A program made the position numbers and the translations under genes. This document shows positions 1 through 64,000 of a stretch of 64,000 nucleotides of DNA, piece after piece. The notes beneath the pieces were generated by a model. That model saw nothing but the letters and a program-made list of their open reading frames with translations. It had not been told where the DNA came from and did no database searches. Every line of letters begins with the position of its first letter. Positions within the stretch are counted from its first letter, which is position 1. The stretch spans positions 1 through 64,000 of IMG/VR virus record IMGVR_UViG_3300028676_000005; one strand, 5' to 3'.

Positions 1-885
1 GGTTACATACATTGCAGCAGTTACTGGTTGATACGAGAAGGAGAAAGTATCCTTGCCGCTCTTTTCCAGGATGGTGCTGTAACGGTTCGGTACCTTCATG
101 TACTCTGGAAAAGCGATATGCTTATATTTGTTCCAGACTTCCATGTAGGCAGCCGCTTCTTTCGAATCTTTGAAATGCCGCCGCCCTTCGCCCAGAAGAA
201 TGTAATCCATAATTCTGTCAGCGTTATGATAAAACGTGTTGATGTTGAACTCCGTGATTTCCAGAGTTTCAAACATCTTCTTCAAAACAATACCGGTCAT
301 GTTCTTGGTTTTGTTAACCAGTCGCCGGTAATCTTTATCCAGGAAGTACCACGGTACGCAGACCTTAGGGCTACCCAGGGTAATATTCTTAAAGAACGTT
401 GTCATAAAACCAATATGCACAAAACGTTCTACACCTTCTGGTGCCTTAAGCCAGAGCTTGGTGTCGTTACCTTTATTAAGGAACTTTTCTGGAGAGTCGC
501 CACAGCGGTCACACACTTGTGGGCGATCTTCTCTGACTCGGAAGTTACCGCGCAGTTTACCACAGGAACACTTAGCCACCGTTTCAAAGGTGTTACCCGT
601 AAACTCCATCCTGGTTAACCGGCCGAGTAGTTCTCGGTCTTCTTCCAGTTTGAGGTCCAGCTCGTTAAGGTAAATTGGCTTCAGCTTTGTAGTTGCATGC
701 AGGTAATCGTAATCTTCAAAGTCTGGATATAACGGTGCAGAATAACGAGGATCATCTCGAACTATACCACCAAAGGGTCTGGCGAATTTTTCGAAGTGAT
801 TAATAGGGTCCAGCCTTTCAAGACTAAGCGCTGTTAATACGTCAATAGCTCGTTGATTGGATGGGGTAATTTCTGGTAATTCCAT
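1..885 (-). CDS. Non-virion RNA polymerase beta' N-terminal subunit (phiKZ gp55-like), truncated by window edge
   Basis: Not in the ORF track. Manual translation from ATG at 885 (GGAG upstream) is open to base 1: MELPEITPSNQRAIDVLTAL...KCSCGKLRGN...VCDRCGD, a beta'-type Zn-binding CxC...CxxC. It lies directly downstream of chimallin, as in phiKZ-like phages. Confidence 0.8.
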   Translation of the reverse strand, partial: MELPEITPSNQRAIDVLTALSLERLDPINHFEKFARPFGGIVRDDPRYSAPLYPDFEDYDYLHATTKLKPIYLNELDLKLEEDRELLGRLTRMEFTGNTFETVAKCSCGKLRGNFRVREDRPQVCDRCGDSPEKFLNKGNDTKLWLKAPEGVERFVHIGFMTTFFKNITLGSPKVCVPWYFLDKDYRRLVNKTKNMTGIVLKKMFETLEITEFNINTFYHNADRIMDYILLGEGRRHFKDSKEAAAYMEVWNKYKHIAFPEYMKVPNRYSTILEKSGKDTFSFSYQPVTAAMYVT

Positions 886-971
886 TAACAGACTCCCATT
901 AAAACAAAAATAAAATAAAGACCAGGGAGGTATTACCCTCCCTAGTCTCTACTCAGTTACAGGCCGAGACC

Positions 972-3023
972 TTAGTATTGCGGGTTGAAGAAGTTCATCA
1001 TCTGAGCACCGCCACCCATGGCGTTGTTGCTGCCAGCAGTGTGCGTAGTAGCCAGGCCACCACCAGGAGCGAAGGCCAGCTTGTTGACGCGGAACGAACC
1101 GAGGTTGTTCGCGGAGTTCAGTTGACCGATGCCATCCATCGCGGCGCCCAGTACTGCCATGAAGTCAGGTGCCCACACAGCCGCGGTACCGAATGCGTTG
1201 ATGTGGTTGCGACCGTCGAACAGGGAAGAACCGTGCTCAACACGCAGCAGCTGAGAACGCTGTTTCACGTTCTGGTTTGCTTGCGAGCCGTAGACGATGC
1301 CCATGAAGTTTTCGATACCAGCTTTCGATGCAGCCGTCGCGCCTGGTTTGGCGTTGCAGATGTACATCTCGTCGACTTCGAGGGTGTTGATGTGACGCTC
1401 TTTGTCGTCCTTGCTCACCTGGCTGACTGCCAGACCGTTCACCACGATGGTGTTGGTACGGATCAGGATCGGCTTGCTTGGGTTCCAGCCGCGGCCGGTG
1501 GTGATGTTTTCCTGGATGATCTTCGAGAAGCGCTTCTTCGACATGGAGTCGATGAGTGCAACCACAACCTTGACTGCGTCTTGGTTGTTGACCGGATCGA
1601 GCAGGCGACGCATGAAACGAACGATCGGCGAATCGACACCGCTGTCGACCAGGTTGTACTTGAACGTTGCGTGTGGAGAAACGTTCTGGTGTACCCAGCT
1701 GGTAACGAAGTCGGTATCGTTGATGTTCTTTTCGTTCAGCGGAGCGCGCAGGGTTGGGTTGAGGATCGCCTGAGCATTTGGCATGCCAGCGATAACCATC
1801 TGGATACGAGTTTCCAGACCAGCCATGGAGCCACGGCCACCGACGTGCAGTTTACGCAGAGCATCAGCCCAGACGTACTGTTGGTTGGTGGTCATCAGCG
1901 TGTAGAGACCGAAGAAGATCGGGTACAGGCCGCCGTTGTTGTGCATCATTTCGCCAGCGGTTACGTTTTCGAGAGTGATCTCTGGACGCAGCGGACGGTA
2001 CGAGCCTTGGTAAATCGAGTTGTTCATCGAGTTACCGAACCAGCTACGCAGGTTGGTCATGTAGTCAGCAGACTGCGACAGTGCGAACTGCTGAGCCTGG
2101 TACTCTTCCCAGGTTACACCAGTCAGCGATACCGACGCAGTGATGCGGGCGATTTCGCGGGAGCTGTCGTTGTTCGGGTTGTAGTTGCCGTTGCCATTAC
2201 GGTTGTTGACGGTGGCTACCACAACTTCCATGTTGGCCGGGCTGAGGGTTTTGGCGTGGGTCACGCGGCCGGATACTGCTTGAACGCGAGCTTCAGCGGT
2301 GTTGTCTTTGCCGTACGGTGTTGCTGGTTCCAGCCATGGAGCTGGGATTTCGCGGCCAGCGGCGACGATCATGTTGGCACCGGTAACCAGCAGGGATTCT
2401 TCCCACTGACGAGCGGCGTACATGGCGATGTTGTGAGCCCAGTCTTTCTGATCGCCCGCTTCCGGGTGACCCAGCATTTCCATGTCCTGGACGAACAGGT
2501 TGATCACTTCGATGCCGGTGGCGCCGTTGGTTTGTGCAACACGGCCGTAGTGCTCTTTCAGCTTGGCGATGAACTGAGCGTTGACCTGAGCGGCCGGAGT
2601 CACTGGGATCGATACGCGTTGTTGCTGTGCGGTACCCTGGTTGACGTCGATGTGCTCGGTAGCGAAGCTGTTTTCGCGGTTAGAGAACAGCATGCCCATG
2701 ATGTACATGGTGCCGTCGAGTACGACGTAGAAGCCCAGGCCAGGCAACGCCGAGGAGATGGCAGAGGTCAGGTGTTCAACGGTCGGGATGATCTGACGCT
2801 GGTGTGCGTCGGTGGTCGATGTTTGGATGTTCTTGTAGATGCCTTCGGTCAGCACCTTGTAGACGTCGTCTACGATCTTCATGCCGCGGTTGTCGGCTAC
2901 CAGGGAGTTGACACGGAACAGACGATCCAGGATACCACCACCGGTGCTACCTTGTTGTTGAGCATTGTTGCCGTTGTTTTCCTGCCAGTTGTTGAATTCG
3001 TTGTTTTCAGTTTCCAGACCCAT
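972..3023 (-). CDS. chmA: Chimallin, major phage nucleus shell protein
   Basis: 683 aa with an N/Q-rich N-terminus followed by GSTGGGI. Colinear similarity to recalled 201phi2-1 gp105 segments (PANMEVVVATV, KPILIRTNTIVVNG, APDFMAVLGAAM). Flexible G/N-rich C-tail, strong codon bias, and position between DNA polymerase and nvRNAP beta'. Confidence 0.88.
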   Translation of the reverse strand: MGLETENNEFNNWQENNGNNAQQQGSTGGGILDRLFRVNSLVADNRGMKIVDDVYKVLTEGIYKNIQTSTTDAHQRQIIPTVEHLTSAISSALPGLGFYVVLDGTMYIMGMLFSNRENSFATEHIDVNQGTAQQQRVSIPVTPAAQVNAQFIAKLKEHYGRVAQTNGATGIEVINLFVQDMEMLGHPEAGDQKDWAHNIAMYAARQWEESLLVTGANMIVAAGREIPAPWLEPATPYGKDNTAEARVQAVSGRVTHAKTLSPANMEVVVATVNNRNGNGNYNPNNDSSREIARITASVSLTGVTWEEYQAQQFALSQSADYMTNLRSWFGNSMNNSIYQGSYRPLRPEITLENVTAGEMMHNNGGLYPIFFGLYTLMTTNQQYVWADALRKLHVGGRGSMAGLETRIQMVIAGMPNAQAILNPTLRAPLNEKNINDTDFVTSWVHQNVSPHATFKYNLVDSGVDSPIVRFMRRLLDPVNNQDAVKVVVALIDSMSKKRFSKIIQENITTGRGWNPSKPILIRTNTIVVNGLAVSQVSKDDKERHINTLEVDEMYICNAKPGATAASKAGIENFMGIVYGSQANQNVKQRSQLLRVEHGSSLFDGRNHINAFGTAAVWAPDFMAVLGAAMDGIGQLNSANNLGSFRVNKLAFAPGGGLATTHTAGSNNAMGGGAQMMNFFNPQY

Positions 3024-3109
3024 GATGCTTTTTCCTTATCTTCGAAGATAGTGTTTGTAACTAGCGGAATACCACAAGAATGAGATTATCATTACTGTGA
3101 TTCGTATTA

Positions 3110-3118
3110 GTAATACAG
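3110..3118 (-). promoter_or_regulatory. Candidate early (virion RNAP) promoter for chmA, CTGTATTAC
   Basis: One-mismatch copy of the CTATATTAC motif seen four times elsewhere, oriented toward chmA. TATTAC is the known phiKZ early promoter core. Confidence 0.5.
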
Positions 3119-3263
3119 GTTTGAAATATTCTTGACTATCCAAATTCTATAGTCAAGAACCTTTAAACTGTACTACTGAATTTTGAAAGTGCGTGCTCGT
3201 CCCAGTTGTGGAGGACGCGAACGTCATTTCCTATATAATAGACTTCTACTGAGAACTTACTTA

Positions 3264-4358
3264 ATGATCACTTTGCCATTTCCAAAGCACAGGCTATCTC
3301 AGTATCCACTGAAACGTTTCCCAGGGCTTGGTAACCTGCACCGAGTCACAGCACATAATCAGAAAGCTTTTCGAGAGTATCTGGACCGATCGGTCATCAA
3401 CCTCAATGATGAACATTTCTTAGTACAGCTTTTACGACACCTTGCAATTGACCCAGAATGGGATCTGGCAGAAGTTATTGCCAACGCAAAGTTTCGTTCA
3501 TACTCATTATCAACTCTGTTTAATATCACTTCCATGAATGGAGTGGGTTCTGTTATTAAAGTGGGAATGTACGGTGAGGGCTGCAATGAACTGTGGAGCC
3601 TTATCGAACATGACCGTGTTTATGATGAAGCTAAGCTAGCCCAAGATCATTTAAGACCCATTATTCCGGTTTACACTAATATACTCACTCGTGGGTACAA
3701 ATTAATTGCAGAACGCAATCCGGACAGTGTGGTTAACAAGGATAAGATAGCTATTGTGGCTATTAACGTTGTGGAGCTGGCAATTGGCTGGTGGCTATGG
3801 ATGCGGGAAGACCGTACCCGTGACACAGGACCTGCTGCTTATCTTTGCATGTGGCCTCTGTACACAGCCCAGCTCATCCATAACCAAAGTGTAATGGTTA
3901 ACTCTTTATACGAGTTCTTTGTTAACGGAGTTAGCACAAAAGACTTGTTTGAGATGGAGACCGTTAAGTTTACCACTCTTAATGAGGCAAAGCTTATTAA
4001 GGAATGGTTTACGTTTAAGCTGGATATCTTGACCAGTACTCCATTATCGGATATTGGGCATTTGTTAGCTAACGTTGACAGCATCTACCCAACACCTTTC
4101 TTTAACTACGAGGATGGTGGGGACAACAAGATGTTTGTTCAGACTCGTTGGTTGTGGGATCAAAACGTTATTAAATGGTACAGCATTTACTTTGCTATTT
4201 TTAACGCTCTAGGAAAGCCTGTGGGCGACGTTAAGTCTGTTACCCAACGCGTACTACCCTTCGTGGTCGCGAGCTTCTCTAAGGCCCCTTCCAACTTATG
4301 TAGAGATAACTTCAAGGGAATAGCCCAGGAGCTGTCTCAGTTAGTTTCTAAAAACTAG
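3264..4358 (+). CDS. Conserved hypothetical protein of the chimallin/DNA polymerase block
   Basis: Long ORF (track 3183..4358; ATG at 3264 preferred) on the opposite strand between chmA and the polymerase. No recognisable motif. Confidence 0.75.
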   Translation: MITLPFPKHRLSQYPLKRFPGLGNLHRVTAHNQKAFREYLDRSVINLNDEHFLVQLLRHLAIDPEWDLAEVIANAKFRSYSLSTLFNITSMNGVGSVIKVGMYGEGCNELWSLIEHDRVYDEAKLAQDHLRPIIPVYTNILTRGYKLIAERNPDSVVNKDKIAIVAINVVELAIGWWLWMREDRTRDTGPAAYLCMWPLYTAQLIHNQSVMVNSLYEFFVNGVSTKDLFEMETVKFTTLNEAKLIKEWFTFKLDILTSTPLSDIGHLLANVDSIYPTPFFNYEDGGDNKMFVQTRWLWDQNVIKWYSIYFAIFNALGKPVGDVKSVTQRVLPFVVASFSKAPSNLCRDNFKGIAQELSQLVSKN

Positions 4359-4374
4359 AAATAAGTGTTACGAT

Positions 4375-4412
4375 AATACTCCCCTAGCCCCGCAAAGGGC
4401 TAGGGGAGTATT
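4375..4412. terminator. Bidirectional terminator hairpin
   Basis: Perfect 16-bp inverted repeat AATACTCCCCTAGCCC / GGGCTAGGGGAGTATT between convergent genes. Confidence 0.85.
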
Positions 4413-4424
4413 TTGCTTATTGCA

Positions 4425-6533
4425 TTAATGTTCGTCTGAAACCAAACGCGTCACTTTGCTGTTCATGAAGTACAACCCTAACGATTCCAGGATGGCATAG
4501 ATGCTCTTAAAGTTCTGTTGGATAATGAGACGTGTGTCTACAATAGGCAACAACTCTTTAGGAATACCTCCCAGGTTAGCTACCATGTCTTCAGGGATAT
4601 ACACCGCAGTCAACTTAGGCCGACTTTCGATATACGCACTAAAGGTTTTGGTATAAGCACTTTCACCCAAGGAATCAAAATAGACTTTCATTTTGCTCTT
4701 GTTGTGTAATGCCAGGTTGACTTTAACCGCACGATAAGGCAACTCTGGTGCTTTGCCGTAACTAGCGCTAAACACAGATTCCCACAGCTCGTGATAATAA
4801 TGAATGGAGGACTCAGGATTAGTGTAGGCTGATTCCTCTTTAATGTTTTCTTTACGCAACCAAGTTACACCGCCAGTTTTAATGTCGGTGAACAATGCAC
4901 GTTCCAGATCGCCAATCTCACCAAGGATTTCAGCTGCATCAAGTTTCTTCTTCTTGTAGATGGCATCCAGTACATTTCGCATAAGCTTGTTAGTAAAGTC
5001 GCGTACCATCTTAGCGATTTTAATCCCTCTAAGGTGAACACCTTTAAGTTCTAACTTAGGCACCTTGTGCAAAACACCCTCAAGCATCAACTGCATGGCG
5101 TAATAGTGTTTAGACATAAGGGTGGTAACATACGAACTGAACAGGTATTCGTTCTTCATGGTCAAACGGTTACGGAACCGGTTAGCCACGTTCATGTTAA
5201 CACTTAGACGAGCGTGTTGGTCTACAGAAGCGCAACGAATAAAGTACGTCATCGCCGCGTTGAAGCAAATGCCACTTTCTTCGTCGTCAACGTAATCATC
5301 AATGATCATGTCAACGGAATAGATCATGGAGTCAGTGTCGGAAGTCAGAACGTTTTCACGAACCAACTCTTTGATACTGAAGATACTTGTAGGTGGGATG
5401 TCTGCCCGCAAGAAAGCACTAATAAAAGTAGCCCACTTACGTTCCATCTCCACATGGTATCCGTTTACATAAGCCATTTCATCTTTGTTTGGCTTACGAC
5501 CCAACTTAGTTACGATCATAGTCTCATAATCGTCGTTAGCTGGTTTGATACCGTCCTCTGCTTTAAAGCCTTCTGGCATTACAGGGATGTGGCACCATTC
5601 ATTAAAGAACCGTTTCATCAGCTCTTTGTTAGTGGTGTACAGCCCGCGCAAGTCCATTGTGCAGAGGATAATTGTTAGTTCAAGCTTGTTAAGCCCGCGC
5701 AAGAACATCCTGATCGCTTTAAGCTGACTAGGGTTGTTCCAGTAATAACCAGCGCAACGTTTAACCATGTCCATGACTTGGTCAACTGTTGCATAGTTCA
5801 TTTTGTATTCGTTGATTACATCTTGAATCTCATCACGACGAGAGAACGCCAAAGTGCTCAGGAAGAGCTCCATGGTCTTATCGTAGCTGAGCAGTAACCT
5901 GTTACCGGTAATCAGTCGTTCGTTAAGCAGGTTGGCCGTAGAGGTGACGATACGGCAAGTACTAGTCAACGACGTGTGACCAGACTTGTTAAACAGTGGG
6001 GTGCCTGATGAGGACATGCCGCCAGATTGTGCGTTGTTAAAGATCTTCAGCGCTTTCTGAAATTCGTCAAATGCTTTCTTGGCTTCGTCATCGCCAACTG
6101 CAATTGCTTCTTTCATCTTACCTTTATAAAGTGCGCGAAACTTCATAAAGGTTTCGGTACCAATCGAATTAACCGATTGTTCGTCGTCTGCGTGTTTGTA
6201 CGCTACTAACGAAGGAGACAATACCCAATTGTTTTGCCTAACTGTATTAAAGAACTCGTTGGCGCCCATTACAACAGGTACACGGTCACCGTGCTTGTTC
6301 TTTTTGAATACACCAAACTTTACTTCTTTAAAGCCATTCTCATTTGGTATGAAGACTTTTTCGCACAATTCCAATACGTGCTTGTAATCATGACCGTAAA
6401 AGTTTGCTAAGTAGATTGCCGCTTGTACGTGGTACGATTTAAGGATATCCCGATTGGGTACATAATCCTGTGCAATAAACGGAGAAAGTTTAACTTCTCT
6501 CGCTTTATCAAAATTCAAGACTTGAGCTGTCAT
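4425..6533 (-). CDS. Family B DNA polymerase, catalytic part of the split phiKZ-type polymerase (gp50-like)
   Basis: 702 aa. PolB motifs KIFNNAQSG (KxxxNxxG) and SDTDS. No 3'-5' exonuclease motifs visible. Synteny with chimallin. Confidence 0.85.
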   Translation of the reverse strand: MTAQVLNFDKAREVKLSPFIAQDYVPNRDILKSYHVQAAIYLANFYGHDYKHVLELCEKVFIPNENGFKEVKFGVFKKNKHGDRVPVVMGANEFFNTVRQNNWVLSPSLVAYKHADDEQSVNSIGTETFMKFRALYKGKMKEAIAVGDDEAKKAFDEFQKALKIFNNAQSGGMSSSGTPLFNKSGHTSLTSTCRIVTSTANLLNERLITGNRLLLSYDKTMELFLSTLAFSRRDEIQDVINEYKMNYATVDQVMDMVKRCAGYYWNNPSQLKAIRMFLRGLNKLELTIILCTMDLRGLYTTNKELMKRFFNEWCHIPVMPEGFKAEDGIKPANDDYETMIVTKLGRKPNKDEMAYVNGYHVEMERKWATFISAFLRADIPPTSIFSIKELVRENVLTSDTDSMIYSVDMIIDDYVDDEESGICFNAAMTYFIRCASVDQHARLSVNMNVANRFRNRLTMKNEYLFSSYVTTLMSKHYYAMQLMLEGVLHKVPKLELKGVHLRGIKIAKMVRDFTNKLMRNVLDAIYKKKKLDAAEILGEIGDLERALFTDIKTGGVTWLRKENIKEESAYTNPESSIHYYHELWESVFSASYGKAPELPYRAVKVNLALHNKSKMKVYFDSLGESAYTKTFSAYIESRPKLTAVYIPEDMVANLGGIPKELLPIVDTRLIIQQNFKSIYAILESLGLYFMNSKVTRLVSDEH

Positions 6534-6581
6534 CTAAAAGCCCTTAAAGAAAAATACAAAATACAAAAAATAAAAATATAA

Positions 6582-6615
6582 CTACCAAGCTCCTACTTAA
6601 TAGGAGGCTTGGTAG
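6582..6615 (-). terminator. Rho-independent terminator
   Basis: CTACCAAGC-TCCTA / TAGGA-GGCTTGGTAG hairpin followed on the minus strand by a long T-rich tract. Confidence 0.75.
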
Positions 6616-6630
6616 AGAATTACTTTAAGG

Positions 6631-7044
6631 CTATTCGTTATCAACTTTGTTAATCGTCCAGTTGACCCCGAGATCAGCAAAGAACGATGTTGTTGGGGCG
6701 GTGAACTCTTCTCGCCAGTTCGACACGTTAATTACCGCACGGCGGCTTTGAACGTACTGGAACGAGCTTTCCAGAATCCACGGTACACCAACGATCTCGA
6801 GTTGACCGTTGTTGTTGATAATGCCAATGTACGAATACGCCGATGGGTCATTGTTACCACCCACCGACGAAGAGAAGTAAGGAAACAGCGTTTCATGTTT
6901 CCGATTGATCTCGGGGTCGATAGCCTTGGCGATACTGTAATTGATATCGCCTTCGACAAGAACCTGGACTTTAGGGTCACCAATAAGACCATTACGGATA
7001 AACTGGAAACTAACGATGTCGCCTTTTTTCGGGGTGATGGCCAT
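6631..7044 (-). CDS. Hypothetical protein (beta-rich)
   Basis: 137-aa ORF with RBS (GAGG) in a tightly packed operon. Confidence 0.75.
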   Translation of the reverse strand: MAITPKKGDIVSFQFIRNGLIGDPKVQVLVEGDINYSIAKAIDPEINRKHETLFPYFSSSVGGNNDPSAYSYIGIINNNGQLEIVGVPWILESSFQYVQSRRAVINVSNWREEFTAPTTSFFADLGVNWTINKVDNE

Positions 7045-7052
7045 GTGAACCT

Positions 7053-7406
7053 CTAATGGAAGTTATAATCAATAAAGATTAGTGGAAGCTTCAAAAGATG
7101 TTCGCCATGACGTATTGCCATTCCGTAACCGCTGCCTACATGATAATTAAGCACTTCTTCAGAGGAGTGAATATCATCAGTAAGCAAATGATGGATAGCG
7201 CTTTCCAGGTCTTCTGCTTCGTTGTTATCGTTAATGGACATCAAACGCTTTGTTTGGTCAACCAGATACTTTTGGATAACTGCAAAAGTCAGTTCTCCTT
7301 GCCCATCCACGTCGTACAGCTTATCGATTAGGTGGGCGGAAAGCGCATCTGGGTCAACATACAGAACACGCTTCAGCATATGGCTATTCCGTGTAGTTGA
7401 AGGCAA
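7053..7406 (-). CDS. Hypothetical protein
   Basis: 117-aa ORF in a packed minus-strand operon; the start may be the internal Met (MLKRVL). Confidence 0.65.
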   Translation of the reverse strand: MPSTTRNSHMLKRVLYVDPDALSAHLIDKLYDVDGQGELTFAVIQKYLVDQTKRLMSINDNNEAEDLESAIHHLLTDDIHSSEEVLNYHVGSGYGMAIRHGEHLLKLPLIFIDYNFH

Positions 7407-7692
7407 AGACCGCGGTCATACCGTTAAAGGTCATGTTTTCGAAATTGAGAGTACCGTGTTCCATCACCAAGCCTTGGATAAGGCTCATGGTCGCCATGTA
7501 TTCACTGGTCATCTTCTTGAGGCATTCCTCGATAGGATGGGTGACACCGCCGACGGTAGATGGAAAGGGGATAATGTCAGTGTTCTTCACGCCCAGGGTT
7601 TCAAACAGGGCTTTGTAAGCGCCACCCAGTTCTTGCATGTCAGTGTTTGGTGGGACCTGGATATTGTGGGTAATTACTTTAACGCCACTCAT
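7384..7692 (-). CDS. Hypothetical protein
   Basis: 102-aa ORF overlapping the upstream stop by 4 nt. Confidence 0.7.
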   Translation of the reverse strand: MSGVKVITHNIQVPPNTDMQELGGAYKALFETLGVKNTDIIPFPSTVGGVTHPIEECLKKMTSEYMATMSLIQGLVMEHGTLNFENMTFNGMTAVFAFNYTE

Positions 7693-8030
7693 TGTGAATA
7701 CTCCAAAAGAATTGTGTGCTTATTTACAGAGAAAGTTGTGATGGCACCGTCGAGGGAGGCGGTATACACTTGTTTTCCAATCTCTGCAAGAAACGGCAGA
7801 ACTTCGACAATTAACAGTTGTTCTACTAACTCGTCCAAATCCATCATTTCCAGACTGGACTTAATTAGGCGTTCATGATCTTGAATCGGGTTAGTTAACC
7901 AGATCTTAACCAGGAAGTTAATCAGTACTATTGCATTACTTTCTTGTACGTCGTGCTTAACAAACACGTCGACAGTCTTACCTAAAGGGACGGATACTTG
8001 CTTAATCGCTGTCATCTGGACTCCACACAA
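7689..8030 (-). CDS. Hypothetical protein
   Basis: 113-aa ORF in the operon; likely starts at the second Met. Confidence 0.65.
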   Translation of the reverse strand: MCGVQMTAIKQVSVPLGKTVDVFVKHDVQESNAIVLINFLVKIWLTNPIQDHERLIKSSLEMMDLDELVEQLLIVEVLPFLAEIGKQVYTASLDGAITTFSVNKHTILLEYSQ

Positions 8031-8472
8031 GCGGTTCAGGTTTTAATGGATTGGGGATTAACATATCCCGCGCATCAATCTCAACCATAATGTTTCTAGG
8101 GTAGACCAATTTGTAGGCTGGCTTGTATTCCAAATACCCTTTAGGGGGTATGCGTGTAACTTGGCTTATAACGTACTGCATGTTATCTTGGATGAGATCC
8201 CAAACGTCATCATGCAAGATGTGTCTTCTGAACAAACGCTGGTTATACGTTGGCTCATCAAGCCGGTGACCTTTCTGCAAATAGTCAAAGGCAGTTTCGA
8301 TCGTGTTCTCCCAAAGCCCCATCGCCAACTCATCATAACGGGTTATTGGCAAATCACCTGTTATTAGACCACTAACTTCTTTTCTTAATGTCGCGTATAA
8401 ACTTTCCGCCTCGATCAGATAGCTGAGGCTGTCTTGGCCGAGTCCTGCTACGAGCCTGTCGATGGAATGCAT
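8002..8472 (-). CDS. Hypothetical protein
   Basis: Track ORF 8002..8586; ATG at 8472 (MHSIDRL, GGA upstream) preferred. Confidence 0.6.
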   Translation of the reverse strand: MHSIDRLVAGLGQDSLSYLIEAESLYATLRKEVSGLITGDLPITRYDELAMGLWENTIETAFDYLQKGHRLDEPTYNQRLFRRHILHDDVWDLIQDNMQYVISQVTRIPPKGYLEYKPAYKLVYPRNIMVEIDARDMLIPNPLKPEPLVWSPDDSD

Positions 8473-8935
8473 TGATGTCATCCAGAGTCGGATTATCTTT
8501 AATGGCCGTAGTGGCCATGTCCTTCCGTGGGGCGTCTTCATTGACGTCTTCTTCTTGTTCTGGAGCTTTCCACCCCAGCTTGACACCAGTTGCTTCGAGA
8601 TCCATTTCGATGCGCACGCTAAACAGATTACCGCCCACTGATTTAAACGAAGTCTTTACGACCAATCGTTTATCCCAACCGGCTTGATGGATAAGTGACT
8701 GCACATCATTAATACACTTATCAAAAACCATATCTGGCATTACCATTGGATACATCGTCTCGCCAATGTCGATAACATGCTGAGTAATCTCGTCACGTTT
8801 TTCTTGATCGGCTGTATTGACGTAATCCACGGCATTAGTTAGAAAGCTTTTAGCGATTTCCAAACGCACGCCAATGTGCTCAGATTTCTCTAAGACAAAA
8901 CTTTCTGCCAAAGCCAATAGGTTAATACTGGGCAC
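8372..8935 (-). CDS. Hypothetical protein
   Basis: 187-aa ORF with AGGA RBS. Confidence 0.7.
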   Translation of the reverse strand: MPSINLLALAESFVLEKSEHIGVRLEIAKSFLTNAVDYVNTADQEKRDEITQHVIDIGETMYPMVMPDMVFDKCINDVQSLIHQAGWDKRLVVKTSFKSVGGNLFSVRIEMDLEATGVKLGWKAPEQEEDVNEDAPRKDMATTAIKDNPTLDDINAFHRQARSRTRPRQPQLSDRGGKFIRDIKKRS

Positions 8936-8947
8936 GTTTATGTCCTT

Positions 8948-9268
8948 TTAATAATCAAAAGAAACAGTAAGATGATTCTTGTGTTTGCCTACCGCTTTAA
9001 TGCTAACAAAAGCGTCGCGTGGTACACCCAAGAGATTACTTACCACCTGTTCACGCAAACCTTCGAAGTCATAACCGCTCATGCGGACATAAGTTCTAGG
9101 TTCTTCAAAGTCGTTAAACCCTTCTTCGATCAACACTGACATTAAATCAGTGACGTCTAATCTGCGACTGGAGACGCGTTTCTCGGCTCCTAAGACTCGT
9201 GTCAGGGAAAACTGCTTAATATCCACATGGAAGCTTCTAGACACCTTGTTGGCCCCTCCGTTAAACAT
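8948..9268 (-). CDS. Hypothetical protein
   Basis: Track ORF 8948..9334; ATG at 9268 (MFNGG) is a possible start. Confidence 0.6.
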   Translation of the reverse strand: MFNGGANKVSRSFHVDIKQFSLTRVLGAEKRVSSRRLDVTDLMSVLIEEGFNDFEEPRTYVRMSGYDFEGLREQVVSNLLGVPRDAFVSIKAVGKHKNHLTVSFDY

Positions 9269-9355
9269 AGTATCAGACCCTAGTTTAAAGTTAACAAAAA
9301 ACAGACATAAACTAAGAGCAGTGGCTAGTGCCACTGCTCTTATTTAGGCCTGGTG

Positions 9356-10372
9356 TTACAGGATCAAACCATTGGCGTTGGCATTGCTTGCTTCAACGGT
9401 GCGGCTGACGAAGGTACTGCTGGTCTGCGCTTTGCGTTTTTCCAGTTCCGCCAGTTGTTCGGTCAGCGTGGCTACGGACTCGCCGTGGTCCAGCAACATG
9501 TGCATTTGGTTTACGCCTTCTGGCAGGACAGTATTCGGAGAGAAGACACCAATCGAACGAACCACAGCGCCTTCAAAAGCAACAGTGATGTTTTCACGCT
9601 TGTCGTACAGGCTCAGGTGGGCAACAGGAGTCTTGCCTTTGAACTTGGCCGGCTCGTCATAGAACGAGATGTGCGACAGGGTTGGTGCAACCTTGTAGTT
9701 CTTGGAGTAGTCCAGAATTTCCAGCAGGTCGCTGATGTCTTGTTCTTCGTTTTCACGAGTGGCGTACAGCGAGAGGAGCGAGATCTTGTTGATCAGTGCG
9801 CGGTCAATCTGGCCGCGGGTCTTGCCTGCTTCGTTACGGAATTCCATATAAGGAATTGCGGCGTTCAGTAGGTTAGGCCCGGTTTGCAGCAGCAGGGAGT
9901 GAACGGTCTTCAGGGAGTTTTCCATTTCTACCTGGGTGGTGTGGTCAGTGATGATTGCTACGACCACGCCTTTGTAGCCTTGTTGCTTCAACCAACGCAC
10001 GGTCAACAGAGCCAGCATGGAACCAGAACCACCGGCACCGGAGCACAGAACCACAACTACGCCTTTAGGACGGTTTTGAGTCAGGGTCTGGTCAACGAAA
10101 GGAATTGCTTCCTCGTAGTTGGCGCCCATTACTTTGCCGGAGCCTTGTGCTTCTTTTTCATTTGGGGTGCCGCCCTTAGGAGCAGGTACGCGGAACAGAG
10201 GAATGTTCAGTTCTGGCTTCAGGCGATTGTTGCCGCTGGCGTCGATAGCGATGTAACTGGCATTGGTGACACTGGCGCTCAGACCGCTGGTCTTCAACAG
10301 CATTGCCATGTTGATACCGGCGCCGCCACATGCGATGAAGCTCAATTCGGAATTAACAACTTGATTAGACAT
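9356..10372 (-). CDS. phuZ: Phage tubulin PhuZ
   Basis: 338 aa. Tubulin/FtsZ GTPase motifs ACGGAGINM, GSGK and CSGAGGSGS. Size and location match phiKZ gp39. Confidence 0.92.
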   Translation of the reverse strand: MSNQVVNSELSFIACGGAGINMAMLLKTSGLSASVTNASYIAIDASGNNRLKPELNIPLFRVPAPKGGTPNEKEAQGSGKVMGANYEEAIPFVDQTLTQNRPKGVVVVLCSGAGGSGSMLALLTVRWLKQQGYKGVVVAIITDHTTQVEMENSLKTVHSLLLQTGPNLLNAAIPYMEFRNEAGKTRGQIDRALINKISLLSLYATRENEEQDISDLLEILDYSKNYKVAPTLSHISFYDEPAKFKGKTPVAHLSLYDKRENITVAFEGAVVRSIGVFSPNTVLPEGVNQMHMLLDHGESVATLTEQLAELEKRKAQTSSTFVSRTVEASNANANGLIL

Positions 10373-10439
10373 GTGCCACTCTCTTCTACTGGGTTAAAAA
10401 AATCTTTAGAGAACTATTCTCTACTGTTATTACAAAGTA

Positions 10440-10448
10440 GTAATATAG
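10440..10448 (-). promoter_or_regulatory. Early promoter motif CTATATTAC upstream of phuZ
   Basis: Exact 9-mer repeated at four intergenic sites, all on the minus strand ahead of genes; contains the phiKZ early TATTAC core. Confidence 0.7.
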
Positions 10449-10496
10449 AGCCAAAAAGTTTTTGACTCCTATAATTAGTTGATACAGTTAAAATGC

Positions 10497-10543
10497 AAAA
10501 AAAAGCCTCGTTCTCAGAACCCGATTAAAGGTCTGAGACGAGG
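10497..10543 (-). terminator. Rho-independent terminator closing the RNA island
   Basis: CCTCGTCTCAGA...TCTGAGAACGAGG hairpin followed by T8 on the minus strand. Confidence 0.75.
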
Positions 10544-10544
10544 G

Positions 10545-10860
10545 TGGAGTATCAAACGGTTACAAACTCTTGTACTTAAACAAGAGGCAGGAATATAAAC
10601 ACCAGGCCTTTCGTTATGTGCCAGTATATTCGCGGTTCGCAATACCGGTGGTTCACAAAAGGTCTGGCGGGAAGTTTTCATTGGTCTTTTTACATCGACC
10701 AGCAACCAACAAGCCTTGGGAGGTACCCGTTGGTTGGCTACAAAGGACTTCCTAACCTCTACAGCAAGCGACAAACACCAGGCGAAAAGAGACGTCCAAC
10801 TGACATCTCCGCAAACAGTGAAGGATGGCACTGTTTACTTACACGGCCGCTAGACCATGT
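10545..10860 (-). ncRNA. Putative structured non-coding RNA domain (hairpin series)
   Basis: Consecutive hairpins on the minus strand: GTAAACAGTG/CACTGTTTGC, GAGATGTC/GACGTCTC, GTAGCCAAC/GTTGGTTGC, CTCTTGT/ACAAGAG. No credible ORF. Confidence 0.45.
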
Positions 10861-10956
10861 TGGGTGGAAGACTGGATGGATTCGAACCACCGACCAGCGA
10901 GGAGGGTAAATGATACCCGAGGACTCCCCGTTCTAACCAACTGAACTACAGTCTTC
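10861..10956 (-). ncRNA. tRNA-like RNA A with extended anticodon arm (22-nt 'loop' folding into GGGTA/TACCC with a TCATT tip)
   Basis: Acceptor AAGACTG/CAGTCTT plus G-1:C73. D arm GTTC-AGTTGGTTA-GAAC. T arm GGTGG-TTCGAAT-CCATC. 15 extra nt in the anticodon arm. 3' end CCACCCA. Confidence 0.75.
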
Positions 10957-10961
10957 ACATT

Positions 10962-11050
10962 TGGGGGAAAGGGCAGGACTTGAACCTACGACCTCCGAAC
11001 AAAGGCATGACCATTCGCACGGTGCTCTAACCAACTGAGCTACAGTTCCC
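10962..11050 (-). ncRNA. tRNA-like RNA B with extended anticodon arm (18-nt 'loop', TCATG tip)
   Basis: Acceptor GGAACTG/CCTTTCC (2 mismatches) plus G-1:C73 and encoded CCA. D arm GCTC-AGTTGGTTA-GAGC. T arm GTAGG-TTCAAGT-CCTGC. 11 extra nt in the anticodon arm. Confidence 0.75.
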
Positions 11051-11206
11051 ATAAATCTTGACTCGTTTACATGTGATTGGTTGTCACACGCATACTTTCT
11101 GAGGGCACGAGGCACCACCCATTTGGCGAACACACCAGTAACCCACCACAGGCCCCAACATGTCGTTTATCAGAAAGTTTCATCACCCATTGCTAGGTAA
11201 AGAAAA

Positions 11207-11282
11207 TGGCTCCGCGACCTGGACTCGAACCAGGGACCAACAGATTAACAGTCTGCTGCTCTACCAACTGAGCTATCGCGGA
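11207..11282 (-). tRNA. trnN: tRNA-Asn (GTT)
   Basis: Canonical 76-nt cloverleaf, loop CT-GTT-AA, perfect acceptor stem, G73-CCA. Confidence 0.97.
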
Positions 11283-11414
11283 ATGTAGCAGAAATCATTA
11301 GACATGTCTTAGGACTTTTACCCCACGTTTTTATCAAGGGCCGACTGCCTAGGCGCCCTGCGTGTTTTCTTTCTTTACCAGATTACCTTGATCACGGGGT
11401 CTGATAAAACAATG

Positions 11415-11490
11415 TGGCGGCGTAGCCAGGAGTCGAACCTGGAACCTTCGGTTTTGGAGACCGATGCTCTGCCAGTTGAGCTACTAGGCC
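11415..11490 (-). tRNA. trnW: tRNA-Trp (CCA)
   Basis: 76-nt cloverleaf, loop CT-CCA-AA, G73-CCA, C4.C69 mismatch. Confidence 0.95.
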
Positions 11491-11502
11491 TAATCTAAAT
11501 CT

Positions 11503-11586
11503 TGGGCGTCATTGGGTTCTTACCACGGGCCTTCAGCGGTGACCGACGACCAGGTCACACCCACGTTCTTCAGCCGAAGCAACGAC
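11503..11586 (-). ncRNA. ~80-nt stem-loop RNA with an acceptor-like terminus
   Basis: Closing stem GTCGTTG/CAATGAC followed by G-CCCA. Inner stems CTTCGGC/GCTGAAG and GTGACC/GGTCAC. G.U pairs form only on the minus strand. Confidence 0.5.
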
Positions 11587-11595
11587 TAAATCTTG

Positions 11596-11895
11596 AAATT
11601 GAATCCGTTAGCTATTATCAGGGTAGGAGACTGCCCGGTTACCAAGCCTGATAATAACTGAGTCACCTAGTCACGGAAAACAACGTAGGTAACTGCCAGG
11701 ACACCCCTGGCTGGTGTAACAGAGTTAATCCCCCGACTCCCATCTGTTACTTAACACGAACCACCAGCGTCATGGGTCAGTGTTAACATTTGAATTCAGG
11801 TAGGTCTACAGACTTTTACTGTACGTCATGAGTAACAGACCGGCCTCCAGATCTGTAACGGTTTTCTTCAGGGCGCAGGGCAGCGGCTAGAATAA
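11596..11895 (-). ncRNA. Putative structured ncRNA domain (large-loop hairpin series)
   Basis: Hairpins at 11611-11658, 11716-11750, ~11751-11796 and 11832-11859. No ORF. Confidence 0.5.
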
Positions 11896-12016
11896 GGTAG
11901 AGAGTGTGGGATTCGAACCCACGGGAGCAAGCTCACAGCCGGTTTCAAAGCCACCGCGCGGAAGACCGTACCGCAACTAATCCACCAGCCTCCTTCAACC
12001 ACTCGGACAACTCTCC
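11896..12016 (-). tRNA. tRNA-Ser(TGA)-like gene with a 35-nt insertion at position 31/32 or 32/33; no encoded CCA
   Basis: Acceptor GGAGAGT/ACTCTCT, Ser-type D arm TCCGAGTGGTTGAAGGA, anticodon stem GCTGG/CCGGC, long variable arm and T arm GTGGG-TTCGAAT-CCCAC. The 42-nt loop ends TTTGAAA. Confidence 0.7.
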
Positions 12017-12370
12017 AGAAACAAGATCCGTTCGCCATGACTGCAAGAAGGCGGATAACCGTCTACCAGCAATATGTTCTTACTTTCCCGTAGCCACGGA
12101 TAACAGCGGACCGAATACCCTGGAACAACATGAATGGGTACTGGATCAGCACGGGAAAGACCTCATGCGAGGTGGGTCGTCAAGGCTACTCTAGGAGTGC
12201 GTCGACTATCGAGCCAGCGACCAGGCCGGCTAATGAACGGGTCATCCCCGTTTATCCAGTTACAGGTGCCGTGAATGGGGACCTGTAACCAAATTTGTAT
12301 TAGAGTAGGGACATTATCCTTAGTCTCTTCGAAGGGCCCTCCGCAGATTGCACCCAAGACTGTATACTAA
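12017..12370 (-). ncRNA. Putative structured ncRNA domain
   Basis: Stems GTTACAGGT/ACCTGTAAC, AACGGG/CCCGTT, AGCCGGC/GCTGGCT, ACCTC/GAGGT and long-range CTTTCCCGT/ACGGGAAAG. Confidence 0.5.
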
Positions 12371-12378
12371 CCACCCAA

Positions 12379-12432
12379 TGTGTCGTGAGGGACTCGAACC
12401 CTACATGCCGCTATGGCGACAGAACCCAACCT
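12379..12432 (-). pseudogene. 3' half of a class II (Leu-like) tRNA
   Basis: Variable arm TGTCGC-CATA-GCGGCA, T arm AGGG-TTCGAGT-CCCT and acceptor 3' strand ACGACAC. No matching D arm or 5' acceptor strand upstream. Confidence 0.55.
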
Positions 12433-12484
12433 ACGCATTGATGATCTGACTTACCTGCCCGAGGAGACTAAGGTAAATCAAATA

Positions 12485-12561
12485 TGGCGCAACCAAGGGG
12501 ACTCGAACCCCTGACCACCCGCGTGACAGGCGGGTATTCTAACCAACTGAACTATGGGTGC
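12485..12561 (-). tRNA. trnD: tRNA-Asp (GTC)
   Basis: 77-nt cloverleaf, loop CT-GTC-AC, G73-CCA, C4.T69 mismatch. Confidence 0.96.
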
Positions 12562-12574
12562 TTTGTATAACATA
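12561..12574 (-). promoter_or_regulatory. Late-type promoter/leader TATGTTATACAAAG (copy 1, ending at G1 of tRNA-Asp)
   Basis: Exact 14-bp repeat of 13119-13132. Begins with TATG, the phiKZ nvRNAP late promoter core. Confidence 0.6.
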
Positions 12575-13119
12575 GTAAATCGGGACGAAGTCGATATGAG
12601 TTCTACTCTCATACTCTCTACAAGTGATCGAAGTCACTAGCAGTCTGGATCGCCCTTCATCATCGGCTTTTCATCCTTAAGCGCAGTAAACCCTGACGAC
12701 CGTTAGGCTAGAGGGAACCCACATTGCCCAGGTTTATCCAGATACCATGGAACCCATGGATTCTTTTTCAACACCGTCATATAACAGTGTCGAGTAATAA
12801 GTTAAGGAGAGGTCGCAGACGTGAACCACGGTCCTCTCCTGACCTTGAGACTATGATAAGGGCGGCGCCGCCGATATCACGTAACAAGCCGCCTCACTTT
12901 GTCAGTAGCCAGCCCGCGTGCTTTGCCGCAGAAGCGGCTCCCGCGAAACTGGTCTGTAGTAGACTTAGTGTGACTAAGAGTCTTGACGGGACTCCCATAG
13001 GGTTTTGATAAGAGCGCCTGTCACAGCTAACCCCGACCATCATAATTCATCCGGCACCACCCTTAAGGCTCCGAACAGTTTCCCCAAAGGGAAATTCCGC
13101 GAGATCATTTACTGGTCTC
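12575..13119 (-). ncRNA. Putative ~545-nt structured non-coding RNA
   Basis: No credible ORF. At least eight hairpins. Starts after the same 14-nt promoter/leader as tRNA-Asp. Confidence 0.55.
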
Positions 13120-13132
13120 TTTGTATAACATA
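13119..13132 (-). promoter_or_regulatory. Late-type promoter/leader TATGTTATACAAAG (copy 2)
   Basis: Exact repeat of 12561-12574 at the 5' edge of the RNA island. Confidence 0.6.
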
Positions 13133-13139
13133 ACAACTC

Positions 13140-14900
13140 TCAGTTTTCTTCTACCAGCGCAAACACAAATTCACCTTCTGATTGATGCACATTCCAGACA
13201 GTTTGCGTTTTAGGTGGGTAGACGTCAGTCTTGCCGAGTGGAGTAACCATTGCGGGAAACTCCATCATGTGCTGCGCGGTAGATATCTTGACCGTGTCAG
13301 TATAAGAACCAGCACCACAAGTAGTCGTAACTCGCACATCGGCTCTGAGAAGCCCTTTAACGTGATCTATTACAAATGCTTTGAACTTATCAAGCCCTTC
13401 TTCAGTAAGGTTGTTTGCAATACCTACAGGGATGTTATCAAGCTTGTCAAGCAAAACTTGTTTCATTTGATCGGTATTGGGGGTTGCTGTTAATACTGCT
13501 TTCGAATCTGCATCAACTTCATCAAAAACAATTTTACCACCGTCGAGAGCATAGACCTTAAAATAGGTCTTGCTTGCTGCTGGCTTAAGTTCTCCGCCAA
13601 GGATGGCCACGTGTGTAGGTGGCAATTCAACAACGCGGTGTGCTGTGTCGAGAGTAACCTGAACGAGATACCCGTTAACATCCGGGGTTACTTTAACAAG
13701 TATGTTTCCCTCAAATGGTTTATAGATCGTGTCGCCAATAGCATTTGTAAGTATTACAAGAGAACTCTTACTCAGCGTGGCGGTTATTTCACTAGGGATA
13801 TCAATTTTGTAATGAGGTTTTTCAATTTCCTCAACACCAGCCAATTGAACTCCGGTGCTTACTGACAACGAGGGTCCTTTCAAAGCATCAACAATGCCTG
13901 AAACAGACGTTTGCGCCGCACTAAGGGTTTCCATAAATTGAGGATGTGCCTCGTAAAAACGTTTACGAGCTAAGGCTGTTTGGTAATAGTCACTCTGTGC
14001 CGTATTATCCAGAGAAAGTTTAGTGAGGATCACAGCGCCCTTATCGCGGTAAACTCCGAAAACACTGTAATCACCCATACCAATATAGGCTTTAAGATCG
14101 GCAGGCAAAAAGTCTTTTGGTGTCATTGTTTTGCCAGGGTAATATGCCGTGCAGCTATATTTGTCATTATCAGCCGCCACTACCAAAACACTGGACAACA
14201 AATTACTAACAATCTCTGGGGTATGGACAATAACAAATGTAACATCTGGGTCATCTGTTAACTGTTTTTCACAAGCTTCTAAAGACTCGGGCGATAATAC
14301 TTCTTCTATTGCGCCGAGGGCTTCCTTGGAATTAAGAAACCAAGGTTTGCCTACTTCAGTTACCGTAATGGTCTTTGACTCAGGATTGTACTTTTCTGCG
14401 TTCTCTTTAAGCAGTGTAAGAAAGACATAAGAAACCAGCTTGGTCTTACGCAATTGTTCAATAATCTCGTCACTGGCATAAACACCATACTCACGCACTA
14501 GCGATGGAGCGATGCAGTAGAACGGGTAGAAGTCCAGTCCGATAAAAGCACCAAACTCAGCACCACGATGCTGCTCTTCCATTTTTTCTGGTTTGAAAAT
14601 GGGAGTACCTGCGATTACGTCTACCGTTTTCTCGGCATAGGTAATCGGTTTGATTGGCTCGGGTGTCCCAACCTTGGTCAGGGCCTTATAATCGATCTTC
14701 GAGATGGTATCACCCTTCTCGTTCATGATCCACGCATCATTGGCGATGATGTGTTTAGAGGGTGGGTTGCTAACCGTAAGTACGGGAACGCCACCCAAGT
14801 CTGGATCAGAGGCAATCACTTGGATGTTGACGGGATCTACCGCAGTGAGGAGCCGGAAGCTTACACCGTCTTTCAAGAGCATCTTTACATGTACAGTCAT
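13140..14900 (-). CDS. Hypothetical protein; N-terminal domain belongs to the local paralog family
   Basis: 586-aa ORF with AGGA RBS. Confidence 0.8.
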   Translation of the reverse strand: MTVHVKMLLKDGVSFRLLTAVDPVNIQVIASDPDLGGVPVLTVSNPPSKHIIANDAWIMNEKGDTISKIDYKALTKVGTPEPIKPITYAEKTVDVIAGTPIFKPEKMEEQHRGAEFGAFIGLDFYPFYCIAPSLVREYGVYASDEIIEQLRKTKLVSYVFLTLLKENAEKYNPESKTITVTEVGKPWFLNSKEALGAIEEVLSPESLEACEKQLTDDPDVTFVIVHTPEIVSNLLSSVLVVAADNDKYSCTAYYPGKTMTPKDFLPADLKAYIGMGDYSVFGVYRDKGAVILTKLSLDNTAQSDYYQTALARKRFYEAHPQFMETLSAAQTSVSGIVDALKGPSLSVSTGVQLAGVEEIEKPHYKIDIPSEITATLSKSSLVILTNAIGDTIYKPFEGNILVKVTPDVNGYLVQVTLDTAHRVVELPPTHVAILGGELKPAASKTYFKVYALDGGKIVFDEVDADSKAVLTATPNTDQMKQVLLDKLDNIPVGIANNLTEEGLDKFKAFVIDHVKGLLRADVRVTTTCGAGSYTDTVKISTAQHMMEFPAMVTPLGKTDVYPPKTQTVWNVHQSEGEFVFALVEEN

Positions 14901-15007
14901 GATAATGTTTCCTGTTTTATCGAGTGAGTACTGCTAGGGAGTTGTATTACGTTCTACGATTACTGCTAAGACCCGAGCCGCCCCAGGTCTTAGTATTGCA
15001 ACTACAG

Positions 15008-15256
15008 TTATTTTATCCTTAAGGCGTGCAACTCTTCTTTTGTTGCTTCATAGATCACGTTGCCACGGTCATCAAGAACTTTGATACCACCGTAAATAGT
15101 GTAAGATTCTTTTTGAACCCCAAACTGCGTAATGTAAACTTTTGGATCAGGTACTAATGAGCTTGGGGTGTGGATATCGAACTCTAATTCTTTTTCATCG
15201 AGTACGACAATTTTTACATTGCCGTTTGAACTCTCTAAAACTAATTTCATACTCAT
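15008..15256 (-). CDS. Hypothetical protein (paralog family)
   Basis: 82-aa ORF ending IKVLDDRGNVIYE. Confidence 0.7.
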   Translation of the reverse strand: MSMKLVLESSNGNVKIVVLDEKELEFDIHTPSSLVPDPKVYITQFGVQKESYTIYGGIKVLDDRGNVIYEATKEELHALRIK

Positions 15257-15271
15257 GATGTAACCCTTTTG

Positions 15272-15772
15272 TTAATACAGGTCTTCTGAAAAAAGAGTCC
15301 CGGGAGTTGTGCCCCGACCTTTATTGGTAATTATCTGTTTATTACGTTTTGCTATTACGTAAGCTTCTTCACGATCATGGAAAGTGCCGTACTGATCTAC
15401 GAATCCTTGCTCACAGTTCTCATCTCCAGCCCAGTTGTGAAGAAAGACCATACCACCAAAGGCCATGATGTTTTGAAACATGGCCGGGCCGCTGTGCCTT
15501 GGGGCACACAGGATAATCCCGCCATAACGGTTAGCTGCGCTAACAATGACCAACTTAACTTTGTACTTTTCCCAACGCCACCCGGTGAATCCGTCAGCAT
15601 CGTTCTTTAGGTAGTTGTTGTTGATATACTCATTGAGACGCATCTTGGCAGCAATATCAAGAATTTCTGTTAGTGTCTGGTTGTGCTTATCCACAATACT
15701 TTTAACAGATTTACTTGCAGAAGGGTACGGTTTCCCATAGACGTCTGCAACATGAGAAATGTTAGGATACAT
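15272..15772 (-). CDS. Conserved phage hypothetical protein
   Basis: 166 aa; C-terminal QGFVDQYGTFHDREEA...LFSEDLY pattern that I recall from many phage proteins of unknown function. Confidence 0.75.
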   Translation of the reverse strand: MYPNISHVADVYGKPYPSASKSVKSIVDKHNQTLTEILDIAAKMRLNEYINNNYLKNDADGFTGWRWEKYKVKLVIVSAANRYGGIILCAPRHSGPAMFQNIMAFGGMVFLHNWAGDENCEQGFVDQYGTFHDREEAYVIAKRNKQIITNKGRGTTPGTLFSEDLY

Positions 15773-15780
15773 GGCGGGCT

Positions 15781-16500
15781 TTATTCTCTAAGTTTAATGC
15801 GGGCCGCTTCTTCGTTAAAAGCAGATCTGGTAGATTTGGAAATGTCATTAGCAATTGCAGTAACTACACGTTTAGGGTCTTTCCAAAACATTGTTCGCCA
15901 ATCAGATTCTGCCTTTTCTAGAAGTACCAACTCGTCAATGAAATTTATTGCTAATCCGCCTGTGACCTCTTTGGTTAACTTATTAAAATTACCCAAAGCC
16001 CAAATGGTATTATCTTTGTATTTGTTATTGGGTATGTGCCGTATTGGCACCCCAATCAGTTCTTTGGGTCCGTGAACAACTTTAAATTCATCGGTTATTG
16101 TGGGCTGGTCAGCTAAGATGATTTTGTTTTCAAAGCCGAAGAGTCCAGAAGGAAACACTTGACTGATTAATTCTCCTTCTAGGGCCAGCCCACAAAAAGA
16201 ATAATCGGTGTGCATAATCGCCGATTTAGGAGTTTTACCAAACAAAGTAGTACTAAATAATATATTTCGATCAAAGCGAAGGTATTGATCTTCAACTAAT
16301 TGGTTAGTAGTATATCTTTCGATAACCTCCCCGCTATCAGTCATAATGACCAATTTAGCCAGCAGCTCCAAGCGGCCACGTTCTCCTATTTGAACATATG
16401 GAACCCCTTGTGAAGTATTCCTAATAATAACTAAAGAACCTTCTTTTACTTGGATAGTTTTTTCTGCAATGCCACGAGAGTTATAAACTACAAGAATCAT
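15781..16500 (-). CDS. Hypothetical protein (paralog-family N-terminal domain)
   Basis: 239-aa ORF with GGAG RBS. Confidence 0.75.
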   Translation of the reverse strand: MILVVYNSRGIAEKTIQVKEGSLVIIRNTSQGVPYVQIGERGRLELLAKLVIMTDSGEVIERYTTNQLVEDQYLRFDRNILFSTTLFGKTPKSAIMHTDYSFCGLALEGELISQVFPSGLFGFENKIILADQPTITDEFKVVHGPKELIGVPIRHIPNNKYKDNTIWALGNFNKLTKEVTGGLAINFIDELVLLEKAESDWRTMFWKDPKRVVTAIANDISKSTRSAFNEEAARIKLRE

Positions 16501-16510
16501 GTTGTATCTC

Positions 16511-16753
16511 CTACCCTTTTAGACTTTTGAAAGGTATGGTGCCCAAATGGGTACCACAACTGGCGTACATGGCAACGTCACCATGCAAAGGAATAACTAC
16601 TGGCTGGGCATCACCTTTACCAGTAAGTACTATTACTGGTAACTTGCCATCTTCAGTACTACCTTTGTTAAAAGTAACGTCCTGGGTATCTGGTATTTGT
16701 AACACTTTAGAGATGACGCCATCTTTATCATTCAGTCTAAAAATTAAACTCAT
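16511..16753 (-). CDS. Hypothetical protein (paralog family)
   Basis: 80-aa ORF. Confidence 0.7.
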   Translation of the reverse strand: MSLIFRLNDKDGVISKVLQIPDTQDVTFNKGSTEDGKLPVIVLTGKGDAQPVVIPLHGDVAMYASCGTHLGTIPFKSLKG

Positions 16754-16825
16754 GGTCTACTCCAAATGTTAAAATACATTAATAACTCTACCTGCCTGGT
16801 TAGGGCAGGTAGAGTTATATTTGCT

Positions 16826-17437
16826 TTACGCCGCTTTAGCAGGCTTTTCTTTTTTGCCGTCTTTCTTGTCTTCATCTTTGGCCTTTGGTTCTTCAACCTT
16901 AGGCTTCAGGTGTTCAGGGCGCACGCTAGGTACCGCTGGCGCTTCTGGGGTGACGAACTCAATGATGTCGCCGCCACTATGAGGATCGAGACGGATCGCC
17001 GCTTTAACAGCCGATTTAGCGTCTTTACCAATTGCCATGATGGCCATTGCATAACGACCGCCGCTACCTTTGGCAACCGGACCGCTGTAAGGGATAAGCG
17101 CGGAGTGGGTGTTACGCTTTTCTTTGTTGGTGTCGACAGTCCAGTCGTAGGCCAGACGGTCTTCAGTAACCAGGATGGTCGAGAAGAACATGTCGTCTTC
17201 AACGTCCACTTGCGTACGGTAGGTAATACCTTTGTGCAATTCGTGCTTGATGTAATCAATCGACCGAGCGTCACCTGAAACAGCGAATGCAATAACACGT
17301 TTGCCGTTAGCTTCCCAGTATTCGGTTTTGTCGTCTGGAAAGTAGATCTTCTTGAAGGGTGTCAACCCAATAGCGCCATTGCTGGTAATTTGGCTGTCAC
17401 TGGCCAGGTTCTTACCATCCCAAACAATTGTGGTCAT
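16826..17437 (-). CDS. HslV/proteasome-beta-like Ntn hydrolase
   Basis: N-terminus M-TTIVWDG...ASDSQIT (Thr nucleophile), plus GSGGRYA and RLDPHSGG motifs; K/E/D-rich tail. Confidence 0.75.
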   Translation of the reverse strand: MTTIVWDGKNLASDSQITSNGAIGLTPFKKIYFPDDKTEYWEANGKRVIAFAVSGDARSIDYIKHELHKGITYRTQVDVEDDMFFSTILVTEDRLAYDWTVDTNKEKRNTHSALIPYSGPVAKGSGGRYAMAIMAIGKDAKSAVKAAIRLDPHSGGDIIEFVTPEAPAVPSVRPEHLKPKVEEPKAKDEDKKDGKKEKPAKAA

Positions 17438-17547
17438 GTACTATTTCCTTTCTACCGGTTTATTGATATCAACTTGGCTTGCTTAAGCAATATACTAATT
17501 AGTCTAGTAATAAACTAATTACTTTATTCAGTTCTCCACACGCATAG

Positions 17548-17556
17548 GTAATATAG
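17548..17556 (-). promoter_or_regulatory. Early promoter motif CTATATTAC
   Basis: Exact copy, ~110 bp upstream of the HslV-like gene. Confidence 0.7.
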
Positions 17557-17964
17557 GTTTATAATCTCTTTGGAATGGCTCTGCATGCAAATATAACCCT
17601 TACCCACCACTCCTGCTAGGGAGAGGTAGATAAACTATTATTTATTAACTTAAAAGCACATTCTACGGGTATTATTATTATTATAAATTAGGGCTTCGCC
17701 CTAAGGGACTTATTCTGTCTATACTAAAGTATAAGAAGCATAGGTCGTCATCTCTGAAGAGATTCCTCCTCTAGCATCCTCCCCGGTAAGGCTATCCACT
17801 CCGTTACGTTCGCCTACGGCTCACTTCACTTCGTTCCTATCCTTACCACCCCCTCCTTCAAAAACCTCGAAGGAAAAAGCGGTTAATTACATAGCATGTA
17901 ATTTCACCTTAAAAATACTTACTTAACAAAAATGTTATAGACCGGTTTCTTAGAGGCAACAATT

Positions 17965-18813
17965 ATGAACGCAGTTCAGTATGCGATTAACAGACTGTTT
18001 GGTAGCAACATCGATGATTACCTACTTAAGCTAGCTTTTGAAAAGAACCCAAATACTAACTGGGCTGGCAACTGGTACAACACGATTAACTCTACTACGG
18101 TAGAACAAGGTATCATGGAAAAGGTTATCCACCGGGTTGTATTGCCAGCGTGTAACGCCCGAGGTGGTAAGACTGAGTACATCGATCTGAACGGTAGTGT
18201 TATCCGTGACCTTGGTAATGGTTGCATTGAGGTTAACGTACCTGAGACTTTGACTGGTGGTCGAAAGATCATTTCTGTTGCAGAAGTCTTCTTGGGTAGC
18301 ATGACCTCCGCTAGCGGTATGTTGGGCATGGGTATTAACGATACGGGTACTTGTGGTCAAGGTAGCGTAAGCGACATGACCCAGGCATTGGTAGACGGTC
18401 TTAGCCCTAGTCGGATGATGCCCATCACCTATACCAACATTCACATGACCGGCAACAACTGTTTTGTTATCTTTGGTATGAACAGCGGTACGTTCTCTAT
18501 GTCTGCCAAGATGACACTAACCTATGATGAAGGTCTGAGCAGCATCAGTACTCGCCACCATGAATTGTTTGCAGACCTGGTAGAACTGGCTGTTAAGGCT
18601 TACATCTACCGTACCTGCCGTCGACCTACTAGTGAGGCTATCCGCCGTGCTGGTGTTAACCTCGATGACATTCGTGATGATATTGCGGAGTTCCGAGGCG
18701 CTTGGGACGAATACAAAGAAATGGTTAAGACCACCTGGACCAATGCAATGGCCTGGAGTGACCGTCTGTCTGTTCATAACAACATCAAGGCATCGGTCCC
18801 TCGACGGATGTAA
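17965..18813 (+). CDS. Conserved hypothetical protein, probably virion/morphogenesis
   Basis: 282-aa ORF with GAGG RBS in a three-gene operon convergent on terL; function inferred from position only. Confidence 0.7.
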   Translation: MNAVQYAINRLFGSNIDDYLLKLAFEKNPNTNWAGNWYNTINSTTVEQGIMEKVIHRVVLPACNARGGKTEYIDLNGSVIRDLGNGCIEVNVPETLTGGRKIISVAEVFLGSMTSASGMLGMGINDTGTCGQGSVSDMTQALVDGLSPSRMMPITYTNIHMTGNNCFVIFGMNSGTFSMSAKMTLTYDEGLSSISTRHHELFADLVELAVKAYIYRTCRRPTSEAIRRAGVNLDDIRDDIAEFRGAWDEYKEMVKTTWTNAMAWSDRLSVHNNIKASVPRRM

Positions 18814-18822
18814 GGACTAACT

Positions 18823-20205
18823 ATGTTTGATGCTCAAGTGGAATACCCGTTCATCAGTTGGACGGGTAATGATGGTTCGGTTACTGGTGCTGAAGTGTTC
18901 AATTTCTTTGAACCAAAGTCCGACCACGGCGTTGACTGTATTGACGGTATGGAGGCTTTGTTCTCCGACATCAACTACACTAGCCAAAAAGCCATTCTGG
19001 CTGTCTGTGAGAAGTTTGGGGTTGATTTAGAGATAACTCCAGCCTGGGCGTTGTCTTTGCGTCGTTACGTCTACAACTTCATTACACGGACCGTAGGGGT
19101 GGTTGACTACCAACAGTTTTTCGGTAGCCCTTACCTGGGTCTTCAAAAGATCACCTTTACCACTGGCGACCGTAACCTGTGGTTTAGTGAGATCTTTGAC
19201 GTGGATGAGGAGGAACTTAAAGAGAACCTCCACGAAGTAAGTTCCATTAAGAAAGAATGGAACGTAGTAGGCGATGTGTTCAACATGACCATCCCTTACC
19301 TGATGTATCGTATCTACCACTCCAAGCTTGATGCTAAAACCAAGCACCAGGCTCTGGTAGACGTTGTGTCGATGTATCACTACAAGTGCTTCACCAGTAT
19401 CATCCATAACGACTATCCTTTCCAGGCGCGTCGTGAGGTTGTTCTGGAGACCTACAACCGGCTGAGTCTGAAATACGACATCAAGCGTTACGGTAGTTGG
19501 CGAGCACTGATTGAGGCGCGTGCTGAGTTTATTATCGATCCCAAGACTGGCATTCACTTTGAAGCCTTTACTGAGATGAAAGACGATAAGAAGATCATCT
19601 ACATGGTAGGTGACATTCAGAACCGTTTCCGTCGGGTGATTAACGATATCAACAAAGTGTTCCACGAAGTCAAGAACAAAACAGACATTGTCTCCATTGA
19701 AGGAGCCAAAGTTAACCTCAAGGACGAACTTACCATCAAGTCGGTAAGTAAAGAGGTTAGTCAGTACAACTTGTATATTGAGCGAATTCTCACTGAGGAA
19801 ACATCCTTTTACAAGACAGAGCTGGCAAGGTACGCATCCTCGGTTTTGGAAAACCCAAATACTGACAAGCTTGGTTACTTGTTGCAGAAGTTCCCCGCTG
19901 TATACAAGAACCCGAAAAAACCGCAATACAAAAAGTTCATTGACGCTGTAATTACCCACATGTACGAATACCTTCACGTTAACAATATCCGTAAGACTAA
20001 CGTCTACGAGGTGTTGGTTCGTCTCCGCGGAGCCTACGGGGCACCAAAGAGTAAGAACGATACAGTTAAGGATGTTCGGATGCTGGGCGATGAGATCGTT
20101 AAAGAACTGACTGGGATTAAAACCCCTATCACGATTCAATCTCTTCGTGCAGGACTAAGCTTGTACATTGTCTTGCGAATCCTCTCCCGCGACTACTACG
20201 AGTAA
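18823..20205 (+). CDS. Conserved hypothetical protein, probably virion
   Basis: 460-aa ORF with AGGA RBS. Confidence 0.75.
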   Translation: MFDAQVEYPFISWTGNDGSVTGAEVFNFFEPKSDHGVDCIDGMEALFSDINYTSQKAILAVCEKFGVDLEITPAWALSLRRYVYNFITRTVGVVDYQQFFGSPYLGLQKITFTTGDRNLWFSEIFDVDEEELKENLHEVSSIKKEWNVVGDVFNMTIPYLMYRIYHSKLDAKTKHQALVDVVSMYHYKCFTSIIHNDYPFQARREVVLETYNRLSLKYDIKRYGSWRALIEARAEFIIDPKTGIHFEAFTEMKDDKKIIYMVGDIQNRFRRVINDINKVFHEVKNKTDIVSIEGAKVNLKDELTIKSVSKEVSQYNLYIERILTEETSFYKTELARYASSVLENPNTDKLGYLLQKFPAVYKNPKKPQYKKFIDAVITHMYEYLHVNNIRKTNVYEVLVRLRGAYGAPKSKNDTVKDVRMLGDEIVKELTGIKTPITIQSLRAGLSLYIVLRILSRDYYE

Positions 20206-20213
20206 CAACTACC

Positions 20214-20507
20214 ATGAGCGTCTCTAAAATTCTTCCCCTCACGTTCAATCCTACCCACATGATCGGCCGTGCTGAAATCAAGCACGCCAAAGGTAGTACC
20301 GACGTGTTCTTTGTTGCTCCAAACTCCGCTGTCACCGTCCCAGCAGAAGAAACCGTTGAGTTGGACGGTACTGAAAGTTACTTCACCAGTCGCTTGCTGG
20401 CAGAAGCCAATTACAAAGATGTCAGTAACGATGTTAAGGTTATCCCGTCGCTTCTCGGTCGTGGCCTGTCCGATATGACAGACTTCCTCGGCAAGACGTC
20501 GCGTTAA
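20214..20507 (+). CDS. Hypothetical protein
   Basis: 97-aa ORF closing the operon. Confidence 0.7.
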   Translation: MSVSKILPLTFNPTHMIGRAEIKHAKGSTDVFFVAPNSAVTVPAEETVELDGTESYFTSRLLAEANYKDVSNDVKVIPSLLGRGLSDMTDFLGKTSR

Positions 20508-20523
20508 TAAGCCCACGTAAAGG

Positions 20524-20561
20524 TATACTCCCAGAGCCCTTGTAGGGGCTCTGGGAGTATA
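20524..20561. terminator. Bidirectional terminator hairpin
   Basis: TATACTCCCAGAGCCC / GGGCTCTGGGAGTATA between convergent genes. Confidence 0.85.
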
Positions 20562-20566
20562 TTGCT

Positions 20567-23500
20567 TTATGCTGCTTTTTTCTTGTTCTGCACCATACGC
20601 TTAGCTCTTTCGAGTTTGGCGTTTTCAATCAACGTATCTACTGTCAACAGTTTAGCTGCATCTGGTGGAAGCAGTTTGCTAAGCTTGATGATCTCAGCTT
20701 CCAAACGAATAGCCAAAATGTTGTCAGGAGTTTTAAGCAACTCTTCTGTAAACGCGGCAATCTTGAGACGGATGTTCTCAAAGAACTTCAACATCGAAGG
20801 ATCTACAGGAGGTGCTTTCTTGTCCTTACCTACATCGAGGAGACTTTGGGTCTCAATAAGAGCAAGCGCTGACATGATGCCGTAAAACGGTTTGTTTGCC
20901 CCCAACTTGATAAACCAGTAGGTAAGCAACCAGGAGATAACCAAGTCATCGTGCTGTTTCGAATCGTGGTCAATGCGATCGCCCTTAGTCCTTAGGTTAA
21001 TCAATTCATCGGCCAGCTTATCGTAGTTAATCCCATACCCAGTAATGGCAACCGCTTCTTGAATAAGACCATACAGGACCTTACGCGAGTTAGCTGTTGT
21101 CACAAACCCAAACAGATGTTTAAGTTTCAGATAGAAGTTCTTATCACGATAAGCAAACTTGGTGTTTTGAACAATCTCCAATTCTTTCTGATGGTTAACA
21201 GGGTCTTGATAGACTTGGTTGTAGATCCGTGTGAACGGGTCCATTCCTTTACTTGGCAAGATAATCAGCAAACTGTCGATCATGTGGTGAGCATAGTTAC
21301 GCTCAATCACCAACACACTGTTCTGAATAACTTCCAAGAGGTCCACGATAACCGCTGTCACATCGTCCAGGAGAGCCAAAGCGTAACGACCCACACCAAC
21401 TACCGTACCTGTCTTCATCGACCGTATAACGACCGTACAGGCGTCCTTGTTGATAGCAGAAGAGGTATCCACCCCAATGATGAAGTGATCGTTGTGTTCC
21501 TTCTTACTCATTTCAGCAAGTTTTTCTTGAGTAACAAAGAAGTCCACAAACAATCCACTATTGCGATACTCTTTGCTCCAGACACGTTCTCGTTTAACGT
21601 TGTTAATTGCCTCACGAGTAATGTCGTCGAACAAACGACTCTCACCATCCTCAACCCACATTAACAACAAGTCGATCTTGGCCTTAGCCAAAGTCAATTT
21701 GAGATCGTCAATGGTGCGTTTTACCCAGTCCTTGTTCTTACCTAGTTGCAGGTAGTTGTAAATCATGGATACCGCAGGAGAAGTAGTACTCTCCGGAGAT
21801 GCCCTAATCAACCGATCCTTCAGATGGCTTTCGCTGAACGAATCAAAGAACTTCTCACGCCACTCGGTAGCAGACATGAGTTTCTTGAACATGAACTCGC
21901 CACTCGGGTGAAGAGTAGTGTTCGGGGTGGTGATGTAACCAATACCGTACGTGATGCCAGCTTCTCGACAGAGTTCCATTTCCGTCAGAGCAGAAGGCAT
22001 CGAACCGTTGATGATCGCCTCAATCCAAGGAATGTATCCAGGCTCATCGAGGAACGTTGTACCTACCGTAAGACCACGACCAACGTCACCAGCGGCATCT
22101 TTACCGATCTGTGGAACGTTAATCGTTAATACGTTTACCTTATCGTCACCAAAAGACCTGTACGTCAGCGAGGTACCAGCATCCTTGTCCTTATACGTCG
22201 GGTTAACGAGGTACGTGGGGATACAGCTTCGCATCCGTTTAACAGCATCAATGAACTGAGCCCTGTTATCACTTTTCAGGGTAATAACGTGAGTCTTGTA
22301 ACCACGCCCATTGATGTAAGTCAGCCAGAAGTTAATAACCTGAACAGACACTGTGTTGTGAGTAACAATGAAGTCATCCGTTACGTACAGATGTTCCTCG
22401 TTGTCAACCTCAATACAGGTGCATTCATCATGACCAGCGTAAGACGTCTTGGTAATGAACAAACGGTTTTCTACATCTGGTCTTGGTGCATCTTTAAATC
22501 GGAAGTAACCAACTTCGTCTGGAAGGGTGACAACTACCGAATCTTTAAAACCTTTAGCTGTACCGCCAAGACTACGCGCCAGGTATTGAACCTGGTTAAT
22601 CAGGACCGGTGTAAGCCCTTCACAGAGAACACCAGACTTCGTTACCTGACCTTGGTCAAGAAACGCCTGTAGCGCAGCTGTACGGTCTTTAATAGAGCCT
22701 TCCAGATAGTCCGTGGGAAGGCCAGCTTCTCGACGAATACTGAAATCTTTGTTATTACCCATTGTCAGGTAATACGCGTCACCTTCAACCACCAACCGCA
22801 AATGCTTTGGCATATTGGTAGCAATGAAGTTAACAGCCGTAGTCGACAGGTTAGCCAACTTAAGCTTACCACCTTGCTGCTCTTGAGCAAACAAAGTACC
22901 CATGATGTACGGGTCGGTAATGTGATTCTGGCAAGGACCGTCTTCAGGGGTAATTACTGGCAACTCAACCTTCACACCTTTCTTGATAAGGGTGATGATT
23001 TGTGCTGTGGTGTATTCATCCCAAACTGGCTCACCATTGATCTCGTTAGAGTGGTCACCAATGTTCCACAAATGCTCAGCACCAGCGTCAGTGCGACGTC
23101 CGTCAGAACACTCAATTGTGTAAAGACGTTTTTTACCTTGTGGGTGAATACCGATAACCGTTGTAGGTTTACCAAGCCGGTCAATAACCTCATCGCCAAT
23201 ACGAAGGTCTTTTATCTTGACCCAACGATCTTCAAGACGAATCGTGCCATTACCCGGCATGTAACGCTTGACGCGAACCTTAGAACTGTTACGCTGGAAC
23301 TTGCCTTGCTGACGAGGCATGATCATGTAAGAAGTAATGTGGTTCAGGTAGTTCCAGATAAAACTAATGTTACCCCGGTTTGCCTGAAAGAAACGGTCAG
23401 AACGAACCTTGCAGATCTCTCGTAGAAAATACCAGAAGTTAGTTCGGCATTCTTCCATGATCCACATGCGCTGATCGTTAGTCAGATCTTCCGCATATGG

Positions 23501-23854
23501 GTCCACACCTTTCAGCATTGGGTTGTTAAGTTGCAAACAGAAGAAGTAGTTCTTAATCCCCTGCCTTTTAAAAATCTCTGCCGTACGTAAGAAACTTTTG
23601 TTAGGGGTTTCCATATCCGGAACTGCCCGATAACGCATGAAGTCCTTAAGAAAACGTACAGTCTTAATGCTGTGCAAACTATCTTCGTTGAAGTGAGCCA
23701 TTAACAACTCATCTTCGGTACGTGCTTTCCAATCGACACGCAGTCTATCGTCGTCAATCAATTCCTTAGGAAGATTGTGTGTCCCCAGATAGTCGTACAT
23801 GCCCTTGGCCGATTCGAGTAATCTAGCGTACTCTACATTCGTGACCATGACCAA
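20567..23854 (-). CDS. terL: Terminase large subunit (intein-containing)
   Basis: Walker A MPRQQGK|T interrupted by an intein, Walker B TTFLDE, YITT coupling motif, nuclease IIGVDTS and HDDLVIS. About 780 aa after splicing. Confidence 0.93.
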   Translation of the reverse strand: MVMVTNVEYARLLESAKGMYDYLGTHNLPKELIDDDRLRVDWKARTEDELLMAHFNEDSLHSIKTVRFLKDFMRYRAVPDMETPNKSFLRTAEIFKRQGIKNYFFCLQLNNPMLKGVDPYAEDLTNDQRMWIMEECRTNFWYFLREICKVRSDRFFQANRGNISFIWNYLNHITSYMIMPRQQGKFQRNSSKVRVKRYMPGNGTIRLEDRWVKIKDLRIGDEVIDRLGKPTTVIGIHPQGKKRLYTIECSDGRRTDAGAEHLWNIGDHSNEINGEPVWDEYTTAQIITLIKKGVKVELPVITPEDGPCQNHITDPYIMGTLFAQEQQGGKLKLANLSTTAVNFIATNMPKHLRLVVEGDAYYLTMGNNKDFSIRREAGLPTDYLEGSIKDRTAALQAFLDQGQVTKSGVLCEGLTPVLINQVQYLARSLGGTAKGFKDSVVVTLPDEVGYFRFKDAPRPDVENRLFITKTSYAGHDECTCIEVDNEEHLYVTDDFIVTHNTVSVQVINFWLTYINGRGYKTHVITLKSDNRAQFIDAVKRMRSCIPTYLVNPTYKDKDAGTSLTYRSFGDDKVNVLTINVPQIGKDAAGDVGRGLTVGTTFLDEPGYIPWIEAIINGSMPSALTEMELCREAGITYGIGYITTPNTTLHPSGEFMFKKLMSATEWREKFFDSFSESHLKDRLIRASPESTTSPAVSMIYNYLQLGKNKDWVKRTIDDLKLTLAKAKIDLLLMWVEDGESRLFDDITREAINNVKRERVWSKEYRNSGLFVDFFVTQEKLAEMSKKEHNDHFIIGVDTSSAINKDACTVVIRSMKTGTVVGVGRYALALLDDVTAVIVDLLEVIQNSVLVIERNYAHHMIDSLLIILPSKGMDPFTRIYNQVYQDPVNHQKELEIVQNTKFAYRDKNFYLKLKHLFGFVTTANSRKVLYGLIQEAVAITGYGINYDKLADELINLRTKGDRIDHDSKQHDDLVISWLLTYWFIKLGANKPFYGIMSALALIETQSLLDVGKDKKAPPVDPSMLKFFENIRLKIAAFTEELLKTPDNILAIRLEAEIIKLSKLLPPDAAKLLTVDTLIENAKLERAKRMVQNKKKAA
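22355..23299 (-). mobile_element. Class 3 intein (315 aa) with a degenerate LAGLIDADG endonuclease
   Basis: Starts FQRNSSKV, block B AEHLW, block F CTCIEV, ends IVTHN before extein Thr. Eroded blocks DPYIMGTLFAQ and AALQAFLDQG. Confidence 0.88.
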
Positions 23855-23873
23855 ACTCCGTTTGTTGAAAACA

Positions 23874-23903
23874 CTAACCTACTGGCTTACGCCAGTAGGT
23901 TAG
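23874..23903 (-). terminator. Terminator hairpin
   Basis: 13-bp perfect stem CTAACCTACTGGC / GCCAGTAGGTTAG. Confidence 0.7.
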
Positions 23904-23928
23904 CTCGCCTGTAGTATTTACACAGTTG

Positions 23929-24135
23929 TTACTGGGCCACAGGACTTTCTACAAAACCAGCAGGAGGTTTTTCTACTTCACGGCTAGTGACAGCCCGATC
24001 ATCGTAGATAAGAACTTCGGTGCTTTCGCCGTTTTGCAGAATGCGCTCTTCGATAACCTTACCGTTGGCGGTAACACTTACCAACACGTATTTGGTATCA
24101 GCGCAATGCGCACTAACGTTTACTTTAGAAGTCAT
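23929..24135 (-). CDS. Small hypothetical protein
   Basis: 68-aa ORF with AGGA RBS. Confidence 0.65.
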   Translation of the reverse strand: MTSKVNVSAHCADTKYVLVSVTANGKVIEERILQNGESTEVLIYDDRAVTSREVEKPPAGFVESPVAQ

Positions 24136-24150
24136 GACAGTTCCTTGAGG

Positions 24151-25872
24151 TTAAAGGGTTACAACAATACCAGTTGCAGCAAGCTGCAACTCATTACCCT
24201 GACCATCGCGGGAGACCCAATTCATGAACCAGGTTTTGCCTGGCTGTAGCGAAACAGGAATCGGAAGATTCTTATTCCAGTCATTAATCGAGAACAACCA
24301 CTTACGCCCATCTTCATGCATCAGATAGAAGTGCGTTGGGTCAGGGGCCTTCTCCTCGTTCCAAGTAGCGAAACTAGGGTAGACACCGCGATACAACCCA
24401 GCAAGCCATGCAGCCTGGTCAAGGAAGCCGTTAGTTACAGTAGCAACAGATGCGGACCCGTTGTTACTGACAACTTTCAGATTCAAGGCCTGGTAGGTCG
24501 GCTTGTTGAATACAAAGCTCACATCAAACTTCTTACCTGCTGTGTTAATGTCTCGATACAACGAGATATCAACGTGCTGGATAAACGTAGCGCTCACGTA
24601 AGTAGGAGCCACGTCACGCAAGTTAAGGTTGAAGATCATGCTCTGCGTAATGCCGTACCCACTTGGACGCCATGCAGGGCTGTTATCGTTGAATGTAACA
24701 AATGCAGACACATCGACAAAGGTCTTACGATCCAAGTCGTACATGAAGTGCTGCAAGCGATAACCAGCCAGGCTAGCATCCCATTGAGGATACGTGTACA
24801 GACGTGGGCTGTACGCCCCATCTTGATCACCAGCTTCAAGAGTGTAGATCTTGCGCTCAAACAACGGGTTGCCAGGGCGACTGATGTAGAACTGCTCGTT
24901 TACACCCAACTGATAGACAAGCACAATCTCGCTCGTCTGGCCAGGCCAGGTTGGTCGATGCTCGTTGACACCTTCCAGACGGAACTTGCCACCGTTAACA
25001 GGTAACAGACCAGAGGTAGATCCATCGCTGTAAAGAACCTCCGCACGCAATTCCAAACTCAACAGGTTAACGTTGATAGGTACGACGACCTTGTCTGGGT
25101 TGTTGCTGTTGGAGAACCAAGGTGAAACCAAACGAATGGTGTCAATGTACTTGGTACCAATGCGGTGATCCTTCATGTAGGCCGAATGTTGAGTGCGCAC
25201 AATCTGACCAGGAGGAATGAAGTTACCACCCTGATCGTAGAACGCCAAGAAGCACTGGCTACCGTTAGGCAACGACTGTTCGTTCTCAGTAACACTGAAA
25301 GGACCAGTGGTCATGATCTCGAGGTTAGTGCGGTCAACGATCTCTGCCAAACGAGTCGGTACTTCGTTGTTCTGCTTAACGCCACCTTGGTCATAAACAG
25401 CCGAGATAACGTTACCCAGATTACTAGGGCCAGGTCCACGGAACAACAGAGCGTATGCCGCACCAGGTCGCATGATTGTCGCATCAACACGAGCAACGTT
25501 TGGACGAACACTGAAGTCAACAGACAACAGCGCCTCGCCAATCATTGGGCCACCCTTCATACCAAACAACCAGTCCTGATCGATAACGTTCTCGTCAGTA
25601 GGGTTATTCAACGACCAGGGTACGAGAGTAGCTTTGAGGGTACCCTCGTAGTCAACCTTGGTGCAGAGCAACAGATAGCCATTGTTGGTATCGGCAATCA
25701 GCTCGTTCTCAAATGGAACAACATATTTATCTTTTTCAGACACCGGGTGGACGTCAGGGTCGTAGACGTCCTCCAGGTACAAGAGTGTGCGTCGCTCCCC
25801 ACGGTTACGTTGAGACGGCGCAACCCCGGCTACAGCATTTACAGCCGAGCTTTTGGGTACGTTATCGAACAT
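24151..25872 (-). CDS. Virion structural protein (phiKZ gp26-position)
   Basis: 573 aa, beta-rich; conserved position between terL and the sheath. Confidence 0.7.
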   Translation of the reverse strand: MFDNVPKSSAVNAVAGVAPSQRNRGERRTLLYLEDVYDPDVHPVSEKDKYVVPFENELIADTNNGYLLLCTKVDYEGTLKATLVPWSLNNPTDENVIDQDWLFGMKGGPMIGEALLSVDFSVRPNVARVDATIMRPGAAYALLFRGPGPSNLGNVISAVYDQGGVKQNNEVPTRLAEIVDRTNLEIMTTGPFSVTENEQSLPNGSQCFLAFYDQGGNFIPPGQIVRTQHSAYMKDHRIGTKYIDTIRLVSPWFSNSNNPDKVVVPINVNLLSLELRAEVLYSDGSTSGLLPVNGGKFRLEGVNEHRPTWPGQTSEIVLVYQLGVNEQFYISRPGNPLFERKIYTLEAGDQDGAYSPRLYTYPQWDASLAGYRLQHFMYDLDRKTFVDVSAFVTFNDNSPAWRPSGYGITQSMIFNLNLRDVAPTYVSATFIQHVDISLYRDINTAGKKFDVSFVFNKPTYQALNLKVVSNNGSASVATVTNGFLDQAAWLAGLYRGVYPSFATWNEEKAPDPTHFYLMHEDGRKWLFSINDWNKNLPIPVSLQPGKTWFMNWVSRDGQGNELQLAATGIVVTL

Positions 25873-28540
25873 TAGCGTTCACCTCATAATGTCCTTCAAT
25901 GGAACAAACCGAATTCAAGAAGAGGTCATTGACTTTCTTGATAAAGATAAATTCCCGAGGGGTTACAGTTGGAATGTTAAAGTTTGCGTACGGCATGATC
26001 GCAAAGTAACGACGATCATAATTGAGAATGACCGGGTCAAACTCAAGCCACCAGATATAGTTCTTAACCAGGTCCCGTACTTGCTGGTCGCTAAAGGTAG
26101 TTTCATCTTCGTTAAACTCAGGAAGTTCAATAAACCGATTAAGGATACCGTTGGTGATCACACTTAGGAAAGGACTAAACACCCGGTACTTGTCCTGCAA
26201 TGTAGGAACCGCAGGGTTACCGCTGCCAATTGGCTGTGTATCGTCACCCTTCTCATAACGGATCTCTTCAGCCAAAGTAGCAGGCTTAGGAAGATTAACG
26301 GTGAGGTAGTCAGAAACACGTTGGTCCATGTCTCGGCTACGCTTGCGCATAGGGAAACTCTGATGGTCCTCAACAAACCGAATAGGGCAGAAACTGTGTT
26401 TAACGCAGTAAGGCAACCCGTTCAAGTCTGTCCACTGATTATCTGGTACCAATCGTTCTGCACGAGGCACTTCATCTGTTAAGTAAAGCGCACCGCCAAT
26501 AACCGTACGAGTAACTCGATCCCCACGCAGGTTGTAACGATTAACGCGGCCAATAACGCCGCCGTCGATGAACCCAAGTTCGGTGTCAGCGTTTGGTCTA
26601 TCCAGATTATCGCTGAAACTATGCGCTCGTAAAGTGATTTCCTGCGCCCCATCAACAATGAACTCCTTGTTGACGATGTAGATGCGTTGTTTCTTCCAGA
26701 TCCAGTCAACCTTTTCGATGAGTGGATGCTTGTTAAGCCACACGTCTACTTCAGCAGGGCTGTACGGGAAGATATGCCCGCCACCTTCATAAATGTCGGT
26801 GAGAGCAAAAGACAAGCTGTGATCAAGGTGATCCAAGCTGAACGTGTAAGCAACGGATTTCTTGTTAGTTACCAAGATCCCACGTTGGTTGACACGGTCT
26901 AAGCCTTTCCAAGCTAATACACCGTTAACGATTGTGTAAACGTCTGTCTTCCCTGTGACGTCGACCCACTCACCTACAGTTTGGTTTAAATCAATATTCC
27001 AGCCGCAGGTGTAAACACGCAGGTCAAAATTACGATCCACCACAGTGTCACGGTTAGTGACTGTAATGTCAAACGACCGACCGTAGGCACCAAGTGTAAA
27101 CTCAACCATGGCACAGTTCTGATAAACAGGTGCGTAGTACTGACTACCTTCAACGTTGTGGTAATCAATGAGCAGCCCTTTGTCGTCGTATTCCCATGCG
27201 GTGTAACCGCCCTGGTAGGTCACAGGAACCTCGACGCCTATCGAACCTACCTCATACTTGACTCTTACTGGAGTCTCGCTCAAAACGCGTGTAGCGGCGT
27301 TGTAACCAACTGCTAAGTTAGCCTTTGGCCGAGTAATGCCATCCCACTGCAAACGAGTGAACGCCATTGAGGAACCTGATTCCAATCCAGGAGCAGTCCA
27401 CTCAGGGATTGTAGACTTATCGCCAGTCATCGCACGAATGATCCCGGTATCGTTAAGACGATAGAGATAACGAATGCGTTGATGTTCATTAGGCCATTGA
27501 TAGACCCAAGACGTTTTGCGCACTAGCACCGTAACGTATACGTCACTTAGCTTGGCCAAGTCAGGATGGTAAGTTGTGGCGTTCTGAATGAACTCATCTG
27601 CCAGAGCCACATCAACATGGGTCAGCTGACGAACAGCAGTAACGTCATTCCGTGGATACAACAAGCCACGTTTGTTCTTACCGGTCAGGTAATAGTCATT
27701 GTCGTCAAAATAACGAACAGTGAAATCACCTTTAACTTTTGGCGGGTGCAATATCAGTTTACGCTTTTTATCCAGATCGGAGTAAAAGTCGAGAAGCTGA
27801 CTGTACTTATATTTCTCGGTACGGATAACAGTTGGATCATGCCAGAACTCGACAATATCACCAGCTGCTAATCCTGGTATTGCATTAGGCGCTCCTTCAA
27901 AGTAAGCACCGTTATGGAATACCCCAGTATACCCAGGCTTGGCTTTCCACTGTTGATACATCGCCATAAAGGCGTTCATATCGATAGACGTGGAATGAAT
28001 CAGTGTTTCGTAAACATAGGGGTTATTAGCATCCAAGCTATTTTCCCATTTGTCCACACCCCCAGTTGAGTTATAGCAACGAAACCACATGTCCTGGGTG
28101 TAAGGTATTGGGTACTGTTGAAACTTCTCAAACGCAATCAGTGTAAGACCGTCGTAGGTTTTCATTACCCACGCGTGACTACGGCTGTACATGGAACCTT
28201 TATCGTTGTAAAGATCCAGCTGCAAACCACGCTTGCGACTCAACCGCCCAATGTTGATCCAGCGATCCAGTGGGTTGCGATTGAGGATCTCGTTATTAAA
28301 GTTCCAAAAACCAGGAGAAAGACCGCCCACACTAAAAATGTGAAAAGCACGTTTCTCTCTTGGCAACGCACGCCAACGGCCCATGTAAGGAAAGTTAACA
28401 GTAACTCCCCCATCCGCAGTTAACCGTACCAGCTTTACTTGGAATTGCCCGTTCTCTTCTGGATTACCCCAAATGTTGCGCTGGGCATACTTCACCAATG
28501 GGGTGTCGTCTGCCAGATTTCTTTGAGCCATACAGATCAC
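25862..28540 (-). CDS. Virion structural protein (phiKZ gp27-position, baseplate/tail-associated)
   Basis: 892-aa ORF; synteny. Confidence 0.7.
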   Translation of the reverse strand: MICMAQRNLADDTPLVKYAQRNIWGNPEENGQFQVKLVRLTADGGVTVNFPYMGRWRALPREKRAFHIFSVGGLSPGFWNFNNEILNRNPLDRWINIGRLSRKRGLQLDLYNDKGSMYSRSHAWVMKTYDGLTLIAFEKFQQYPIPYTQDMWFRCYNSTGGVDKWENSLDANNPYVYETLIHSTSIDMNAFMAMYQQWKAKPGYTGVFHNGAYFEGAPNAIPGLAAGDIVEFWHDPTVIRTEKYKYSQLLDFYSDLDKKRKLILHPPKVKGDFTVRYFDDNDYYLTGKNKRGLLYPRNDVTAVRQLTHVDVALADEFIQNATTYHPDLAKLSDVYVTVLVRKTSWVYQWPNEHQRIRYLYRLNDTGIIRAMTGDKSTIPEWTAPGLESGSSMAFTRLQWDGITRPKANLAVGYNAATRVLSETPVRVKYEVGSIGVEVPVTYQGGYTAWEYDDKGLLIDYHNVEGSQYYAPVYQNCAMVEFTLGAYGRSFDITVTNRDTVVDRNFDLRVYTCGWNIDLNQTVGEWVDVTGKTDVYTIVNGVLAWKGLDRVNQRGILVTNKKSVAYTFSLDHLDHSLSFALTDIYEGGGHIFPYSPAEVDVWLNKHPLIEKVDWIWKKQRIYIVNKEFIVDGAQEITLRAHSFSDNLDRPNADTELGFIDGGVIGRVNRYNLRGDRVTRTVIGGALYLTDEVPRAERLVPDNQWTDLNGLPYCVKHSFCPIRFVEDHQSFPMRKRSRDMDQRVSDYLTVNLPKPATLAEEIRYEKGDDTQPIGSGNPAVPTLQDKYRVFSPFLSVITNGILNRFIELPEFNEDETTFSDQQVRDLVKNYIWWLEFDPVILNYDRRYFAIMPYANFNIPTVTPREFIFIKKVNDLFLNSVCSIEGHYEVNANVR

Positions 28541-29454
28541 CCGTTGAGGTTATAAGCCAGATCAATACCGAGGGTAAACCCTTCCAGCAGTTTCTGGTTG
28601 AATTTAGGATCGAGTTGCAATCCAAGTGGCGTCTTGGCGTAAGCTTTAAATACAACAGCTCCGTAAACAAATGCGGTCATCAGGGTAGGGCATTCACAGG
28701 CAGCCCCAATGATGTGTTTCCCAAGAGCTGCGTAAGTAATGCTACCAATGACGTGCAAGAAATCTTTAAAGCTGAGATGCTTTAACTTGTAAAGTGTGGG
28801 GTTAGAAATGATAGCTTTGTGTAAAGCAATCAAATCAGTAAGCGGTTCGTCTACTTGCTCCAGAACCGTTACGATGTAACCTTTATCAGTTCCGTAGATG
28901 TTACGGAGGACATTGATAGTGACAAGCTCTACATCACTGCCAATGGGCTCTTCCAAACCAATGAAGTAGTGGGCCAAAAGGACCTTCAGTGTAAGTGCCT
29001 CATCACTAACCATTTGACTGCGACCAATCATGTTGTTCGAACCGAGGCTTGCCCGGTTTACCAACAGGTTACCGATCGAATCAGCAAAGGCTTTAGTAGT
29101 AACGTTACGGGCTTGCTTCAATGGAGTGAGCTTACCCGTTGCGACGTCCTGTTGTAAAAAGGCCGCTAGCCGCATGATGACCATCTCATTAGCGTTGGTC
29201 ACTTGATTGTTGTTTTGATTCCGATACGGCCGTTCGTCGTAAACGGTGATTGTCTTGCGGTTGTAAGCTTGCAAGGTAATTGGAAAACCGAATACTTCGA
29301 TGGGAAGCTTGTTTTCGTGGGTAAGAACAAATACTCCCTCTTTTTTAGATGGAGTAAGACTCTGACTAAGGTGAAGCGCTTGAATGGTTGCCTCCACCTT
29401 GTTAGCCACACGGAATGGCTTACCAACCGTGGTGCTGTATGCGTCGATTTGCAT
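28537..29454 (-). CDS. Conserved virion-block protein (gp28-position)
   Basis: 305-aa ORF with GAGG RBS, divergent from the sheath gene. Confidence 0.7.
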   Translation of the reverse strand: MQIDAYSTTVGKPFRVANKVEATIQALHLSQSLTPSKKEGVFVLTHENKLPIEVFGFPITLQAYNRKTITVYDERPYRNQNNNQVTNANEMVIMRLAAFLQQDVATGKLTPLKQARNVTTKAFADSIGNLLVNRASLGSNNMIGRSQMVSDEALTLKVLLAHYFIGLEEPIGSDVELVTINVLRNIYGTDKGYIVTVLEQVDEPLTDLIALHKAIISNPTLYKLKHLSFKDFLHVIGSITYAALGKHIIGAACECPTLMTAFVYGAVVFKAYAKTPLGLQLDPKFNQKLLEGFTLGIDLAYNLNG

Positions 29455-29474
29455 CGGTGACCTCGCAGAAATAA

Positions 29475-29483
29475 TATGTTATG
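29475..29483 (+). promoter_or_regulatory. Candidate late promoter (TATGTTATG) for the sheath/tube operon
   Basis: TATG core in the divergent intergenic gap; resembles the TATGTTAT start of the 14-bp repeat. Confidence 0.45.
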
Positions 29484-29570
29484 TGCCAGTGGTAAAAGAA
29501 CACTGAATTGCCATATAGGCTTGCATACGATTGTTTTAGGACCACCCCTTCAAACATTAACGAGGTTCAC

Positions 29571-31748
29571 ATGACTTCAGTTACTAGCATTGTTGCGGGG
29601 AAGGTAGAAAATCGGGGGATCAATGACGTATCGATTCCCGAGTACACACCTGCCCGGACAACTCGTCCACTTCACTCACCGGTCATCCATGGGGTCTTTC
29701 CAAAAGGTCAGCTCGCGGATGAGAACGGTATTGTCTGGGTAAACACCAGCCAAGTTAGTGCAGTGTTCGGTAGCGAAATTTTCGATCCGCTTTCCCCTTA
29801 CTACAACCCGACTTCCGTTCTCTTGCAGCGTTTGCAAGCCGGTGGTCAGGCTACTGTCGGTATTCGTCGTCTGTCTGCTAACAAAGTAGTGGCTACCACT
29901 CCAATGTCGGCGTTCGTGCAACGTGTTACCGTTCAGGATTATAAACGCGATGCGACTGGTCAGTTCCTCCGTGACGAAACCGGCGAACTCGTTCCAAATG
30001 ACGGTGTCACCTTCAGTGGTGTAAACATCGTTATCAAGATCGACCCAACTGGCGTTGGTAAAGGTCCAGGTGTTCTGAAGCGTCGCACCATTGCTGGCAC
30101 CCCAGCTGATGGCGCCACCCCAGCAGTTCCGGATACCGAAGTATTCCCTCTGTGGGACGGCATCGCTGGTGTAGGTGATTTCTACAACCGTGGCGGTATG
30201 AACTTCGGCGTTGCGCCAAACAGCTTCTCCTTTGGCGAAGTTGCGGCGTTCGTAAAAGACACCGGTGCTTTCCCGTTCAGCCTGCGTACCTTCACCGATA
30301 CCGACACTGGTCGTCGTGTAAACATGAAGACTCAAGCCGGCCGTGAAGTTGTTGAAGTCACCCTGTTTGACGTTACCAGTAATGCTGGTGTTCGTTACGG
30401 TCTGAAACGCGCCTTTGGCGAATTCACTGGCACCAATGCCAACCGTAAAGTGGTGCCGATCCCGGCTCCATACTCGGGTGTTCACGTTTATTCCGAATCG
30501 ATTGCTTCCCTCTGCCAAGCGCTGTATGCGATTGAAAAACCGCACAACACCGGCTTGCTGGAGACCAACAAGCTTCCGTATCGTCAAATGAACCCGTTCA
30601 CCTGTGTGAACCACAACAACGTACCGTACTTCGCTATCACTACCGAAGACACCATCAACTGGGACATGACTGCTGCTGTTAAAGTAAGCGGTGGTATCTC
30701 CCCGTTCTTCACGGCTGAAGGCAAACTGCCGGACTTCGTTACCCCGACTGAATTGGATGACCCGTTCGGTGTGTTGGTTGACTACAAGGCTCCGGTTAGC
30801 GTTCAAGAAGCCTGGGATGTAAACAACGGTCTGATCGCTGCTGACATGGAAACTTACGTGACCAGCATCGAACAAGCGAACGTTGTTCGTAACCGTCAGT
30901 CCGTGTTCTGGGACATCGGTTACTCGCAGGACGTTAAAGAACAAGCCATCCGACTCCTGGGTGCTCGTAAGGATATCATCGTGATTCCTTGCACCACCAT
31001 CTGGACTCCTGGCAAGTTCAACAACGTTCAGCAAATGTACGCGCGTGCTTCGCAGCTGAACAACCAAATGCGCATGTTCCCGGAATCTGATTTCTGGGGC
31101 ACTCCGTCCACTCGCGGTTCGATCAACCTGATCGAAGCTTTTGCGATCGACGAAGCAACTGGTAGCCCGTTCTCCGGTAACGTTGACCTGGCTTACGCGT
31201 TTGCACTGTTTGCTGGTAACGCAGCTGGTATGATCGTCCCGTCGGCTTCGCCTTCGCATGGCGACAACCGTATCCTGCGCACCATGCACAGCCCGAGCAT
31301 CGAATTCGAAGAAGACGTTCAGTCTGCTGAGAACTTCACTCGTGGTTGCATTACGCTGCGTCCGTACGACACCACCGATCAACTGTTCCGCCCTGCTCTG
31401 GTAACGATCAACCCTAACGTTGACTCCGTGATCAAAGACCTGGTAACGGCCTTCCTGTGCGTATGCGCTGAGAAGATCTCCCAGGATGAGTGGAACCGCG
31501 TTTGTGGTGACACCAACTACACCGCTGCCAACTACGTTGCTGTCTACAAAGATGGTTGCGAACGTCAGCTGCGTGACCGTCTGGGTTCCCTGGTACGTAA
31601 CATCACTGTTACCCCAAGCTATCTCGAAGGTGTTGTTGGTTCCAAGGCCGTGATGCAAGTTCGCATTGATGCTTACTTCAACAAGGCTAAATACCAAATG
31701 ACTCTCGACCTCTTCGCTCACAACGAAGAAGAGTTGAACAACGCCTAA
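29571..31748 (+). CDS. Contractile tail sheath protein
   Basis: ~725 aa from the ATG at 29571 (GAGG RBS). Sheath-like C-terminal WDIGYSQDVK...R.D motif, strong codon bias, followed by a ~300-aa tube gene as in phiKZ gp29/gp30. Confidence 0.85.
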   Translation: MTSVTSIVAGKVENRGINDVSIPEYTPARTTRPLHSPVIHGVFPKGQLADENGIVWVNTSQVSAVFGSEIFDPLSPYYNPTSVLLQRLQAGGQATVGIRRLSANKVVATTPMSAFVQRVTVQDYKRDATGQFLRDETGELVPNDGVTFSGVNIVIKIDPTGVGKGPGVLKRRTIAGTPADGATPAVPDTEVFPLWDGIAGVGDFYNRGGMNFGVAPNSFSFGEVAAFVKDTGAFPFSLRTFTDTDTGRRVNMKTQAGREVVEVTLFDVTSNAGVRYGLKRAFGEFTGTNANRKVVPIPAPYSGVHVYSESIASLCQALYAIEKPHNTGLLETNKLPYRQMNPFTCVNHNNVPYFAITTEDTINWDMTAAVKVSGGISPFFTAEGKLPDFVTPTELDDPFGVLVDYKAPVSVQEAWDVNNGLIAADMETYVTSIEQANVVRNRQSVFWDIGYSQDVKEQAIRLLGARKDIIVIPCTTIWTPGKFNNVQQMYARASQLNNQMRMFPESDFWGTPSTRGSINLIEAFAIDEATGSPFSGNVDLAYAFALFAGNAAGMIVPSASPSHGDNRILRTMHSPSIEFEEDVQSAENFTRGCITLRPYDTTDQLFRPALVTINPNVDSVIKDLVTAFLCVCAEKISQDEWNRVCGDTNYTAANYVAVYKDGCERQLRDRLGSLVRNITVTPSYLEGVVGSKAVMQVRIDAYFNKAKYQMTLDLFAHNEEELNNA

Positions 31749-31754
31749 GGAGGA

Positions 31755-32663
31755 GTGACAGCCATGGCTAGTAACACTAACCTGCCGCACCGTACGCCCA
31801 ATACGCTCTTGCCCCAGAGCGATCCGTTTGTCCAGGCAATGGACATTGGCGACCGTCCGGTTATCAACCCAGTCGAAGGTGGGCAATACGGCTGGGCAGG
31901 TAACATCTTCAACTACGTGGGTACTCACCCGCACGTCTCGCAACAGGCATTTTGCGTAGTCCTCAGCACTCCGGCCGCGTTCTCGCGTCTGCCAGCTGGC
32001 GACCAACTGCACTCGCTCTGCAAGTCGTGGTTCGAGAACCGTACCCGTATCTTCGACGGCCTGTCCGACCAAACGCAAATCAGCTACAGCGATATGCGTT
32101 GGACCGGTCACCGTATGGCCATCGCCGTGGGCGCTCAGCGTACTCTCGGTGCTGTAACCCATACCGGTTACGACGTTGAAGGTGAACCCTTCACCAAGAT
32201 GTTCAAGGTGTGGACCTCGTGGCTCGTAATGGACGCCGAGATCCTCAACGCGAAACTGGTGATCTTGGACGATCCAGGAGACATGCTGCTCGACGAGACT
32301 GGCTACTCGGCCATCTACTTCGAACCTACCCGTAACTGGAAAGACGTTGCTCACGCAGCTCTCCTGGTGGGTGGTCAGCCAACTCAGAACGTACAGATCA
32401 CTCTGCGTCGTAACAAAGACGAAGAGAACCAGATCCGTGACATCGCCATGGAAATGACCGGCGTGATCGAGTTCGATACCTACGCGGTAATCGAGATCGC
32501 TCGTCAGATCATGAAGCTGATGCCTTTGTACAACCCTTCGGCGACTACCGCTCCTACTGGCTTCACTCAGCGCACTGCCGCTGTGGAAAACAGCCAAGCT
32601 GGTACCATCGAAAACATGATCGAACAGTCGACCAACATCGACTTCCCTTCGTACATGGGTTAA
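31755..32663 (+). CDS. Tail tube protein
   Basis: 302 aa immediately after the sheath (AGGAGG RBS); size and synteny match gp30. Confidence 0.8.
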   Translation: MTAMASNTNLPHRTPNTLLPQSDPFVQAMDIGDRPVINPVEGGQYGWAGNIFNYVGTHPHVSQQAFCVVLSTPAAFSRLPAGDQLHSLCKSWFENRTRIFDGLSDQTQISYSDMRWTGHRMAIAVGAQRTLGAVTHTGYDVEGEPFTKMFKVWTSWLVMDAEILNAKLVILDDPGDMLLDETGYSAIYFEPTRNWKDVAHAALLVGGQPTQNVQITLRRNKDEENQIRDIAMEMTGVIEFDTYAVIEIARQIMKLMPLYNPSATTAPTGFTQRTAAVENSQAGTIENMIEQSTNIDFPSYMG

Positions 32664-32681
32664 GCAAAAAAAGACACACTA

Positions 32682-32717
32682 CCTAGTACTCTCAGCCTTG
32701 CGGCTGAGAGTACTAGG
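32682..32717. terminator. Bidirectional terminator hairpin
   Basis: Perfect 16-bp stem CCTAGTACTCTCAGCC / GGCTGAGAGTACTAGG. Confidence 0.85.
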
Positions 32718-32729
32718 GGTATGTTTGCA

Positions 32730-33170
32730 TCAAACTACAAGCTGCCGACTGTCACTATCGTCAAACGTGTAAATCTTCCCGCTGATCGATATCAACGCAT
32801 CGTTCTTAAGGTTGATCACTTGGTTGAAGATAGGAACGTCTTTACAGTGAGATGTTCCTGGTTTTATTGACTTGCAGTATTCCTGAAGGTAGTCGCACAT
32901 GTCTCGCAAGGTATAGTGACCGGGAAACCTGCACTCCCAACCATTTACACCAACAGTAAAGCGAGGTGCAAACAACGACGAATCACGGATCATAAGAACC
33001 CGTCCCGCGTAGACACCCAGAGTGTACTTGAAGCTAAAGCCATCTTCGGTCTCAGCCATGTTGTATTTGAACGAGCGACGCTCAAGCAACCTGACTAAAA
33101 CTAAAAAGAGCACATAGGCCCAAAGTATCCACGCTAAAACTGTTAAGCCGGTATCGACCATAATGATCAC
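32730..33170 (-). CDS. Hypothetical protein with an N-terminal transmembrane helix
   Basis: 146 aa; hydrophobic residues ~8-27. Confidence 0.7.
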   Translation of the reverse strand: MIIMVDTGLTVLAWILWAYVLFLVLVRLLERRSFKYNMAETEDGFSFKYTLGVYAGRVLMIRDSSLFAPRFTVGVNGWECRFPGHYTLRDMCDYLQEYCKSIKPGTSHCKDVPIFNQVINLKNDALISISGKIYTFDDSDSRQLVV

Positions 33171-33904
33171 CTGGAATATATACGTTTATAGTTTTGAGTA
33201 AGGGTCTCCCTAATTCCTGGGGTGCCCATCACCATGTTTTGAAATGCGTTAATTTCAAACCGGAAGTGTTTCTTGGTAGCAGGAGTTATTGTCTGCCAAG
33301 CAAACCCTTCTGGTCCGTAAGAACGCTCCAGTTCAATCACGACATTTTCATGCCACTTGCCCGTACTGCCACCCTCATTCGGATCAGCATTAGCCGTAGG
33401 GTGTTCTCGGACATAGTTTACAACGACACTAGCAAGGTCGCGGTAGACCACATCAGCTAGCATAGCAACCTCACCTACCAACAGAACAAATGACCCGTCC
33501 ACGCCGCGTCTGAACCGTTCCCTGTTATATCGAAGACAGTAGGAAATGGTTTTGATCTCATCATCAGTAAAGAACCCTGGGATTACCTTATTGATGAATG
33601 AAATACCAAACGCCACAGATCCTTCTCTTCGGTCTACTCCTATAAATTTGCGACCAGTCTCTAACAACATTACCGCGGTAAGAAGAACACCGGTATCAGA
33701 AGCCGATAAATTGTGAGCTTCTGCTACGCGTTTACCAGTTGCAACAGCTCGTTGTAACCATTCAGTATCAAATCCTTTTGGGTTGTCCCGCATGTGCTGA
33801 AAGACACCCACAATGAAGTCTAGTGGTAAATACCCCTCCACAGCAATAAGGATATCCTTGAATACTTCTAGCTCTCTTACTTCATGTGGCCTGAATCGAT
33901 TCAT
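33167..33904 (-). CDS. Degenerate HD-domain-like protein
   Basis: 245 aa; LLTAVMLLETGR resembles the AALLHDxG helix but lacks H-D. Confidence 0.5.
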   Translation of the reverse strand: MNRFRPHEVRELEVFKDILIAVEGYLPLDFIVGVFQHMRDNPKGFDTEWLQRAVATGKRVAEAHNLSASDTGVLLTAVMLLETGRKFIGVDRREGSVAFGISFINKVIPGFFTDDEIKTISYCLRYNRERFRRGVDGSFVLLVGEVAMLADVVYRDLASVVVNYVREHPTANADPNEGGSTGKWHENVVIELERSYGPEGFAWQTITPATKKHFRFEINAFQNMVMGTPGIRETLTQNYKRIYSR

Positions 33905-33970
33905 AACGTTTATTCCTAAACAAATAAATTTGTTCCCCCTAGAAAATTGAAAAACAAAAGTTTAAGTAAC

Positions 33971-34000
33971 TACTAACCCTCCCGCAAGGGAGGGTTAGTA
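33971..34000 (-). terminator. Terminator hairpin
   Basis: 13-bp perfect stem TACTAACCCTCCC / GGGAGGGTTAGTA. Confidence 0.75.
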
Positions 34001-34020
34001 ACGGTTATTGACGGAGTGAA

Positions 34021-34848
34021 TTAATACAGATTAGGCTTTGGTTGGTTAGGCATGGCGCCAAAGATCTCAGCCAAGGTAACACCGTTCAGCACCCCAGGAA
34101 AAAGATTGTTTCCCATCAAGCGATTAACACCTTGGAATGCGCCGTTTTGTCGAAGAGAGAACCGCACCGCCAGCGGCGACGTGACATTGACGTAGATTTG
34201 AAAATGGTTATGGCCAAGTTGCTTTTGACCAAGGATGTTGGCCTCAGCGCGAACAAGTTCTTCAACTTGTCCGGTCGTAACCGTTTTATCACCAAATTTG
34301 TTTTTCAGCCAGTCCGGGTTAACCGAGTAAACACCAAATACAGCATCGCGCTGCTCTTCGGACAGGAAAGGAATTGTGGCCGGTTTGGCGGGCGTCTTTT
34401 TGATGTGATTATTGTGGATGTAGGACGATTGCAGTTCAACAAGCGCGGTGAGTTCGCCTACTTGGGCACGGAGTGCTTTGATTACAGCCTCGTCGTCAAT
34501 CTTGACGTGATTGGTCTTCAGTGCCTTGTTTTCACTGACCACCAGCTCAACTTCATGACGGGCTTCTTTCAAAACGCTTACGATTTCTTTACGGTTACTT
34601 GCTGATAACCGCGTTTGTGTGCTGAGCAAATCAAGAACGAAATCCAGTCCCGGTACAATGGTATTTGGAGACTGCGCAACTTTTACTTCACGCTCTTGGT
34701 TAATCAAATTGATAACGTTGTCAAGCAGTTCCAACAGGCTAGCGGACTGACTTTTGTCAACCGGCAATGAACCATCAGCAATAATCATCTTAAGACCGGT
34801 CAAAATACGTACTGGTTCTTGAGATGGCTTAAACATATCAGCGAGCAT
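34021..34848 (-). CDS. Hypothetical protein with a coiled-coil
   Basis: 275-aa ORF with GGAG RBS. Confidence 0.75.
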   Translation of the reverse strand: MLADMFKPSQEPVRILTGLKMIIADGSLPVDKSQSASLLELLDNVINLINQEREVKVAQSPNTIVPGLDFVLDLLSTQTRLSASNRKEIVSVLKEARHEVELVVSENKALKTNHVKIDDEAVIKALRAQVGELTALVELQSSYIHNNHIKKTPAKPATIPFLSEEQRDAVFGVYSVNPDWLKNKFGDKTVTTGQVEELVRAEANILGQKQLGHNHFQIYVNVTSPLAVRFSLRQNGAFQGVNRLMGNNLFPGVLNGVTLAEIFGAMPNQPKPNLY

Positions 34849-34918
34849 AACTTTTCTCCAAAAAATAAAGCCCAGGTAGTTACCCAGGCTATTTGTTAAA
34901 TAAGCACAACGAGTAAGA

Positions 34919-35416
34919 TCACTCGTTGTCTACGTAGGACATGTCTTTGAACAGTTCGTCACCAACGCTCAGACGAGCAATGGTTTTGCAGGTGTCGTGC
35001 AGACCAACGGCATTGTCCATGTCCATGGTGAATTCGACGTCTACTGCTTTACCAGTATCAGTGATTGAGAGCTTGCCGCTTTCGTCACCGTTGGTGTAGT
35101 AGATTTCAACATTGTCCACTTTCTGAACACTGTTGTACTCACGGCTCCAGGCCATGTCGTTGGTTTTCTTTACAACCGAATAAGTGGGAGTGTCCAGCTC
35201 TACCCCGTAATCCAGAATGAAATCGTGTCCATCAGCCAGTACAACCTGGAGCGTGCGACCGGTTTCGGTTTCACACTTGAGGATGGTTTTTGGACTTTCG
35301 AATTCGACTTTGGCAGCTGGTGCTGCTTGGACTTTGGAGACATAGCTCACAGCTCCCAGAGCGCTACCCACCAGAGCTGCGCCGATGATGAACATAACAA
35401 GATTAGATTTTTTCAT
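34919..35416 (-). CDS. Secreted/periplasmic hypothetical protein
   Basis: Start MKKSNLV at 35416 (GGAG RBS); signal peptide ending VQA; two Cys. Confidence 0.7.
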   Translation of the reverse strand: MKKSNLVMFIIGAALVGSALGAVSYVSKVQAAPAAKVEFESPKTILKCETETGRTLQVVLADGHDFILDYGVELDTPTYSVVKKTNDMAWSREYNSVQKVDNVEIYYTNGDESGKLSITDTGKAVDVEFTMDMDNAVGLHDTCKTIARLSVGDELFKDMSYVDNE

Positions 35417-35464
35417 GATAAAGCTCCACTGTAATAATGAAAACCCAGTACGCAATTGTCTGGG

Positions 35465-35902
35465 TTATTTGTTCATTGCCAAATACATCTTGTCTAAGAA
35501 AATCCCAATGTTTTCTTTGACGTTATAATCTGTTACCACTAGCGAGAACTGAGCAATGCTCAAGTAGCTCCCACCAAGCAGACGGTCTAACAATTGGTTG
35601 GCGTTATAACGCAACCGGAAGGAACCGTTCTTTTCAGGAGGGTAACCTTCGAATACAATCACGGTATCCATCGGAGTACCCACCAGGATACACCTACGAC
35701 CGCTGTCAGGGCACGATGAGCGAGATACCTCACCAATCTTCAGGTTAGCGTTAACAGCACCCGACAGACCACCAGACTCATCTTGCCAGCTTGAGTCAAA
35801 CACGACTACGCTTGAAATGTTTTTATAAGCGCTTTCAAAACGTTGACGCAGTTCTAATGTATGATCCACGAGTACCATCTTCCGCTCCTTTGCCTGAGGC
35901 AT
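35465..35902 (-). CDS. Hypothetical protein
   Basis: 145-aa ORF directly after an early promoter motif. Confidence 0.75.
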   Translation of the reverse strand: MPQAKERKMVLVDHTLELRQRFESAYKNISSVVVFDSSWQDESGGLSGAVNANLKIGEVSRSSCPDSGRRCILVGTPMDTVIVFEGYPPEKNGSFRLRYNANQLLDRLLGGSYLSIAQFSLVVTDYNVKENIGIFLDKMYLAMNK

Positions 35903-35931
35903 ATTAGTTTAAATTGACCTTACTCATCAAA

Positions 35932-35940
35932 GTAATATAG
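35932..35940 (-). promoter_or_regulatory. Early promoter motif CTATATTAC
   Basis: Exact copy, 30 bp upstream of the 145-aa ORF. Confidence 0.7.
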
Positions 35941-35976
35941 ACCTGAACGTCGCTAGGAATTAAAAACAAAATAGAT

Positions 35977-36012
35977 TAATTACCTCTAGCCCTTACAGGC
36001 TAGAGGTAATTA
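35977..36012 (-). terminator. Terminator hairpin
   Basis: 15-bp stem TAATTACCTCTAGCC / GGCTAGAGGTAATTA. Confidence 0.75.
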
Positions 36013-36021
36013 TTTAGAAGA

Positions 36022-36663
36022 TTACCGGATAATCATTCTTTTCTTGCTACCAATTGTTACTTTGTTTACACCAGACACAACAACTTCACCACCAACCGGA
36101 TAAAGCATCAGATGAGAAACACTCGCAGCATACTTCTTAAAGTTATCTTTAAAGTCATCTCGTTTAACGGCTTTAAAGAAATTCTCTTCAAGGGTGCCTT
36201 GTGCATTTTTGATCTGTAAAAGCAGCTTGCTATGATCGTTACCGTATTCACCCCATTTGATCTTTTCAGCAAGGATGAACGCAAACCACTCTTTTAACAA
36301 TTTAGGGTCATCATCAACCCAGTTATTGTCAGCAACAAACTTATCCAAAGCGGCAATCTCGCGAGGAGACTCAACAACCTCATAAAGACTTTTGCTAGGG
36401 ATTTTGCTTGCGTCTACTTTGTACTCATACAACTCACTGCCAGCAAACCAAACCGGATGGTCATGCCCATAAAGAACATGAAGAATTTCCGAAGGGATCG
36501 GTTCAAAGAAGAACGAGAGGTGATCTACGTACAACGCACCAGGCTGAAGGATACGTACTGCTTGAGTTTGAGCTTTACGTATTTCTTCAGCTGTGGCGGC
36601 CCCTCGCCTACGCTTTGTTTGCAACGTGTCAAACAACAACGGTGAATAATGGTAAATGAACAT
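36022..36663 (-). CDS. Hypothetical protein (possible ADP-ribosyltransferase-like fold)
   Basis: 213 aa; N-terminal YHYS strand and a later HLSFF strand. The fold call is weak. Confidence 0.6.
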   Translation of the reverse strand: MFIYHYSPLLFDTLQTKRRRGAATAEEIRKAQTQAVRILQPGALYVDHLSFFFEPIPSEILHVLYGHDHPVWFAGSELYEYKVDASKIPSKSLYEVVESPREIAALDKFVADNNWVDDDPKLLKEWFAFILAEKIKWGEYGNDHSKLLLQIKNAQGTLEENFFKAVKRDDFKDNFKKYAASVSHLMLYPVGGEVVVSGVNKVTIGSKKRMIIR

Positions 36664-36684
36664 TGCCCACCCACTTATTTATTT

Positions 36685-37449
36685 TTAAAGGCCTTTGTTT
36701 GACACGTACCCGGGAATAATCCGGCTAAGCGCAGAAGAATCCTGATAGAACTCACCCAAACGTTTATCAGCTTCTACAACAAATTGCTCCAAATTAATGG
36801 AGCGTTTTGGGATTTCCAGATTATCTCGGATTTCCACAAGCAAGGGAACTACCTGCTCAAAGACCCCTTCTTTACTGTCTTCAGCATCAACCATCCAGTG
36901 AGCTTTTGGATTTTCTTCAGTAGTGCGTTCAAACTCGAACTGAAGACGATCTTGATAGTCAATGTTTTTTGCATCGAATTGGTCTGTCAGCTTTTCAGCG
37001 TCGGACACACGCGCATTAAACACTTCGGCATCACCGTGCATCACAATAGTCTTGTCTGGCATCAACCCAATTGCATGATGATGCAGCTGCTCCAATGTAA
37101 ACCTGGATAGTCGTTCACCGGCGCCCTGGTAAGCGTACGTAGTCAACACATAACGATCACAGAGAACAACTTTGCCAGCTTCAAGGGCTGACTTGATAAC
37201 AGTCTCTACGTGTTGTACACGAGCGGTCATGTACAACATTGCATTTGCCAACGGTGTTAACTTCTCACCATTTACAATGCCACTCCGACAGAGAACACGA
37301 AGCTCACTAGCCGCAGGAGTGCCACCAGGTTCATGCGTACGAATGTAGTCAACATTGTTTTCTTTGAGCCACTGCTCGATTGAGTCACACAAAGAAGTCT
37401 TGCCACTGCCACCGATACCCTCTACTACAAGAAAATAACCTTTATACAT
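36685..37449 (-). CDS. tmk: Thymidylate kinase
   Basis: P-loop VEGIGGSGKTS, HEPGGT, CDRY...AYQG, PDKTI motifs. Confidence 0.93.
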   Translation of the reverse strand: MYKGYFLVVEGIGGSGKTSLCDSIEQWLKENNVDYIRTHEPGGTPAASELRVLCRSGIVNGEKLTPLANAMLYMTARVQHVETVIKSALEAGKVVLCDRYVLTTYAYQGAGERLSRFTLEQLHHHAIGLMPDKTIVMHGDAEVFNARVSDAEKLTDQFDAKNIDYQDRLQFEFERTTEENPKAHWMVDAEDSKEGVFEQVVPLLVEIRDNLEIPKRSINLEQFVVEADKRLGEFYQDSSALSRIIPGYVSNKGL

Positions 37450-38581
37450 CTCTATCCCCTAAAAAACGTTCAGCAACATTTTGTCTCAGAGCAACAGAAA
37501 CTGTAGGCCTGTCTTCTGAGATCCGTTCGCCAACTTGTTCATCTTCGGCAACAATAACATCGCCTTTTACAGAAGATGGGTGGTCTTCAAGGATGGGCTC
37601 TTCTACAACTGGGGGCGTTGGCCATTCAAAACGACTTGCTGCGCTATACAGCTCTTTTACTGCATTTTTAAAATTGTCTTTAAGGACTGTAAGCCGCGAT
37701 TCGTAAATAAAGTTTTCACGAGCATCAATAAACGGCTGATCATTAACAAGGTTAATAAGAAATTGCGCCTCTCGTGGCAAGTTCAAATCTTTCCAAGTAA
37801 CCATTTTCAGCAAACGCTTTACAAAGAAACCAAGATCAGTTTCTTCTATTTGCAAAGTGTACTTTTCTTCAATTGGTATCTTCGCATCCACATACTCTTG
37901 TTTTTTGTTGTCGAATGGTGTGTGGATTACCCAAGAGTTTTCTTCTTCATACTTGCACCACCCATTAGGAATAATGAATGGTTCAAGAGCCGGGTCTAAT
38001 TTACTCCAGACTTGTTGTTTGGTCATTTCCCACAATGGGGCGCGGAAAGGAATTGCCAAACGATCGGAGTTAGAAAGGCGACCCAAGGTTACGGGCAGCT
38101 TTAGAAACTCTTGGTACTCGGCTGCACTGAAATCGTAATCATCGTAACTTACATCAGATGAGTCTTCTTTAAGCCAACCGATTAACACCGTAGGGGATTC
38201 AACACCTCTAGAGTGTGCAACCAAAGCAGAACGCAGTTTAGTTAATGCCATAACTACTGAAATCTGTTGGTTAATATTGTTTGCCTGGCGGTTTTGCGTC
38301 TCGCCATGATATCCGTTACTGTGAAGCACATTTAAATAAGGCTTGGCAAGATAATAGAGAACTTCTACAATCTCACCAGGATATTGCTTTTTATCTAAAT
38401 CTTTAGAACGGAAGTAATCAAGAGTTTTGTTCATAGACAAAAGCTCTCCCACACTACCTTCCGCCACACCGGACACGTTGATATACACAACGGTAATCTT
38501 GGCGCGCATGGTCATTGCATGTTGAAGCAAGTAAGTGGACTCAAGACCACCTGAAACTGGGACGATGATATTCAAAGACAT
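37442..38581 (-). CDS. PP-loop (QueC-like) adenine nucleotide alpha hydrolase
   Basis: N-terminal IIVPVSGGLESTYLL, later PLWEMTKQQV as in QueC. The C-terminal Zn-binding Cys cluster is not seen. Confidence 0.6.
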   Translation of the reverse strand: MSLNIIVPVSGGLESTYLLQHAMTMRAKITVVYINVSGVAEGSVGELLSMNKTLDYFRSKDLDKKQYPGEIVEVLYYLAKPYLNVLHSNGYHGETQNRQANNINQQISVVMALTKLRSALVAHSRGVESPTVLIGWLKEDSSDVSYDDYDFSAAEYQEFLKLPVTLGRLSNSDRLAIPFRAPLWEMTKQQVWSKLDPALEPFIIPNGWCKYEEENSWVIHTPFDNKKQEYVDAKIPIEEKYTLQIEETDLGFFVKRLLKMVTWKDLNLPREAQFLINLVNDQPFIDARENFIYESRLTVLKDNFKNAVKELYSAASRFEWPTPPVVEEPILEDHPSSVKGDVIVAEDEQVGERISEDRPTVSVALRQNVAERFLGDRDV

Positions 38582-39430
38582 TTAGTACAACTCCGGGTTG
38601 AGTTTTTCGTCAATCAGACTTATTAGGCTAAAATCGTTTATTAGTTTAGCGCTCCATGGTTCCATGGTAACAAGAGTGTTGCCTTTAATTTTTGCATCCA
38701 GATCCAGATCAGCAAACCGTAATTCATTATTAGCTAATAACGGATCAAGACTGACGGCCATCTGCATGTTGACAATACTTAACAATTGATTATATTTAAA
38801 CCAACCAATGAACTCTTTATCTTCATCAAAATACTTGGGTACGACGTCATAACGAACTTCCACCAAATACGGAAGACAGATATGAGGAGCACCAACATAC
38901 CCTGGCTTTCTAACACCATCGCGCATAAAGCCTAAGACACCATGATGTAAAGGACCGCTGGCCAGGTAGTACTTCAATTCATCATTGATAATACGATGAC
39001 CTGCATTATCGACTACTTCTGGGAAGTCGTGATAGGACAACGGACCACCGCCAATACCAGGTCCTGGGGGTGCTACGAATTTGCTAACGCCTTCAAGATC
39101 GTCAACAAGCACACTACCACTTAAACCAATACTTAAAACTGCACGATCTTTCTTGTTCTGTTTGTACAAAGCAAGTTCAAAGTTACACCCATCAAAGGAC
39201 CGGCCCGGAATACTTCTTAGGACGATCCCATAAGGCACTAGCGGCGCTGCAAAGCCCATAACGCTAAGGTAGTTAGTGTTAACACCGCAAAGCGACATAC
39301 TGGCCACACGGGTGTTAATGTCACTAAACTTAACCAGATCAAAACAGTCGTAAGTTTCACACGAAGTTATCGGAACAATCCTGCCCAGATTACGTTGATC
39401 CAGTGCGTAAACAAAATCTTTCATAATCAC
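38582..39430 (-). CDS. Hypothetical protein
   Basis: 282-aa ORF in a packed operon. Confidence 0.75.
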   Translation of the reverse strand: MIMKDFVYALDQRNLGRIVPITSCETYDCFDLVKFSDINTRVASMSLCGVNTNYLSVMGFAAPLVPYGIVLRSIPGRSFDGCNFELALYKQNKKDRAVLSIGLSGSVLVDDLEGVSKFVAPPGPGIGGGPLSYHDFPEVVDNAGHRIINDELKYYLASGPLHHGVLGFMRDGVRKPGYVGAPHICLPYLVEVRYDVVPKYFDEDKEFIGWFKYNQLLSIVNMQMAVSLDPLLANNELRFADLDLDAKIKGNTLVTMEPWSAKLINDFSLISLIDEKLNPELY

Positions 39431-39645
39431 AAACTCCAGATTCTAAGAATATTGCCAATAAGCAAAATTACGTTTATAAGCAGATACGGCACAACAACTA
39501 CATTGTTGAGTACAACACCAAAGGCAATCGGGTCCCATCGGGAAAGAACCAGTCTAGCTCCAGCGATCTTTAAAAGATCTTTGTGGAAGTAGATTGTTAA
39601 AGTTAAATAAACAACACACAAGGCAACAATTAATTCAGCAGGCAT
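39427..39645 (-). CDS. Small membrane protein (two transmembrane helices)
   Basis: 72 aa with two hydrophobic segments. Confidence 0.65.
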   Translation of the reverse strand: MPAELIVALCVVYLTLTIYFHKDLLKIAGARLVLSRWDPIAFGVVLNNVVVVPYLLINVILLIGNILRIWSL

Positions 39646-39891
39646 TTATACACCTACTAATTTGTAGATCATCCAACCGTAATAAACCGCACTGCCAAAA
39701 ACAAAGAGCCCGGAGAAGATGGCAAACACGTCAATACCCCGGCCGATGATAATCTTTTTAATACGGTTCTTGTTAGTAATACCAAAGGTGTACGCGTGAA
39801 GGATCATGTTAACACCTTCAGCAAATACAAAGATAGCCAACAACCAAAACACAATAAGTATTGCAGATACAACGCCAGGCCAAATAAGCAT
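39646..39891 (-). CDS. Small membrane protein (two transmembrane helices)
   Basis: 81 aa; two hydrophobic segments separated by a basic loop (KNRIKK). Confidence 0.65.
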   Translation of the reverse strand: MLIWPGVVSAILIVFWLLAIFVFAEGVNMILHAYTFGITNKNRIKKIIIGRGIDVFAIFSGLFVFGSAVYYGWMIYKLVGV

Positions 39892-39965
39892 ATCTAGGTT
39901 TCCTAAAATAAAAATGCGGCATAGAGGCTATCCCCAGTATTACCTGGGGATAGATTCAGGACGGC

Positions 39966-40409
39966 TTAGCCGAACAGCTTGGTGGCCATGTCGATGTTGA
40001 CTTTGTCTTGGTCAGCCAGGTAGTCAGCGTGATCCTGGGAGTGAGCGTACGAGATGGTAGTGGTGCTACCGCCGTAGATGTGCTCGTCGTTACCCAGGTT
40101 TTGTTTTAGGTGGTGTGCGCTGTTCCAGGTGACACCGCCGAATTCGAGCGCGCCGTCGAGCGTGGTCAGCTTGTCATTGTTGCCGAATTCAGTACGGGCG
40201 ATTTCAGCAACGGCATTGCGGAGTTGGCCAGAGGTGTCGTTGATGAACGATACGTGGGTTTGCAGCGAGTCAGCGGTGATGCCTTTTGGGAGTTCCAGCT
40301 TGGATGCGTCAAAGGTGACGGTTGCAGTGGCTTTGTGGAACGTGGCATTGTCTACCAGGTTCTTGGTGCCAGCGCTCATCAACTTAACGTATTCATTGTT
40401 CAAAGACAT
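39966..40409 (-). CDS. Hypothetical protein, probably highly expressed early
   Basis: Start MSLNNEY at 40409 (GAGAG RBS); strong C-ending codon bias; early promoter motif upstream. Confidence 0.75.
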   Translation of the reverse strand: MSLNNEYVKLMSAGTKNLVDNATFHKATATVTFDASKLELPKGITADSLQTHVSFINDTSGQLRNAVAEIARTEFGNNDKLTTLDGALEFGGVTWNSAHHLKQNLGNDEHIYGGSTTTISYAHSQDHADYLADQDKVNIDMATKLFG

Positions 40410-40509
40410 GCGGTTCTCTCTTATCGGGGGATTGAAATTGAGTTTACTTAGACAACAAGGAAAAGCATGGTACACTTCCCCTCAGGCAATTGCCTGCGTG
40501 GTCATCTAA

Positions 40510-40518
40510 GTAATATAG
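40510..40518 (-). promoter_or_regulatory. Early promoter motif CTATATTAC
   Basis: Exact copy, ~100 bp upstream of 40409. Confidence 0.7.
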
Positions 40519-40525
40519 ACTTGAA

Positions 40526-41212
40526 TTATTCTTGGCGCAAAAGGTTCAGCGGATTGACAACGTGCGGGTCGCCATGCTCGAGCTCACTGCTCAGGTAAGC
40601 AACGATGGCGTTGACCTTGTCGATGTAGAACTGAGGGGTCAGACCCTGCGTGATGATCAGTGCATCAATGAAGTTGATTTCCCGGTCGTACATATCCAGG
40701 ATGTCTTCTTTACTTTCGCTCAGGTCAAAACGACTGGCCAGGTAAGTTACCAGCGCAGTAGCGCGGACCAGACTGTCACCGGAGATTGCTGCTTCAACCA
40801 ACTGGTCATCAAAACCCAGCAGACGAGTTGCCACAGGGCGGAAGAGGTCTTCGTGGCTGGAAATAGGGGAGCCTGCCAAGATGCCAGCAATGGTCTTGGT
40901 AGTGAAGTTTTCACTACTGATGGTGTTCTTTGTCCAGGCCGTGGAACGAATGCCGTCGGCGCTCAGATAGGTCTTGACCACTTTGGAGATGTAAGTGAAG
41001 ATGGCATCAGACTTCAAACTGCCGACAGTGTTGTCTTTGATGAGGTGAGTGCCTTTGGCGGCGTCGTAGGTGCGTTTCCACTCATCCTTGGAAATCTCCA
41101 GGAGTGCTTGCAAAACCACGATAGCGCCGGCAGCTTCACGAAGGGTAGAAACCATTGCGATACCGTCCAGGATGTGAATGTTGCGCTGTTCGGCGATAAA
41201 CTCAGGGGTCAT
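40526..41212 (-). CDS. Hypothetical protein (head-block position, gp174-like location)
   Basis: 228-aa ORF with GGAG RBS. Confidence 0.7.
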   Translation of the reverse strand: MTPEFIAEQRNIHILDGIAMVSTLREAAGAIVVLQALLEISKDEWKRTYDAAKGTHLIKDNTVGSLKSDAIFTYISKVVKTYLSADGIRSTAWTKNTISSENFTTKTIAGILAGSPISSHEDLFRPVATRLLGFDDQLVEAAISGDSLVRATALVTYLASRFDLSESKEDILDMYDREINFIDALIITQGLTPQFYIDKVNAIVAYLSSELEHGDPHVVNPLNLLRQE

Positions 41213-41320
41213 GATGTAACTCCAAACAAAAAGTGATTTGTACCCGGTTTGGGTATACCATTGCTAAGTAGCAAAAATAAACTATAAGCCTAAGGCGGGT
41301 TTCCCCACCTTAGGTACTTA

Positions 41321-42166
41321 TTAGAACACGTTCAATGCGTTAGTGGTTTTCAGCTTGACTGGGTCACTATGACGATACGTCTTTTTCAGTTGCTCGATCA
41401 TGGTTACCAGTTGCTTGTGATCCTCAGTGCCAGCGTAGCGCATCTGGAATGCTTCACGTTGCATCTCACGCTCACAAACGTAGATAGCTTCATCAACGTT
41501 AATGTGCATTTCAGCAGGAGCGGCGTTCAGTTGGTGAGACATGAAGTCTTCCAAACCAGAAGTCCGGTACTTGCATGCTTCCAACATGCCTTGTTCGATC
41601 ACTTTATCGTAGCCAGTGAAGAAATCAACTTCACGAACACGATCACCCATTTTCTGCGGTTTGGTCACAGTACGGATACTGAAAGCGGTATTCATGTCTG
41701 GATCTTCCAGACTGTCTTTCAGAATCTGTGCGTGCACACCAAAAGGACGAACTTCGATCTTGTTGTGTACAGGATCGTTGTCACCACCCGTCATGATCCA
41801 ATGGATCTTCCGGATAGAACCGCACACGTTAGGCTCCAGGATTGTCCGAAGACGATGAATCCACTGGAACACATCAGTGATAGGGGTTTGAACAATACGC
41901 CCGTTAATCCACTCCCAGTAGTACTGTGGAGGGTGGCCCAGTTCACACTGGAGCTGACCTTCACTAATACGACGGTTGAGATCACTGTCAGGGCGCATGC
42001 ACTCTTTCAGATACTGGTTGAAGCGATACTTAATACCGCTCCGGTTCTCGATGTTGAAACCACCCGAGTTAACCAGGTAATAATGCCCACCTGGCTCCAT
42101 CGGTTTGATGATACCCCGAGTGCCGGCATCGAGTACCGTGCTCCCGAAAGTAATGATCTTGCTCAT
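41321..42166 (-). CDS. Prohead (head maturation) serine protease, phiKZ gp175-like
   Basis: CELGHP (His) and AFSIR (Ser) motifs of the T4 gp21/gp175 family; synteny. Confidence 0.85.
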   Translation of the reverse strand: MSKIITFGSTVLDAGTRGIIKPMEPGGHYYLVNSGGFNIENRSGIKYRFNQYLKECMRPDSDLNRRISEGQLQCELGHPPQYYWEWINGRIVQTPITDVFQWIHRLRTILEPNVCGSIRKIHWIMTGGDNDPVHNKIEVRPFGVHAQILKDSLEDPDMNTAFSIRTVTKPQKMGDRVREVDFFTGYDKVIEQGMLEACKYRTSGLEDFMSHQLNAAPAEMHINVDEAIYVCEREMQREAFQMRYAGTEDHKQLVTMIEQLKKTYRHSDPVKLKTTNALNVF

Positions 42167-42894
42167 GTAGGAATACCCCTCATAATCATTTCGTAGTCCG
42201 TTACCTTGTCATCAGGGTTAACAATTGCAGCCAAGGTGTTATCTTGGAGATAACCACTTGTAATCTTGGCAAACGTACCGTCGATCAAAACACTGCCGTT
42301 GTTAAGACCCATGATTAGAGGAGGTCTACCTTCTTTTGCAGCCTCACTATACCGATATGCCTTGAAGGGGTCATCGGGGTCGCGAAACATAATTGAGGTG
42401 AGTACTCGAACAACCTGCAAGCTACTACCAACTTCACTGCCACATTCAGCCTTGGCGTAGTCAAACATACCAAGTACGTCAAGGTGGTTTACATACCAAG
42501 GGATCTTGGCGTAGTAATAAAACTCCAACATGAACGCAAACGGTTTGTTAGGATCTTGGATAACTTCCAAACTGTCAAATACGGTGTCACCCTTTTCAAA
42601 CTCAAGAATCAGATACGGCACACCCTCAATGCTAGCCTCTCGGATGTTCAAAGGAACCAAAGTAATGTCCATCAGGGCGATCAGGGGAGCGTAACTCTCC
42701 CCCGGTATAACCAACCCCAACACGGCAGCGGTATGGACCTTGTCACTAACCGTAGCCATTCCGTTATCAACAAACCGCTTGGGGACGTAAACATCCAGTC
42801 GGCGATTTGCGATAACAGACTTGTCAGGTAGTACCGTGATGGCCCTGCTTCTGAAAGAGGCGCTCTCTTCCCGTTTCAGGCCAAGTGGGTTCAT
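42163..42894 (-). CDS. Virion RNAP-associated subunit candidate (gp176-position)
   Basis: 243 aa immediately upstream of the protease; assignment by synteny and size. Confidence 0.55.
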   Translation of the reverse strand: MNPLGLKREESASFRSRAITVLPDKSVIANRRLDVYVPKRFVDNGMATVSDKVHTAAVLGLVIPGESYAPLIALMDITLVPLNIREASIEGVPYLILEFEKGDTVFDSLEVIQDPNKPFAFMLEFYYYAKIPWYVNHLDVLGMFDYAKAECGSEVGSSLQVVRVLTSIMFRDPDDPFKAYRYSEAAKEGRPPLIMGLNNGSVLIDGTFAKITSGYLQDNTLAAIVNPDDKVTDYEMIMRGIPT

Positions 42895-44423
42895 TCGAGA
42901 GAGATCCCCACAATGAGGTTAATGACAGCTACGTGGAGGCGCTGACGCTGGTCCACAATGTTGTCTTCACCAGACTGAGTGATAAAGGTATCTTCCAGCA
43001 ACTGAGCAGCTAACGTGCAGTTAAGTGCACGCAAGAACAGAGGTACCAGACGAGAAGACATGATCACATCAGTCAGCGTGGCGCCGATTTCTTCTTCGGA
43101 GCTGATTGCGTCGCTGGTACCAACTTTCAGTGCAACCACTTGGTTGTAGCACTGCTCCAGCTCTGCGCCAAAGGTCGACGTCACCCAGGTCTTCAACAGA
43201 GTACCGCGATTACCACGGATCTCGGCAGAACGCTCTGCGACCAGTTCATTGCTCGAGATGTATTCGACAATAGCGTCGATACCCATCTTCACAAAAACCT
43301 TGTAGCCGAGGCTCTGGAGCTTTTCGTGAACGTAGTTGTAGTACGCACCACACTCTGCCTGGAAGCGACCTGGATCGTTGATCACGTCATTGATAGTGGC
43401 GTTTCCACCACGCAGACGGTTCCAGTAGTAACCCAAGATTACTTCAGTAATCGAGTTGCCACCAGAGGTAACCTTTTCCAGGTAAGCATCGGTGTAGTAG
43501 ACCGTCGCTTCAACGTCGATCAGCATGACACCCGATTCGTGCTCTTCCTTGGATTCTAGCAAACGAGGAGGGCGAACCTCAGTCAACACCAGCTCACGCT
43601 CTTGGTATTGCTTGATAACGCTGCGCAGCTTAATGATGTAACGAGTCAGACCCTTCCACAGGAAGTTTACGTACTCGCGATAATCAGACAGCTGACCTTG
43701 TTTGAGCCACGGCACTGGAGCAGTAGAGCCGTACATGCGGGTCAGGATCACGTAGATCTTGAGCAGCAGCTCGGAGTTGGTGGATTTCAGCTGATTGAAG
43801 TTGAACACGTTGTTGTTGTTAACCAACATGCTTTTCAGTGAGTCCAGGTTACCGATCACTTCAGCTGCCGAACTGGCGGTGTGGTCACGATCGCGCAGAA
43901 CTTCAACAATGTCTGGATACGTGCTGCCAACAAACTCAGTTACCTGATCGCTAGTTGGATAGTCGAAAGTCAACTTGCTCAACACGCTCAGATCAATTGC
44001 GTCGTAGCTGTAACCGTCGTTCTCAAAGGAAGTAGGAAACAGGTCAGAAGAAAAGAACTGATCGTCCAACGAAGTAAACGACGGACCGAAGTAACGGCCG
44101 GCAATGCGACTCAGTTGGCTACGGTTATAAACAACCGCGATACGTTGGCTGAGCAGCGATGCAAACGGTTTACCGAAAGAACTGATGTTCTCCATGGACT
44201 CGGTAATGATCTCTGCCAGGCGGGTGCTAGAAGCGCCCATGTAGGCAGTGTGCTCATTATTGTCGCTGGTCGTAACGGCAACGATTTCTTTCCGGTAGTT
44301 ATCCGAATAAGGAACCATGCCAAACGACTCGCCGTTGAGCCCCTCGATAATGTCCGTTGGATGTACTTCGGGATTGGTAACCGCGATCAGCTCTGCCAGG
44401 GCAATGCTAGATGGACGAATCAT
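42891..44423 (-). CDS. Virion head protein (gp177-position)
   Basis: 510 aa; synteny only. Confidence 0.6.
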   Translation of the reverse strand: MIRPSSIALAELIAVTNPEVHPTDIIEGLNGESFGMVPYSDNYRKEIVAVTTSDNNEHTAYMGASSTRLAEIITESMENISSFGKPFASLLSQRIAVVYNRSQLSRIAGRYFGPSFTSLDDQFFSSDLFPTSFENDGYSYDAIDLSVLSKLTFDYPTSDQVTEFVGSTYPDIVEVLRDRDHTASSAAEVIGNLDSLKSMLVNNNNVFNFNQLKSTNSELLLKIYVILTRMYGSTAPVPWLKQGQLSDYREYVNFLWKGLTRYIIKLRSVIKQYQERELVLTEVRPPRLLESKEEHESGVMLIDVEATVYYTDAYLEKVTSGGNSITEVILGYYWNRLRGGNATINDVINDPGRFQAECGAYYNYVHEKLQSLGYKVFVKMGIDAIVEYISSNELVAERSAEIRGNRGTLLKTWVTSTFGAELEQCYNQVVALKVGTSDAISSEEEIGATLTDVIMSSRLVPLFLRALNCTLAAQLLEDTFITQSGEDNIVDQRQRLHVAVINLIVGISLE

Positions 44424-44596
44424 TGCTTAGCCCCTTTCTTGATACGGCGGATGACAGCCTTGCTGATTTGTTCGTCTTGAACAGACTCTTCCAGCGGGGC
44501 AATGTAGGTCAAACCCAACTTAGCAATGGTGTTCTTCACCAGCTCAGTTGTGTTTGCGATGGTGATAACATCACCAATCAATTTATCTTTAGACAT
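44420..44596 (-). CDS. Small hypothetical protein (58 aa, below the ORF-track cut-off)
   Basis: MSKDKLIGDVITIANTTELVKNTIAKLG...KKGAKQ; GGGGAA RBS; ATGA overlap with the next gene. Confidence 0.65.
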   Translation of the reverse strand: MSKDKLIGDVITIANTTELVKNTIAKLGLTYIAPLEESVQDEQISKAVIRRIKKGAKQ

Positions 44597-44612
44597 GAAC
44601 CATTCCCCTGGA

Positions 44613-45521
44613 TCAGTAGAGAGTGTTTACGCGAACACGGTTGGTAAGGCGCATACCTTCGTAATACTCCGAATACATCCGCTCGCAAATTTGACCAACG
44701 GTGATGACGCCGGTGTTAGCCGCATCAAAACCTTTATTCTGAACATAACCTTTAGCGTTCATGCGATCGGTGGAGTCACGACGGAAGATAACTTCGTTAG
44801 GACCTTTACCAACAGCAGCAGGATAGAAGATAGTCAGATAGAAATCTTCCAGACGACGGTAGACCTTACCGCGCTTCTCCCACATTTCGAAATACTTGAA
44901 GACCAGGTCCAATTGTTCCAACTGCGACATGGCCTTAATTTGATCAAGGGTAAGACCCAGGTCAGTGGCGGCATCTTTACCAAACTGAATCAGACCAAAG
45001 TACTGAGCACCACCTTGATTCTGAATGGTAGGGCTGAAAGTACCAGCCGACTCAAACTTCATGCAAGCCATCAGGTCAGAACCAGCACGGGCCCAGTAAC
45101 CTTTCCTGCCAACCCAAGACTTAACTTTGGCCAGGAACTCAGCAGGCACCTTAGTGCTGTACGCCAGGTCATAACCGCGAATCTTGTTGTAAGCACGATA
45201 ACTGTTAAACACTTTGAGCAGGCCAGCGTTGCTACCCTCACCCCAAACACCGTCAATGTCACCGGAGTAAAGGTTCAACAGTTTCAGGTTACGTTGGATA
45301 ACCTTAATAGCTTCGCTACCATCATCCCAAGTAGCTGGGATGGGAAACGGAATGATCGGATGACGACCACCGTTAACACGTTGATTGTAATCAGTAAAAA
45401 TGGCGGTGGCAGCAACAACGCTACCTTTACCCCATTTGCCGTCAATTGATCCGGAGTAAAGGTCGCACTCTTGCGAGGCGACCTGAAAGTCCCGGATTGC
45501 ATTAAGCAATCGGTAATCCAT
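44613..45521 (-). CDS. Modular endolysin: two peptidoglycan-binding repeats plus an SLT/lysozyme-like domain
   Basis: Repeats YSGSIDGKWG and YSGDIDGVWG; catalytic MKFES...GLIQF motifs. Confidence 0.85.
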   Translation of the reverse strand: MDYRLLNAIRDFQVASQECDLYSGSIDGKWGKGSVVAATAIFTDYNQRVNGGRHPIIPFPIPATWDDGSEAIKVIQRNLKLLNLYSGDIDGVWGEGSNAGLLKVFNSYRAYNKIRGYDLAYSTKVPAEFLAKVKSWVGRKGYWARAGSDLMACMKFESAGTFSPTIQNQGGAQYFGLIQFGKDAATDLGLTLDQIKAMSQLEQLDLVFKYFEMWEKRGKVYRRLEDFYLTIFYPAAVGKGPNEVIFRRDSTDRMNAKGYVQNKGFDAANTGVITVGQICERMYSEYYEGMRLTNRVRVNTLY

Positions 45522-45524
45522 TGT

Positions 45525-48500
45525 TTATTTACCTCTGTAAATTCTTGCAGCCTGAAGAGAAACATCGGAAACCAGCTCACCGGTAACAGCCTCGTCACGC
45601 AAGCTGTTAACCATCCGGTTGAGTACACCCTTAAAGCTCTTCTTGACATCCACCCGCTTACCGCTCTTGGTATAAATAGCTTTAGGCATCACATAACCAG
45701 TGGTTGCCTTCATCTGATTGCCAAGAACGTATTTGTCAGCCGTTGTACTTCCGTCCAACGTCTCGATGTAGATGGTGATTGCAACCAGTCCAGGCGGGAT
45801 AACAGGTTTAGCTACGTTAAGGTTACTGTTGACAGCCCCAGTTACTGGCTTCTTGCCTTCAGTTTCCATGAAACGTTTACGCTTCTTGTCACCATCCTTA
45901 ACCAGTTTTGCAATTGTCTCGGACATCTCCTCAAAAGGGGAGTTGTATTTGACATCAATGTCCACAATGGTGCCGTGGTTCTTAGAGCGAATTTGGCGAA
46001 TGCCCAAACGGTTAATTTCGTTGGAAAGATCCTGTACCTCAGACGTACCGCCAAAAGCGGCGCTGTCTTCGATTTCGCATAAAATCGCATCATAATCGAC
46101 TTCGTCCCCAATCTTTACCCGCAAAGCAATCGAATGATTGGCCTGCATGGTAAATGGAACTGGGTTAAGGAACGGAGTGATGAAGATGGATGCAAGCTCA
46201 CGCGACATTGCAATGGAGTCTTCATACGTGTCTTGGTCTTCAACCATGGCAATACGAACCTGGTAACCTGTGAGCAAAACAACCTGCCCAGGGTTAAAAG
46301 GATCTCGCTTAAACCACTGCTCATCCCAACCAATAACGTCACCCTTCTTGAATTTGTCACCAACTTTAAGATCGGTAACACGGGTATGCCTGTGGTATTC
46401 ACCACTCGCTTCCCCAATAACAAATCCAAGAGGATACTTGTCGGTAGTGCCATCGGAATAAGTAACCAGCAACTGGTCTTTCTCAACACCCGTTACCTGG
46501 CCATGGTCATTGGCAACCTTGCTGTACAGTGTGGAGGTGCGGTGGGCCAATACAGAATCGTAGCCGGTACGCACGGTGCTCCACTCATAGTTGCTAGCAC
46601 TAACTGCTTGCGACCATTGCGTAGACACAAAGACTTGACGTTTAGAGTCATCCTTGGTAATAGAGGGTGACAGGTTACCAGTTACAGACATCAGCCCAGT
46701 GTAAGAAGGCTTACCGAGCATGTCCATGTTGCCACGGTAGTCTGCAATTAGAGGGTCACTGGTAGTGTAGGTTACAAACCCTACCTTACCACTATCTTTG
46801 TTAGCCTCACTGATCCGACCTTTGTAACTTGGAAGTTGAATACGAGCACGCTCTACAACAGTGATCTCGCTACGACCACCCGTACCACCAAAAGTGACCT
46901 CTTCCTGATCTTTACATTGGTGAACCGGGTTTACTTCTTCAACCAAGTTTACCGACGTATCGGTAATGATCTTCATGGTAACCGCGTCAGGGTTAATCTC
47001 AAGCTTGTACTTGCGATCAGTCCCTTTGTTGTTGTACTTCCGCACTGCCTCACAGAACTCGCCATACAGGTGACCTGCAAAGCGCTCATAGCCGACAATA
47101 CGTTGTTCTTCAAGCTCTACTTCGTTACGAGTCTGATCAGTCTCCAGCAGCTCTACAGCATCAAGCAGTAGGTAGTGCCAAGAATCGGCATACTTAAGAC
47201 GACGCAAAGCTTCTTTGGTAATCGGATCAACAAACAGGTCGTAAGTGTTCTTCATCTCTTTGAAATGACGAGCCTTAACTTTAGGGTCAGCCATGAGCGG
47301 GCCCCAGACACCATTGTTGTTCAAATCACTTTTGCTAAAGTTGCTGATGTTGCCAAGACCAACCAACCCACCAAAGATCATGGTGGCAAACTTTTCACGA
47401 CGATCAAAGATCAAATACTCATCGTTAAAGGTAATTGCGTATTCATCGCTTGCCAACTTAGGACGAGTCCCAGCTGGAACGCTACGAGTGGTGGCCTTAG
47501 TCACCTCAAGCAGTTTTGTGATACCAAAGTACCAACAAAGAACAACACCGATTGGAAACAGATAACCACTGATGTTAATGGATGCATATTCAAGAGGCGC
47601 CTTAGCCAACGTGAAACCCATTAACTCTTCAATAGTACCTACGTCCTCATCACCTTTAAAGATATTACCAAAGCTGTCGATAGTCAAAGGCTCTTTACCC
47701 TTAACACCGATCAGGAAACCATCTTTCTTCGTGAACTTGCTGAACTCAGGATGCTTCTCCAGTAATTCTGCCAATCGGAAGTCGAAGGTATAGTCTTTGG
47801 TTTTAATCCATTGGAAACGAGTAGCCAACGCACTGTAGATACGAGGGCTTGGATAGCTTTGATCAAACTGGCTACCACGGTTAAAAGTAAGGACCCCAGC
47901 TTCACCTTGTTTAAGAACCTGCTTACTCAGCCAGATCCCCAGGTCTTGGGCAACCTTCCGACTACGGGTAACCATAAAGCGGCTTGGGTAATAACTACTC
48001 AAAGCTACTTTAGCTCGACCAATCTTGCGAATTGGTTGCTCACGACGTTGCAGCTGCATGTGTGACTTAACACCGTCTACCGTAAAGGTAGCGTCATCCT
48101 GGACCGTAGGGAACCGAATAACGTGAGTGGATTGATCACCATTGACAGGGTGGAATTGAACGCTAAGAACGTCATACTCACCTTCAACACTGGTAACCGT
48201 TTCCAACTTAAAGTTGTTAAGTGCAACACCGGCGTTTTGAATGTTAACCGCCATAGCTGCGATGTCTTTATGCAGGAACTTCTTGGCATAGGTCTGTTTA
48301 AGCACCTTAGCTTTTGACTGAAGCATGCTCTCGTCAAGGATGGTGATAAACTCACCGGTAATCAAACCATCAGCTTTAAGCTCTTTCAGTTCCTCTGGGG
48401 ATACCTTCATGAACTCTTCAAGCGTTTGGCCGTTACCCATTTCAATATGCTTGAACTGAGTACCTTTTCGCATAAAGAACTGCTGCTCTGCAACACTAAG

Positions 48501-49976
48501 GTTACCAGTGGTGCGTGCACGTTCTTCCAGAGCTAGCGCGATGCCGTCTTCTGGAGATGCAAATGGATCTTCCTTAACGGAGATTTCTGCAACAGAAGTT
48601 TCCTGTTCCAGGAGCTTGTCGTCTACTGCCGAGTTCCATTCCGAATCACTCTCAACAATATCTCGACTTCCCTCGTCTCCTTGCTCATCATCTGGTGCTT
48701 TATCGCGTACGATATTTTTTGCGAGAGCAGCAAGAAGAGGATTGCCATGAGAATTATCATTGCCGCTCTCATCTTCGTTACTGACGTCGTCGTTAACCGT
48801 TCCTTCTTCTTGTCGGCTGCTTTCTTTTTCCTGGCGGCCTGTCTGTCCCTTAGCCAACGGGGTAGCTTGTGCTTCTCCATCTGAATCATCCTTGTCAGGG
48901 TTTTCCTTCTCTACCTCAGTGATGCCACCCTTAGAGAGATTCATCAGCGCAAGATAAAACCGTTTAGCTGCGTTTAACCGTTTAGGGTGACCCAAACGAC
49001 GACTCACAGTTTTCCTTTCGCTAGGTGCTTTTCCGGCAGCAACTAGCTTTTCGTTTTCTAGCGCATGAGCGATATCCGCTTCAGCTAACTTAGCCAGGAA
49101 CTTTTTATCGTTCTCTTGGTCAAGCCACTCTTTAATAGTACCCATGTTGACAACCAGGCAGCGGCTATCAAACACAAAGATGACGTGCAACGTGCGCAAT
49201 GCGTCATCGTCCAACTTGTCAAACAAACTGTACTCGTAATCACCAAAAGCAAAAGCCATGAAATCAAGAAGCCAGTAACTACCCTCTGCCTTGTTCATGC
49301 GAACAGTTTGGTTGCTTGGCACAGGACGTTTAGTGCTTAGGTTAAAGTTGCTGATGTAATGATCATAGTCGATCATCAAATCGTTAAACCCAGGAAACTT
49401 GATAGGCAAGTCAATGCGCATATACTGCATGCGCTGATTCATGCCAGGACGATTTACCTCAGTATTAATACCGTCCATCAAAGCGTTGAAATGGTTGTAA
49501 TACTTTTCGTAATTAACAAAGATACTTGGACGTTGCACAAACATCCGGTCAAACATGCCGTAACTCTTAACAATCAAGTTACGCTCTTTGTTATAAACGG
49601 TCTGGATCTCTTTAGTCCAGTTATAGTTGAAATGAGAAGCGCGATATGCTTGGATCGCTTTACGCGGTTCAAAAGGAATTACCCGGCCACTGCCCATTAC
49701 TGGATTGTAGTTAGGGACAAACTCCAGAAACACATCACCTTCAAAGTTACTTACAAATGCTTCGCTACGACTGGGACCTATCTCCAGAGGAGTATTAGGG
49801 AAATAGTGCAGCAGTGACATCCTTGGGAGAGTAATGTCACTAATCGACAAGAAGCGCGGGCTAACAAGCTCCTGCCGTTTACGCATCACGTACATGCGGT
49901 GGAACTGGGTATACAAAAGCGCTAACGCCTCGTCACCAGTCACCGCATTAAGCGCGGGATTCGTAGTCAGGTTCAT
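45525..49976 (-). CDS. Virion RNA polymerase beta subunit (N-terminal/major part, gp178-like)
   Basis: 1483 aa with beta motifs (DQEEVTFGGTGG, SEANKDSGKVG, QWSQAV, EDQDTYEDSI, GDKFKKGDVI, ADKYVLGNQMK) and an acidic linker. Confidence 0.88.
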   Translation of the reverse strand: MNLTTNPALNAVTGDEALALLYTQFHRMYVMRKRQELVSPRFLSISDITLPRMSLLHYFPNTPLEIGPSRSEAFVSNFEGDVFLEFVPNYNPVMGSGRVIPFEPRKAIQAYRASHFNYNWTKEIQTVYNKERNLIVKSYGMFDRMFVQRPSIFVNYEKYYNHFNALMDGINTEVNRPGMNQRMQYMRIDLPIKFPGFNDLMIDYDHYISNFNLSTKRPVPSNQTVRMNKAEGSYWLLDFMAFAFGDYEYSLFDKLDDDALRTLHVIFVFDSRCLVVNMGTIKEWLDQENDKKFLAKLAEADIAHALENEKLVAAGKAPSERKTVSRRLGHPKRLNAAKRFYLALMNLSKGGITEVEKENPDKDDSDGEAQATPLAKGQTGRQEKESSRQEEGTVNDDVSNEDESGNDNSHGNPLLAALAKNIVRDKAPDDEQGDEGSRDIVESDSEWNSAVDDKLLEQETSVAEISVKEDPFASPEDGIALALEERARTTGNLSVAEQQFFMRKGTQFKHIEMGNGQTLEEFMKVSPEELKELKADGLITGEFITILDESMLQSKAKVLKQTYAKKFLHKDIAAMAVNIQNAGVALNNFKLETVTSVEGEYDVLSVQFHPVNGDQSTHVIRFPTVQDDATFTVDGVKSHMQLQRREQPIRKIGRAKVALSSYYPSRFMVTRSRKVAQDLGIWLSKQVLKQGEAGVLTFNRGSQFDQSYPSPRIYSALATRFQWIKTKDYTFDFRLAELLEKHPEFSKFTKKDGFLIGVKGKEPLTIDSFGNIFKGDEDVGTIEELMGFTLAKAPLEYASINISGYLFPIGVVLCWYFGITKLLEVTKATTRSVPAGTRPKLASDEYAITFNDEYLIFDRREKFATMIFGGLVGLGNISNFSKSDLNNNGVWGPLMADPKVKARHFKEMKNTYDLFVDPITKEALRRLKYADSWHYLLLDAVELLETDQTRNEVELEEQRIVGYERFAGHLYGEFCEAVRKYNNKGTDRKYKLEINPDAVTMKIITDTSVNLVEEVNPVHQCKDQEEVTFGGTGGRSEITVVERARIQLPSYKGRISEANKDSGKVGFVTYTTSDPLIADYRGNMDMLGKPSYTGLMSVTGNLSPSITKDDSKRQVFVSTQWSQAVSASNYEWSTVRTGYDSVLAHRTSTLYSKVANDHGQVTGVEKDQLLVTYSDGTTDKYPLGFVIGEASGEYHRHTRVTDLKVGDKFKKGDVIGWDEQWFKRDPFNPGQVVLLTGYQVRIAMVEDQDTYEDSIAMSRELASIFITPFLNPVPFTMQANHSIALRVKIGDEVDYDAILCEIEDSAAFGGTSEVQDLSNEINRLGIRQIRSKNHGTIVDIDVKYNSPFEEMSETIAKLVKDGDKKRKRFMETEGKKPVTGAVNSNLNVAKPVIPPGLVAITIYIETLDGSTTADKYVLGNQMKATTGYVMPKAIYTKSGKRVDVKKSFKGVLNRMVNSLRDEAVTGELVSDVSLQAARIYRGK

Positions 49977-51595
49977 TTATGATTCCTCATGCCGCTGGTA
50001 GCAGCCTTCAATACAAACATCAATGGTTCGTTAACAGGGTCATACAGGAAATTCCCGTTACCACTGATGTAGTACTCACGTTTACCAAACAACTCTTTAG
50101 CCTGGTCTTTCGAGTCTTCTGCACAAAGAGAGTTGCTGTTCAAAGCATCGCCATCGTGGTCAGAGTCGAGACCTGCTTCACGGGTAGGGTCTACCGACAT
50201 TGCGTCAAAGTAATCAGGTTTGCCTTCCTTTACAGGATAACGTGGCAGATCGCCAATTACCTCTCCCGTTGTATCCAGGAGAACTCGACGTTTACTACCA
50301 ACCGTGGTCAGCAGGTTTACCTTAGCCGGGAAGATAGAACCAATACCAATGATTGGATAACGAGTCTGTTGACTCATTTGATTCCTGATAGCTGCCTGAC
50401 AAGACAAGTAGAACAACTCCATGTATGTGATCGGAGTTACTTTCTTCTTATCACGACCTGCTGGCAAATCATTGATGTCACTAAGCACCATTACTTCTTT
50501 GCCATCATCGTAGACAAGCGCCAGATAATGACCGCTAATAATGATTGGCTTGTTGCGTAAATTAACGTTAGAGAAACCGTTAAAAAGTTTACCAAGCCCG
50601 GTAGCCGTGGTCCATTTGTCCACAGTAGCCGGAAGTACCTCGGTGTACTCGTATTCCAGGGTTTTGGTGTTAACCAGTTTAGCCACCTGGTTACCAGCAG
50701 TAAATATCCCTTCCAGATAAGTAGTGGTCATCGCGTGAACACAAACATACTGGAAGTTCAGCAGAGCCTGCATGAGACCCATATCGACACTGTTAGGATC
50801 TACACCATCATCTTCAAAGAGAAACTCTCTGGAGACCTTACGTGCGGTAATAACGTTACGTGTGCCAGATACCACACCACGAGTCGACATACGACGTTGG
50901 AGGATACCGCCTTTACCGCCTTGAAGACCAAAGATGTAATGGTCGATCTCGTTAAAGGAGTTTTGGATACCCCAGCGTACAGCATCGTACAAAGGGTTCT
51001 CGGTGTCATCCTTGTTGGAGATACTAACCACCCGGGTACGGAACATCAACTTGCGGTAGTACTCGGTAATCTCTGGTTCGCTTGGTGCGCCGTTAGGCAT
51101 GAACTGGATATCGCGAATACCGGCAGGTGGAACGATCACCTTAGTGGTCAAGGCAATCTCACGAAACATGTTAACTGCTTTAACCTTTTGTTTACGACGT
51201 TGTGAATCTGTGGTCGTAACAACCAAGTCAAGAAAGTGACTGATAAAGAAACTATAACCAGTTTGACCTTCCAAGATGTTGGATTTTATGAAATCTTTGG
51301 ACTTTTCGTCCCATACCGCATATTCTGAACCTTTGAGAATTCCCAGATAGAGGGATTTGATTTGGCCCAGGGCCTTAAGGTATGTAGGGTTAAAGATTGG
51401 AAGTTTTACATCAATATACGCTTCTGTCTTATCCCGTTCCTTTGTGCCCATCTTTCCGAAGATTTCCAGGGAGTAAAGCCCTTCTTCGTTAAGGTTCTGG
51501 GTCATACCCTCAAAAGCATCTGTAGACGTCACAGGTTTAAAGATCCCAGGGACGATTGTCCTGGGGTCTAATAACGTTATGTTAGTGGGTTTCAT
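49973..51595 (-). CDS. Virion RNA polymerase beta' subunit with catalytic loop (gp180-like)
   Basis: GLYSLEIFG, VPPAGIRD, GGKGGILQRRM..R...GTRNVIT and the Mg-binding D-H-D-G-D. Confidence 0.88.
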   Translation of the reverse strand: MKPTNITLLDPRTIVPGIFKPVTSTDAFEGMTQNLNEEGLYSLEIFGKMGTKERDKTEAYIDVKLPIFNPTYLKALGQIKSLYLGILKGSEYAVWDEKSKDFIKSNILEGQTGYSFFISHFLDLVVTTTDSQRRKQKVKAVNMFREIALTTKVIVPPAGIRDIQFMPNGAPSEPEITEYYRKLMFRTRVVSISNKDDTENPLYDAVRWGIQNSFNEIDHYIFGLQGGKGGILQRRMSTRGVVSGTRNVITARKVSREFLFEDDGVDPNSVDMGLMQALLNFQYVCVHAMTTTYLEGIFTAGNQVAKLVNTKTLEYEYTEVLPATVDKWTTATGLGKLFNGFSNVNLRNKPIIISGHYLALVYDDGKEVMVLSDINDLPAGRDKKKVTPITYMELFYLSCQAAIRNQMSQQTRYPIIGIGSIFPAKVNLLTTVGSKRRVLLDTTGEVIGDLPRYPVKEGKPDYFDAMSVDPTREAGLDSDHDGDALNSNSLCAEDSKDQAKELFGKREYYISGNGNFLYDPVNEPLMFVLKAATSGMRNHK

Positions 51596-51620
51596 GTCTG
51601 AGACCTAATGGAGTTAAAGA

Positions 51621-54600
51621 ATGAGCGAATACGACGACATTGACAACGACTGGGGTGAAGATCCATTCGAAGGCGACATGGACTTCGACATGGACTTCGA
51701 TAGCCCCGGCAGCAAGAAAGGTTTCCTGCGCAGCGCTGTCAGCGGTTTCCTTGACGGTATCGTAGAGCGCACTATCGGTTCTACCGACGCTAAGATAAAC
51801 TCTTTAAAGCGGGTATTACCTGAAACTTGGGCTCCTGCGTTTCGCAACGTAAGAGAGTTTAATGACCGTGCTTCCGAGATCTTTGCCGACCTCAAGCAGA
51901 ATAGTTCTCAAACTGTAGACGACCTTCAATATCTGGCTTTGCGTGCCGCGAAGGCTGCTGGAAATAAGATCCCTAATAAAATCTCCGGAGCACTGTTAGG
52001 CTTTAGCCAACATGACTTCAGTGATTGGGACCAAACGTCCGCAGCTACTGACGATACTCCTCGAATGGGTGACACTACCAGCGAGGAAATCAAAGCGCTT
52101 ATTGATAGTGAAGATGCCAACTCAACATTATCTCGTGAAACGTTTAAAGCAGTTGGTAAGCAAACAGTTGACATGATGGCTCAGGTTGGCGGGCGCAGCA
52201 TTGCTGGCATGCACGCGATAACCCAAACCAACTTGCGCACTAATCAGTTGCTGGAACACCTGTTGGATTATCAACGCCGTGTTCAACAACGTACTGACAA
52301 CTTGCAGCTTTCCGTTGCAGCTCGTCAGTTGCTTACCAGCTCCAAGTATTACAAGTTCATGGAAGCAAGCCAGCACAGGTTGATTGAAGAGACTAAACTC
52401 ATTGTTAAGTACTCGCAACAATCTGATTACGAAAAGACCACTAACTCCCAAGCATTGAAACGTAACGTTCGGGAAACTGTGTTCAATACCGTCAAGAGCC
52501 GCTTTGGTGGCGCTGCTGACTACTTTGCTGACAAGTTCGGTAAAGATGCCCGTGATGACATTACCGGCAACCTGGGTGAGCTCACAGGCAGCCTGCGTAT
52601 GGTTGCTGAGATGACCGAAGGCATGCCAATCAATATTGGTAGCATGGCGGGTAACGCGGCAGCTGGCTTGTTCCTTAACAACATCCCCAAACTCATGGGC
52701 TCGGCAAAGGGTAAAGAGTACCTTGCCAAATTCAAGAAGCAATTTCCTGGATTGTCTAAATGGGCTGAAGATGCGTACATTCGTCTCGGTGATCTCGGTA
52801 ACGTAGCAAACTACGCAACTGGGAACATTGAAGAACTTGTTAACACCATGGCCAAGCATTATCAAGGTCAAGGTTTTGATGAAGCTTCTGAGATGACCTA
52901 TGAAGAATACGTTGACTCCGTACCCAAGGGCAAGAAGCCAATGCCTAAAGCGCAATGGTTTATTGCTAAGTCAGCTCGTGGCATGTTTAACAATGCATCC
53001 GGTAAAGTTCTGGATGAATTGTGGGTCGGTGGTAACACCAAGTACAGTCTTGCACAACGGACTCTTCGAGATAGCCATGAACAGGCTTATTGGAGTCGTC
53101 GCTCTGACCGTACTCTTAACGAGGAGATCCCTCGTTGGTTTGGTCTGTTGCACCAGTCGCTTGAAAAGATTCGTACTGGCAATGACGACACTGGGGTTGT
53201 TTCATACGACTACGTTAAGAACAAATTTGTAACTAGCCAGCAGAAAGCGGCTACCGTAACTAATGCCGTGTTTGACCATGGGCAGTTCTCTTCCCAGGCC
53301 AGCAACGCAATGAACTTTGCTAACTCAGTGGACAAGGAGGGATTGCTTACTCCTGACGCTAAACGCAAGCTTGCAATGCATCTGGCTAAAGACGCTGACC
53401 GTAAACTGGGCTTTAACCCGTATAACCTTCTTGACCTTGAAAACGAAGGCTACGATAAAAAGACAGCTGAAGCTATTAAACGAGCTGTAATGGCAACGTT
53501 TGATATCACTGACGAGCATGTTGATAAGTTCCGTAATGCTGACGACACAACTCGTTCTGCAATGCTGACGTACATGCCATCCGAGAAAGCTCGCAAGTTG
53601 TTGCCTGAGTTTGCTGATACCGCACGGTCACTGTCTACGTTCATGCCTGACATCACTAATGCCTTGGATACTTACAAGTCCGCTGGTTATTACGATGCCA
53701 TGAAGAACGCTGGTATCATTACCCCGGATAAAGACACCGGACAAGACGACATCTCTGAAGAGAAGTTCTGGAATGTGCTTGAAGAGTACATGAAAGACCC
53801 AAACAAAAAGCGTACGGTAGGAACAATACCTGATGCTGCTCCGGATAAAACCAGGGCTATGGGTGGCTTTGCTCCAAGTCTGAATCCGTTGCAAGATGCA
53901 ATGAACCCAATTGCCTCCAGAAAAATCCCGGAGTTTACATTCAAGCCTAAAGGCGAAGAAGAACCGGTACCTGTTAAGTTGATGGGTATGGAAGAATTAC
54001 TTAAGAGCTTTGATACACTTAAGGACGTCTCTCAAACTTTACAGCTTAGTTCGGCTGGTATGGACAAGATGAAGACCATGGATCTTACCCCGTTGAATAC
54101 TGGGATGGATCTGTTGGTTAAAGACGTTTCGCAGTTGTTGGCCTTGGCCCAGTCGCGTAACGACATTCTTACCAAAATTCAAGAGGGTGTCCCCAAGCCT
54201 AAAAAGGTTAACAAGGAAGATGAACAGAACATGCGTTCTGGTACTGCTCAGATCATGGACAAGATCAAGCAGTTCTCTTTCAAAGACTTCTACAACAAAG
54301 CGGTGGATACAGTTCTCCGTAATGAGCCATTGATTCTTGGCGGTTTGTTGGGTGGTCTTGCTGGTGTTGCTTTGCATAACCCTAAAGCTGCTGCATTGGT
54401 TGCCGGTGGTGCTGTAATCGCAACGGCCTATGGTAAACTACATTCCTTGGCTAAAGCTCGTGGACCAGACGATAACGAAGACCTTTACGAAGAAGGTGTA
54501 GACAAACCAATTCTGGAAGCTTGGAAATTGCAACGTGGCGATTACTACGATGCAACTAAAGGTTTCTTGATTAAGAGTTGGAAAGACATTAAGGGTAGCG

Positions 54601-57600
54601 TTAAAGATACTGCGGAAAACGTAGTCATCGGTGCTCAGCGTCTTGCAGGTAAACTGTTTACTGCTGAGAACAAGGAAGTATTCCTTAGTGGTCTGAACAA
54701 ACTTCGTGAAGCCTTGATGGCAGCCTTTAAATGGTTTGATCCGATGGGGCGTATCACTGCCCTTAAAGACAAGGTCGCAACTCGCTTCTTCCAAATGGAT
54801 GTTTATAAAGAAGGGTCTAAGACTCCTACTCTGATCGGCAAGAGCTTTGCTGGCGGGGCCTACTACAAAGTTGGGCCTACTGGCACTGCGGTAATGCTTA
54901 ACGGTTGGAATGAGATTGACGGGCCTGTTTACGATCGAGATGGCAACCTCCTGATCACTCAGGAAGATTACGATCGTGGGCTTGTTACATCCATGGGTGT
55001 GAGCATTAACAAGCTTGGTAACCTGAGTCGCAAGATTGCCGGTTGGGGTTTGGACGCCCTTAAGTTCGGTAAAGACAAAGCGGTTGAGTACGGTGGCAAA
55101 GCATACGACAAAACATCGTCCATGCTTAAAGCCGACTACACCCCTATCGTTAGTTCGGTAGATCGTATCTATCACTTGCTGTTGAAGAAGTGGGATATGA
55201 AACCTGACGAGGATGGTAACGTTCCTGAAGCCGCTCCATCGGCTCCTTCTGTAAACCCACAGAAAGGCATTGATCCTGATGCCCCTGCCAAGGTACCAGA
55301 AGAAGTGGTTAAAGTGCGTGAGGAAGAAGACGCGCAGCCTAAGGACGTTAAACGTAAAGACTTCAGTCAACTGATCAAGGAAAAGATCGACGCGTTGCAT
55401 GAAGGTAAACCTTTACGTAAGAACTCTCTTGCCGACCAGGAAGTACAAAAGGAAAAAGCTAAACGTGATGAACGCGATGGTGCGATTATCCAAATTGCCA
55501 AAGCCTTTGGTTACAAAGAGAAAAAGGTAGAGCCTAAGAGGGCTGGCCTGTTTGGTATGTTGGCGTCCATGATTGGCGGTACTTTCACTGCAATCACCTC
55601 CATCTCTACTTTCTTTATGAAAGCTTTGTGGAGTCCGATTAAATTGATGGGTACGTTTGCGTCAATGGCTCTCAAAACCATTCCGTTGATGGCTACAGGG
55701 ATCACTGCCATTGCCAAAGGGTTGTTTACGCTGCTTAAAACCAAGAGCATCACCGCAGCCGGGACTAGCATTCTTGACACAGTAATGGACCGTGATCCTG
55801 ATATGCACCCAGCAGAAAAGGCTAAGCGTCGTTCTGACCGTGCTGAAAACCGTAAAAAGCCAAGTACCAAGATCAGGAAAGGTGGTTTGGGTATTGGGCT
55901 TGGTATGTTGGCAGGTGTGGTTACTGACAACATGGTTGATAGCGGGATCATTGAAGAAGATGGTCTGGCTGATCATGTTGGCGGTGCGGTTAGCACAGCA
56001 GCAACGATTTACGGCGGTTATCAGTTAGCGTCTGGAGCAGCCGCGCTGGCTGGTGTTGAATTAGGCGCTGTTGCGGCTGGTGCTGGCGGCGCGTTGCTTA
56101 CGGCAGCTGGCTGGCTTGCCACTGGTGCTGTTGCAGTATTGAGCAGCCCCTGGGTTCTTGGTGCTTTAGCTGTTGGTGCTGTTGGTTATGGACTCTACAG
56201 CCTGTTCAAAGAAGGACAGTCAACTCAACAAAAGCTGCGATTGACTCAGTACGGTATCTCTGATGTTGAGAGTGATCTGGCAGAGAAAGTAATCAAGGCT
56301 GAGGAGATGTTGGCCAAGTTTGTCGTTATTGGTAATGGTCGTGCATCGATATCCAAAGATGCGCCTCTTGAGGAAGTGTTTAAACTCTTCTTAGCAGACC
56401 CTAACGACAAGAGACAAATTGCTGAAGTCTTTACCTGGTTTAATGGTCGTTTTAAACCTGTCTATCTGACCTACATGGCTTGCTTGGATGCTGCCAAGTT
56501 TAAGGACTTTGAGACTTACGACAAGTCTAAAGATCAGACGGCATACACCGTGGCTAAACAAGCGCATGCAGCGCTTAGCAGTGTTGCCCCTTATCCGTAC
56601 ACTATCGTAGCCAAGATTGACAAAGATACACCGATCATGGCGGAAAAGCAGACCGTTATCCGGATCAACAACTATCTGGAAGCGCTCAAACAGTACATTG
56701 ATCGCAAGACCGATAAGGAAGATCTGAAAGCCATTGCCCTACCTGCTGGTGCTGTTGCACTTAAGTCGGAAAAGGCTAGGCTAGAAGAAGTCCTTGACAA
56801 GGGCGGTAATAGCCTTAGCAGCGAAACAAAAAGCCAGGTTAAGGAAAAACTGGACTATATCGATAAGCAACTGGCTGGTTTTGACACCTCCTTTAAAGTA
56901 GCTCCACAGATTGCAGGTATTTACATTAAAGACCTGTTGCCAGACGATCGCGCAATGAGCTTGCTCACCGCTATCCGATTGGCGACTTATGGTAATGATG
57001 AAGATACTAGCTGGCGAGTAGAAGCGGTGCTGAAGTTAGAGCGCTACTGTGAAAGTCTGTTTGTCCTTAGTAGCGATACTGTGGTGTTTAACGGAGACGT
57101 TGAGAAGATTTACAGCTTCTTTAAAGACGCGTTCCGTTTAGGCGATGGCGACGGTGAGATGTGGGCTAAGTGGTTCCGCGATCGTTTCTCTCCAGTCATG
57201 TCTAACTATGTCAAGCTGATGGCTAACTACCGTAAGGGTAATCCAGGAGTTGTTTGGAAAACTCTGTCTGCTACGGCTCGTTACGAAATAGCACAAGGTC
57301 TTGTTCAAACTCAAGTTTACATCACGAGTTCGTTTACCGCTCCAGTTTGGAAAGTACGTGCTGCTCCGTTTAAAGATGCTGTTTCGACAGATAGAACGGA
57401 TAAAGTAGATCGCATGCTGACCATGCTTGGTGAAGCAAGTACTCAAGCCAAAGTTAAAGATCCAGAAAAGGAAGCTGGTAAAACTAACACGTCTTCTTGG
57501 GCTAAAGCTATCTCCCCTCACAAGGTTGGTGGTGGGATGACCGAGAAGCAGGCTAACGTACAAACAGCTGATCAATACAAGACCAAAAAGGACTTGGCAC

Positions 57601-59555
57601 TTGGTGGTCAGTTTGGTACTAGCACTTCCAGAGGCGCTGGTACTGGTAACCTCTATGGAGCTGGGGCCAACGGTGTATTCCGTACTCCAGAAAACCAATT
57701 TGGTTATAAGCCGTTAACCGGCAGTGGTGACACTAGCCACCTTGACATGACTGGTGTTCAGAAAGTCGATGGTGGTAAGGATACCGGAGTTAAGGTTCCT
57801 AAGAAGTTAGCAGAACAGCTAATGATCCGTGAAATGCTTAAACAAGGTTTTACAGATCCTCGTGCTATTGCCGAGATGCTGGCGCTGACTAACTACGAAA
57901 GTGATAACTACAGCCGCACTGTTGAGAACCTGAAATACTCAGACCCAACCCGTTTGATGAAACTGTTCCGAGAAGTTACTAGTCTTGATCAGGCCCGTCA
58001 ATTGGTTGCTATGGGTGAGGTTGCTATCGGTAACACTGTTTATGGCGGTGGTAAAGGTGCTTCCTTGGGTAACACTGATCCTGGCGACGGTTACAAATAT
58101 CGTGGTCGTGGGTTTGTGCAATCCACTGGTAAATATAACTATGCGAAGCTTGGGCAATCCCTTGGTCTCGATTTGGTTAACAAACCAGAATTGCTGTCTG
58201 AAGATCCAAACGTTATGGCTGCTGCTGCGGTTCAGTTCTACAAGGACTCGAAACTGCTGCAAGGCATCACAGTCGACGGTGACTTCGGTAAAGCAGCAAC
58301 AGGTATCAACGGCGGTAATCCAGTACCTGGCATGCAAGATCGCTACAAGCTGTATCTGAGCTACTTGGATCAGCTAGGTAAGGGTGAGTTGACAGGAGAC
58401 GATAAAGACACTCCAGACGCTTCTGGTGCAGCCACAGCTGCTACCCCTGGTGCTTCTGGTAGCGGTGGGGCACAAAGTAGCAACGGACCAGCTATTGGTC
58501 AGTCTACTGCGCTTCCACCTCTGGGCGCCGCAAGCGCTGGTGGACCAATGAGTGCCGGTACTACTGGCGGTGGGATGTACTCCACTCCAAGTAGCGCGCC
58601 AGGCGCTGGTCAGTATGGCAGTAATCCAGGCATGGGTGGCTCAGGTCAACCGTTTGTATTGTCTGGTGCTGGTTCTGACAACGCTGGTCTTCGTCTGAAA
58701 AGTGCAGAAGCCACTGCTGGTGGTGACTCACATCCTGGTGTTAAACGTTTGGCTCAACTGGTTCAGTCTAACGTTAGTACGTTTAAAGAGATTACTTCTT
58801 TGAACGATGGCTGGCACCGGAAGAACAAACCAAATTCCAAGCACACCCAAGGGTTGGCATTGGATTTCACTCTTACCGATGGTGTTCGTAGTAGTGACCA
58901 AGCAGTTGCCATTGTTAAAGGGCTGCTGCAACAAGCCGGTTTGCAGCCTAATGAGTTCTTAGTACTCAATGAGTACAAACGAATGTCAGCCGGGGCTACT
59001 GGTGGTCATGTCCATGCAGGGTTTGCTTCGGCTGCCGCTGCTGATAAGTTCAATGCTGCCGCTGGTGGCAATGCGACTAATGGGCAAGACACTACTACTG
59101 GGGGCGGTCCGGTACAACAGAAGGATCTGAACGCACCACCGCCACAAATGGGTGTTGAAACCGAGTCTATATCGAGCGGTGAGACAGAGGTTGCTGGTGA
59201 AGGTAGTGGCCCAATCAAACCACGTCTGCCAGGAGAAGCTCCGCCTAAGGGTAATCCGGTTAATCCGCGACCTAACAGTCCGTATGACACCGGACCTGGT
59301 GCTGCAATGGGTCAACCAGAAAACAGCAATCAACGGCGACAACCAAATAACCAAGCCAACAACAATGCTCAATCTGCTCCGGCTCCGGCTCAAGTAGACA
59401 ACAGCAGAGTTGAAAGCCTGTTAGAAGATCTCCTGAAGGCTATCAACGACAAAGGGGATGCACAAACAGGTGGTTTAGGTGAAGTGGTTAAGCAGTTGAT
59501 AGAAGCTAACAACAACCTTAAATCCAAAGAAACCCAGAAACGGGTAACCATTTAA
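51621..59555 (+). CDS. Tape-measure/tail-tip lysin (gp181-position) with GH19-like and M15-like peptidoglycan hydrolase domains
   Basis: 2644 aa; helical body and G/A-rich hydrophobic segments. GH19 motifs NYES and GDGYKYRGRGFVQSTG; M15 motifs SKHTQGLALDF and GGHVH. Confidence 0.82.
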   Translation: MSEYDDIDNDWGEDPFEGDMDFDMDFDSPGSKKGFLRSAVSGFLDGIVERTIGSTDAKINSLKRVLPETWAPAFRNVREFNDRASEIFADLKQNSSQTVDDLQYLALRAAKAAGNKIPNKISGALLGFSQHDFSDWDQTSAATDDTPRMGDTTSEEIKALIDSEDANSTLSRETFKAVGKQTVDMMAQVGGRSIAGMHAITQTNLRTNQLLEHLLDYQRRVQQRTDNLQLSVAARQLLTSSKYYKFMEASQHRLIEETKLIVKYSQQSDYEKTTNSQALKRNVRETVFNTVKSRFGGAADYFADKFGKDARDDITGNLGELTGSLRMVAEMTEGMPINIGSMAGNAAAGLFLNNIPKLMGSAKGKEYLAKFKKQFPGLSKWAEDAYIRLGDLGNVANYATGNIEELVNTMAKHYQGQGFDEASEMTYEEYVDSVPKGKKPMPKAQWFIAKSARGMFNNASGKVLDELWVGGNTKYSLAQRTLRDSHEQAYWSRRSDRTLNEEIPRWFGLLHQSLEKIRTGNDDTGVVSYDYVKNKFVTSQQKAATVTNAVFDHGQFSSQASNAMNFANSVDKEGLLTPDAKRKLAMHLAKDADRKLGFNPYNLLDLENEGYDKKTAEAIKRAVMATFDITDEHVDKFRNADDTTRSAMLTYMPSEKARKLLPEFADTARSLSTFMPDITNALDTYKSAGYYDAMKNAGIITPDKDTGQDDISEEKFWNVLEEYMKDPNKKRTVGTIPDAAPDKTRAMGGFAPSLNPLQDAMNPIASRKIPEFTFKPKGEEEPVPVKLMGMEELLKSFDTLKDVSQTLQLSSAGMDKMKTMDLTPLNTGMDLLVKDVSQLLALAQSRNDILTKIQEGVPKPKKVNKEDEQNMRSGTAQIMDKIKQFSFKDFYNKAVDTVLRNEPLILGGLLGGLAGVALHNPKAAALVAGGAVIATAYGKLHSLAKARGPDDNEDLYEEGVDKPILEAWKLQRGDYYDATKGFLIKSWKDIKGSVKDTAENVVIGAQRLAGKLFTAENKEVFLSGLNKLREALMAAFKWFDPMGRITALKDKVATRFFQMDVYKEGSKTPTLIGKSFAGGAYYKVGPTGTAVMLNGWNEIDGPVYDRDGNLLITQEDYDRGLVTSMGVSINKLGNLSRKIAGWGLDALKFGKDKAVEYGGKAYDKTSSMLKADYTPIVSSVDRIYHLLLKKWDMKPDEDGNVPEAAPSAPSVNPQKGIDPDAPAKVPEEVVKVREEEDAQPKDVKRKDFSQLIKEKIDALHEGKPLRKNSLADQEVQKEKAKRDERDGAIIQIAKAFGYKEKKVEPKRAGLFGMLASMIGGTFTAITSISTFFMKALWSPIKLMGTFASMALKTIPLMATGITAIAKGLFTLLKTKSITAAGTSILDTVMDRDPDMHPAEKAKRRSDRAENRKKPSTKIRKGGLGIGLGMLAGVVTDNMVDSGIIEEDGLADHVGGAVSTAATIYGGYQLASGAAALAGVELGAVAAGAGGALLTAAGWLATGAVAVLSSPWVLGALAVGAVGYGLYSLFKEGQSTQQKLRLTQYGISDVESDLAEKVIKAEEMLAKFVVIGNGRASISKDAPLEEVFKLFLADPNDKRQIAEVFTWFNGRFKPVYLTYMACLDAAKFKDFETYDKSKDQTAYTVAKQAHAALSSVAPYPYTIVAKIDKDTPIMAEKQTVIRINNYLEALKQYIDRKTDKEDLKAIALPAGAVALKSEKARLEEVLDKGGNSLSSETKSQVKEKLDYIDKQLAGFDTSFKVAPQIAGIYIKDLLPDDRAMSLLTAIRLATYGNDEDTSWRVEAVLKLERYCESLFVLSSDTVVFNGDVEKIYSFFKDAFRLGDGDGEMWAKWFRDRFSPVMSNYVKLMANYRKGNPGVVWKTLSATARYEIAQGLVQTQVYITSSFTAPVWKVRAAPFKDAVSTDRTDKVDRMLTMLGEASTQAKVKDPEKEAGKTNTSSWAKAISPHKVGGGMTEKQANVQTADQYKTKKDLALGGQFGTSTSRGAGTGNLYGAGANGVFRTPENQFGYKPLTGSGDTSHLDMTGVQKVDGGKDTGVKVPKKLAEQLMIREMLKQGFTDPRAIAEMLALTNYESDNYSRTVENLKYSDPTRLMKLFREVTSLDQARQLVAMGEVAIGNTVYGGGKGASLGNTDPGDGYKYRGRGFVQSTGKYNYAKLGQSLGLDLVNKPELLSEDPNVMAAAAVQFYKDSKLLQGITVDGDFGKAATGINGGNPVPGMQDRYKLYLSYLDQLGKGELTGDDKDTPDASGAATAATPGASGSGGAQSSNGPAIGQSTALPPLGAASAGGPMSAGTTGGGMYSTPSSAPGAGQYGSNPGMGGSGQPFVLSGAGSDNAGLRLKSAEATAGGDSHPGVKRLAQLVQSNVSTFKEITSLNDGWHRKNKPNSKHTQGLALDFTLTDGVRSSDQAVAIVKGLLQQAGLQPNEFLVLNEYKRMSAGATGGHVHAGFASAAAADKFNAAAGGNATNGQDTTTGGGPVQQKDLNAPPPQMGVETESISSGETEVAGEGSGPIKPRLPGEAPPKGNPVNPRPNSPYDTGPGAAMGQPENSNQRRQPNNQANNNAQSAPAPAQVDNSRVESLLEDLLKAINDKGDAQTGGLGEVVKQLIEANNNLKSKETQKRVTI

Positions 59556-59563
59556 CATTTTAG

Positions 59564-59593
59564 GAGGAGGTGGGGGCTTCGGCCTCCTCCTCT
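59564..59593 (+). terminator. Terminator-like hairpin
   Basis: GGAGGAGG...CTTCGG...CCTCCTCC followed by a T-rich tract. Confidence 0.55.
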
Positions 59594-59615
59594 ATCCTTT
59601 TATTTCGAGGTTCTT

Positions 59616-61784
59616 ATGGCCAAGATTTCAACTAGAGATCGAGATATCATCTCTAACTCTTTCCGCTTGCTTACTCGTGGCATTCCGCCCGATGAAGTAA
59701 TGGAGCGCATGAACTGGGATAAGTACTTTAACGTATTCAGTAGCGCTACTGGTGATAACCGTTACATCAACCCAGTTCCTCAATCTAGTCCGTATACTGA
59801 TCCACGTTACGGTCGTTTGTTGCAAAGCCACGAAGGTGGGATGGGTTCCTATTACAAGAAGCAAATTGAAGATAACGTTACACTGCTGACTATTGTCCCT
59901 GGTGTTCCACAGTTTGCTGGTATGTTGCAATTTATTCAAAACATGTTTAGTCCTAGTGCTGCGATTATTGCTAACAAAGGTCGAGCACCTGGTCTTGCGT
60001 TTTACATGGGCCAGGCGATTACTTCGGTTGCTTTCTACCCGATGCAATTACTGTCTGCTAGTGTTCAGTTTCTTAACTTCTTCTTGGACAACCCAGTAAA
60101 CACCTACTGGAGCGTTAAGCCTGCAATGGGTGCCTACACCATGGCGTCTACTGGTGTGCTTAACGACATCATGGTCAGACTTAACTGGATTGACCCGTTG
60201 TTACCTAAACGGGCTCAGGAACAGAATGATCCTTTGTTTGGCCTTAAGCCTAACTACGACATCTCGTCACGTCTTGCTGACTTAAGGCTCTTAATGCCAG
60301 ACGTCATCAACGACGATGGTACTGTTGACCTTATGCGGCTTATCATGAAGGGTGTTCGTAAGCACCGTGTTATGCTTCGTGAACTTGCCAAGATGGACAA
60401 CGAACAAATTAATACAGTCGAAGAACGCTTTGCTCGTGGTCGTCAGATTATCGAAGAAGTTGAATTTGATGAAGTGACCATGGCAGGCGAACCTAGTCAG
60501 TCGTTTGTTGAACAGGAGATGAACTCTGTTGGTCGTGCTCGTGAGGGCGAGATTAACTACGCTGAACAAGACAGTGCATATACCCAGCGTGATGCTTATT
60601 TAAACGCCTACAACTCTACCGCAGGCATTTCTAACATCGGTTCTGCTGATGGCGCAGACGGGCGTAACCTGGGCACAATCATTAGTGAGCTTGGTAAAGG
60701 TTCTAGCGAAGCTAGCTTTGGTACAGGCAACCCTAACGAGTCGGCTGGTCGTCCTAAACCTTCGTCGATCTATACCGGGGCAGACTCCAGTGTTGCTGGT
60801 GGTCAACAAATCTTCTACGAAGATAACCCGGATGATCGCACTTGGGCAGGTGACATTTTTGACTTGCTGCGTTCGGCACAGTACGGTGGTATGGACGCCA
60901 TCACCTGGAGAGTAGATGGAGCCGCGGGTCCTACAACTGACTCCTTTGCTCACTCGCATGCACAATCTCCACTGGCTAGTAAATTCAACAGCGTAGTTAA
61001 AGCAGCGAACGATTTCCGCTTTGACGTTGCTGGTGGCGCTACTGGTATTGGTATTGTTGACGGTTTGATTAATACCTTTAAAGAAGGTATCCAAGGTGCT
61101 CTATCAGGTACTGTTATTGGCAACATCCCATTGGCTCTTACTAACAACTCTTACGTTAAGGTAGCAGACCACTGGGACGGTTCCACGACTAACCTGCACA
61201 AAGAGTCCTACAGTATCTACTTCCACTGCACATACGCTCACCCGTATGAAGAGTTGATGAAGATTTGGGTTCCCTTCTCGTTGTTCCTCCCGCTGATTGC
61301 TCCTATGTCGGCTGGTGCTGGTACATACACCTCACCGTTTATGTGTAAAGCTTTCTGTACCGGTCGTTCCCTTATTCGTACAGGCATGGTTGAGAACGCA
61401 ACACTTACTTGGGGTGATGGTGAACGTGGTTGGACCAAGACTCGTCGTCCGCTTAACTTGCGTATTGACTTCAACATTGTTGACTTGGAACCAATCATCT
61501 CTGTGCCGATTGACCGTTCTATCAGTCTGCTGGAGGTTACTAACCTTAGCGGGATTGCTAGCAAGATCTTGACGGATGATACTGGTTACAACAACTACCT
61601 TGGTCGTATTGCGGGGACTACCTACTTGGATACCATTCTCAAGTACAGTCGCCTTAACCGTGGTTTGACCGGTGTTGCAACTAGCATGCGCCAAAGTATC
61701 CGCGCTGACAACATTGCTTCTAAAGTATCCGACTCCATTGTTGGTTCTTTCTCTACACTGTTTGCCAGACCGCTTGCACGATAA
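59616..61784 (+). CDS. Baseplate/tail-tip structural protein (gp182-position)
   Basis: 722 aa directly after the tape measure; synteny. Confidence 0.65.
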   Translation: MAKISTRDRDIISNSFRLLTRGIPPDEVMERMNWDKYFNVFSSATGDNRYINPVPQSSPYTDPRYGRLLQSHEGGMGSYYKKQIEDNVTLLTIVPGVPQFAGMLQFIQNMFSPSAAIIANKGRAPGLAFYMGQAITSVAFYPMQLLSASVQFLNFFLDNPVNTYWSVKPAMGAYTMASTGVLNDIMVRLNWIDPLLPKRAQEQNDPLFGLKPNYDISSRLADLRLLMPDVINDDGTVDLMRLIMKGVRKHRVMLRELAKMDNEQINTVEERFARGRQIIEEVEFDEVTMAGEPSQSFVEQEMNSVGRAREGEINYAEQDSAYTQRDAYLNAYNSTAGISNIGSADGADGRNLGTIISELGKGSSEASFGTGNPNESAGRPKPSSIYTGADSSVAGGQQIFYEDNPDDRTWAGDIFDLLRSAQYGGMDAITWRVDGAAGPTTDSFAHSHAQSPLASKFNSVVKAANDFRFDVAGGATGIGIVDGLINTFKEGIQGALSGTVIGNIPLALTNNSYVKVADHWDGSTTNLHKESYSIYFHCTYAHPYEELMKIWVPFSLFLPLIAPMSAGAGTYTSPFMCKAFCTGRSLIRTGMVENATLTWGDGERGWTKTRRPLNLRIDFNIVDLEPIISVPIDRSISLLEVTNLSGIASKILTDDTGYNNYLGRIAGTTYLDTILKYSRLNRGLTGVATSMRQSIRADNIASKVSDSIVGSFSTLFARPLAR

Positions 61785-61798
61785 AAAAGATATAGGCT

Positions 61799-61835
61799 AA
61801 TACCCCTACCTCCCTTAACGGGAGGTAGGGGTATT
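61799..61835. terminator. Bidirectional terminator hairpin
   Basis: Perfect 16-bp stem AATACCCCTACCTCCC / GGGAGGTAGGGGTATT between convergent genes. Confidence 0.85.
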
Positions 61836-61842
61836 ATGTTTG

Positions 61843-62964
61843 CTATCGGGGAAACTTAGGAGCACTTTTGAACTGACTACGCAACTCAATGAGGGCGGAG
61901 CTTTCAGTAAAACGACCAGCAGTACACAGCAGTGGAATGATTGGTTCATAGCCACTAAGAAGTTTAATCATGTCTTTACTGACACGAGTCATGATCGCCA
62001 GGTTAGCAGCCTCACCAAACTCTGTGTACTTCATCCACCAGTTAGGTCCAATGATACGCTCGAACACTTCCAACATGTCAGCTAACAGTGCTGGATAGTC
62101 TTCAGGGAACACATCATCGTTAAACCGAAAGTTGCTAAACAAGATCTCAATGAAGTTTGGATACTTGGAGCGAATCATTTTGCGATTCTTTTCAATACCA
62201 AGATCGTCTTCATCAAGAATGGCAAGAACTTCTTTAATACTTTTAATGTCACCATTGGTGATCATGTACTTAAGAGCTTCTAACGCGGCATCTCTTCGTA
62301 CATCGCCAAAGCCAGCGGGATAGCTGTTCCAGATACCACGGTAACCGTTACGCATCCCATACTGCGCCGCGTTGTTAAACAGTGTGTTATACAAAGCACT
62401 TGTAACGCTGCGGTCTACAAACTGGTCAACACCGGTGAGCTTGGTAAGCATCTTTAACGTGTTACCGCCAATGATACTGCGCCAGTTCTTGTTAGCGGCA
62501 AACTTCTTACCGTCTGTAGTAACCAGCCCCCCAAGGTTAACCCCAGTAATGCGGGTAAACTCTGAGTTAATCTCGTTAGCAACTTTTCGCATTGCATTAG
62601 ATTCACTGCTAACAGGAAACCCAAGCTGTCGACTAGCCGCTGCTAAGATACCGTCGGTGTCAAACGTAACACCGTCACGACCAACTTTAATACTTTTGGT
62701 AATGTCCTTGGTATTAAGCAACCCATGGGAGATTGCGCCAATAACACCATCCAGCACACTTACTACGTCATCACGGTATTCGGTAATGGTACCCTGCACA
62801 CCAGTATCACGACTGGTTTTAGTGGCAATACCATTCTTCATCCGATCCGATGTGACGTTCATTGGATCTAAGTTGTCTTGCTTAACCCGAAGCATCGAGT
62901 TATTGGTCTTAGTCTTAAACGTGTTAAGACTAGGCGCAAGGTTGACTCCCTGAAACGGGTCCAT
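61843..62964 (-). CDS. Conserved hypothetical protein, probably virion
   Basis: 373-aa ORF with GGGG RBS. Confidence 0.7.
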   Translation of the reverse strand: MDPFQGVNLAPSLNTFKTKTNNSMLRVKQDNLDPMNVTSDRMKNGIATKTSRDTGVQGTITEYRDDVVSVLDGVIGAISHGLLNTKDITKSIKVGRDGVTFDTDGILAAASRQLGFPVSSESNAMRKVANEINSEFTRITGVNLGGLVTTDGKKFAANKNWRSIIGGNTLKMLTKLTGVDQFVDRSVTSALYNTLFNNAAQYGMRNGYRGIWNSYPAGFGDVRRDAALEALKYMITNGDIKSIKEVLAILDEDDLGIEKNRKMIRSKYPNFIEILFSNFRFNDDVFPEDYPALLADMLEVFERIIGPNWWMKYTEFGEAANLAIMTRVSKDMIKLLSGYEPIIPLLCTAGRFTESSALIELRSQFKSAPKFPR

Positions 62965-63026
62965 AGCTTACCCCTTTTCCTACAAAAAAATAAAACAAGT
63001 TAAAGGGGGATTTCTCCCCCAGTAAC

Positions 63027-63485
63027 TTACTTGTTCTTTTCAGCTTCTTTGGTAACTGCAACTTCGATCAACTTCTTACGATCTCTAGTCACCAACTTGA
63101 TGCTGTCTGAAACCCTTATGATGTTACCATTAAGGTCTTTTACGGTAATGTCTATTTGACATTCTTCAAATTCTGTAATGCTTAAGCCTTCTAAGAATTT
63201 GTTGAATGTTAGTCTGGGTGTATGAAAATAAGTGTCCCGAATATTACCGCTTCGGGTTTGCCGCTCGACTTTAGCCTTTTCTGGATCTGGATTGGTGACT
63301 ACCCAATCGAGATACCGACTTAAGAAGTTATTCCACCGAAATGGGTTCATCTCCATCTTTCTAAGAATTGCACGGAACAGCTTTGCTGGAGAATCCTCTA
63401 ACTGGTGATCCTCGACATACTTAGGAGAAATGGAACTTAGCTTATTTGCTTTGAGTTCTTTCCTCCCTTTAGAGGGCTTTGTCAT
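63027..63485 (-). CDS. Conserved hypothetical protein
   Basis: 152-aa basic ORF. Confidence 0.7.
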   Translation of the reverse strand: MTKPSKGRKELKANKLSSISPKYVEDHQLEDSPAKLFRAILRKMEMNPFRWNNFLSRYLDWVVTNPDPEKAKVERQTRSGNIRDTYFHTPRLTFNKFLEGLSITEFEECQIDITVKDLNGNIIRVSDSIKLVTRDRKKLIEVAVTKEAEKNK

Positions 63486-64000
63486 TGACCAACCTCAACT
63501 GGGAATGGATTGCAATCCGCACCACAGTGAGGAAGTCATCCAGCATTAACTTGAAGTACCGAGAGTTAAAGAACTCCATGAGCCCTACTGACAACTCGAT
63601 ACGGTTAACCGCATCAAAACGTTGGCCTTCTTCCCGCTCGTGTTCTTTAGGGAACTCAAGACAGTAGATGTGCAGTAGCTGTGCAAACTTGTAGATAAAT
63701 GTTTGAGTTGCTTTATGGTTGCTGTGCCAATCCAGAAATTCACGTTCCCTTGTGATGTCACCCAGTTGATGAAAGAACGGATCGAACTTGAAACGCTCGT
63801 CGGTAACTACCCGCTGAAGTAGCTCTAAGGCTTCTCCAGACGTTTTCGTGTAGGCCGAGATGTCGAGTGTCATAAGCCACTCAAAATCGTTTTCAAGCTC
63901 TAGTGGGACGTTCTTAAGACAATCGTATAGATCATGAATTGTTGAGTCAAAGCTGACCATCGGGTGCTTTGCTCTGGCTATAATCAAATCGATGCTTGAG
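63469..64000 (-). CDS. Hypothetical protein, 5' end possibly outside the window
   Basis: Frame is open from the window edge to 63469. Confidence 0.65.
   Translation of the reverse strand, partial: SSIDLIIARAKHPMVSFDSTIHDLYDCLKNVPLELENDFEWLMTLDISAYTKTSGEALELLQRVVTDERFKFDPFFHQLGDITREREFLDWHSNHKATQTFIYKFAQLLHIYCLEFPKEHEREEGQRFDAVNRIELSVGLMEFFNSRYFKLMLDDFLTVVRIAIHSQLRLVNDKAL

Follow-up and report, generated by a model that had tools for sequence, protein, structure and literature searches.

A 2.6-kb stretch of an uncultured nucleus-forming jumbo phage that has no credible coding sequence appears, on sequence evidence alone, to be a conserved operon encoding only RNA. It carries three canonical tRNAs, three tRNA-like bodies that lack a 7-nt anticodon loop, and at least four large, predicted structured RNAs that match no RNA family in Rfam 15. 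The stretch occupies positions 13132-10497, on the minus strand, of the 64,000-nucleotide sequence that we analyzed (hereafter, the window), taken from IMG/VR record IMGVR_UViG_3300028676_000005.

A first-pass annotation, made from the sequence alone, had described this region as a gene-free island with three normal tRNAs, three enlarged tRNA bodies and a half-tRNA, almost all of whose spacers fold. We confirmed this observation, although single-sequence folding of the spacers was confirmed only in part. The accompanying interpretation, that a single promoter-to-terminator precursor is cut by tRNA-processing enzymes into tRNAs and unknown phage RNAs, is partly supported.

Content and boundaries of the island

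The elements that we recognize, in the order of the minus strand, are as follows.

13123..13132 (-): promoter-like motif P1 (TATGTTATAC), about 5 nt upstream of D1
12793..13118 (-): D1, about 325-nt structured RNA, always the first element of the island
12768..12792 (-): short hairpin between D1 and D2, with no T-run after it
12576..12770 (-): D2, about 195-nt structured RNA ending at the second promoter motif
12565..12574 (-): promoter-like motif P2 (TATGTTATAC), 4 nt upstream of tRNA-Asp
12485..12561 (-): tRNA-Asp(GUC), canonical, CCA encoded
12296..12484 (-): D3, degenerate class-II tRNA-like remnant (about 12468-12379, the half-tRNA) plus a tail
12018..12295 (-): D4, about 280-nt structured RNA that directly abuts the 5' end of TX
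11896..12017 (-): TX, class-II tRNA-like RNA with a 7-bp acceptor, D-arm, T-arm, and expanded anticodon and variable arms
11503..11895 (-): D5, composite of module M copy a (11870-11801), a subclade-specific core (11800-11575) and module M copy b (11573-11505)
11415..11490 (-): tRNA-Trp(CCA), canonical
11283..11414 (-): D6, spacer holding module M copy c (11371-11303), a repeated ~70-nt leader module
11207..11282 (-): tRNA-Asn(GUU), canonical
11050..11206 (-): D7, about 157-nt spacer domain that abuts TL1
10965..11049 (-): TL1, tRNA-like RNA with a long hairpin in place of the anticodon stem-loop, CCA encoded
10867..10955 (-): TL2, second tRNA-like RNA of the same family
10544..10866 (-): D8, about 320-nt structured RNA that starts at the 3' end of the preceding tRNA or TL in every locus
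10497..10543 (-): intrinsic terminator, hairpin 10543-10506, then T8 at 10504-10497

The three canonical tRNAs were called by ARAGORN with anticodons GTT, CCA and GTC, and score 72.3 (Asn), 66.7 (Trp) and 64.8 (Asp) bits against an Rfam gathering score of 29 for tRNA (RF00005). The tRNA-Asp is 97% identical to phiKZ tRNA-Asp, and the tRNA-Asn is 100% identical to that of Pseudomonas phage pPa_SNUABM_DT01. TL1 and TL2 also pass the gathering score, at 40.4 and 44.1 bits, but carry 22 and 26 nt where the model has 11, and across 11 TLs this arm is a 9-13-bp helix with variable 5-10-nt loops. TX has a 30-50-nt insert, and ARAGORN can call it only by assuming "introns" of 35-61 nt, with inconsistent anticodons. 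Thus, none of the three has the 5-bp stem and 7-nt loop that present an anticodon. The half-tRNA comprises a T-arm and a poor acceptor (5/7), and was found by ARAGORN only at a lowered threshold.

In searches of window positions 10200-13400, and of positions 1-3100 of a relative's locus (L024; loci from relatives are numbered in this way), only tRNA matched Rfam 15 above its gathering score. Non-tRNA matches fall far below their gathering scores, with E from 0.03 to 2.4 in the window and from 0.002 to 6.5 in L024, where the best lie antisense to tRNAs. GOLLD and ROOL give no match at E<=10 in either sequence. GOLLD, ROOL, tmRNA, RNase P and group I or II introns are excluded, and there is likewise no qualifying match to 6S, SRP or riboswitches. 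No tmRNA was found by ARAGORN at default settings; lowered-threshold permuted calls have non-canonical, unidentified tags.

We also considered whether some spacers encode small proteins. The longest stop-to-stop segments are 106-109 aa, and L013 carries a called 82-aa ORF with a ribosome-binding site, inserted between D5 and tRNA-Asn. However, this ORF is absent from the window, and none of the open segments in the window has a Pfam hit. Searches with tblastn against distant islands give only short hits, in several frames and on both strands over the same nucleotides, and no frame is conserved. Indels between close relatives are 1-2 nt and substitutions show no 3-nt periodicity, whereas phuZ in the same genomes shows 3-nt indels and third-position bias. 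We regard it as very unlikely that some spacers encode small proteins or micropeptides.

The first-pass annotation placed one TATG promoter at the 5' edge and a T8 terminator at the 3' edge. In fact there are two promoter-like motifs: TATGTTATAC has only two exact copies in the 64-kb window, and both are in the island. P1 is conserved in L001, L013 and L025, whereas the variant CATTATATACAAC occupies the same place in distant relatives. P2 is conserved in relatives, where the same motif sits 4-12 nt upstream of tRNA-Asp or TX. The phiKZ late promoter is TATG with the start at G (PMC4666361). However, TATG itself is not conserved, being replaced by CATT upstream of D1 in distant relatives, so assignment of the promoter to the late (nvRNAP) class is not established. 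The terminator hairpin folds at -21.3 kcal/mol, its stem shows compensatory changes in L015, and the motif TTTTTTGCA ends the island in all loci. A simple terminator scan missed this hairpin because of its long loop. The island is not one simple promoter-to-terminator unit, given the second promoter motif and given that in L018, D1 is a stand-alone unit with its own terminator.

Conservation and covariation of the RNA domains

We retrieved about 13 distinct syntenic islands from relatives whose PhuZ is 49-93% identical. Gene-free islands of 1.6-3 kb lie upstream of phuZ in all relatives fetched, a clade of chimalliviruses. The same RNA domains recur in the same order and only on this strand, with no hits elsewhere in 300 kb searched, while the tRNA cassettes between them vary.

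The first-pass annotation had named folding no better than dinucleotide-shuffled controls as evidence against it, and this comparison gave mixed results. MFE z-scores for the single sequence are -6.9 for D8, -3.1 for D4, -2.5 for D1, -2.0 for D5 and -1.7 for D7, but are near 0 for D2, D3, D6, TX, TL1 and TL2. Comparative evidence is much stronger. All tested domains fold better on the minus strand, and 10-22% of paired cells are G.U.

D1 is found in 15 loci, of which 13 are distinct. RNAalifold on 11 sequences gives 55 pairs, 32 with compensatory changes, and in a column-shuffle control z is -11, with 39 compensatory pairs against 10.8+-4.6. D2 is present in nine loci, eight of them distinct, and with six sequences z is -7.6, with 21 compensatory pairs against 5.1+-2.4. 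It is absent from L001 and L013, which have a hairpin of different sequence in the place of the short hairpin between D1 and D2. D4 has matches in 13 loci, several of them only partial, and with five sequences z is -6.5; however, its compensatory pairs are only marginally above shuffles (28 against 19.2). In D8, the invariant 5' hairpin and long-range helices covary, and in the distant group z is -5.8, with 29 compensatory pairs against 9.8+-3.5. D8 is 94% identical between the window and L001, against 87.5% for phuZ.

Support is weaker for D5 and D7, and absent for D3, each of which rests on three sequences. The D5 core is 93% identical in the window, L001 and L013, which exceeds the identity of phuZ in the same genome pairs, and has a z of -3.9 with only three compensatory pairs. 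D7 has homologues only in L024 and L022, with a z of -3.2, and folds far better on the minus strand (-71.8 against -48.6). D3 has homologues only in L013 and L024, and its conserved structure is not significant (z=-1.0). D6 is essentially one copy of module M. A model of this module, R2, finds 24 copies, one to three per island and on the island strand only, mostly ending 10-20 nt upstream of a tRNA or tRNA-like 5' end. The 3' hairpin of the module, with loop UAAAAGU, covaries. Not every spacer is therefore an independent folded domain.

The tRNA-like bodies retain an acceptor stem, D-arm and T-arm with GTTCRA loop, and these are maintained by covariation. A covariance model of TX, R1, finds 13 copies (12 distinct), one per island, at 98-147 bits; the next best hits are the phage tRNA-Ser(GCU) at 51-64 bits and tRNA-Tyr at 52 bits. 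In TX, 97.5% of cells are paired and 17 of 30 pairs are compensatory. A model of the TL family, R3, scores TL1 at 91.7 and TL2 at 89.6 bits, and in this family 93.4% of cells are paired and 18 of 22 pairs are compensatory. In both families, 0 of 500 shuffles reach the observed values.

These data bear on the possibility that the island is a decaying tRNA array whose spacers and enlarged bodies are pseudogene debris and neutral DNA left by gain and loss of tRNA cassettes. In its favor, tRNA content differs widely between islands, D3 looks like a degenerate class-II tRNA without supported structure, TX and TL are most similar to the phage's own tRNA-Ser, tRNA-Tyr and tRNA-Asp, and homing endonuclease ORFs sit in some islands. 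However, D1, D2, D4, D8, TX and TL persist across relatives whose PhuZ is only 49-60% identical, with many compensatory changes (few above the control in D4), D8 and the D5 core are more conserved than phuZ at the nucleotide level, and domain order is fixed. We consider this explanation unlikely.

It is similarly improbable that the large domains are self-splicing or mobile elements, such as group I or II introns or endonuclease-associated guide RNAs, that invaded a tRNA cluster. HNH_3/NUMOD4 ORFs do lie inside the islands of L021 and L025, T4 has segB inside its tRNA cluster, and the modular presence and absence of D2, D3 and D7 resembles mobility. However, no intron, HEARO or other mobile-element RNA family matches at E<=10 in the island or in L024, the window and most islands carry no endonuclease ORF, the domains lie between tRNAs and not within them, and D1 and D8 are fixed at the two ends of every island.

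Finally, the conserved elements might act as DNA, for example as an origin, a packaging site or protein-binding sites, or as cis-regulatory leaders for phuZ rather than as trans-acting RNAs. The fixed position immediately upstream of phuZ in all relatives and a G+C content higher than that of the flanks are consistent with this view. However, a terminator and then a separate early-type promoter (CTATATTAC) lie between D8 and phuZ, helices contain 10-22% G.U pairs and fold clearly worse on the complementary strand, and the covariation preserves RNA pairing, not sequence. We give this reading little weight.

Putative roles of a probable noncoding RNA operon

We favor the explanation that the island is a dedicated noncoding RNA operon of an uncultured chimallivirus clade, to which we assign a probability of roughly 0.6. 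The analysis itself establishes a minus-strand unit bounded by phage-type promoter-like motifs at 13132 and 12574 and one intrinsic terminator at about 10500. It also establishes that this unit encodes three decoding tRNAs, two families of non-decoding tRNA mimics (TX, derived from a class-II tRNA, and TL, from a class-I tRNA) in which a long helix replaces the anticodon loop, at least four large structured RNAs (D1, D2, D4 and D8, with the reservation noted for D4) of no described family, and module M 10-20 nt upstream of most tRNA or tRNA-like 5' ends. All are conserved in order and structure while tRNA cassettes come and go.

By contrast, transcription, processing, stability and function are inferred, as the phage is known only from metagenomes. 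We propose that the precursor is cut at the tRNA and tRNA-like bodies by host RNase P and 3'-end enzymes, which would release D1, D2, D4, D5, D7 and D8 as separate stable RNAs. This proposal rests on geometry alone: structured domains abut tRNA or tRNA-like ends within 0-15 nt, and at 0-1 nt for D4 and TX, D7 and TL1, and TL2 and D8, as a tRNA-punctuated precursor predicts.

Although nothing points to any particular function, our best guess is that the products act in the host cytoplasm on the tRNA and translation apparatus. The anticodon-less mimics would be handles for processing or decoys for tRNA-binding host factors, and the large RNAs would be scaffolds of the GOLLD/ROOL kind. A more far-reaching hypothesis, which we consider doubtful but not excluded, is that D1 and D8 (and perhaps D2 and D4) are new classes of large ornate phage RNAs comparable to GOLLD and ROOL, that TX and TL are purpose-built tRNA mimics without anticodons, and that together they form an RNA-only counter-defence or host-takeover module of a nucleus-forming phage. 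For example, the mimics might titrate or misdirect host tRNA-targeting nucleases and tRNA-binding factors in the cytoplasm, while also serving as RNase P handles that release the large RNAs. The link to the phage nucleus suggested in the first-pass annotation is speculation.

Large structured RNAs with no known function are rare, and each new class has opened new biochemistry. This single locus supplies four RNAs of 200-330 nt, two families of anticodon-less tRNA mimics and a repeated leader module, with the covariation support described above and all confined to a clade of nucleus-forming jumbo phages. It makes directly testable whether phages use tRNA-shaped elements as processing punctuation for other RNAs, what non-decoding tRNA mimics do during infection, and whether phage RNAs of the GOLLD/ROOL type work together with tRNA clusters. 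D1 and D8 are compact, strongly conserved targets for cryo-EM.

Comparison with known systems

Bacterial Y RNA-like YrlA (RF02553) and the tRNA-like domains of tmRNA are non-decoding RNAs that mimic the tRNA acceptor/T-arm and replace the anticodon arm with another helix. However, YrlA matches reach only 18-21 bits against a gathering score of 69, and YrlA is permuted, with its ends in the Ro-binding stem.

MALAT1/mascRNA and mitochondrial tRNA punctuation also involve structured RNAs that directly abut tRNA or tRNA-like bodies, such that RNase P or 3'-end cleavage at the tRNA-like element would define the ends of the neighboring RNA. Those systems are eukaryotic or organellar, whereas processing here is only inferred, and bacterial 3' maturation uses RNase E plus exonucleases rather than RNase Z for tRNAs with encoded CCA.

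GOLLD and ROOL (RF01998, RF03087) are large (>300 nt), intricately folded noncoding RNAs of unknown function that are often encoded by phages or prophages next to tRNA genes (for context, see 10.1101/2024.12.08.627333). D1 and D8 are shorter than GOLLD (about 800 nt), their helices and conserved motifs are unrelated, and several different RNAs are chained in one operon.

The closest precedent is the bacteriophage T4 tRNA gene cluster, with its stable RNAs rnaC (species 1) and rnaD (species 2). What is new in the island is the RNA families, not this kind of arrangement. In T4, too, a tRNA cluster is co-linear with small stable RNAs of unknown function, and a homing endonuclease gene sits inside it. 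T4 precursors are matured by host RNase P and 3' enzymes. There is no sequence or model homology: R1 matches only the T-loop of rnaC, at 10.8 bits, nhmmer profiles of the D domains, TX and module M find nothing in the T4 cluster, and the TL profile hits only T4's own tRNAs. Also, the non-tRNA part of the island is much larger, about 2 kb with at least four RNAs of 200-330 nt, and dominates the locus. Nevertheless, rnaC folds with a T-arm and an acceptor-like closing stem plus expanded hairpins, so it is a tRNA-like body without an anticodon loop, and the long-unexplained T4 rnaC and rnaD may belong to the same functional theme.

Elements of the island and its noncoding character

The window is part of a 229-kb IMG/VR contig (UViG_3300028676_000005) of an uncultured chimallivirus. 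Its PhuZ is at most 37% identical to any PhuZ in INPHARED, and chimallin lies nearby. The region of interest lies between the stop codon of a 586-aa gene (13140) and the phuZ promoter. Three canonical tRNAs were identified by ARAGORN, and searches with Rfam added two tRNA-like bodies that score above the tRNA gathering score, but whose anticodon regions hold more nucleotides than the 11 in the model. A third enlarged body gave only a weak tRNA-Sec-like hit in Rfam, and ARAGORN required a 37-nt "intron" to call it. The elements are as follows, where D1 is the first of the spacer domains (D1 to D8), TX and TL denote two families of tRNA-like RNAs, and M is a repeated module.

9356-10372, minus strand: phuZ
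10867-10955, minus strand: TL2, tRNA-like body with 26 nt in the anticodon region
10965-11049, minus strand: TL1, tRNA-like body with 22 nt in the anticodon region
11207-11282, minus strand: tRNA-Asn
11303-11371, minus strand: module M
11415-11490, minus strand: tRNA-Trp
11505-11573, minus strand: module M
11801-11870, minus strand: module M, copy a
11896-12017, minus strand: TX, the third enlarged tRNA-like body
about 12379-12468, minus strand: degenerate T-arm/acceptor remnant
12485-12561, minus strand: tRNA-Asp
12793-13118, minus strand: D1
13140-14900, minus strand: the 586-aa gene upstream of the island

The remnant at about 12468-12379 corresponds to what the first-pass annotation had called a half-tRNA. 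No other Rfam 15 family comes anywhere near its gathering score in listings at E<=10, either in the window or in a distant relative, and GOLLD, ROOL, tmRNA, RNase P RNA and introns are therefore excluded as identities. When the ARAGORN threshold was lowered, permuted tmRNAs were called, but we rejected these predictions because their tags are noncanonical and because they are supported neither by ARAGORN at default settings nor by Rfam.

The region is noncoding. The longest open segments are 106-109 aa, and none has a Pfam hit. Translated searches against distant islands give only short hits, which occur in several frames and on both strands over the same nucleotides, as is the signature of nucleotide-level conservation. 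Between close relatives, the domains differ by 1-2-nt indels, and substitutions are evenly spread over the three phases, whereas phuZ in the same genome pairs has only 3-nt indels and a strong third-position excess. D8 is 94% identical between the window and L001 (the contig of a relative whose PhuZ is 93% identical), and the D5 core is 93% identical. By comparison, phuZ is 87.5% identical at the nucleotide level, and the 586-aa protein is only 66% identical at the amino-acid level. The 586-aa gene also has no tblastn match in 50,697 phage records, so it is a fast-evolving orphan gene.

Relatives, domain order and predicted structures

Searches of INPHARED with the island by using megablast and blastn found only the tRNAs. 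The tRNA-Asn is 100% identical to that of Pseudomonas phage pPa_SNUABM_DT01, and the tRNA-Asp is 97% identical to that of phiKZ, although the rest of the phage has no nucleotide match in INPHARED. This hints at a Pseudomonas-like host or at exchange of tRNA cassettes. Pattern scans of IMG/VR with D4 and D5 motifs returned only the contig that carries the window, a near-identical one and L001. A scan of genome contigs returned one chance match inside a coding region of an Acidobacteriota metagenome-assembled genome (L031), which we discarded. However, a protein search with PhuZ returned a graded series of relatives from 93% down to 40% identity, from which the encoding contigs of those from 91% down to 49% were retrieved, and a D8 motif scan of IMG/VR added more contigs.

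Every relative has a gene-free island of 1.6-3 kb upstream of phuZ on the same strand, and profile searches show that the domains of the window recur only in these islands and only on the island strand. The order is conserved: promoter motif, D1, (tRNA-Leu), D2, promoter motif, (tRNA-Asp) or TX, D4, variable tRNAs with module M, tRNA-Asn, TL, D8, terminator, early-type promoter and phuZ. The tRNA cassettes (Leu, Asp, Tyr, Ser, Trp, Gln, Asn) come and go, but the structured domains stay. Protein-coding insertions occur within some islands. In the relative L013, an 82-aa ORF with a ribosome-binding site lies between D5 and tRNA-Asn (L013:3841-4089), and in the relative L018, a 282-aa gene lies between D1 and tRNA-Leu (L018:7529-8377).

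Covariation was assessed with L-INS-i alignments and conservation-preserving column shuffles. Because such alignments disregard structure, the variable regions of D8 and module M are aligned without regard to it, and their pair counts are underestimates. For D1, RNAalifold on 11 sequences at 57% mean identity predicts 55 pairs, of which 32 have compensatory changes. In the shuffling analysis, z is -11, with 39 compensatory pairs against 10.8+-4.6. We considered a pseudoknot in D1 between the loop UUAAGG and a 3' CCUUAA, but rejected it because changes in the tail in the relatives L021, L022 and L025 are not compensated. D2 has a z of -7.6, with 21 compensatory pairs against 5.1, and D4 has a z of -6.5, though its compensatory count is only marginally above the control. 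D8 exhibits an invariant 5' hairpin, a covarying long-range helix and a covarying inner hairpin, and in the distant group, z is -5.8, with 29 compensatory pairs against 9.8. D5 and D7 have z of -3.9 and -3.2, but with only three sequences each, and D3 is not significant.

Some sequence elements recur among the domains. D2 and D4 both open with CUGGAUAAAC and close with GAUCCAG (12736-12743 and 12645-12652 in D2; 12255-12262 and 12146-12153 in D4), so they share a closing helix, although their profiles do not cross-match. UCUAGC..CGGCCGU also recurs in D2 and in the invariant 5' hairpin of D8. The GGAAGUCC...ACUUCC helix of D8 resembles P4 of RNase P, and anti-Shine-Dalgarno-like CCUCC tracts are present, but we dropped both ideas because no RNase P model matches and because the tracts lie inside helices.

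The first-pass annotation had proposed that almost every spacer folds into closed stems. On single sequences, minimum free energy z-scores support this claim only for D8 (-6.9), D4 (-3.1), D1 (-2.5) and, marginally, D5 and D7. Every tested domain folds better on the minus strand than on its complement, and 10-22% of paired cells are G.U, which confirms the strand. A segment of phuZ that was included only as a control in the folding test (9700-10049) folds unusually well on its antisense, plus strand (z=-4.0 against shuffles). This segment is G+C-rich (0.53), with long antisense open frames at 9353-9871 and 9884-10465.

TX, as searched with covariance model R1, is present in one copy per island, at 98-147 bits, and the next best hits are the phages' own tRNA-Ser(GCU) and tRNA-Tyr. 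It keeps a 7-bp acceptor, a class-II D-arm and the T-arm, but its anticodon arm is a two-part helix with a variable 30-50-nt tip, and its variable arm is a long hairpin. In TX, 97.5% of cells are paired and 17 of 30 pairs are compensatory, and none of 500 shuffles and no slid control comes close. TL, as searched with model R3, has 11 copies in 9 islands, two of them in the window, at 69-92 bits, and the next best hit is tRNA-Asp. Its anticodon stem-loop is replaced by a 9-13-bp hairpin with nonconserved loops, 93.4% of cells are paired, and 18 of 22 pairs are compensatory. The TL1 subfamily (TL1 itself, L001:2914-2997, L015:174-257 and L020:9329-9412) keeps two pyrimidine-pyrimidine mismatches at positions 5 and 6 of the acceptor stem in all four members, whereas other TLs have perfect acceptor stems. 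Neither family can present a conserved anticodon, so they are tRNA mimics, not decoders.

Module M is a repeated element of ~70 nt that consists of AAAGAAAAC, a hairpin with a GG..GUCGG loop and then a hairpin with a UAAAAGU loop. It occurs three times in the window and 24 times overall. Most copies end 10-20 nt upstream of a tRNA or tRNA-like 5' end, though copy a in the window and those in L018 and L021 do not. The model used for this module (R2) captured only 7 pairs, and so was useful for counting copies but not for structure.

Transcription signals and inferred processing

The motif TATGTTATAC occurs exactly twice in 64 kb, and both occurrences are in the island. In relatives, the same motif lies 4-12 nt upstream of tRNA-Asp or TX, and after the D8 terminator ahead of an extra small RNA unit. 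Upstream of D1, however, the distant relatives have CATTATATACAAC instead. The conserved core is therefore TATACAA rather than the TATG to which the first-pass annotation had attributed the promoter. In phiKZ, the late nvRNAP promoter is TATG with the start at G (PMC4666361); the motif here is promoter-like, without an assigned class.

The 3' edge is a strong hairpin plus T8, with compensatory changes in the relative L015. It is followed by CTATATTAC, an early-type motif that is found 4 times in the window (10440-10448, 17548-17556, 35932-35940 and 40510-40518, all on the minus strand), against 0.27 expected by chance. This motif resembles the phiKZ-type early promoter core, and the copy at 10440-10448 precedes phuZ. 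The extra small transcription unit in distant relatives lies between the D8 terminator and the phuZ promoter (L016:9705-9874, L022:6397-6571, L024:2790-2947, L020:9816-9900 and L023:8508-8650). It consists of a CATGTTATAC or TATGTTATAC motif, an RNA of about 150 nt containing a T-loop-like GGGTTCG and, in most, a second terminator, and is lacking in the window and its close relatives. In L018, D1 has its own terminator and is separated from the rest by the inserted protein gene. D1 is therefore an autonomous RNA gene.

D4 ends where TX begins, D7 ends where TL1 begins, and D8 begins at the 3' end of TL2, or of tRNA-Asn or tRNA-Gln in relatives. This is the geometry of tRNA-punctuated processing, in which RNase P cutting 5' of each tRNA-shaped body, and 3' maturation behind it, would release the structured RNAs. 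The observation that this region is an island of tRNAs and folded noncoding domains holds: the feature is real, conserved and structured. The first-pass interpretation is only partly supported: the comparative analysis supports conservation and order, and structure for D1, D2, D4, D8, TX and TL, whereas the cutting of a precursor into tRNAs and phage RNAs by tRNA-processing enzymes is inferred from the geometry. As to biologic role, our best guess, held with low confidence, is that the RNAs act on the host tRNA and translation apparatus, with the mimics as decoys or handles and the large RNAs as scaffolds.

Comparison with known phage RNAs

Literature searches found no description of these RNAs. 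The nearest cultured relatives by PhuZ (FishSpeaker and RisingSun) have no island, no tRNAs near phuZ and no profile hits. GOLLD and ROOL are analogous in being large, ornate and tRNA-adjacent, but they are not related to the RNAs in the island. The closest precedent is the T4 tRNA cluster, which carries rnaC and rnaD, stable RNAs of unknown function, and the segB homing endonuclease (L032:1754-2419 in the T4 sequence examined). HNH_3/NUMOD4 homing-endonuclease ORFs that are inserted inside the RNA islands of two relatives (L021:8872-9378 and L025:5134-5919) echo this arrangement. rnaC folds as a tRNA-like body with a T-arm and expanded arms, but there is no homology between the T4 RNAs and TX, TL or the D domains. 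The island thus consists of several new RNA families in a setting that is already known, namely a phage tRNA cluster with companion RNAs, but on an unusual scale.

What the first reader, a model, noticed from the sequence alone, without database searches (positions are those of the whole stretch)
10861..11050. Tandem tRNA-like genes with extended anticodon arms, both capped by a U-CAU-N pentaloop and both carrying G-1:C73
Seen in sequence: two adjacent genes have intact D arms, T arms (TTCGAAT, TTCAAGT), standard 5-nt variable loops and acceptor stems, but the 7-nt anticodon loop is replaced by 22 nt (A) and 18 nt (B). The extra sequence differs between the two, yet each folds into an added helix (GGGTA/TACCC; CGAA-T-GG/CC-TTTG) with a pentaloop TCATT or TCATG centred on CAU. 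Both also pair G-1 with C73. In A, no single excision regenerates a U33 loop, so A does not look like a simple intron. Established knowledge: CAU is the Met/fMet/Ile2 anticodon, VapC toxins cleave the tRNAfMet anticodon arm, and G-1:C73 is the tRNAHis identity element. Inference: these are non-decoding tRNA mimics, such as decoys for anticodon nucleases or for TilS/MetRS/IF2, or ribosome ligands. Convergence on the same tip argues against random decay.
Basis: partly seen in the sequence, partly recalled or inferred. Interest (0 to 1): 0.88.

Follow-up and report, generated by a model that had tools for sequence, protein, structure and literature searches.

The report
Non-decoding tRNA-His-like RNAs, jumbo phage
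Two neighbouring genes in an uncultured nucleus-forming jumbo phage encode RNAs that keep the whole tRNA body and the end-signature of histidine tRNA but carry a long rigid hairpin instead of an anticodon, so they almost certainly cannot read codons; they belong to a conserved family whose job is still unknown.

Summary
On the minus strand, 10965-11049 (B) and 10867-10955 (A) are tRNA-like genes (Rfam tRNA 40 and 44 bits). Their anticodon loops are replaced by 18 and 22 nt that fold into an extra helix, and both have G-1 opposite C73.

Fourteen homologues from related phiKZ-like (chimallivirus) contigs sit at the same place: the end of the tRNA array, upstream of a conserved non-coding RNA and phuZ.

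- **Conserved:** the tRNA core, a long base-paired anticodon arm with strong covariation in 13 of 14 (one member has a normal-length arm of 6 bp and a 5-nt loop), and U-2, G-1 and C73 in 14 of 14 members. None of 29 ordinary tRNAs in the same arrays has G-1 or C73.
- **Not conserved:** the CAU tip. Orthologues carry UCGCA, UAGCU, UUGUA, CUC, UCCGUU, GACCA. The "convergent CAU" idea, and decoys for Met/fMet/Ile2-specific factors, are therefore not supported.
- **Not an intron:** no single excision restores a normal anticodon loop in 9 of 11 members tested.

Best reading: these are non-decoding tRNA mimics with a tRNA-His-type acceptor end. They are probably released by RNase P with G-1 kept and recognised by host HisRS. 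Function is inferred, not shown. I rate it a new variant of a known kind, of moderate to high interest.

The parts
10965..11049 (-). tRNA-like gene B, positions 1-73. Canonical D arm, 5-nt variable loop and T arm. Acceptor stem with two Y.Y mismatches (5:68, 6:67). Anticodon arm of about 11 bp.
   Evidence: Rfam tRNA 40.4 bits. Sequence read. Five B-type orthologues keep 24 of 27 pairs, and substitutions break only 0-1 pairs (P about 1e-3 against random placement).
11000..11017 (-). The 18 nt that replace B's anticodon loop: helix CGAA(U)GG/CCUUUG capped by UCAUG (11006-11010).
   Evidence: The helix is kept in orthologues as CAAGGG, CAAAGG, CGAAGG or CGGAG paired with CCUUUG or CUCUG. The tip differs in every one.
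11050..11051 (-). U-2 and G-1 of B. G-1 can pair with C73 (10965).
   Evidence: U-2 and G-1 are invariant in 14 of 14 family members.
10962..10964 (-). CCA encoded directly after B's C73.
   Evidence: The same arrangement occurs in L001, L064, L070 and L104_2991.
10867..10955 (-). tRNA-like gene A, positions 1-73. Perfect 7-bp acceptor stem, canonical D and T arms. Basal stem GGGAG/CUCGC, a pyrimidine-rich internal loop, then a distal helix.
   Evidence: Rfam tRNA 44.1 bits. Orthologues L062_4401 and L064_267 show compensatory changes in both the basal and the distal helix.
10902..10923 (-). The 22 nt that replace A's anticodon loop: UCCUC, then GGGUA UCAUU UACCC, then UC. The tip is 10909-10913.
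   Evidence: L064A has GGAGA/UUUCC with a different tip.
10956..10957 (-). U-2 and G-1 of A. G-1 can pair with C73 (10867). The preceding spacer AAUGU follows B's CCA.
   Evidence: The same CCA-AAUGU-G junction lies upstream of members in L062, L064, L065, L069, L070, L071 and L074.
10497..10861 (-). Context: a conserved non-coding RNA. It starts AACAUGGUCUAGCGGCCGUGUA immediately after A and ends at an intrinsic terminator (10497-10543).
   Evidence: It is about 95% identical in L001 and carries a 1-nt indel, so it is not coding. Blocks of it are conserved across 13 loci. Terminator read.
11207..11282 (-). Context: canonical tRNA-Asn(GUU) of the same array.
11415..11490 (-). Context: canonical tRNA-Trp(CCA).
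11896..12016 (-). Context: a third tRNA-like gene (C). It is class II (long variable arm) and has about 35 extra nt in the anticodon arm.
   Evidence: ARAGORN with introns allowed. Conserved in L001 with a diverged insert and a 30-nt longer variable arm. Fold.
12485..12561 (-). Context: canonical tRNA-Asp(GUC).

Best explanation
A and B are two paralogous members of a conserved family of phage-encoded tRNA mimics that do not decode. The family lives in one clade of uncultured phiKZ-like (chimallivirus, nucleus-forming) jumbo phages. It sits at the 3' end of the tRNA array, just before a conserved non-coding RNA and phuZ.

**Anatomy (shown).**
- Each member keeps the full L-shape core of a tRNA: U8, A14, G18G19, the G15:C48-type variable loop, the T54-C56 loop, and covarying D, T and acceptor stems.
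- In 13 of 14 members the anticodon stem-loop is replaced by a rod of about 10-12 stacked pairs. The pairing is maintained by compensatory change. The tip loop is free to vary.
- All members carry U-2, G-1 and C73. This is the acceptor-end signature of bacterial tRNA-His.

**Mechanism (inferred).**
- The RNA is transcribed with the array.
- Host RNase P cuts between U-2 and G-1, as it does for tRNA-His. This leaves an 8-bp acceptor helix.
- The product is bound, and probably histidylated, by host HisRS, which reads mainly G-1:C73.
- The lengthened arm and the lack of a 7-nt U33 loop keep it off the ribosome's decoding site.
- It therefore acts through its body and acceptor end, not through its tip. 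Possible roles are a ligand, competitor or decoy in the HisRS/tRNA-His pathway or for a factor that attacks tRNA bodies, or a non-ribosomal aminoacyl carrier.
For: **Genome type.** The window encodes PhuZ, split RNAP beta subunits and a divergent DNA polymerase. Relatives encode chimallin.

**Family and synteny.** PhuZ homologues at 49-93% identity led to contigs that all have a gene-free tRNA region upstream of phuZ. These regions hold 83-90-nt tRNA hits.

**Covariation.** 89.9% of cells pair, 20 of 28 pairs change on both sides, and 0 of 500 shuffles reach this. In the added helix, 5 of 6 pairs covary. B-type substitutions break 0-1 pairs, P about 1e-3.

**Acceptor end.**
- G-1 and C73 occur in 14 of 14 members.
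- The 29 canonical tRNAs of the same loci have N-1 = U16/A7/C6/G0 and N73 = G18/A7/U4/C0. Fisher p = 1.3e-10 on the first 12 members.
- The preferred U sits at -1 in normal tRNAs and at -2 in the family. That is what a one-nucleotide shift of the RNase P site predicts (established knowledge of tRNA-His processing).

**No conserved decoding identity.**
- No excision solution exists in 9 of 11 members.
- ARAGORN's forced calls differ between orthologues: Stop-UUA, Ile-AAU, Ile-GAU, Ser-AGA and undetermined.

**tRNA-His is otherwise missing.** No tRNA-His(GUG) is present in any of the 14 loci (window plus 13 relatives). Asn, Asp and Tyr, the other GUN tRNAs, recur.

**Host.** The phage tRNA-Asn body is identical to that of Pseudomonadaceae and Nevskiales genomes. 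That fits a gammaproteobacterial host, which would use G-1:C73.

**Precedent.** Irregular G-1 tRNAs with a non-His anticodon are charged by E. coli HisRS yet are not used in translation (PMC5389517). G-1 is the major HisRS element (PMC4357726 abstract).
Against: - There is no expression, end-mapping or charging data. Everything beyond the anatomy is inference.
- Only 5 of 14 members encode CCA directly after C73. The others have C-rich tails (CACCCA, CUCCA, CCCA, CAUCCC, CUCCCU, AAC) and would need trimming and CCA addition.
- B-type acceptor stems carry two conserved mismatches, which could impair recognition by HisRS or EF-Tu.
- A more derived relative in L075 has A-1:U73. This preserves the extra pair but not His identity. 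The 8th base pair itself may be what matters.
- Body similarity to annotated phage tRNAs is inconsistent: His for L067, but Met, Ile or Thr for L065 and L071.
- The family is absent from some close lineages (the L068/L100-L102/L119 lineage), so it is dispensable.
- No tRNA-dependent enzyme or synthetase was found among the window's proteins.
Confidence: 0.5

Rival explanations
1. Processing punctuation. The tRNA-like fold is kept only as an RNase P/RNase Z-type cleavage signal. It releases the neighbouring tRNAs and sets the 5' end of the conserved downstream non-coding RNA, as tRNA-like elements do for MALAT1/mascRNA or the MHV68 tRNA-miRNA units. The anticodon arm needs only to be a stable hairpin.
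For: - In 11 of 13 loci the conserved RNA (AACAUGG...) begins 0-3 nt after the last tRNA or tRNA-like gene.
- The unit ends at an intrinsic terminator before phuZ's own promoter-like TATATTAC.
- The tip is unconstrained.
- A derived form (L069_5422, L073_5288, L075_4937) has lost the D loop but keeps the acceptor and T arms.
Against: - Ordinary tRNAs occupy the same junction in some lineages: Gln in L068/L101 and Asn in L100. No special tRNA-like gene is needed there.
- Punctuation does not explain the invariant G-1:C73 and U-2.
- It does not explain tandem duplication of members (window, L064, L069, L104).
- It does not explain retention of all the tertiary-core nucleotides.
Confidence: 0.2
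2. Decoy or shield against a host tRNA-directed defence that recognises the tRNA body or acceptor end. Examples would be acceptor-stem or T-loop tRNases, or GNAT-type toxins acting on charged tRNA. The lengthened, variable arm makes the decoy uncleavable or non-toxic in translation.
For: - Phage tRNA arrays are known counter-defence tools (established knowledge).
- Gene content turns over quickly: A is absent from L001, B is replaced by tRNA-Ser in L062, and several loci hold tandem copies.
- The arm and tip diverge quickly while the core stays conserved.
Against: No defence or anti-defence gene is linked to the family. No conserved nuclease target sequence is present in the arm. This rival overlaps the best explanation rather than excluding it.
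Confidence: 0.15
3. One reading: decoys built around a CAU tip for factors that read the Met/fMet/Ile2 anticodon (VapC, TilS, MetRS, IF2).
For: Both window copies and L062A have U-CAU-N tips. L065's body resembles phage tRNA-Met at 72-75% identity.
Against: CAU is absent from every other orthologue: UCGCA, UAGCU, UUGUA, AUCGCUA, CUC, UCCGUU, UAAC and GACCA. The loop is 5 nt, closed by a Watson-Crick pair, not a 7-nt U-turn loop. The tip evolves at about the rate of unconstrained spacer.
Confidence: 0.04
4. Intron-containing pre-tRNAs. The extra nucleotides are removed (protein-dependent splicing, or cleavage plus repair ligation) to give a normal decoder. This would parallel the "enigmatic introns" reported in huge-phage tRNAs.
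For: - Short inserts at the canonical 37/38 site that restore a normal loop do exist in other viral contigs: 9 of 48 extended tRNA-like genes.
- Such introns were reported for Lak megaphages (bioRxiv 10.1101/356790).
Against: - No single excision restores U33 + R37 + a 5-bp stem in 9 of 11 members. The two that allow it give AGA, at a frequency expected by chance (7-19% of shuffled arms).
- There is no bulge-helix-bulge: B-type arms are continuous helices.
- There is no group I intron hit.
- No conserved anticodon can be derived.
Confidence: 0.05
5. Decaying tRNA pseudogenes with no function.
For: The family is missing from some lineages. B has acceptor mismatches. The single-sequence folding z-scores of the window copies are weak.
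Against: - Compensatory changes occur in every helix, including the added one.
- U-2, G-1 and C73 are invariant.
- The genes are far better conserved than the flanking spacer.
- They persist down to 49% PhuZ identity.
Confidence: 0.03

Closest known systems
Bacterial tRNA-His (encoded G-1 paired with C73; RNase P cuts at -2/-1)
   Same: G-1:C73 with U at -2 in all 14 members. The tRNA core is canonical. Some members have C73-CCA.
   Different: No GUG anticodon and no 7-nt anticodon loop. In 13 of 14 members the anticodon arm is about twice the normal length. It cannot be filed as a tRNA-His.
Irregular G-1 tRNAs in acidobacterial polycistrons (Mukai et al. 2017, NAR, PMC5389517)
   Same: tRNA genes in arrays that carry G-1 without a His anticodon. 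They were shown to be charged by E. coli HisRS yet not used in translation, and were proposed to be regulatory RNAs.
   Different: Those have normal anticodon loops and 8/4-type branches, and they are bacterial. The RNAs here are phage-encoded and have rod-like anticodon arms and a 7/5 branch plus G-1.
"Enigmatic introns" in tRNAs of Lak megaphages and other huge phages (Devoto et al., bioRxiv 10.1101/356790)
   Same: Over-long tRNA genes in very large phage genomes that bacterial tRNA finders miss.
   Different: Those were interpreted as excisable introns that leave a defined anticodon. Here no excision gives a decoder, and the insert is a covarying helix.
Histidine-accepting tRNA-like structures at the 3' ends of plant RNA viruses (TLS-His; PMC8127992)
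   Same: Viral RNA that mimics the acceptor side of tRNA-His without decoding. This is a functional analogy.
   Different: TLS-His is a pseudoknotted 3' end of an RNA genome in eukaryotic hosts. It has no sequence or architectural homology to this family.
tRNA-like processing elements (mascRNA, MHV68 tRNA-like units) and the stable RNAs of the T4 tRNA cluster (from memory)
   Same: A tRNA-like fold next to another non-coding RNA. It may be used by RNase P or RNase Z.
   Different: Those lack a conserved G-1:C73 signature and a complete tRNA core combined with a doubled anticodon arm.

Membership tests
Canonical decoding tRNA | Cloverleaf with D and T arms and the tertiary-core nucleotides | tested here: met
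   Rfam tRNA 40-55 bits over model positions 1-71. The D and T helices are 100% paired across 11 members and covary.
Canonical decoding tRNA | 5-bp anticodon stem with a 7-nt loop, U33 and purine 37 | tested here: not met
   Arms are 26-33 nt, against 17 in a normal tRNA, in 13 of 14 members. L104_2991 has a normal-length arm but folds as 6 bp plus a 5-nt loop. Loops are 3-10 nt and closed by pairs.
tRNA-His | G-1 paired with C73 | tested here: met
   14 of 14 members, against 0 of 29 canonical tRNAs in the same loci.
tRNA-His | GUG anticodon | tested here: not met
   No conserved GUG in any arm. Tips differ in every lineage.
tRNA-His | Aminoacylation by HisRS | not testable with these tools
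   Needs an in vitro or in vivo charging assay.
Intron-containing tRNA (archaeal/eukaryal type) | Bulge-helix-bulge at the splice sites, or excision at 37/38 that restores a normal loop | tested here: not met
   B-type arms are continuous helices. No excision solution exists in 9 of 11 members.
Intron-containing tRNA (bacterial group I) | Group I ribozyme core in the anticodon loop | tested here: not met
   Inserts are only 11-15 nt. No Rfam intron hit at E <= 1.
Anticodon-nuclease decoy for tRNA-fMet/Met/Ile2 | Conserved CAU-containing target loop | tested here: not met
   CAU occurs only in the window/L062 lineage.
Y RNA-like YrlA / tmRNA / tRNA-Sec | Match to the curated covariance model | tested here: not met
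   YrlA scores 20.7 bits against a gathering threshold of 69. tRNA-Sec scores 22 bits against 47, and that hit lies on element C, not on A or B. ARAGORN finds no tmRNA.
Irregular G-1 tRNAs (Mukai 2017) | G-1 with a non-His anticodon in a tRNA polycistron | tested here: met
   Array context and G-1. The comparison paper was read.
Irregular G-1 tRNAs (Mukai 2017) | 8/4 or 9/3 acceptor/T branch with a normal anticodon loop | tested here: not met
   The T stem is 5 bp and the acceptor is 7 bp plus G-1:C73. The anticodon loop is absent.

The most novel reading that the evidence does not exclude
Nucleus-forming jumbo phages of this clade make a dedicated, histidine-chargeable but ribosome-excluded tRNA mimic. 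It would be used away from the ribosome in one of several ways: to tune or sequester host HisRS and the tRNA-His pool, to carry an aminoacyl group for a non-ribosomal reaction, or to absorb a tRNA-directed host defence. It would also be one visible lineage of a much wider, undescribed class of rod-armed tRNA mimics in large phages. In a narrow IMG/VR pattern scan, 27 of 48 over-long tRNA-like genes had no excision that yields a decoder.
Probability: 0.25. Interest if true: 0.85.

Novelty: new variant of a known kind. Interest (0 to 1): 0.62.

Why it matters
Phage tRNA genes are usually explained by codon supply or by replacing tRNAs destroyed by host defences. This family keeps everything that enzymes read on the body and acceptor end of a tRNA. 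It specifically keeps the histidine identity mark, and it has discarded the part that reads codons. If the RNAs are expressed and charged, that points to a use of tRNA mimicry by DNA phages outside decoding.

The family also gives a concrete, testable example for the unexplained over-long tRNA genes reported in huge phages. It warns that annotating such genes as "tRNA with intron", or with forced anticodons, is unsafe. ARAGORN assigned Stop, Ile and Ser to different members of this one family.

Tried and rejected
1. **Intron reading.** I enumerated every single excision that leaves N26 + 5-7-5 + a 4-5-nt variable loop. There was no solution for 9 of 11 members. The two solutions found were inconsistent and at chance frequency.
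2. **CAU convergence.** Rejected on orthologue tips.
3. **Coding reading.**
   - ORF 10933-11133(-) runs through B. The 1-nt bulge indel between the window and L001 shifts its frame, and the substitution pattern is that of RNA pairing.
   - ORF 10616-10909(+) is broken by a 1-nt indel in L001.
4. **Isotype ancestry by BLAST against annotated phage tRNAs.** Inconsistent results: His, Met, Ile, Thr. Left unresolved.
5. **Protein context.** Pfam and PHROGs scans of about 35 window ORFs found no synthetase, RNA ligase, tRNA-splicing enzyme or tRNA-dependent transferase. There was only a sub-threshold QueC-like hit.
6. **Cultured relatives.** FishSpeaker and RisingSun have no member at the phuZ locus. 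BLAST of A+B against 50,697 phage records found only D-arm matches.
7. **Metagenome pattern scan.** It returned only the known contigs plus unrelated extended tRNA-like genes.
8. **Literature.** I found no description of this family.

Full report
**1. What is at the coordinates**

The two genes lie on the minus strand. Default ARAGORN reports only three normal tRNAs in the window: Asn 11207-11282, Trp 11415-11490 and Asp 12485-12561. Rfam's tRNA model also hits 10965-11049 (B, 40.4 bits) and 10867-10955 (A, 44.1 bits). Both hits are end to end, with 22 and 26 nt where the model expects 11.

- The D arm (GCUC or GUUC, AGUUGGUUA), the 5-nt variable loops (AGGUC, UGGUC) and the T arms (UUCAAGU, UUCGAAU) are canonical.
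- B has 18 nt (11000-11017) and A has 22 nt (10902-10923) in place of a 7-nt loop.
- These fold as CGAA(U)GG/CCUUUG and GGGUA/UACCC, capped by UCAUG and UCAUU.
- G-1 (11050 in B, 10956 in A) faces C73 (10965 in B, 10867 in A).

Three corrections apply.
- B's acceptor stem has two adjacent pyrimidine mismatches (5:68, 6:67).
- Each basal anticodon stem has one mismatch.
- Only B has CCA directly after C73.

**2. What genome this is**

The window encodes PhuZ tubulin (9356-10372, minus strand), split RNA polymerase beta subunits, a divergent DNA polymerase and virion proteins typical of phiKZ-like phages. Relatives encode chimallin.

No cultured phage is close. The best PhuZ identity is 37%. The source is an uncultured 229-kb contig.

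The phage tRNA-Asn body is identical to tRNA-Asn of Pseudomonadaceae and Nevskiales genomes. That fits a gammaproteobacterial host.

**3. Relatives**

PhuZ homologues at 40-93% identity were traced to their contigs. Those with 49% identity or more all have a 1.6-2.6-kb gene-free stretch upstream of phuZ that holds tRNAs.

At its downstream end most carry one or two 83-90-nt tRNA-like genes homologous to A and B.
- B type: L001, L064, L070, L069.
- A type: L062, L064.
- Intermediate forms: L065/L099, L067, L071, L074.
- L104 holds a tandem pair.

Gene content shifts between lineages.
- A is cleanly absent from L001.
- tRNA-Ser replaces B in L062.
- The L068/L100-L102/L119 lineage has an ordinary tRNA-Gln or tRNA-Asn at the junction instead.
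- Loci with 47% PhuZ identity or less, and the cultured FishSpeaker and RisingSun, have none.

**4. What is conserved**

On an 11-sequence alignment with the cloverleaf plus the added helix:
- 89.9% of cells pair, 20 of 28 pairs change on both sides, and 0 of 500 shuffles reach this.
- Slid controls give 39-53% pairing.
- The added helix has 5 of 6 covarying pairs.

Among five B-type genes, 24 of 27 pairs are kept in each. Between any two, 0-2 pairs change status, despite 11-26 differences in all but the closest pair (L001/L064, 3 differences). For the window copy against each of the other four, random placement of the same number of changes does as well with P = 0.0006-0.005.

The helix sequence differs completely between clades: CGAAGG/CCUUUG, GUAGAAG/CUUCUAC, GGGUA/UACCC, CGGAG/CUCUG, GGGUGA/UCACCC, AUGGC/GCCAU. 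The long paired arm is therefore selected as structure.

The second conserved feature is the acceptor end.
- U-2, G-1 and C73 occur in 14 of 14 members.
- The 29 ordinary tRNAs of the same loci never have G-1 or C73, and all 29 encode CCA. Fisher p = 1.3e-10 on the first 12 members.
- Ordinary tRNAs prefer U at -1 (16 of 29). The family has it at -2. That is what a one-nucleotide upstream shift of the RNase P cut would predict. RNase P is known to cut tRNA-His precursors this way (established knowledge).

**5. What is not conserved**

The tip is not conserved. Across the family it reads UCAUG, UCGCA, UAGCU, UUGUA, AUCGCUA, UCAUU, (C)UAAC(G), UCCGUU, CUC, GACCA, or a 10-nt loop. CAU is confined to the window and its nearest relative L062.

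Three or four of the five tip positions differ between phages with 86-93% identical PhuZ. This matches the poorly alignable spacer next to the gene. The shared U-CAU in A and B is best explained as coincidence or local conversion in one lineage.

**6. Not introns**

I enumerated every single excision that leaves a 5-7-5 arm with U33, R37 and at most one stem mismatch. There was no solution for 9 of 11 members. The two members that have solutions give AGA-type loops at the frequency expected from shuffled arms (7-19%).

ARAGORN's forced calls for orthologues are mutually inconsistent: Stop-UUA, Ile-AAU, Ile-GAU, Ser-AGA and undetermined. There is no bulge-helix-bulge and no group I hit.

**7. 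Interpretation**

Shown: this is a conserved, structurally constrained family of tRNA mimics with a doubled anticodon arm, an unconstrained tip and a tRNA-His-type acceptor end.

Inferred:
- RNase P processing retains G-1.
- Host HisRS recognises the RNA.
- The RNA is excluded from decoding.

Support for the inference:
- G-1 is the major HisRS determinant (PMC4357726 abstract).
- Irregular G-1 tRNAs with a Thr anticodon are charged by E. coli HisRS but are not used in translation (PMC5389517).
- No locus has a real tRNA-His. Asn, Asp and Tyr, the other three GUN-anticodon tRNAs, recur.

Caveats:
- Most members lack CCA directly after C73.
- B-type stems have mismatches.
- A derived relative in L075 has A-1:U73, which preserves the pair but not His identity.
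- Body similarity by BLAST is inconsistent.
- No linked enzyme was found.

The main rival is a processing-punctuation role. In 11 of 13 loci a conserved non-coding RNA starting AACAUGG begins within 0-3 nt of the last tRNA or tRNA-like gene, and it runs to a terminator before phuZ. But ordinary tRNAs serve at that junction in some lineages, and punctuation does not explain G-1:C73.

**8. Wider picture**

A narrow IMG/VR pattern scan used this D loop, this T loop and 7-24 extra nt. It found 48 distinct over-long tRNA-like genes, many on contigs of 150-420 kb.

| Class | Count |
|---|---|
| Normal anticodon arm; extra nt 3' of it (long variable arm or giant-virus intron) | 9 |
| Allow a canonical 37/38 excision | 9 |
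| Allow another excision | 3 |
| Allow no excision | 27 |

"Enigmatic" tRNA introns in huge phages were noted before (bioRxiv 10.1101/356790). The rod-armed, non-excisable kind and the G-1:C73 family do not appear in the papers I could search.

**9. Verdict**

- I rate it a new variant of a known kind (irregular, non-decoding tRNA-like RNAs), with a clear and cheap experimental path.

Noticed in passing
window 11896-12016 (-): A third over-long tRNA-like gene (C). It is class II, with D loop GAGUGGUUGAA, a long variable arm and A73, and it resembles the tRNA-Tyr of relatives. About 35 extra nt in the anticodon arm form a long hairpin. In L001 the insert has diverged and the variable arm is 30 nt longer.
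   Followed up: partly
window 10497-10861 (-): A conserved non-coding RNA of about 365 nt. It starts AACAUGGUCUAGCGGCCGUGUA right after A and ends at a strong intrinsic terminator (10497-10543). Blocks such as GGUUAGGAGGUCC and AAUGAAAACCUCCC are conserved across 13 loci down to 49% PhuZ identity, and the GGAGG/CCUCC pairing covaries. There is no Rfam match.
   Followed up: partly
window about 11500-11890 (-) and 12562-13139 (-): Other stretches of the 2.8-kb gene-free region are 95-100% identical to L001, while neighbouring spacers are unalignable. These may be further unknown structured RNAs. The motifs UAUGUUAUACAAAG (directly before tRNA-Asp and once more upstream) and CAAGAUUUA (before B, before Trp and at one other site) look like phage promoter or processing signals.
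   Followed up: no
L069:5422-5497, L073:5288-5363, L075:4937-5021: A more derived tRNA-like form sits at the same junction. It has an acceptor stem GAGACUU or AAGGUUG plus a T arm, but its D arm is replaced by a 6-bp hairpin. L069 and L073 have G-1:C73. L075 has A-1:U73, a compensatory change of the extra pair.
   Followed up: partly
window 10965-11049 (-) and B-type orthologues: The two pyrimidine-pyrimidine mismatches at acceptor positions 5:68 and 6:67 are conserved as mismatches in all five B-type genes (C.U or U.C, plus U.C). A-type genes and the intermediate forms pair normally there. Unexplained.
   Followed up: partly
L041, L051, L077, L079/L087 (IMG/VR and JGI contigs): A separate family of extended tRNA-like genes. 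The anticodon arm reads CGA-hairpin-AGA, and the hairpin covaries in length and sequence (GGGA/UCCC against GGGAAA/UUUCCC).
   Followed up: no
L076 (= L012) 4951-5041, L080, L083: Extended tRNA-like genes whose flanks are complementary, so the acceptor helix is lengthened by 4-7 further pairs (for example AGCGGUG...CACCGCU). L076 and L083 also have G-1:C73. L080 is followed by a T run.
   Followed up: no
window 20567-23854 (-): The terminase large-subunit ORF is 1095 aa. It has terminase matches only in the N-terminal part and extra DnaC/primase-like matches. It may hold an intein or an inserted domain.
   Followed up: no
window 37442-38581 (-): A 379-aa ORF with a sub-threshold QueC-like (PP-loop ATPase) Pfam hit (E = 0.004) and a PHROG of unknown function. 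It lies next to a thymidylate kinase. The link to the GUN (queuosine-family) tRNAs of the array is only a thought.
   Followed up: partly
L071:4507-5292; L070:5378-5390: An HNH/NUMOD4 homing-endonuclease-like ORF sits inside the tRNA array of L071. It might drive the turnover of tRNA genes. In L070 the member is followed by an encoded CCACCA.
   Followed up: no

What the first reader, a model, noticed from the sequence alone, without database searches (positions are those of the whole stretch)
11896..12016. tRNA-Ser(UGA) interrupted by a 35-nt insertion on the 5' side of the anticodon
Seen in sequence: a full serine-type body. Removing 35 nt (GGATTAGTTGCGGTACGGTCTTCCGCGCGGTGGCT, or the register shifted by one) at 32/33 or 31/32 restores the loop T-T-TGA-A-A. 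The insert has its own hairpin GCGG/CCGC. The gene has A73 rather than the Ser G73 and no encoded CCA. Established knowledge: bacterial tRNA introns are normally large self-splicing introns, while short introns are archaeal/eukaryotic and need an endonuclease plus ligase; none is visible in this window. Inference: either a short protein-spliced intron in a phage tRNA or a third tRNA mimic with a masked anticodon.
Basis: partly seen in the sequence, partly recalled or inferred. Interest (0 to 1): 0.75.

Follow-up and report, generated by a model that had tools for sequence, protein, structure and literature searches.

The report
Anticodon-less serine-type tRNA mimic in phage
The "interrupted tRNA-Ser" is real and conserved in a clade of uncultured nucleus-forming jumbo phages, but the comparison shows a tRNA-shaped RNA whose anticodon loop is permanently built into a long rod, so it is most likely a non-decoding tRNA mimic and not a tRNA gene with a short intron.

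Summary
On the minus strand, 12016->11896, lies a class II (Ser-type) tRNA body with 35 extra nt between the anticodon-stem strands. It is identical in independent assemblies. Ten further phage lineages carry orthologs, all upstream of the PhuZ gene.

The intron reading is not supported:
- All 11 orthologs carry an insert (30-45 nt). No insert-less allele was found.
- Would-be position 33 is U in only 5 of 11. In at least 6 lineages no single excision gives a canonical loop.
- That position instead covaries with an insert nucleotide (U-A, A-U, G-C).
- The arm always folds into one rod of about 23-25 layers. It has a 7-bp base, a conserved G.A-rich internal loop that swallows the former anticodon, and a variable hairpin.
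- No conserved bulge-helix-bulge motif is present.
- The complete 229-kb genome has no EndA, RtcB, Rnl1/2 or RNase III.

It is not a pseudogene either. The body is 94-97% identical between relatives against 76-84% for the flanks. Ten of 23 pairs show compensatory changes.

Two neighbouring tRNA-like genes also have long, non-decoding anticodon arms. The best reading is a natural "tRNA scaffold" or mimic. Its function (decoy, protein-binding platform or processing signal) is inferred, not shown.

The parts
11896..12016 (-). Whole Ser-type tRNA-like gene: RNA positions 1-121, where RNA position p equals window coordinate 12017-p.
   Evidence: Covariance model R1 scores 123.8 bits and this is the only hit in the genome.
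12010..12016 (-). Acceptor stem, 5' strand (GGAGAGU). It pairs with 11899-11905 (ACUCUCU).
   Evidence: Pairs 2-71 to 6-67 are invariant in 11 of 11 orthologs. Pair 1-72 is A-U x9, G-C x1 and G.U x1.
11991..12007 (-). D arm: a 3-bp stem (UCC/GGA) and the loop GAGUGGUUGAA with G18G19. This is the same loop type as genuine phage tRNA-Ser(GCU) genes in relatives.
   Evidence: Pair 10-26 shows three Watson-Crick types.
11937..11990 (-). Remodelled anticodon arm, a rod of 54 nt. It has a 7-bp base (GGCUGGU/ACCGGCU), a 5x5 internal loop, and a helix of about 11 bp capped by UCUU.
   Evidence: MFE is -21.8 kcal/mol with z -2.5. The same architecture appears in every ortholog folded.
11949..11983 (-).
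   Evidence: It is unique in the genome. It is only 50-71% alike between close relatives, whereas the body is 94-97% alike.
11979..11983 (-). Internal loop, 5' strand (GGAUU). GG is kept in 10 of 11 orthologs.
11943..11948 (-). Former anticodon-loop residues UUGAAA (positions 33-38). They now form the 3' strand of the internal loop. NGA-R-R is kept, but position 33 is not.
   Evidence: Position 33 is U5/A4/C1/G1 and it pairs with insert nucleotide f6 (columns 38/80).
11923..11937 (-). Long variable arm (15 nt here, 12-45 nt in orthologs). This is the class II hallmark.
11906..11922 (-). T arm: GUGGG-UUCGAAU-CCCAC.
   Evidence: Four of five stem pairs show compensatory changes, and 100% of cells are paired.
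11896..11898 (-). Discriminator A73 plus CC. The next base is U, so the CCA is incomplete.
   Evidence: Among orthologs N73 is A5/G5/U1. N73-CC occurs in 7 of 11 and a full CCA in 3 of 11.
10867..10955 (-). Companion tRNA-like gene 1. Its anticodon arm is a stem, a 5x2 loop (UCCUY/UC) and a covarying 5-bp hairpin.
   Evidence: Rfam tRNA 44 bits with 26 nt inserted in the anticodon region. Orthologs are shown.
10965..11049 (-). Companion tRNA-like gene 2. It has a continuous anticodon stem of about 11 bp with a short (3-7 nt), variable loop, conserved acceptor mismatches and an encoded CCA.
   Evidence: Rfam tRNA 40 bits. Orthologs are shown.

Best explanation
The gene encodes a stable tRNA-shaped RNA derived from a class II (Ser-type) tRNA. 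Its 7-nt anticodon loop has been permanently converted into a rod of about 50 nt. The rod has three parts:
- the normal 5-bp anticodon stem, extended by 26.44 and 32.38;
- a conserved G.A-rich internal loop, 5'-GGAU(U)/(U)UGAA-3', which is a tandem sheared G.A flanked by U.U and G.A and which sequesters the former anticodon;
- a lineage-specific hairpin of 11-13 bp.

Shown here:
- the fold;
- its conservation with covariation in 11 phage lineages;
- the loss of U33;
- the absence of any splicing apparatus in the phage genome.

Inferred:
- It is transcribed with the neighbouring tRNAs and cut out by host RNase P and 3' trimming.
- Its incomplete CC end is completed by the host CCA enzyme. It then accumulates as engineered 'tRNA scaffold' fusions do in E. 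coli.
- It cannot decode.
- It works as a tRNA mimic. Either it titrates host factors that recognise the tRNA body, acceptor end or long variable arm (for example tRNA-targeting defence toxins), or it presents the rod and G.A loop to a protein partner.

Whether it is aminoacylated is open. The discriminator flips between A, G and U among close relatives.
For: 1. Eleven orthologs were recovered, always upstream of PhuZ. All have an insert of 30-45 nt, and none lacks one. Read-laying on four further runs also shows only insert-bearing forms.
2. Pair counts on the 11 sequences give 95.6% of cells paired and 10 of 23 pairs with changes on both sides. None of 500 shuffles reaches the observed covariation score, and slid controls collapse to 31-52% paired. 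The T stem has 4 of 5 compensatory pairs.
3. Position 33 is U5/A4/C1/G1. It forms U-A, A-U or G-C pairs with insert nucleotide f6.
4. No single excision gives U33 plus R37 in L010, L015, L016 or L018. The same holds for L031 and L030.
5. Every arm that was folded gives base stem, internal loop and hairpin.
6. Between window and L010 the body is 94% identical, the flanks 76-83% and the insert 50%.
7. One hairpin type is about 88% identical (22 of 25 nt) between phages whose PhuZ proteins are only 57% identical. The hairpin is therefore not junk.
8. The genome is rated 100% complete and has no RtcB, Rnl1, Rnl2, EndA or RNase III.
9. Two adjacent tRNA-like genes also have long, non-decoding anticodon arms.
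10. Literature: E. coli processes and stabilises tRNAs whose anticodon stem-loop is replaced by a hairpin insert (PMC3753655). Serine identity does not depend on the anticodon (PMC9976931).
Against: - There are no RNA data, so maturation, abundance and the absence of splicing are all inferred. The phage is an uncultured peat MAG, and no RNA run holds the element.
- NGA is kept in all 11 orthologs (UGA x8, AGA x3), and both are serine anticodons. That could reflect decoding constraint and not only the G.A motif.
- In 5 of 11 lineages, including the window, a clean excision would give a canonical loop with A36-A37-A38.
- The host could supply RtcB.
- The pair-count alignment was fitted to the model, which inflates the paired percentages somewhat.
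- The function (decoy or platform) has no direct support, and no partner protein was identified.
Confidence: 0.6

Rival explanations
1. It is a functional tRNA-Ser(UGA) gene with a short intron at 32/33. A protein endonuclease removes the intron and a ligase (phage or host, for example host RtcB) reseals the loop.
For: - In the window, L001 and L017, removing 33-35 nt restores U-U-UGA-A-A. In L013 and L029 it restores a loop with anticodon AGA.
- NGA is kept in 11 of 11 orthologs.
- ARAGORN in intron mode accepts the gene.
- A relaxed BHB-like arrangement can be drawn in the window and L001.
Against: - Position 33 is not U in 6 of 11 orthologs, and those lineages have no excision that gives a canonical loop. 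Their bodies are nevertheless just as conserved.
- Position 37 is G in L010, and position 38 is G in L015 and L029.
- The BHB-like drawing rests on three G.U pairs, occurs in only two close relatives, and would give a loop with G33. Permissive BHB hits also occur at a substantial rate in shuffled arms: 20 observed against about 9 per shuffled set.
- The genome has no EndA, RtcB, Rnl1 or Rnl2.
- No insert-less allele was found anywhere.
- Protein-spliced tRNA introns are not known in bacteria (established knowledge; PMC4090602 covers archaea and eukaryotes).
Confidence: 0.07
2. It is a decaying tRNA pseudogene. An old tRNA-Ser gene was disrupted by an insertion and has no remaining function.
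For: - The standard tRNA finders miss it.
- It has G1.U72, A73 and no full CCA.
- The insert and the variable arm change quickly.
Against: - The body is better conserved than the flanking DNA, at 94-97% against 76-84%.
- Compensatory changes are seen in the T, D and anticodon stems, 10 of 23 pairs in all.
- The element is retained in 11 lineages, down to 56% PhuZ identity.
- The rod length and the internal loop are conserved.
Confidence: 0.06
3. Its only role is punctuation. The tRNA-like fold recruits RNase P and 3' processing enzymes, which cut the long non-coding transcript of the 2.7-kb cluster into its tRNAs and spacer RNAs. The released tRNA-like RNA itself is a by-product.
For: - It sits in a 2.7-kb ORF-free cluster, all on one strand, with conserved spacers.
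- In L001 and L012 a stem-loop followed by a U-run lies just before PhuZ. This was read from the sequence and was not scanned with the terminator tool.
- The acceptor and T arms, which are the RNase P recognition module, are the best-conserved parts.
Against: - Punctuation does not explain the conservation of the D arm, of the long variable arm, of the rod length (30-35 nt inserts in 10 of 11) or of the G.A internal loop.
- It does not explain why one hairpin type is about 88% identical (22 of 25 nt) across deeply diverged phages.
- The canonical tRNAs nearby would already provide cleavage sites.
Confidence: 0.15
4. It is an assembly or chimera artefact that created the insert.
For: The genome is a metagenome-assembled sequence.
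Against: - The sequence is identical in independent assemblies.
- Several runs hold it.
- Diverged orthologs carry inserts at the same site.
Confidence: 0.01

Closest known systems
Engineered 'tRNA scaffold' RNAs (Ponchon and Dardel; PMC3753655)
   Same: The acceptor stem, T arm and D arm are kept, and the anticodon stem-loop is replaced by an inserted hairpin. In E. coli such chimeras are processed, modified and protected from nucleases.
   Different: The scaffold is an artificial tool built on class I tRNAs. The element here is natural, phage-encoded, built on a class II body, and has a conserved G.A internal loop at the graft point.
Archaeal and eukaryal protein-spliced tRNA introns (BHB motif, EndA/TSEN plus RtcB or Trl1)
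   Same: Both are short insertions (tens of nt) in the anticodon arm whose 5' part pairs with anticodon-loop residues.
   Different: Here there is no conserved bulge-helix-bulge, no EndA and no ligase. The site is 32/33 and not 37/38, and U33 is not preserved. The host is presumably bacterial, because the phage is PhuZ/chimallivirus-like.
Bacterial tRNA group I introns (for example cyanobacterial tRNA-Leu(UAA), Azoarcus tRNA-Ile)
   Same: Both interrupt the anticodon loop of a tRNA gene in the bacterial world.
   Different: Those introns are over 200 nt long and have a catalytic core. This insert is 30-45 nt, and no Rfam group I match was found.
Bacterial Y RNA-like YrlA, and other tRNA mimics (tmRNA tRNA-like domain, viral tRNA-like structures)
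   Same: Each combines a tRNA-like module with a long helix and has a non-decoding role. Some are phage-encoded.
   Different: In YrlA the RNA ends lie in the long helix and the RNA partners with Rsr (TROVE). Here the ends are at the acceptor stem, there is no TROVE gene, and the YrlA model scores only 20.7 bits against a cut-off of 69, at a neighbouring site.
tRNA-Sec
   Same: It is the best Rfam partial match. It shares a long variable arm and is a class II body recognised by SerRS.
   Different: The score is 22 bits against a cut-off of 47. The acceptor/T geometry is 7/5 and not 8/5, and there is no UCA loop.
Phage tRNAs with anticodon-loop changes that evade host anticodon nucleases (PMC10264068)
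   Same: Both are phage-encoded tRNA genes altered precisely in the anticodon loop. The same cluster carries Asn, Asp and Trp (plus Tyr in relatives).
   Different: Those remain decoding tRNAs with point changes. Here the loop is abolished.

Membership tests
Canonical elongator tRNA (Rfam RF00005) | Scores at or above the 29-bit gathering threshold of the tRNA model. | tested here: not met
   There is no RF00005 match at this site even at E<=10. Only tRNA-Sec matches, at 22.2 bits.
Canonical elongator tRNA (Rfam RF00005) | A 7-nt anticodon loop with U33 and a purine at position 37. | tested here: not met
   42 nt lie between the stem strands. Position 33 is U in only 5 of 11 orthologs.
Class II tRNA-like body | A 7-bp acceptor stem, a D arm with G18G19, a T arm with UUCGAAU, and a long variable arm. 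| tested here: met
   The model also picks up genuine phage tRNA-Ser(GCU) and tRNA-Tyr genes at 46-63 bits.
Serine identity (bacterial SerRS substrate) | G73, G1-C72/G2-C71 and a correctly oriented long variable arm (PMC9976931). | tested here: inconclusive
   G2-C71 and the long arm are present. However, 1-72 is A-U in 9 of 11, N73 is A5/G5/U1, and the arm length is 12-45 nt. Charging was not testable, and the complex prediction was not run by the tool.
Protein-spliced tRNA intron | A bulge-helix-bulge motif at the exon-intron junctions. | tested here: not met
   The folds give a symmetric internal loop. A permissive BHB scan found no conserved hit at a homologous place, with 20 hits observed against about 9 per shuffled set.
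Protein-spliced tRNA intron | A splicing endonuclease and an RNA ligase are available. | tested here: not met
   PF01974, PF01139, PF09511 and PF09414 are all absent from the complete phage genome. The host is unknown, so host enzymes could not be tested.
Protein-spliced tRNA intron | A spliced RNA product exists. | not testable with these tools
   No RNA run holds the element. The 'RNA?' runs are probably DNA, and they contain the insert.
Group I intron in tRNA | A catalytic core of about 200 nt or more (P3-P9). | tested here: not met
   The insert is 30-45 nt, and there is no Rfam intron match.
YrlA / Y RNA-like | An Rfam RF02553 match and a linked Rsr (TROVE) protein. | tested here: not met
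   The score is 20.7 bits against a cut-off of 69, at a different site. The genome has no TROVE gene.
Kink-turn | A 3-nt bulge followed by tandem sheared G.A/A.G, and an L7Ae-family binding protein. | tested here: not met
   The tandem G.A can be drawn, but the loop is symmetric (4x4 or 5x5) in most orthologs and has no 3-nt bulge. The genome has no L7Ae gene.

The most novel reading that the evidence does not exclude
A clade of nucleus-forming jumbo phages encodes a small arsenal of two to three families of anticodon-less tRNA mimics per genome. The Ser-type member keeps the acceptor end and the long variable arm, so host factors that read the tRNA body still bind it. Examples are tRNA-Ser-preferring MenT/AbiEii-type nucleotidyltransferase toxins (PMC11541572) and Schlafen-type tRNases (PMC13056530). 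Its rod cannot be cut or used in decoding, so it would act as a decoy or sponge against tRNA-directed immunity. The swappable hairpin would be a specificity or evasion module.
Probability: 0.2. Interest if true: 0.8.

Novelty: new variant of a known kind. Interest (0 to 1): 0.55.

Why it matters
tRNA mimics are known: tmRNA, Y-like RNAs, viral tRNA-like structures and engineered scaffolds.

I found no description of phage genes in which a complete class II tRNA body carries a conserved rod in place of the anticodon loop. I also found no description of several such genes sitting among genuine tRNAs in nucleus-forming jumbo phages (literature searches).

If these RNAs are stable and bind host tRNA-handling or tRNA-attacking proteins, they would add a new counter-defence principle to the current picture. 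In that picture, phage tRNAs replace or outwit cleaved host tRNAs.

The finding also has a practical side. ARAGORN in intron mode, and any reader who restores a loop by eye, will mis-annotate such genes as intron-containing or suppressor tRNAs. Here the same locus was read as Ser(UGA) or Phe(GAA), and a neighbouring gene was read as 'Stop(UUA)'.

Tried and rejected
1. Group I intron or a small ribozyme in the insert. Rfam gave nothing relevant at gathering score, and nothing at E<=10 over 10500-13000.
2. Homologs in cultured phages.
   - blastn of 11500-12480 against 50,697 phage records found no match.
   - Model R1 against whole records of EL, RisingSun, Miami, USC-1 and FishSpeaker gave only one 15-bit hit. 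It lies inside a CDS and was judged chance.
3. The JGI metagenome scan and two IMG/VR scans with exact motifs only re-found the same two contigs. Orthologs had to be reached through PhuZ homologs and their contigs.
4. RNA evidence. No RNA run holds the element. The 'RNA-Seq' wastewater runs behave like DNA, and their contig includes the insert.
5. SerRS-RNA complex prediction.
6. BHB motif. A permissive scan returns many hits in shuffled arms too, and nothing is conserved.
7. Insert as a repeated or mobile element. It is unique in the genome.
8. Kink-turn with an L7Ae partner, Ro/TROVE partner, or phage CCA-adding enzyme. All are absent.
9. A mini-ORF behind the AAGGAGG in the D and anticodon stems. 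The spacing is too short and it is not conserved. This was judged by inspection only.

Full report
**What the window is.** The window is the first 64 kb of a single 229,429-bp contig. CheckV rates it complete. It encodes PhuZ tubulin, a multisubunit RNA polymerase beta subunit and a divergent DNA polymerase. This makes it a nucleus-forming (chimallivirus-like) jumbo phage. Its nearest cultured relatives are Pseudomonas phage EL and Erwinia phage RisingSun, at about 50% amino-acid identity in RNAP beta. The DNA comes from peat metagenomes. There is no isolate and there are no RNA data.

**The observation.** The finding lies on the minus strand, 12016->11896. Read 5'->3', it has these parts:
- a 7-bp acceptor stem (G1.U72);
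- U8;
- a 3-bp D stem with a GAGUGGUUGAA loop;
- a 5-bp anticodon stem, GCUGG/CCGGC;
- a 15-nt variable arm;
- a canonical T arm;
- A73, then CC followed by U.

Forty-two nt lie between the anticodon-stem strands. Plain ARAGORN and the Rfam tRNA model do not call the gene. That illustrates how arbitrary the splice register is.

The 121 nt are identical in two other assemblies and are present in several runs. This excludes an assembly artefact.

**The fold.** The minimum-energy structure does not leave a large loop with a small internal hairpin. It makes one continuous rod:
- a 7-bp base, formed by the anticodon stem plus 26.44 and U32-A38;
- a symmetric internal loop, GGAUU/UUGAA;
- a helix of about 11 bp capped by UCUU.

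The arm alone folds at -21.8 kcal/mol with z = -2.5. The former anticodon U-G-A sits in the internal loop opposite G-G-A. There it can form U.U, G.A and A.G, that is, a tandem sheared G.A. This pairing is inferred from the sequence and has not been probed.

**Relatives.** Exact-motif scans of IMG/VR and JGI metagenomes returned only this phage and one relative. I therefore collected PhuZ homologs and fetched their contigs. In all of them, a non-coding cluster of roughly 1.6-2.7 kb holding tRNAs and tRNA-like genes lies just upstream of PhuZ.

A covariance model built from eight orthologs gave these results:
- one site in the phage's own genome, at 124 bits;
- eleven orthologs in total, at 76-133 bits, from phages whose PhuZ is 93% down to 56% identical to the window's;
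- genuine phage tRNA-Ser(GCU) and tRNA-Tyr genes at 46-63 bits. These share the same D-loop type, which supports the class II, Ser-type assignment of the body;
- nothing credible in five cultured relatives.

**Evidence against an intron.**
1. Every ortholog has an insert: 30-35 nt in ten of them and 45 nt in one. No insert-less allele appears in contigs or in read-laying on four further runs.
2. Position 33 is U in essentially all decoding tRNAs. Here it is U5/A4/C1/G1. In L010, L015, L016 and L018 no single excision produces a loop with U33 and a purine at 37. The same is true for L031 and L030. L010 also has G37. L015 and L029 have G38.
3. Position 33 covaries with the sixth nucleotide after the 5' stem strand, giving U-A x4, A-U x2 and G-C x1. 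The next pair covaries as well. These residues are therefore selected as part of a helix, not as a U-turn.
4. There is no conserved bulge-helix-bulge.
5. The genome lacks EndA, RtcB, Rnl1, Rnl2 and RNase III. This agrees with a published survey reporting that nucleus-forming jumbo phages are poor in RNA-repair genes (PMC7824862).

**Evidence against a pseudogene.**
- On the 11-sequence alignment, 95.6% of cells are paired.
- Ten of 23 pairs have changes on both sides, including 4 of 5 in the T stem.
- None of 500 shuffles reaches the observed covariation score, and slid controls fall to 31-52% paired. On the independent MAFFT alignment of eight sequences, none of 500 shuffles reached the observed score either.
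- Between window and L010 the body is 94% identical, the flanks 76-83% and the insert 50%.

The insert is not junk either:
- Its length and the proximal internal loop are conserved. GG is kept on the 5' strand in 10 of 11 orthologs, and N-G-A-R-R on the 3' strand in 11 of 11.
- The L010-type hairpin is about 88% identical (22 of 25 nt) in L030, whose PhuZ is only 57% identical.
- Close relatives (window, L001, L010) nevertheless carry different hairpins.
- Hairpins therefore come in discrete types that are either exchanged or selectively replaced.
- The variable arm also expands, from 15 nt to 33-45 nt, in several lineages.

**Context.** Two further genes in the same cluster are tRNA-like (Rfam tRNA 44 and 40 bits), at 10955->10867 and 11049->10965. 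Their anticodon arms are remodelled in other ways:
- one has a stem, a UCCUY/UC loop and a covarying hairpin;
- the other has a continuous stem of about 11 bp with a short (3-7 nt) loop that varies between orthologs.

The canonical tRNAs in the cluster are Asn(GUU), Trp(CCA) and Asp(GUC). Relatives add Tyr, Ser(GCU), Gln and Leu.

**How it most likely works.**
- Shown: it is a conserved tRNA-shaped RNA gene whose anticodon is locked in a rod.
- Inferred: RNase P and 3' trimming release it from the cluster transcript, and the CC end is completed by the host. It then accumulates like engineered tRNA-scaffold chimeras, which E. coli processes and protects (PMC3753655).
- It cannot decode.
- SerRS ignores the anticodon and reads the variable arm and acceptor (PMC9976931), so charging is conceivable. 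However, N73 flips between A, G and U, and 1-72 is A-U, so a fixed amino-acid identity is doubtful.

I therefore favour a mimic that engages proteins reading the tRNA body or the acceptor end, or that presents the G.A loop and rod to a partner. Body-reading, Ser-preferring toxins exist: MenT3 recognises the long variable loop and the CCA end (PMC11541572). tRNA-directed phage defences are widespread (PMC10264068, PMC13056530). The decoy idea remains a hypothesis.

**Verdict.** The feature is a new variant of a known kind (tRNA-like RNAs). It is moderately interesting, and its main uncertainty is function.

Noticed in passing
window 10867-10955 (-) and 10965-11049 (-); orthologs L012:267-360, L010:4401-4493, L001:2914-3001, L012:174-261, L013:5280-5366, L015:3288-3377, L017:3329-3416, L018:3295-3382, L019:3389-3480: There are two more families of tRNA-like genes with remodelled anticodon arms and no conserved anticodon. 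One has a UCCUY/UC internal loop. The other has a stem of about 11 bp with a short (3-7 nt), variable loop, conserved pyrimidine mismatches at 5-68/6-67 and an encoded CCA. ARAGORN in intron mode mislabels the first as a suppressor, 'tRNA-Stop(UUA)'.
   Followed up: partly
window 10373-13139 (-): About 2.7 kb between the 586-aa ORF and PhuZ has no ORF of 120 aa or more. The spacers between the tRNAs (for example 11500-11890 and 12020-12480) are 76-84% identical to L001 and L010 and are rich in hairpins. A T-arm-like fragment lies near 12385-12410. These spacers may encode further non-coding RNAs.
   Followed up: no
L010:3333-3357 versus L030:2285-2309: The inserted hairpin is about 88% identical (22 of 25 nt) between phages whose PhuZ proteins are 57% identical. 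The window and L001, which are close relatives of L010, carry a different hairpin. This suggests modular exchange or selective replacement of hairpin types.
   Followed up: partly
window 11207-11282, 11415-11490, 12485-12561 (-); L010, L017: The canonical tRNAs of the clade are mostly Asn(GUU), Asp(GUC) and Tyr(GUA), plus Trp, Gln, Leu(UAA) and Ser(GCU). From memory, the GUN-anticodon set matches the substrates of colicin E5-type anticodon nucleases. This would fit the idea that phage tRNAs counter tRNA-cleaving defences.
   Followed up: no
window 3806-3818 versus 11960-11972: The apex of the window's hairpin shares an exact 13-mer with the minus strand at 3806-3818. It is therefore complementary to the plus-strand ORF 3183-4358. 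The match is at chance level for this genome (E about 0.09).
   Followed up: no
L001:2204-2246, L013, L015, L016, L018, L029, L031: The variable arm of the Ser-like RNA grows from 15 nt (window, L010, L017) to 33-45 nt in other lineages, always as a hairpin.
   Followed up: partly
window 20567-23854 (-): A 1095-aa ORF matches the terminase large subunit only in its first ~190 residues. Beyond that it gives weaker matches to P-loop families (DnaC-like loader, primase). This is an unusually long terminase-like protein.
   Followed up: no
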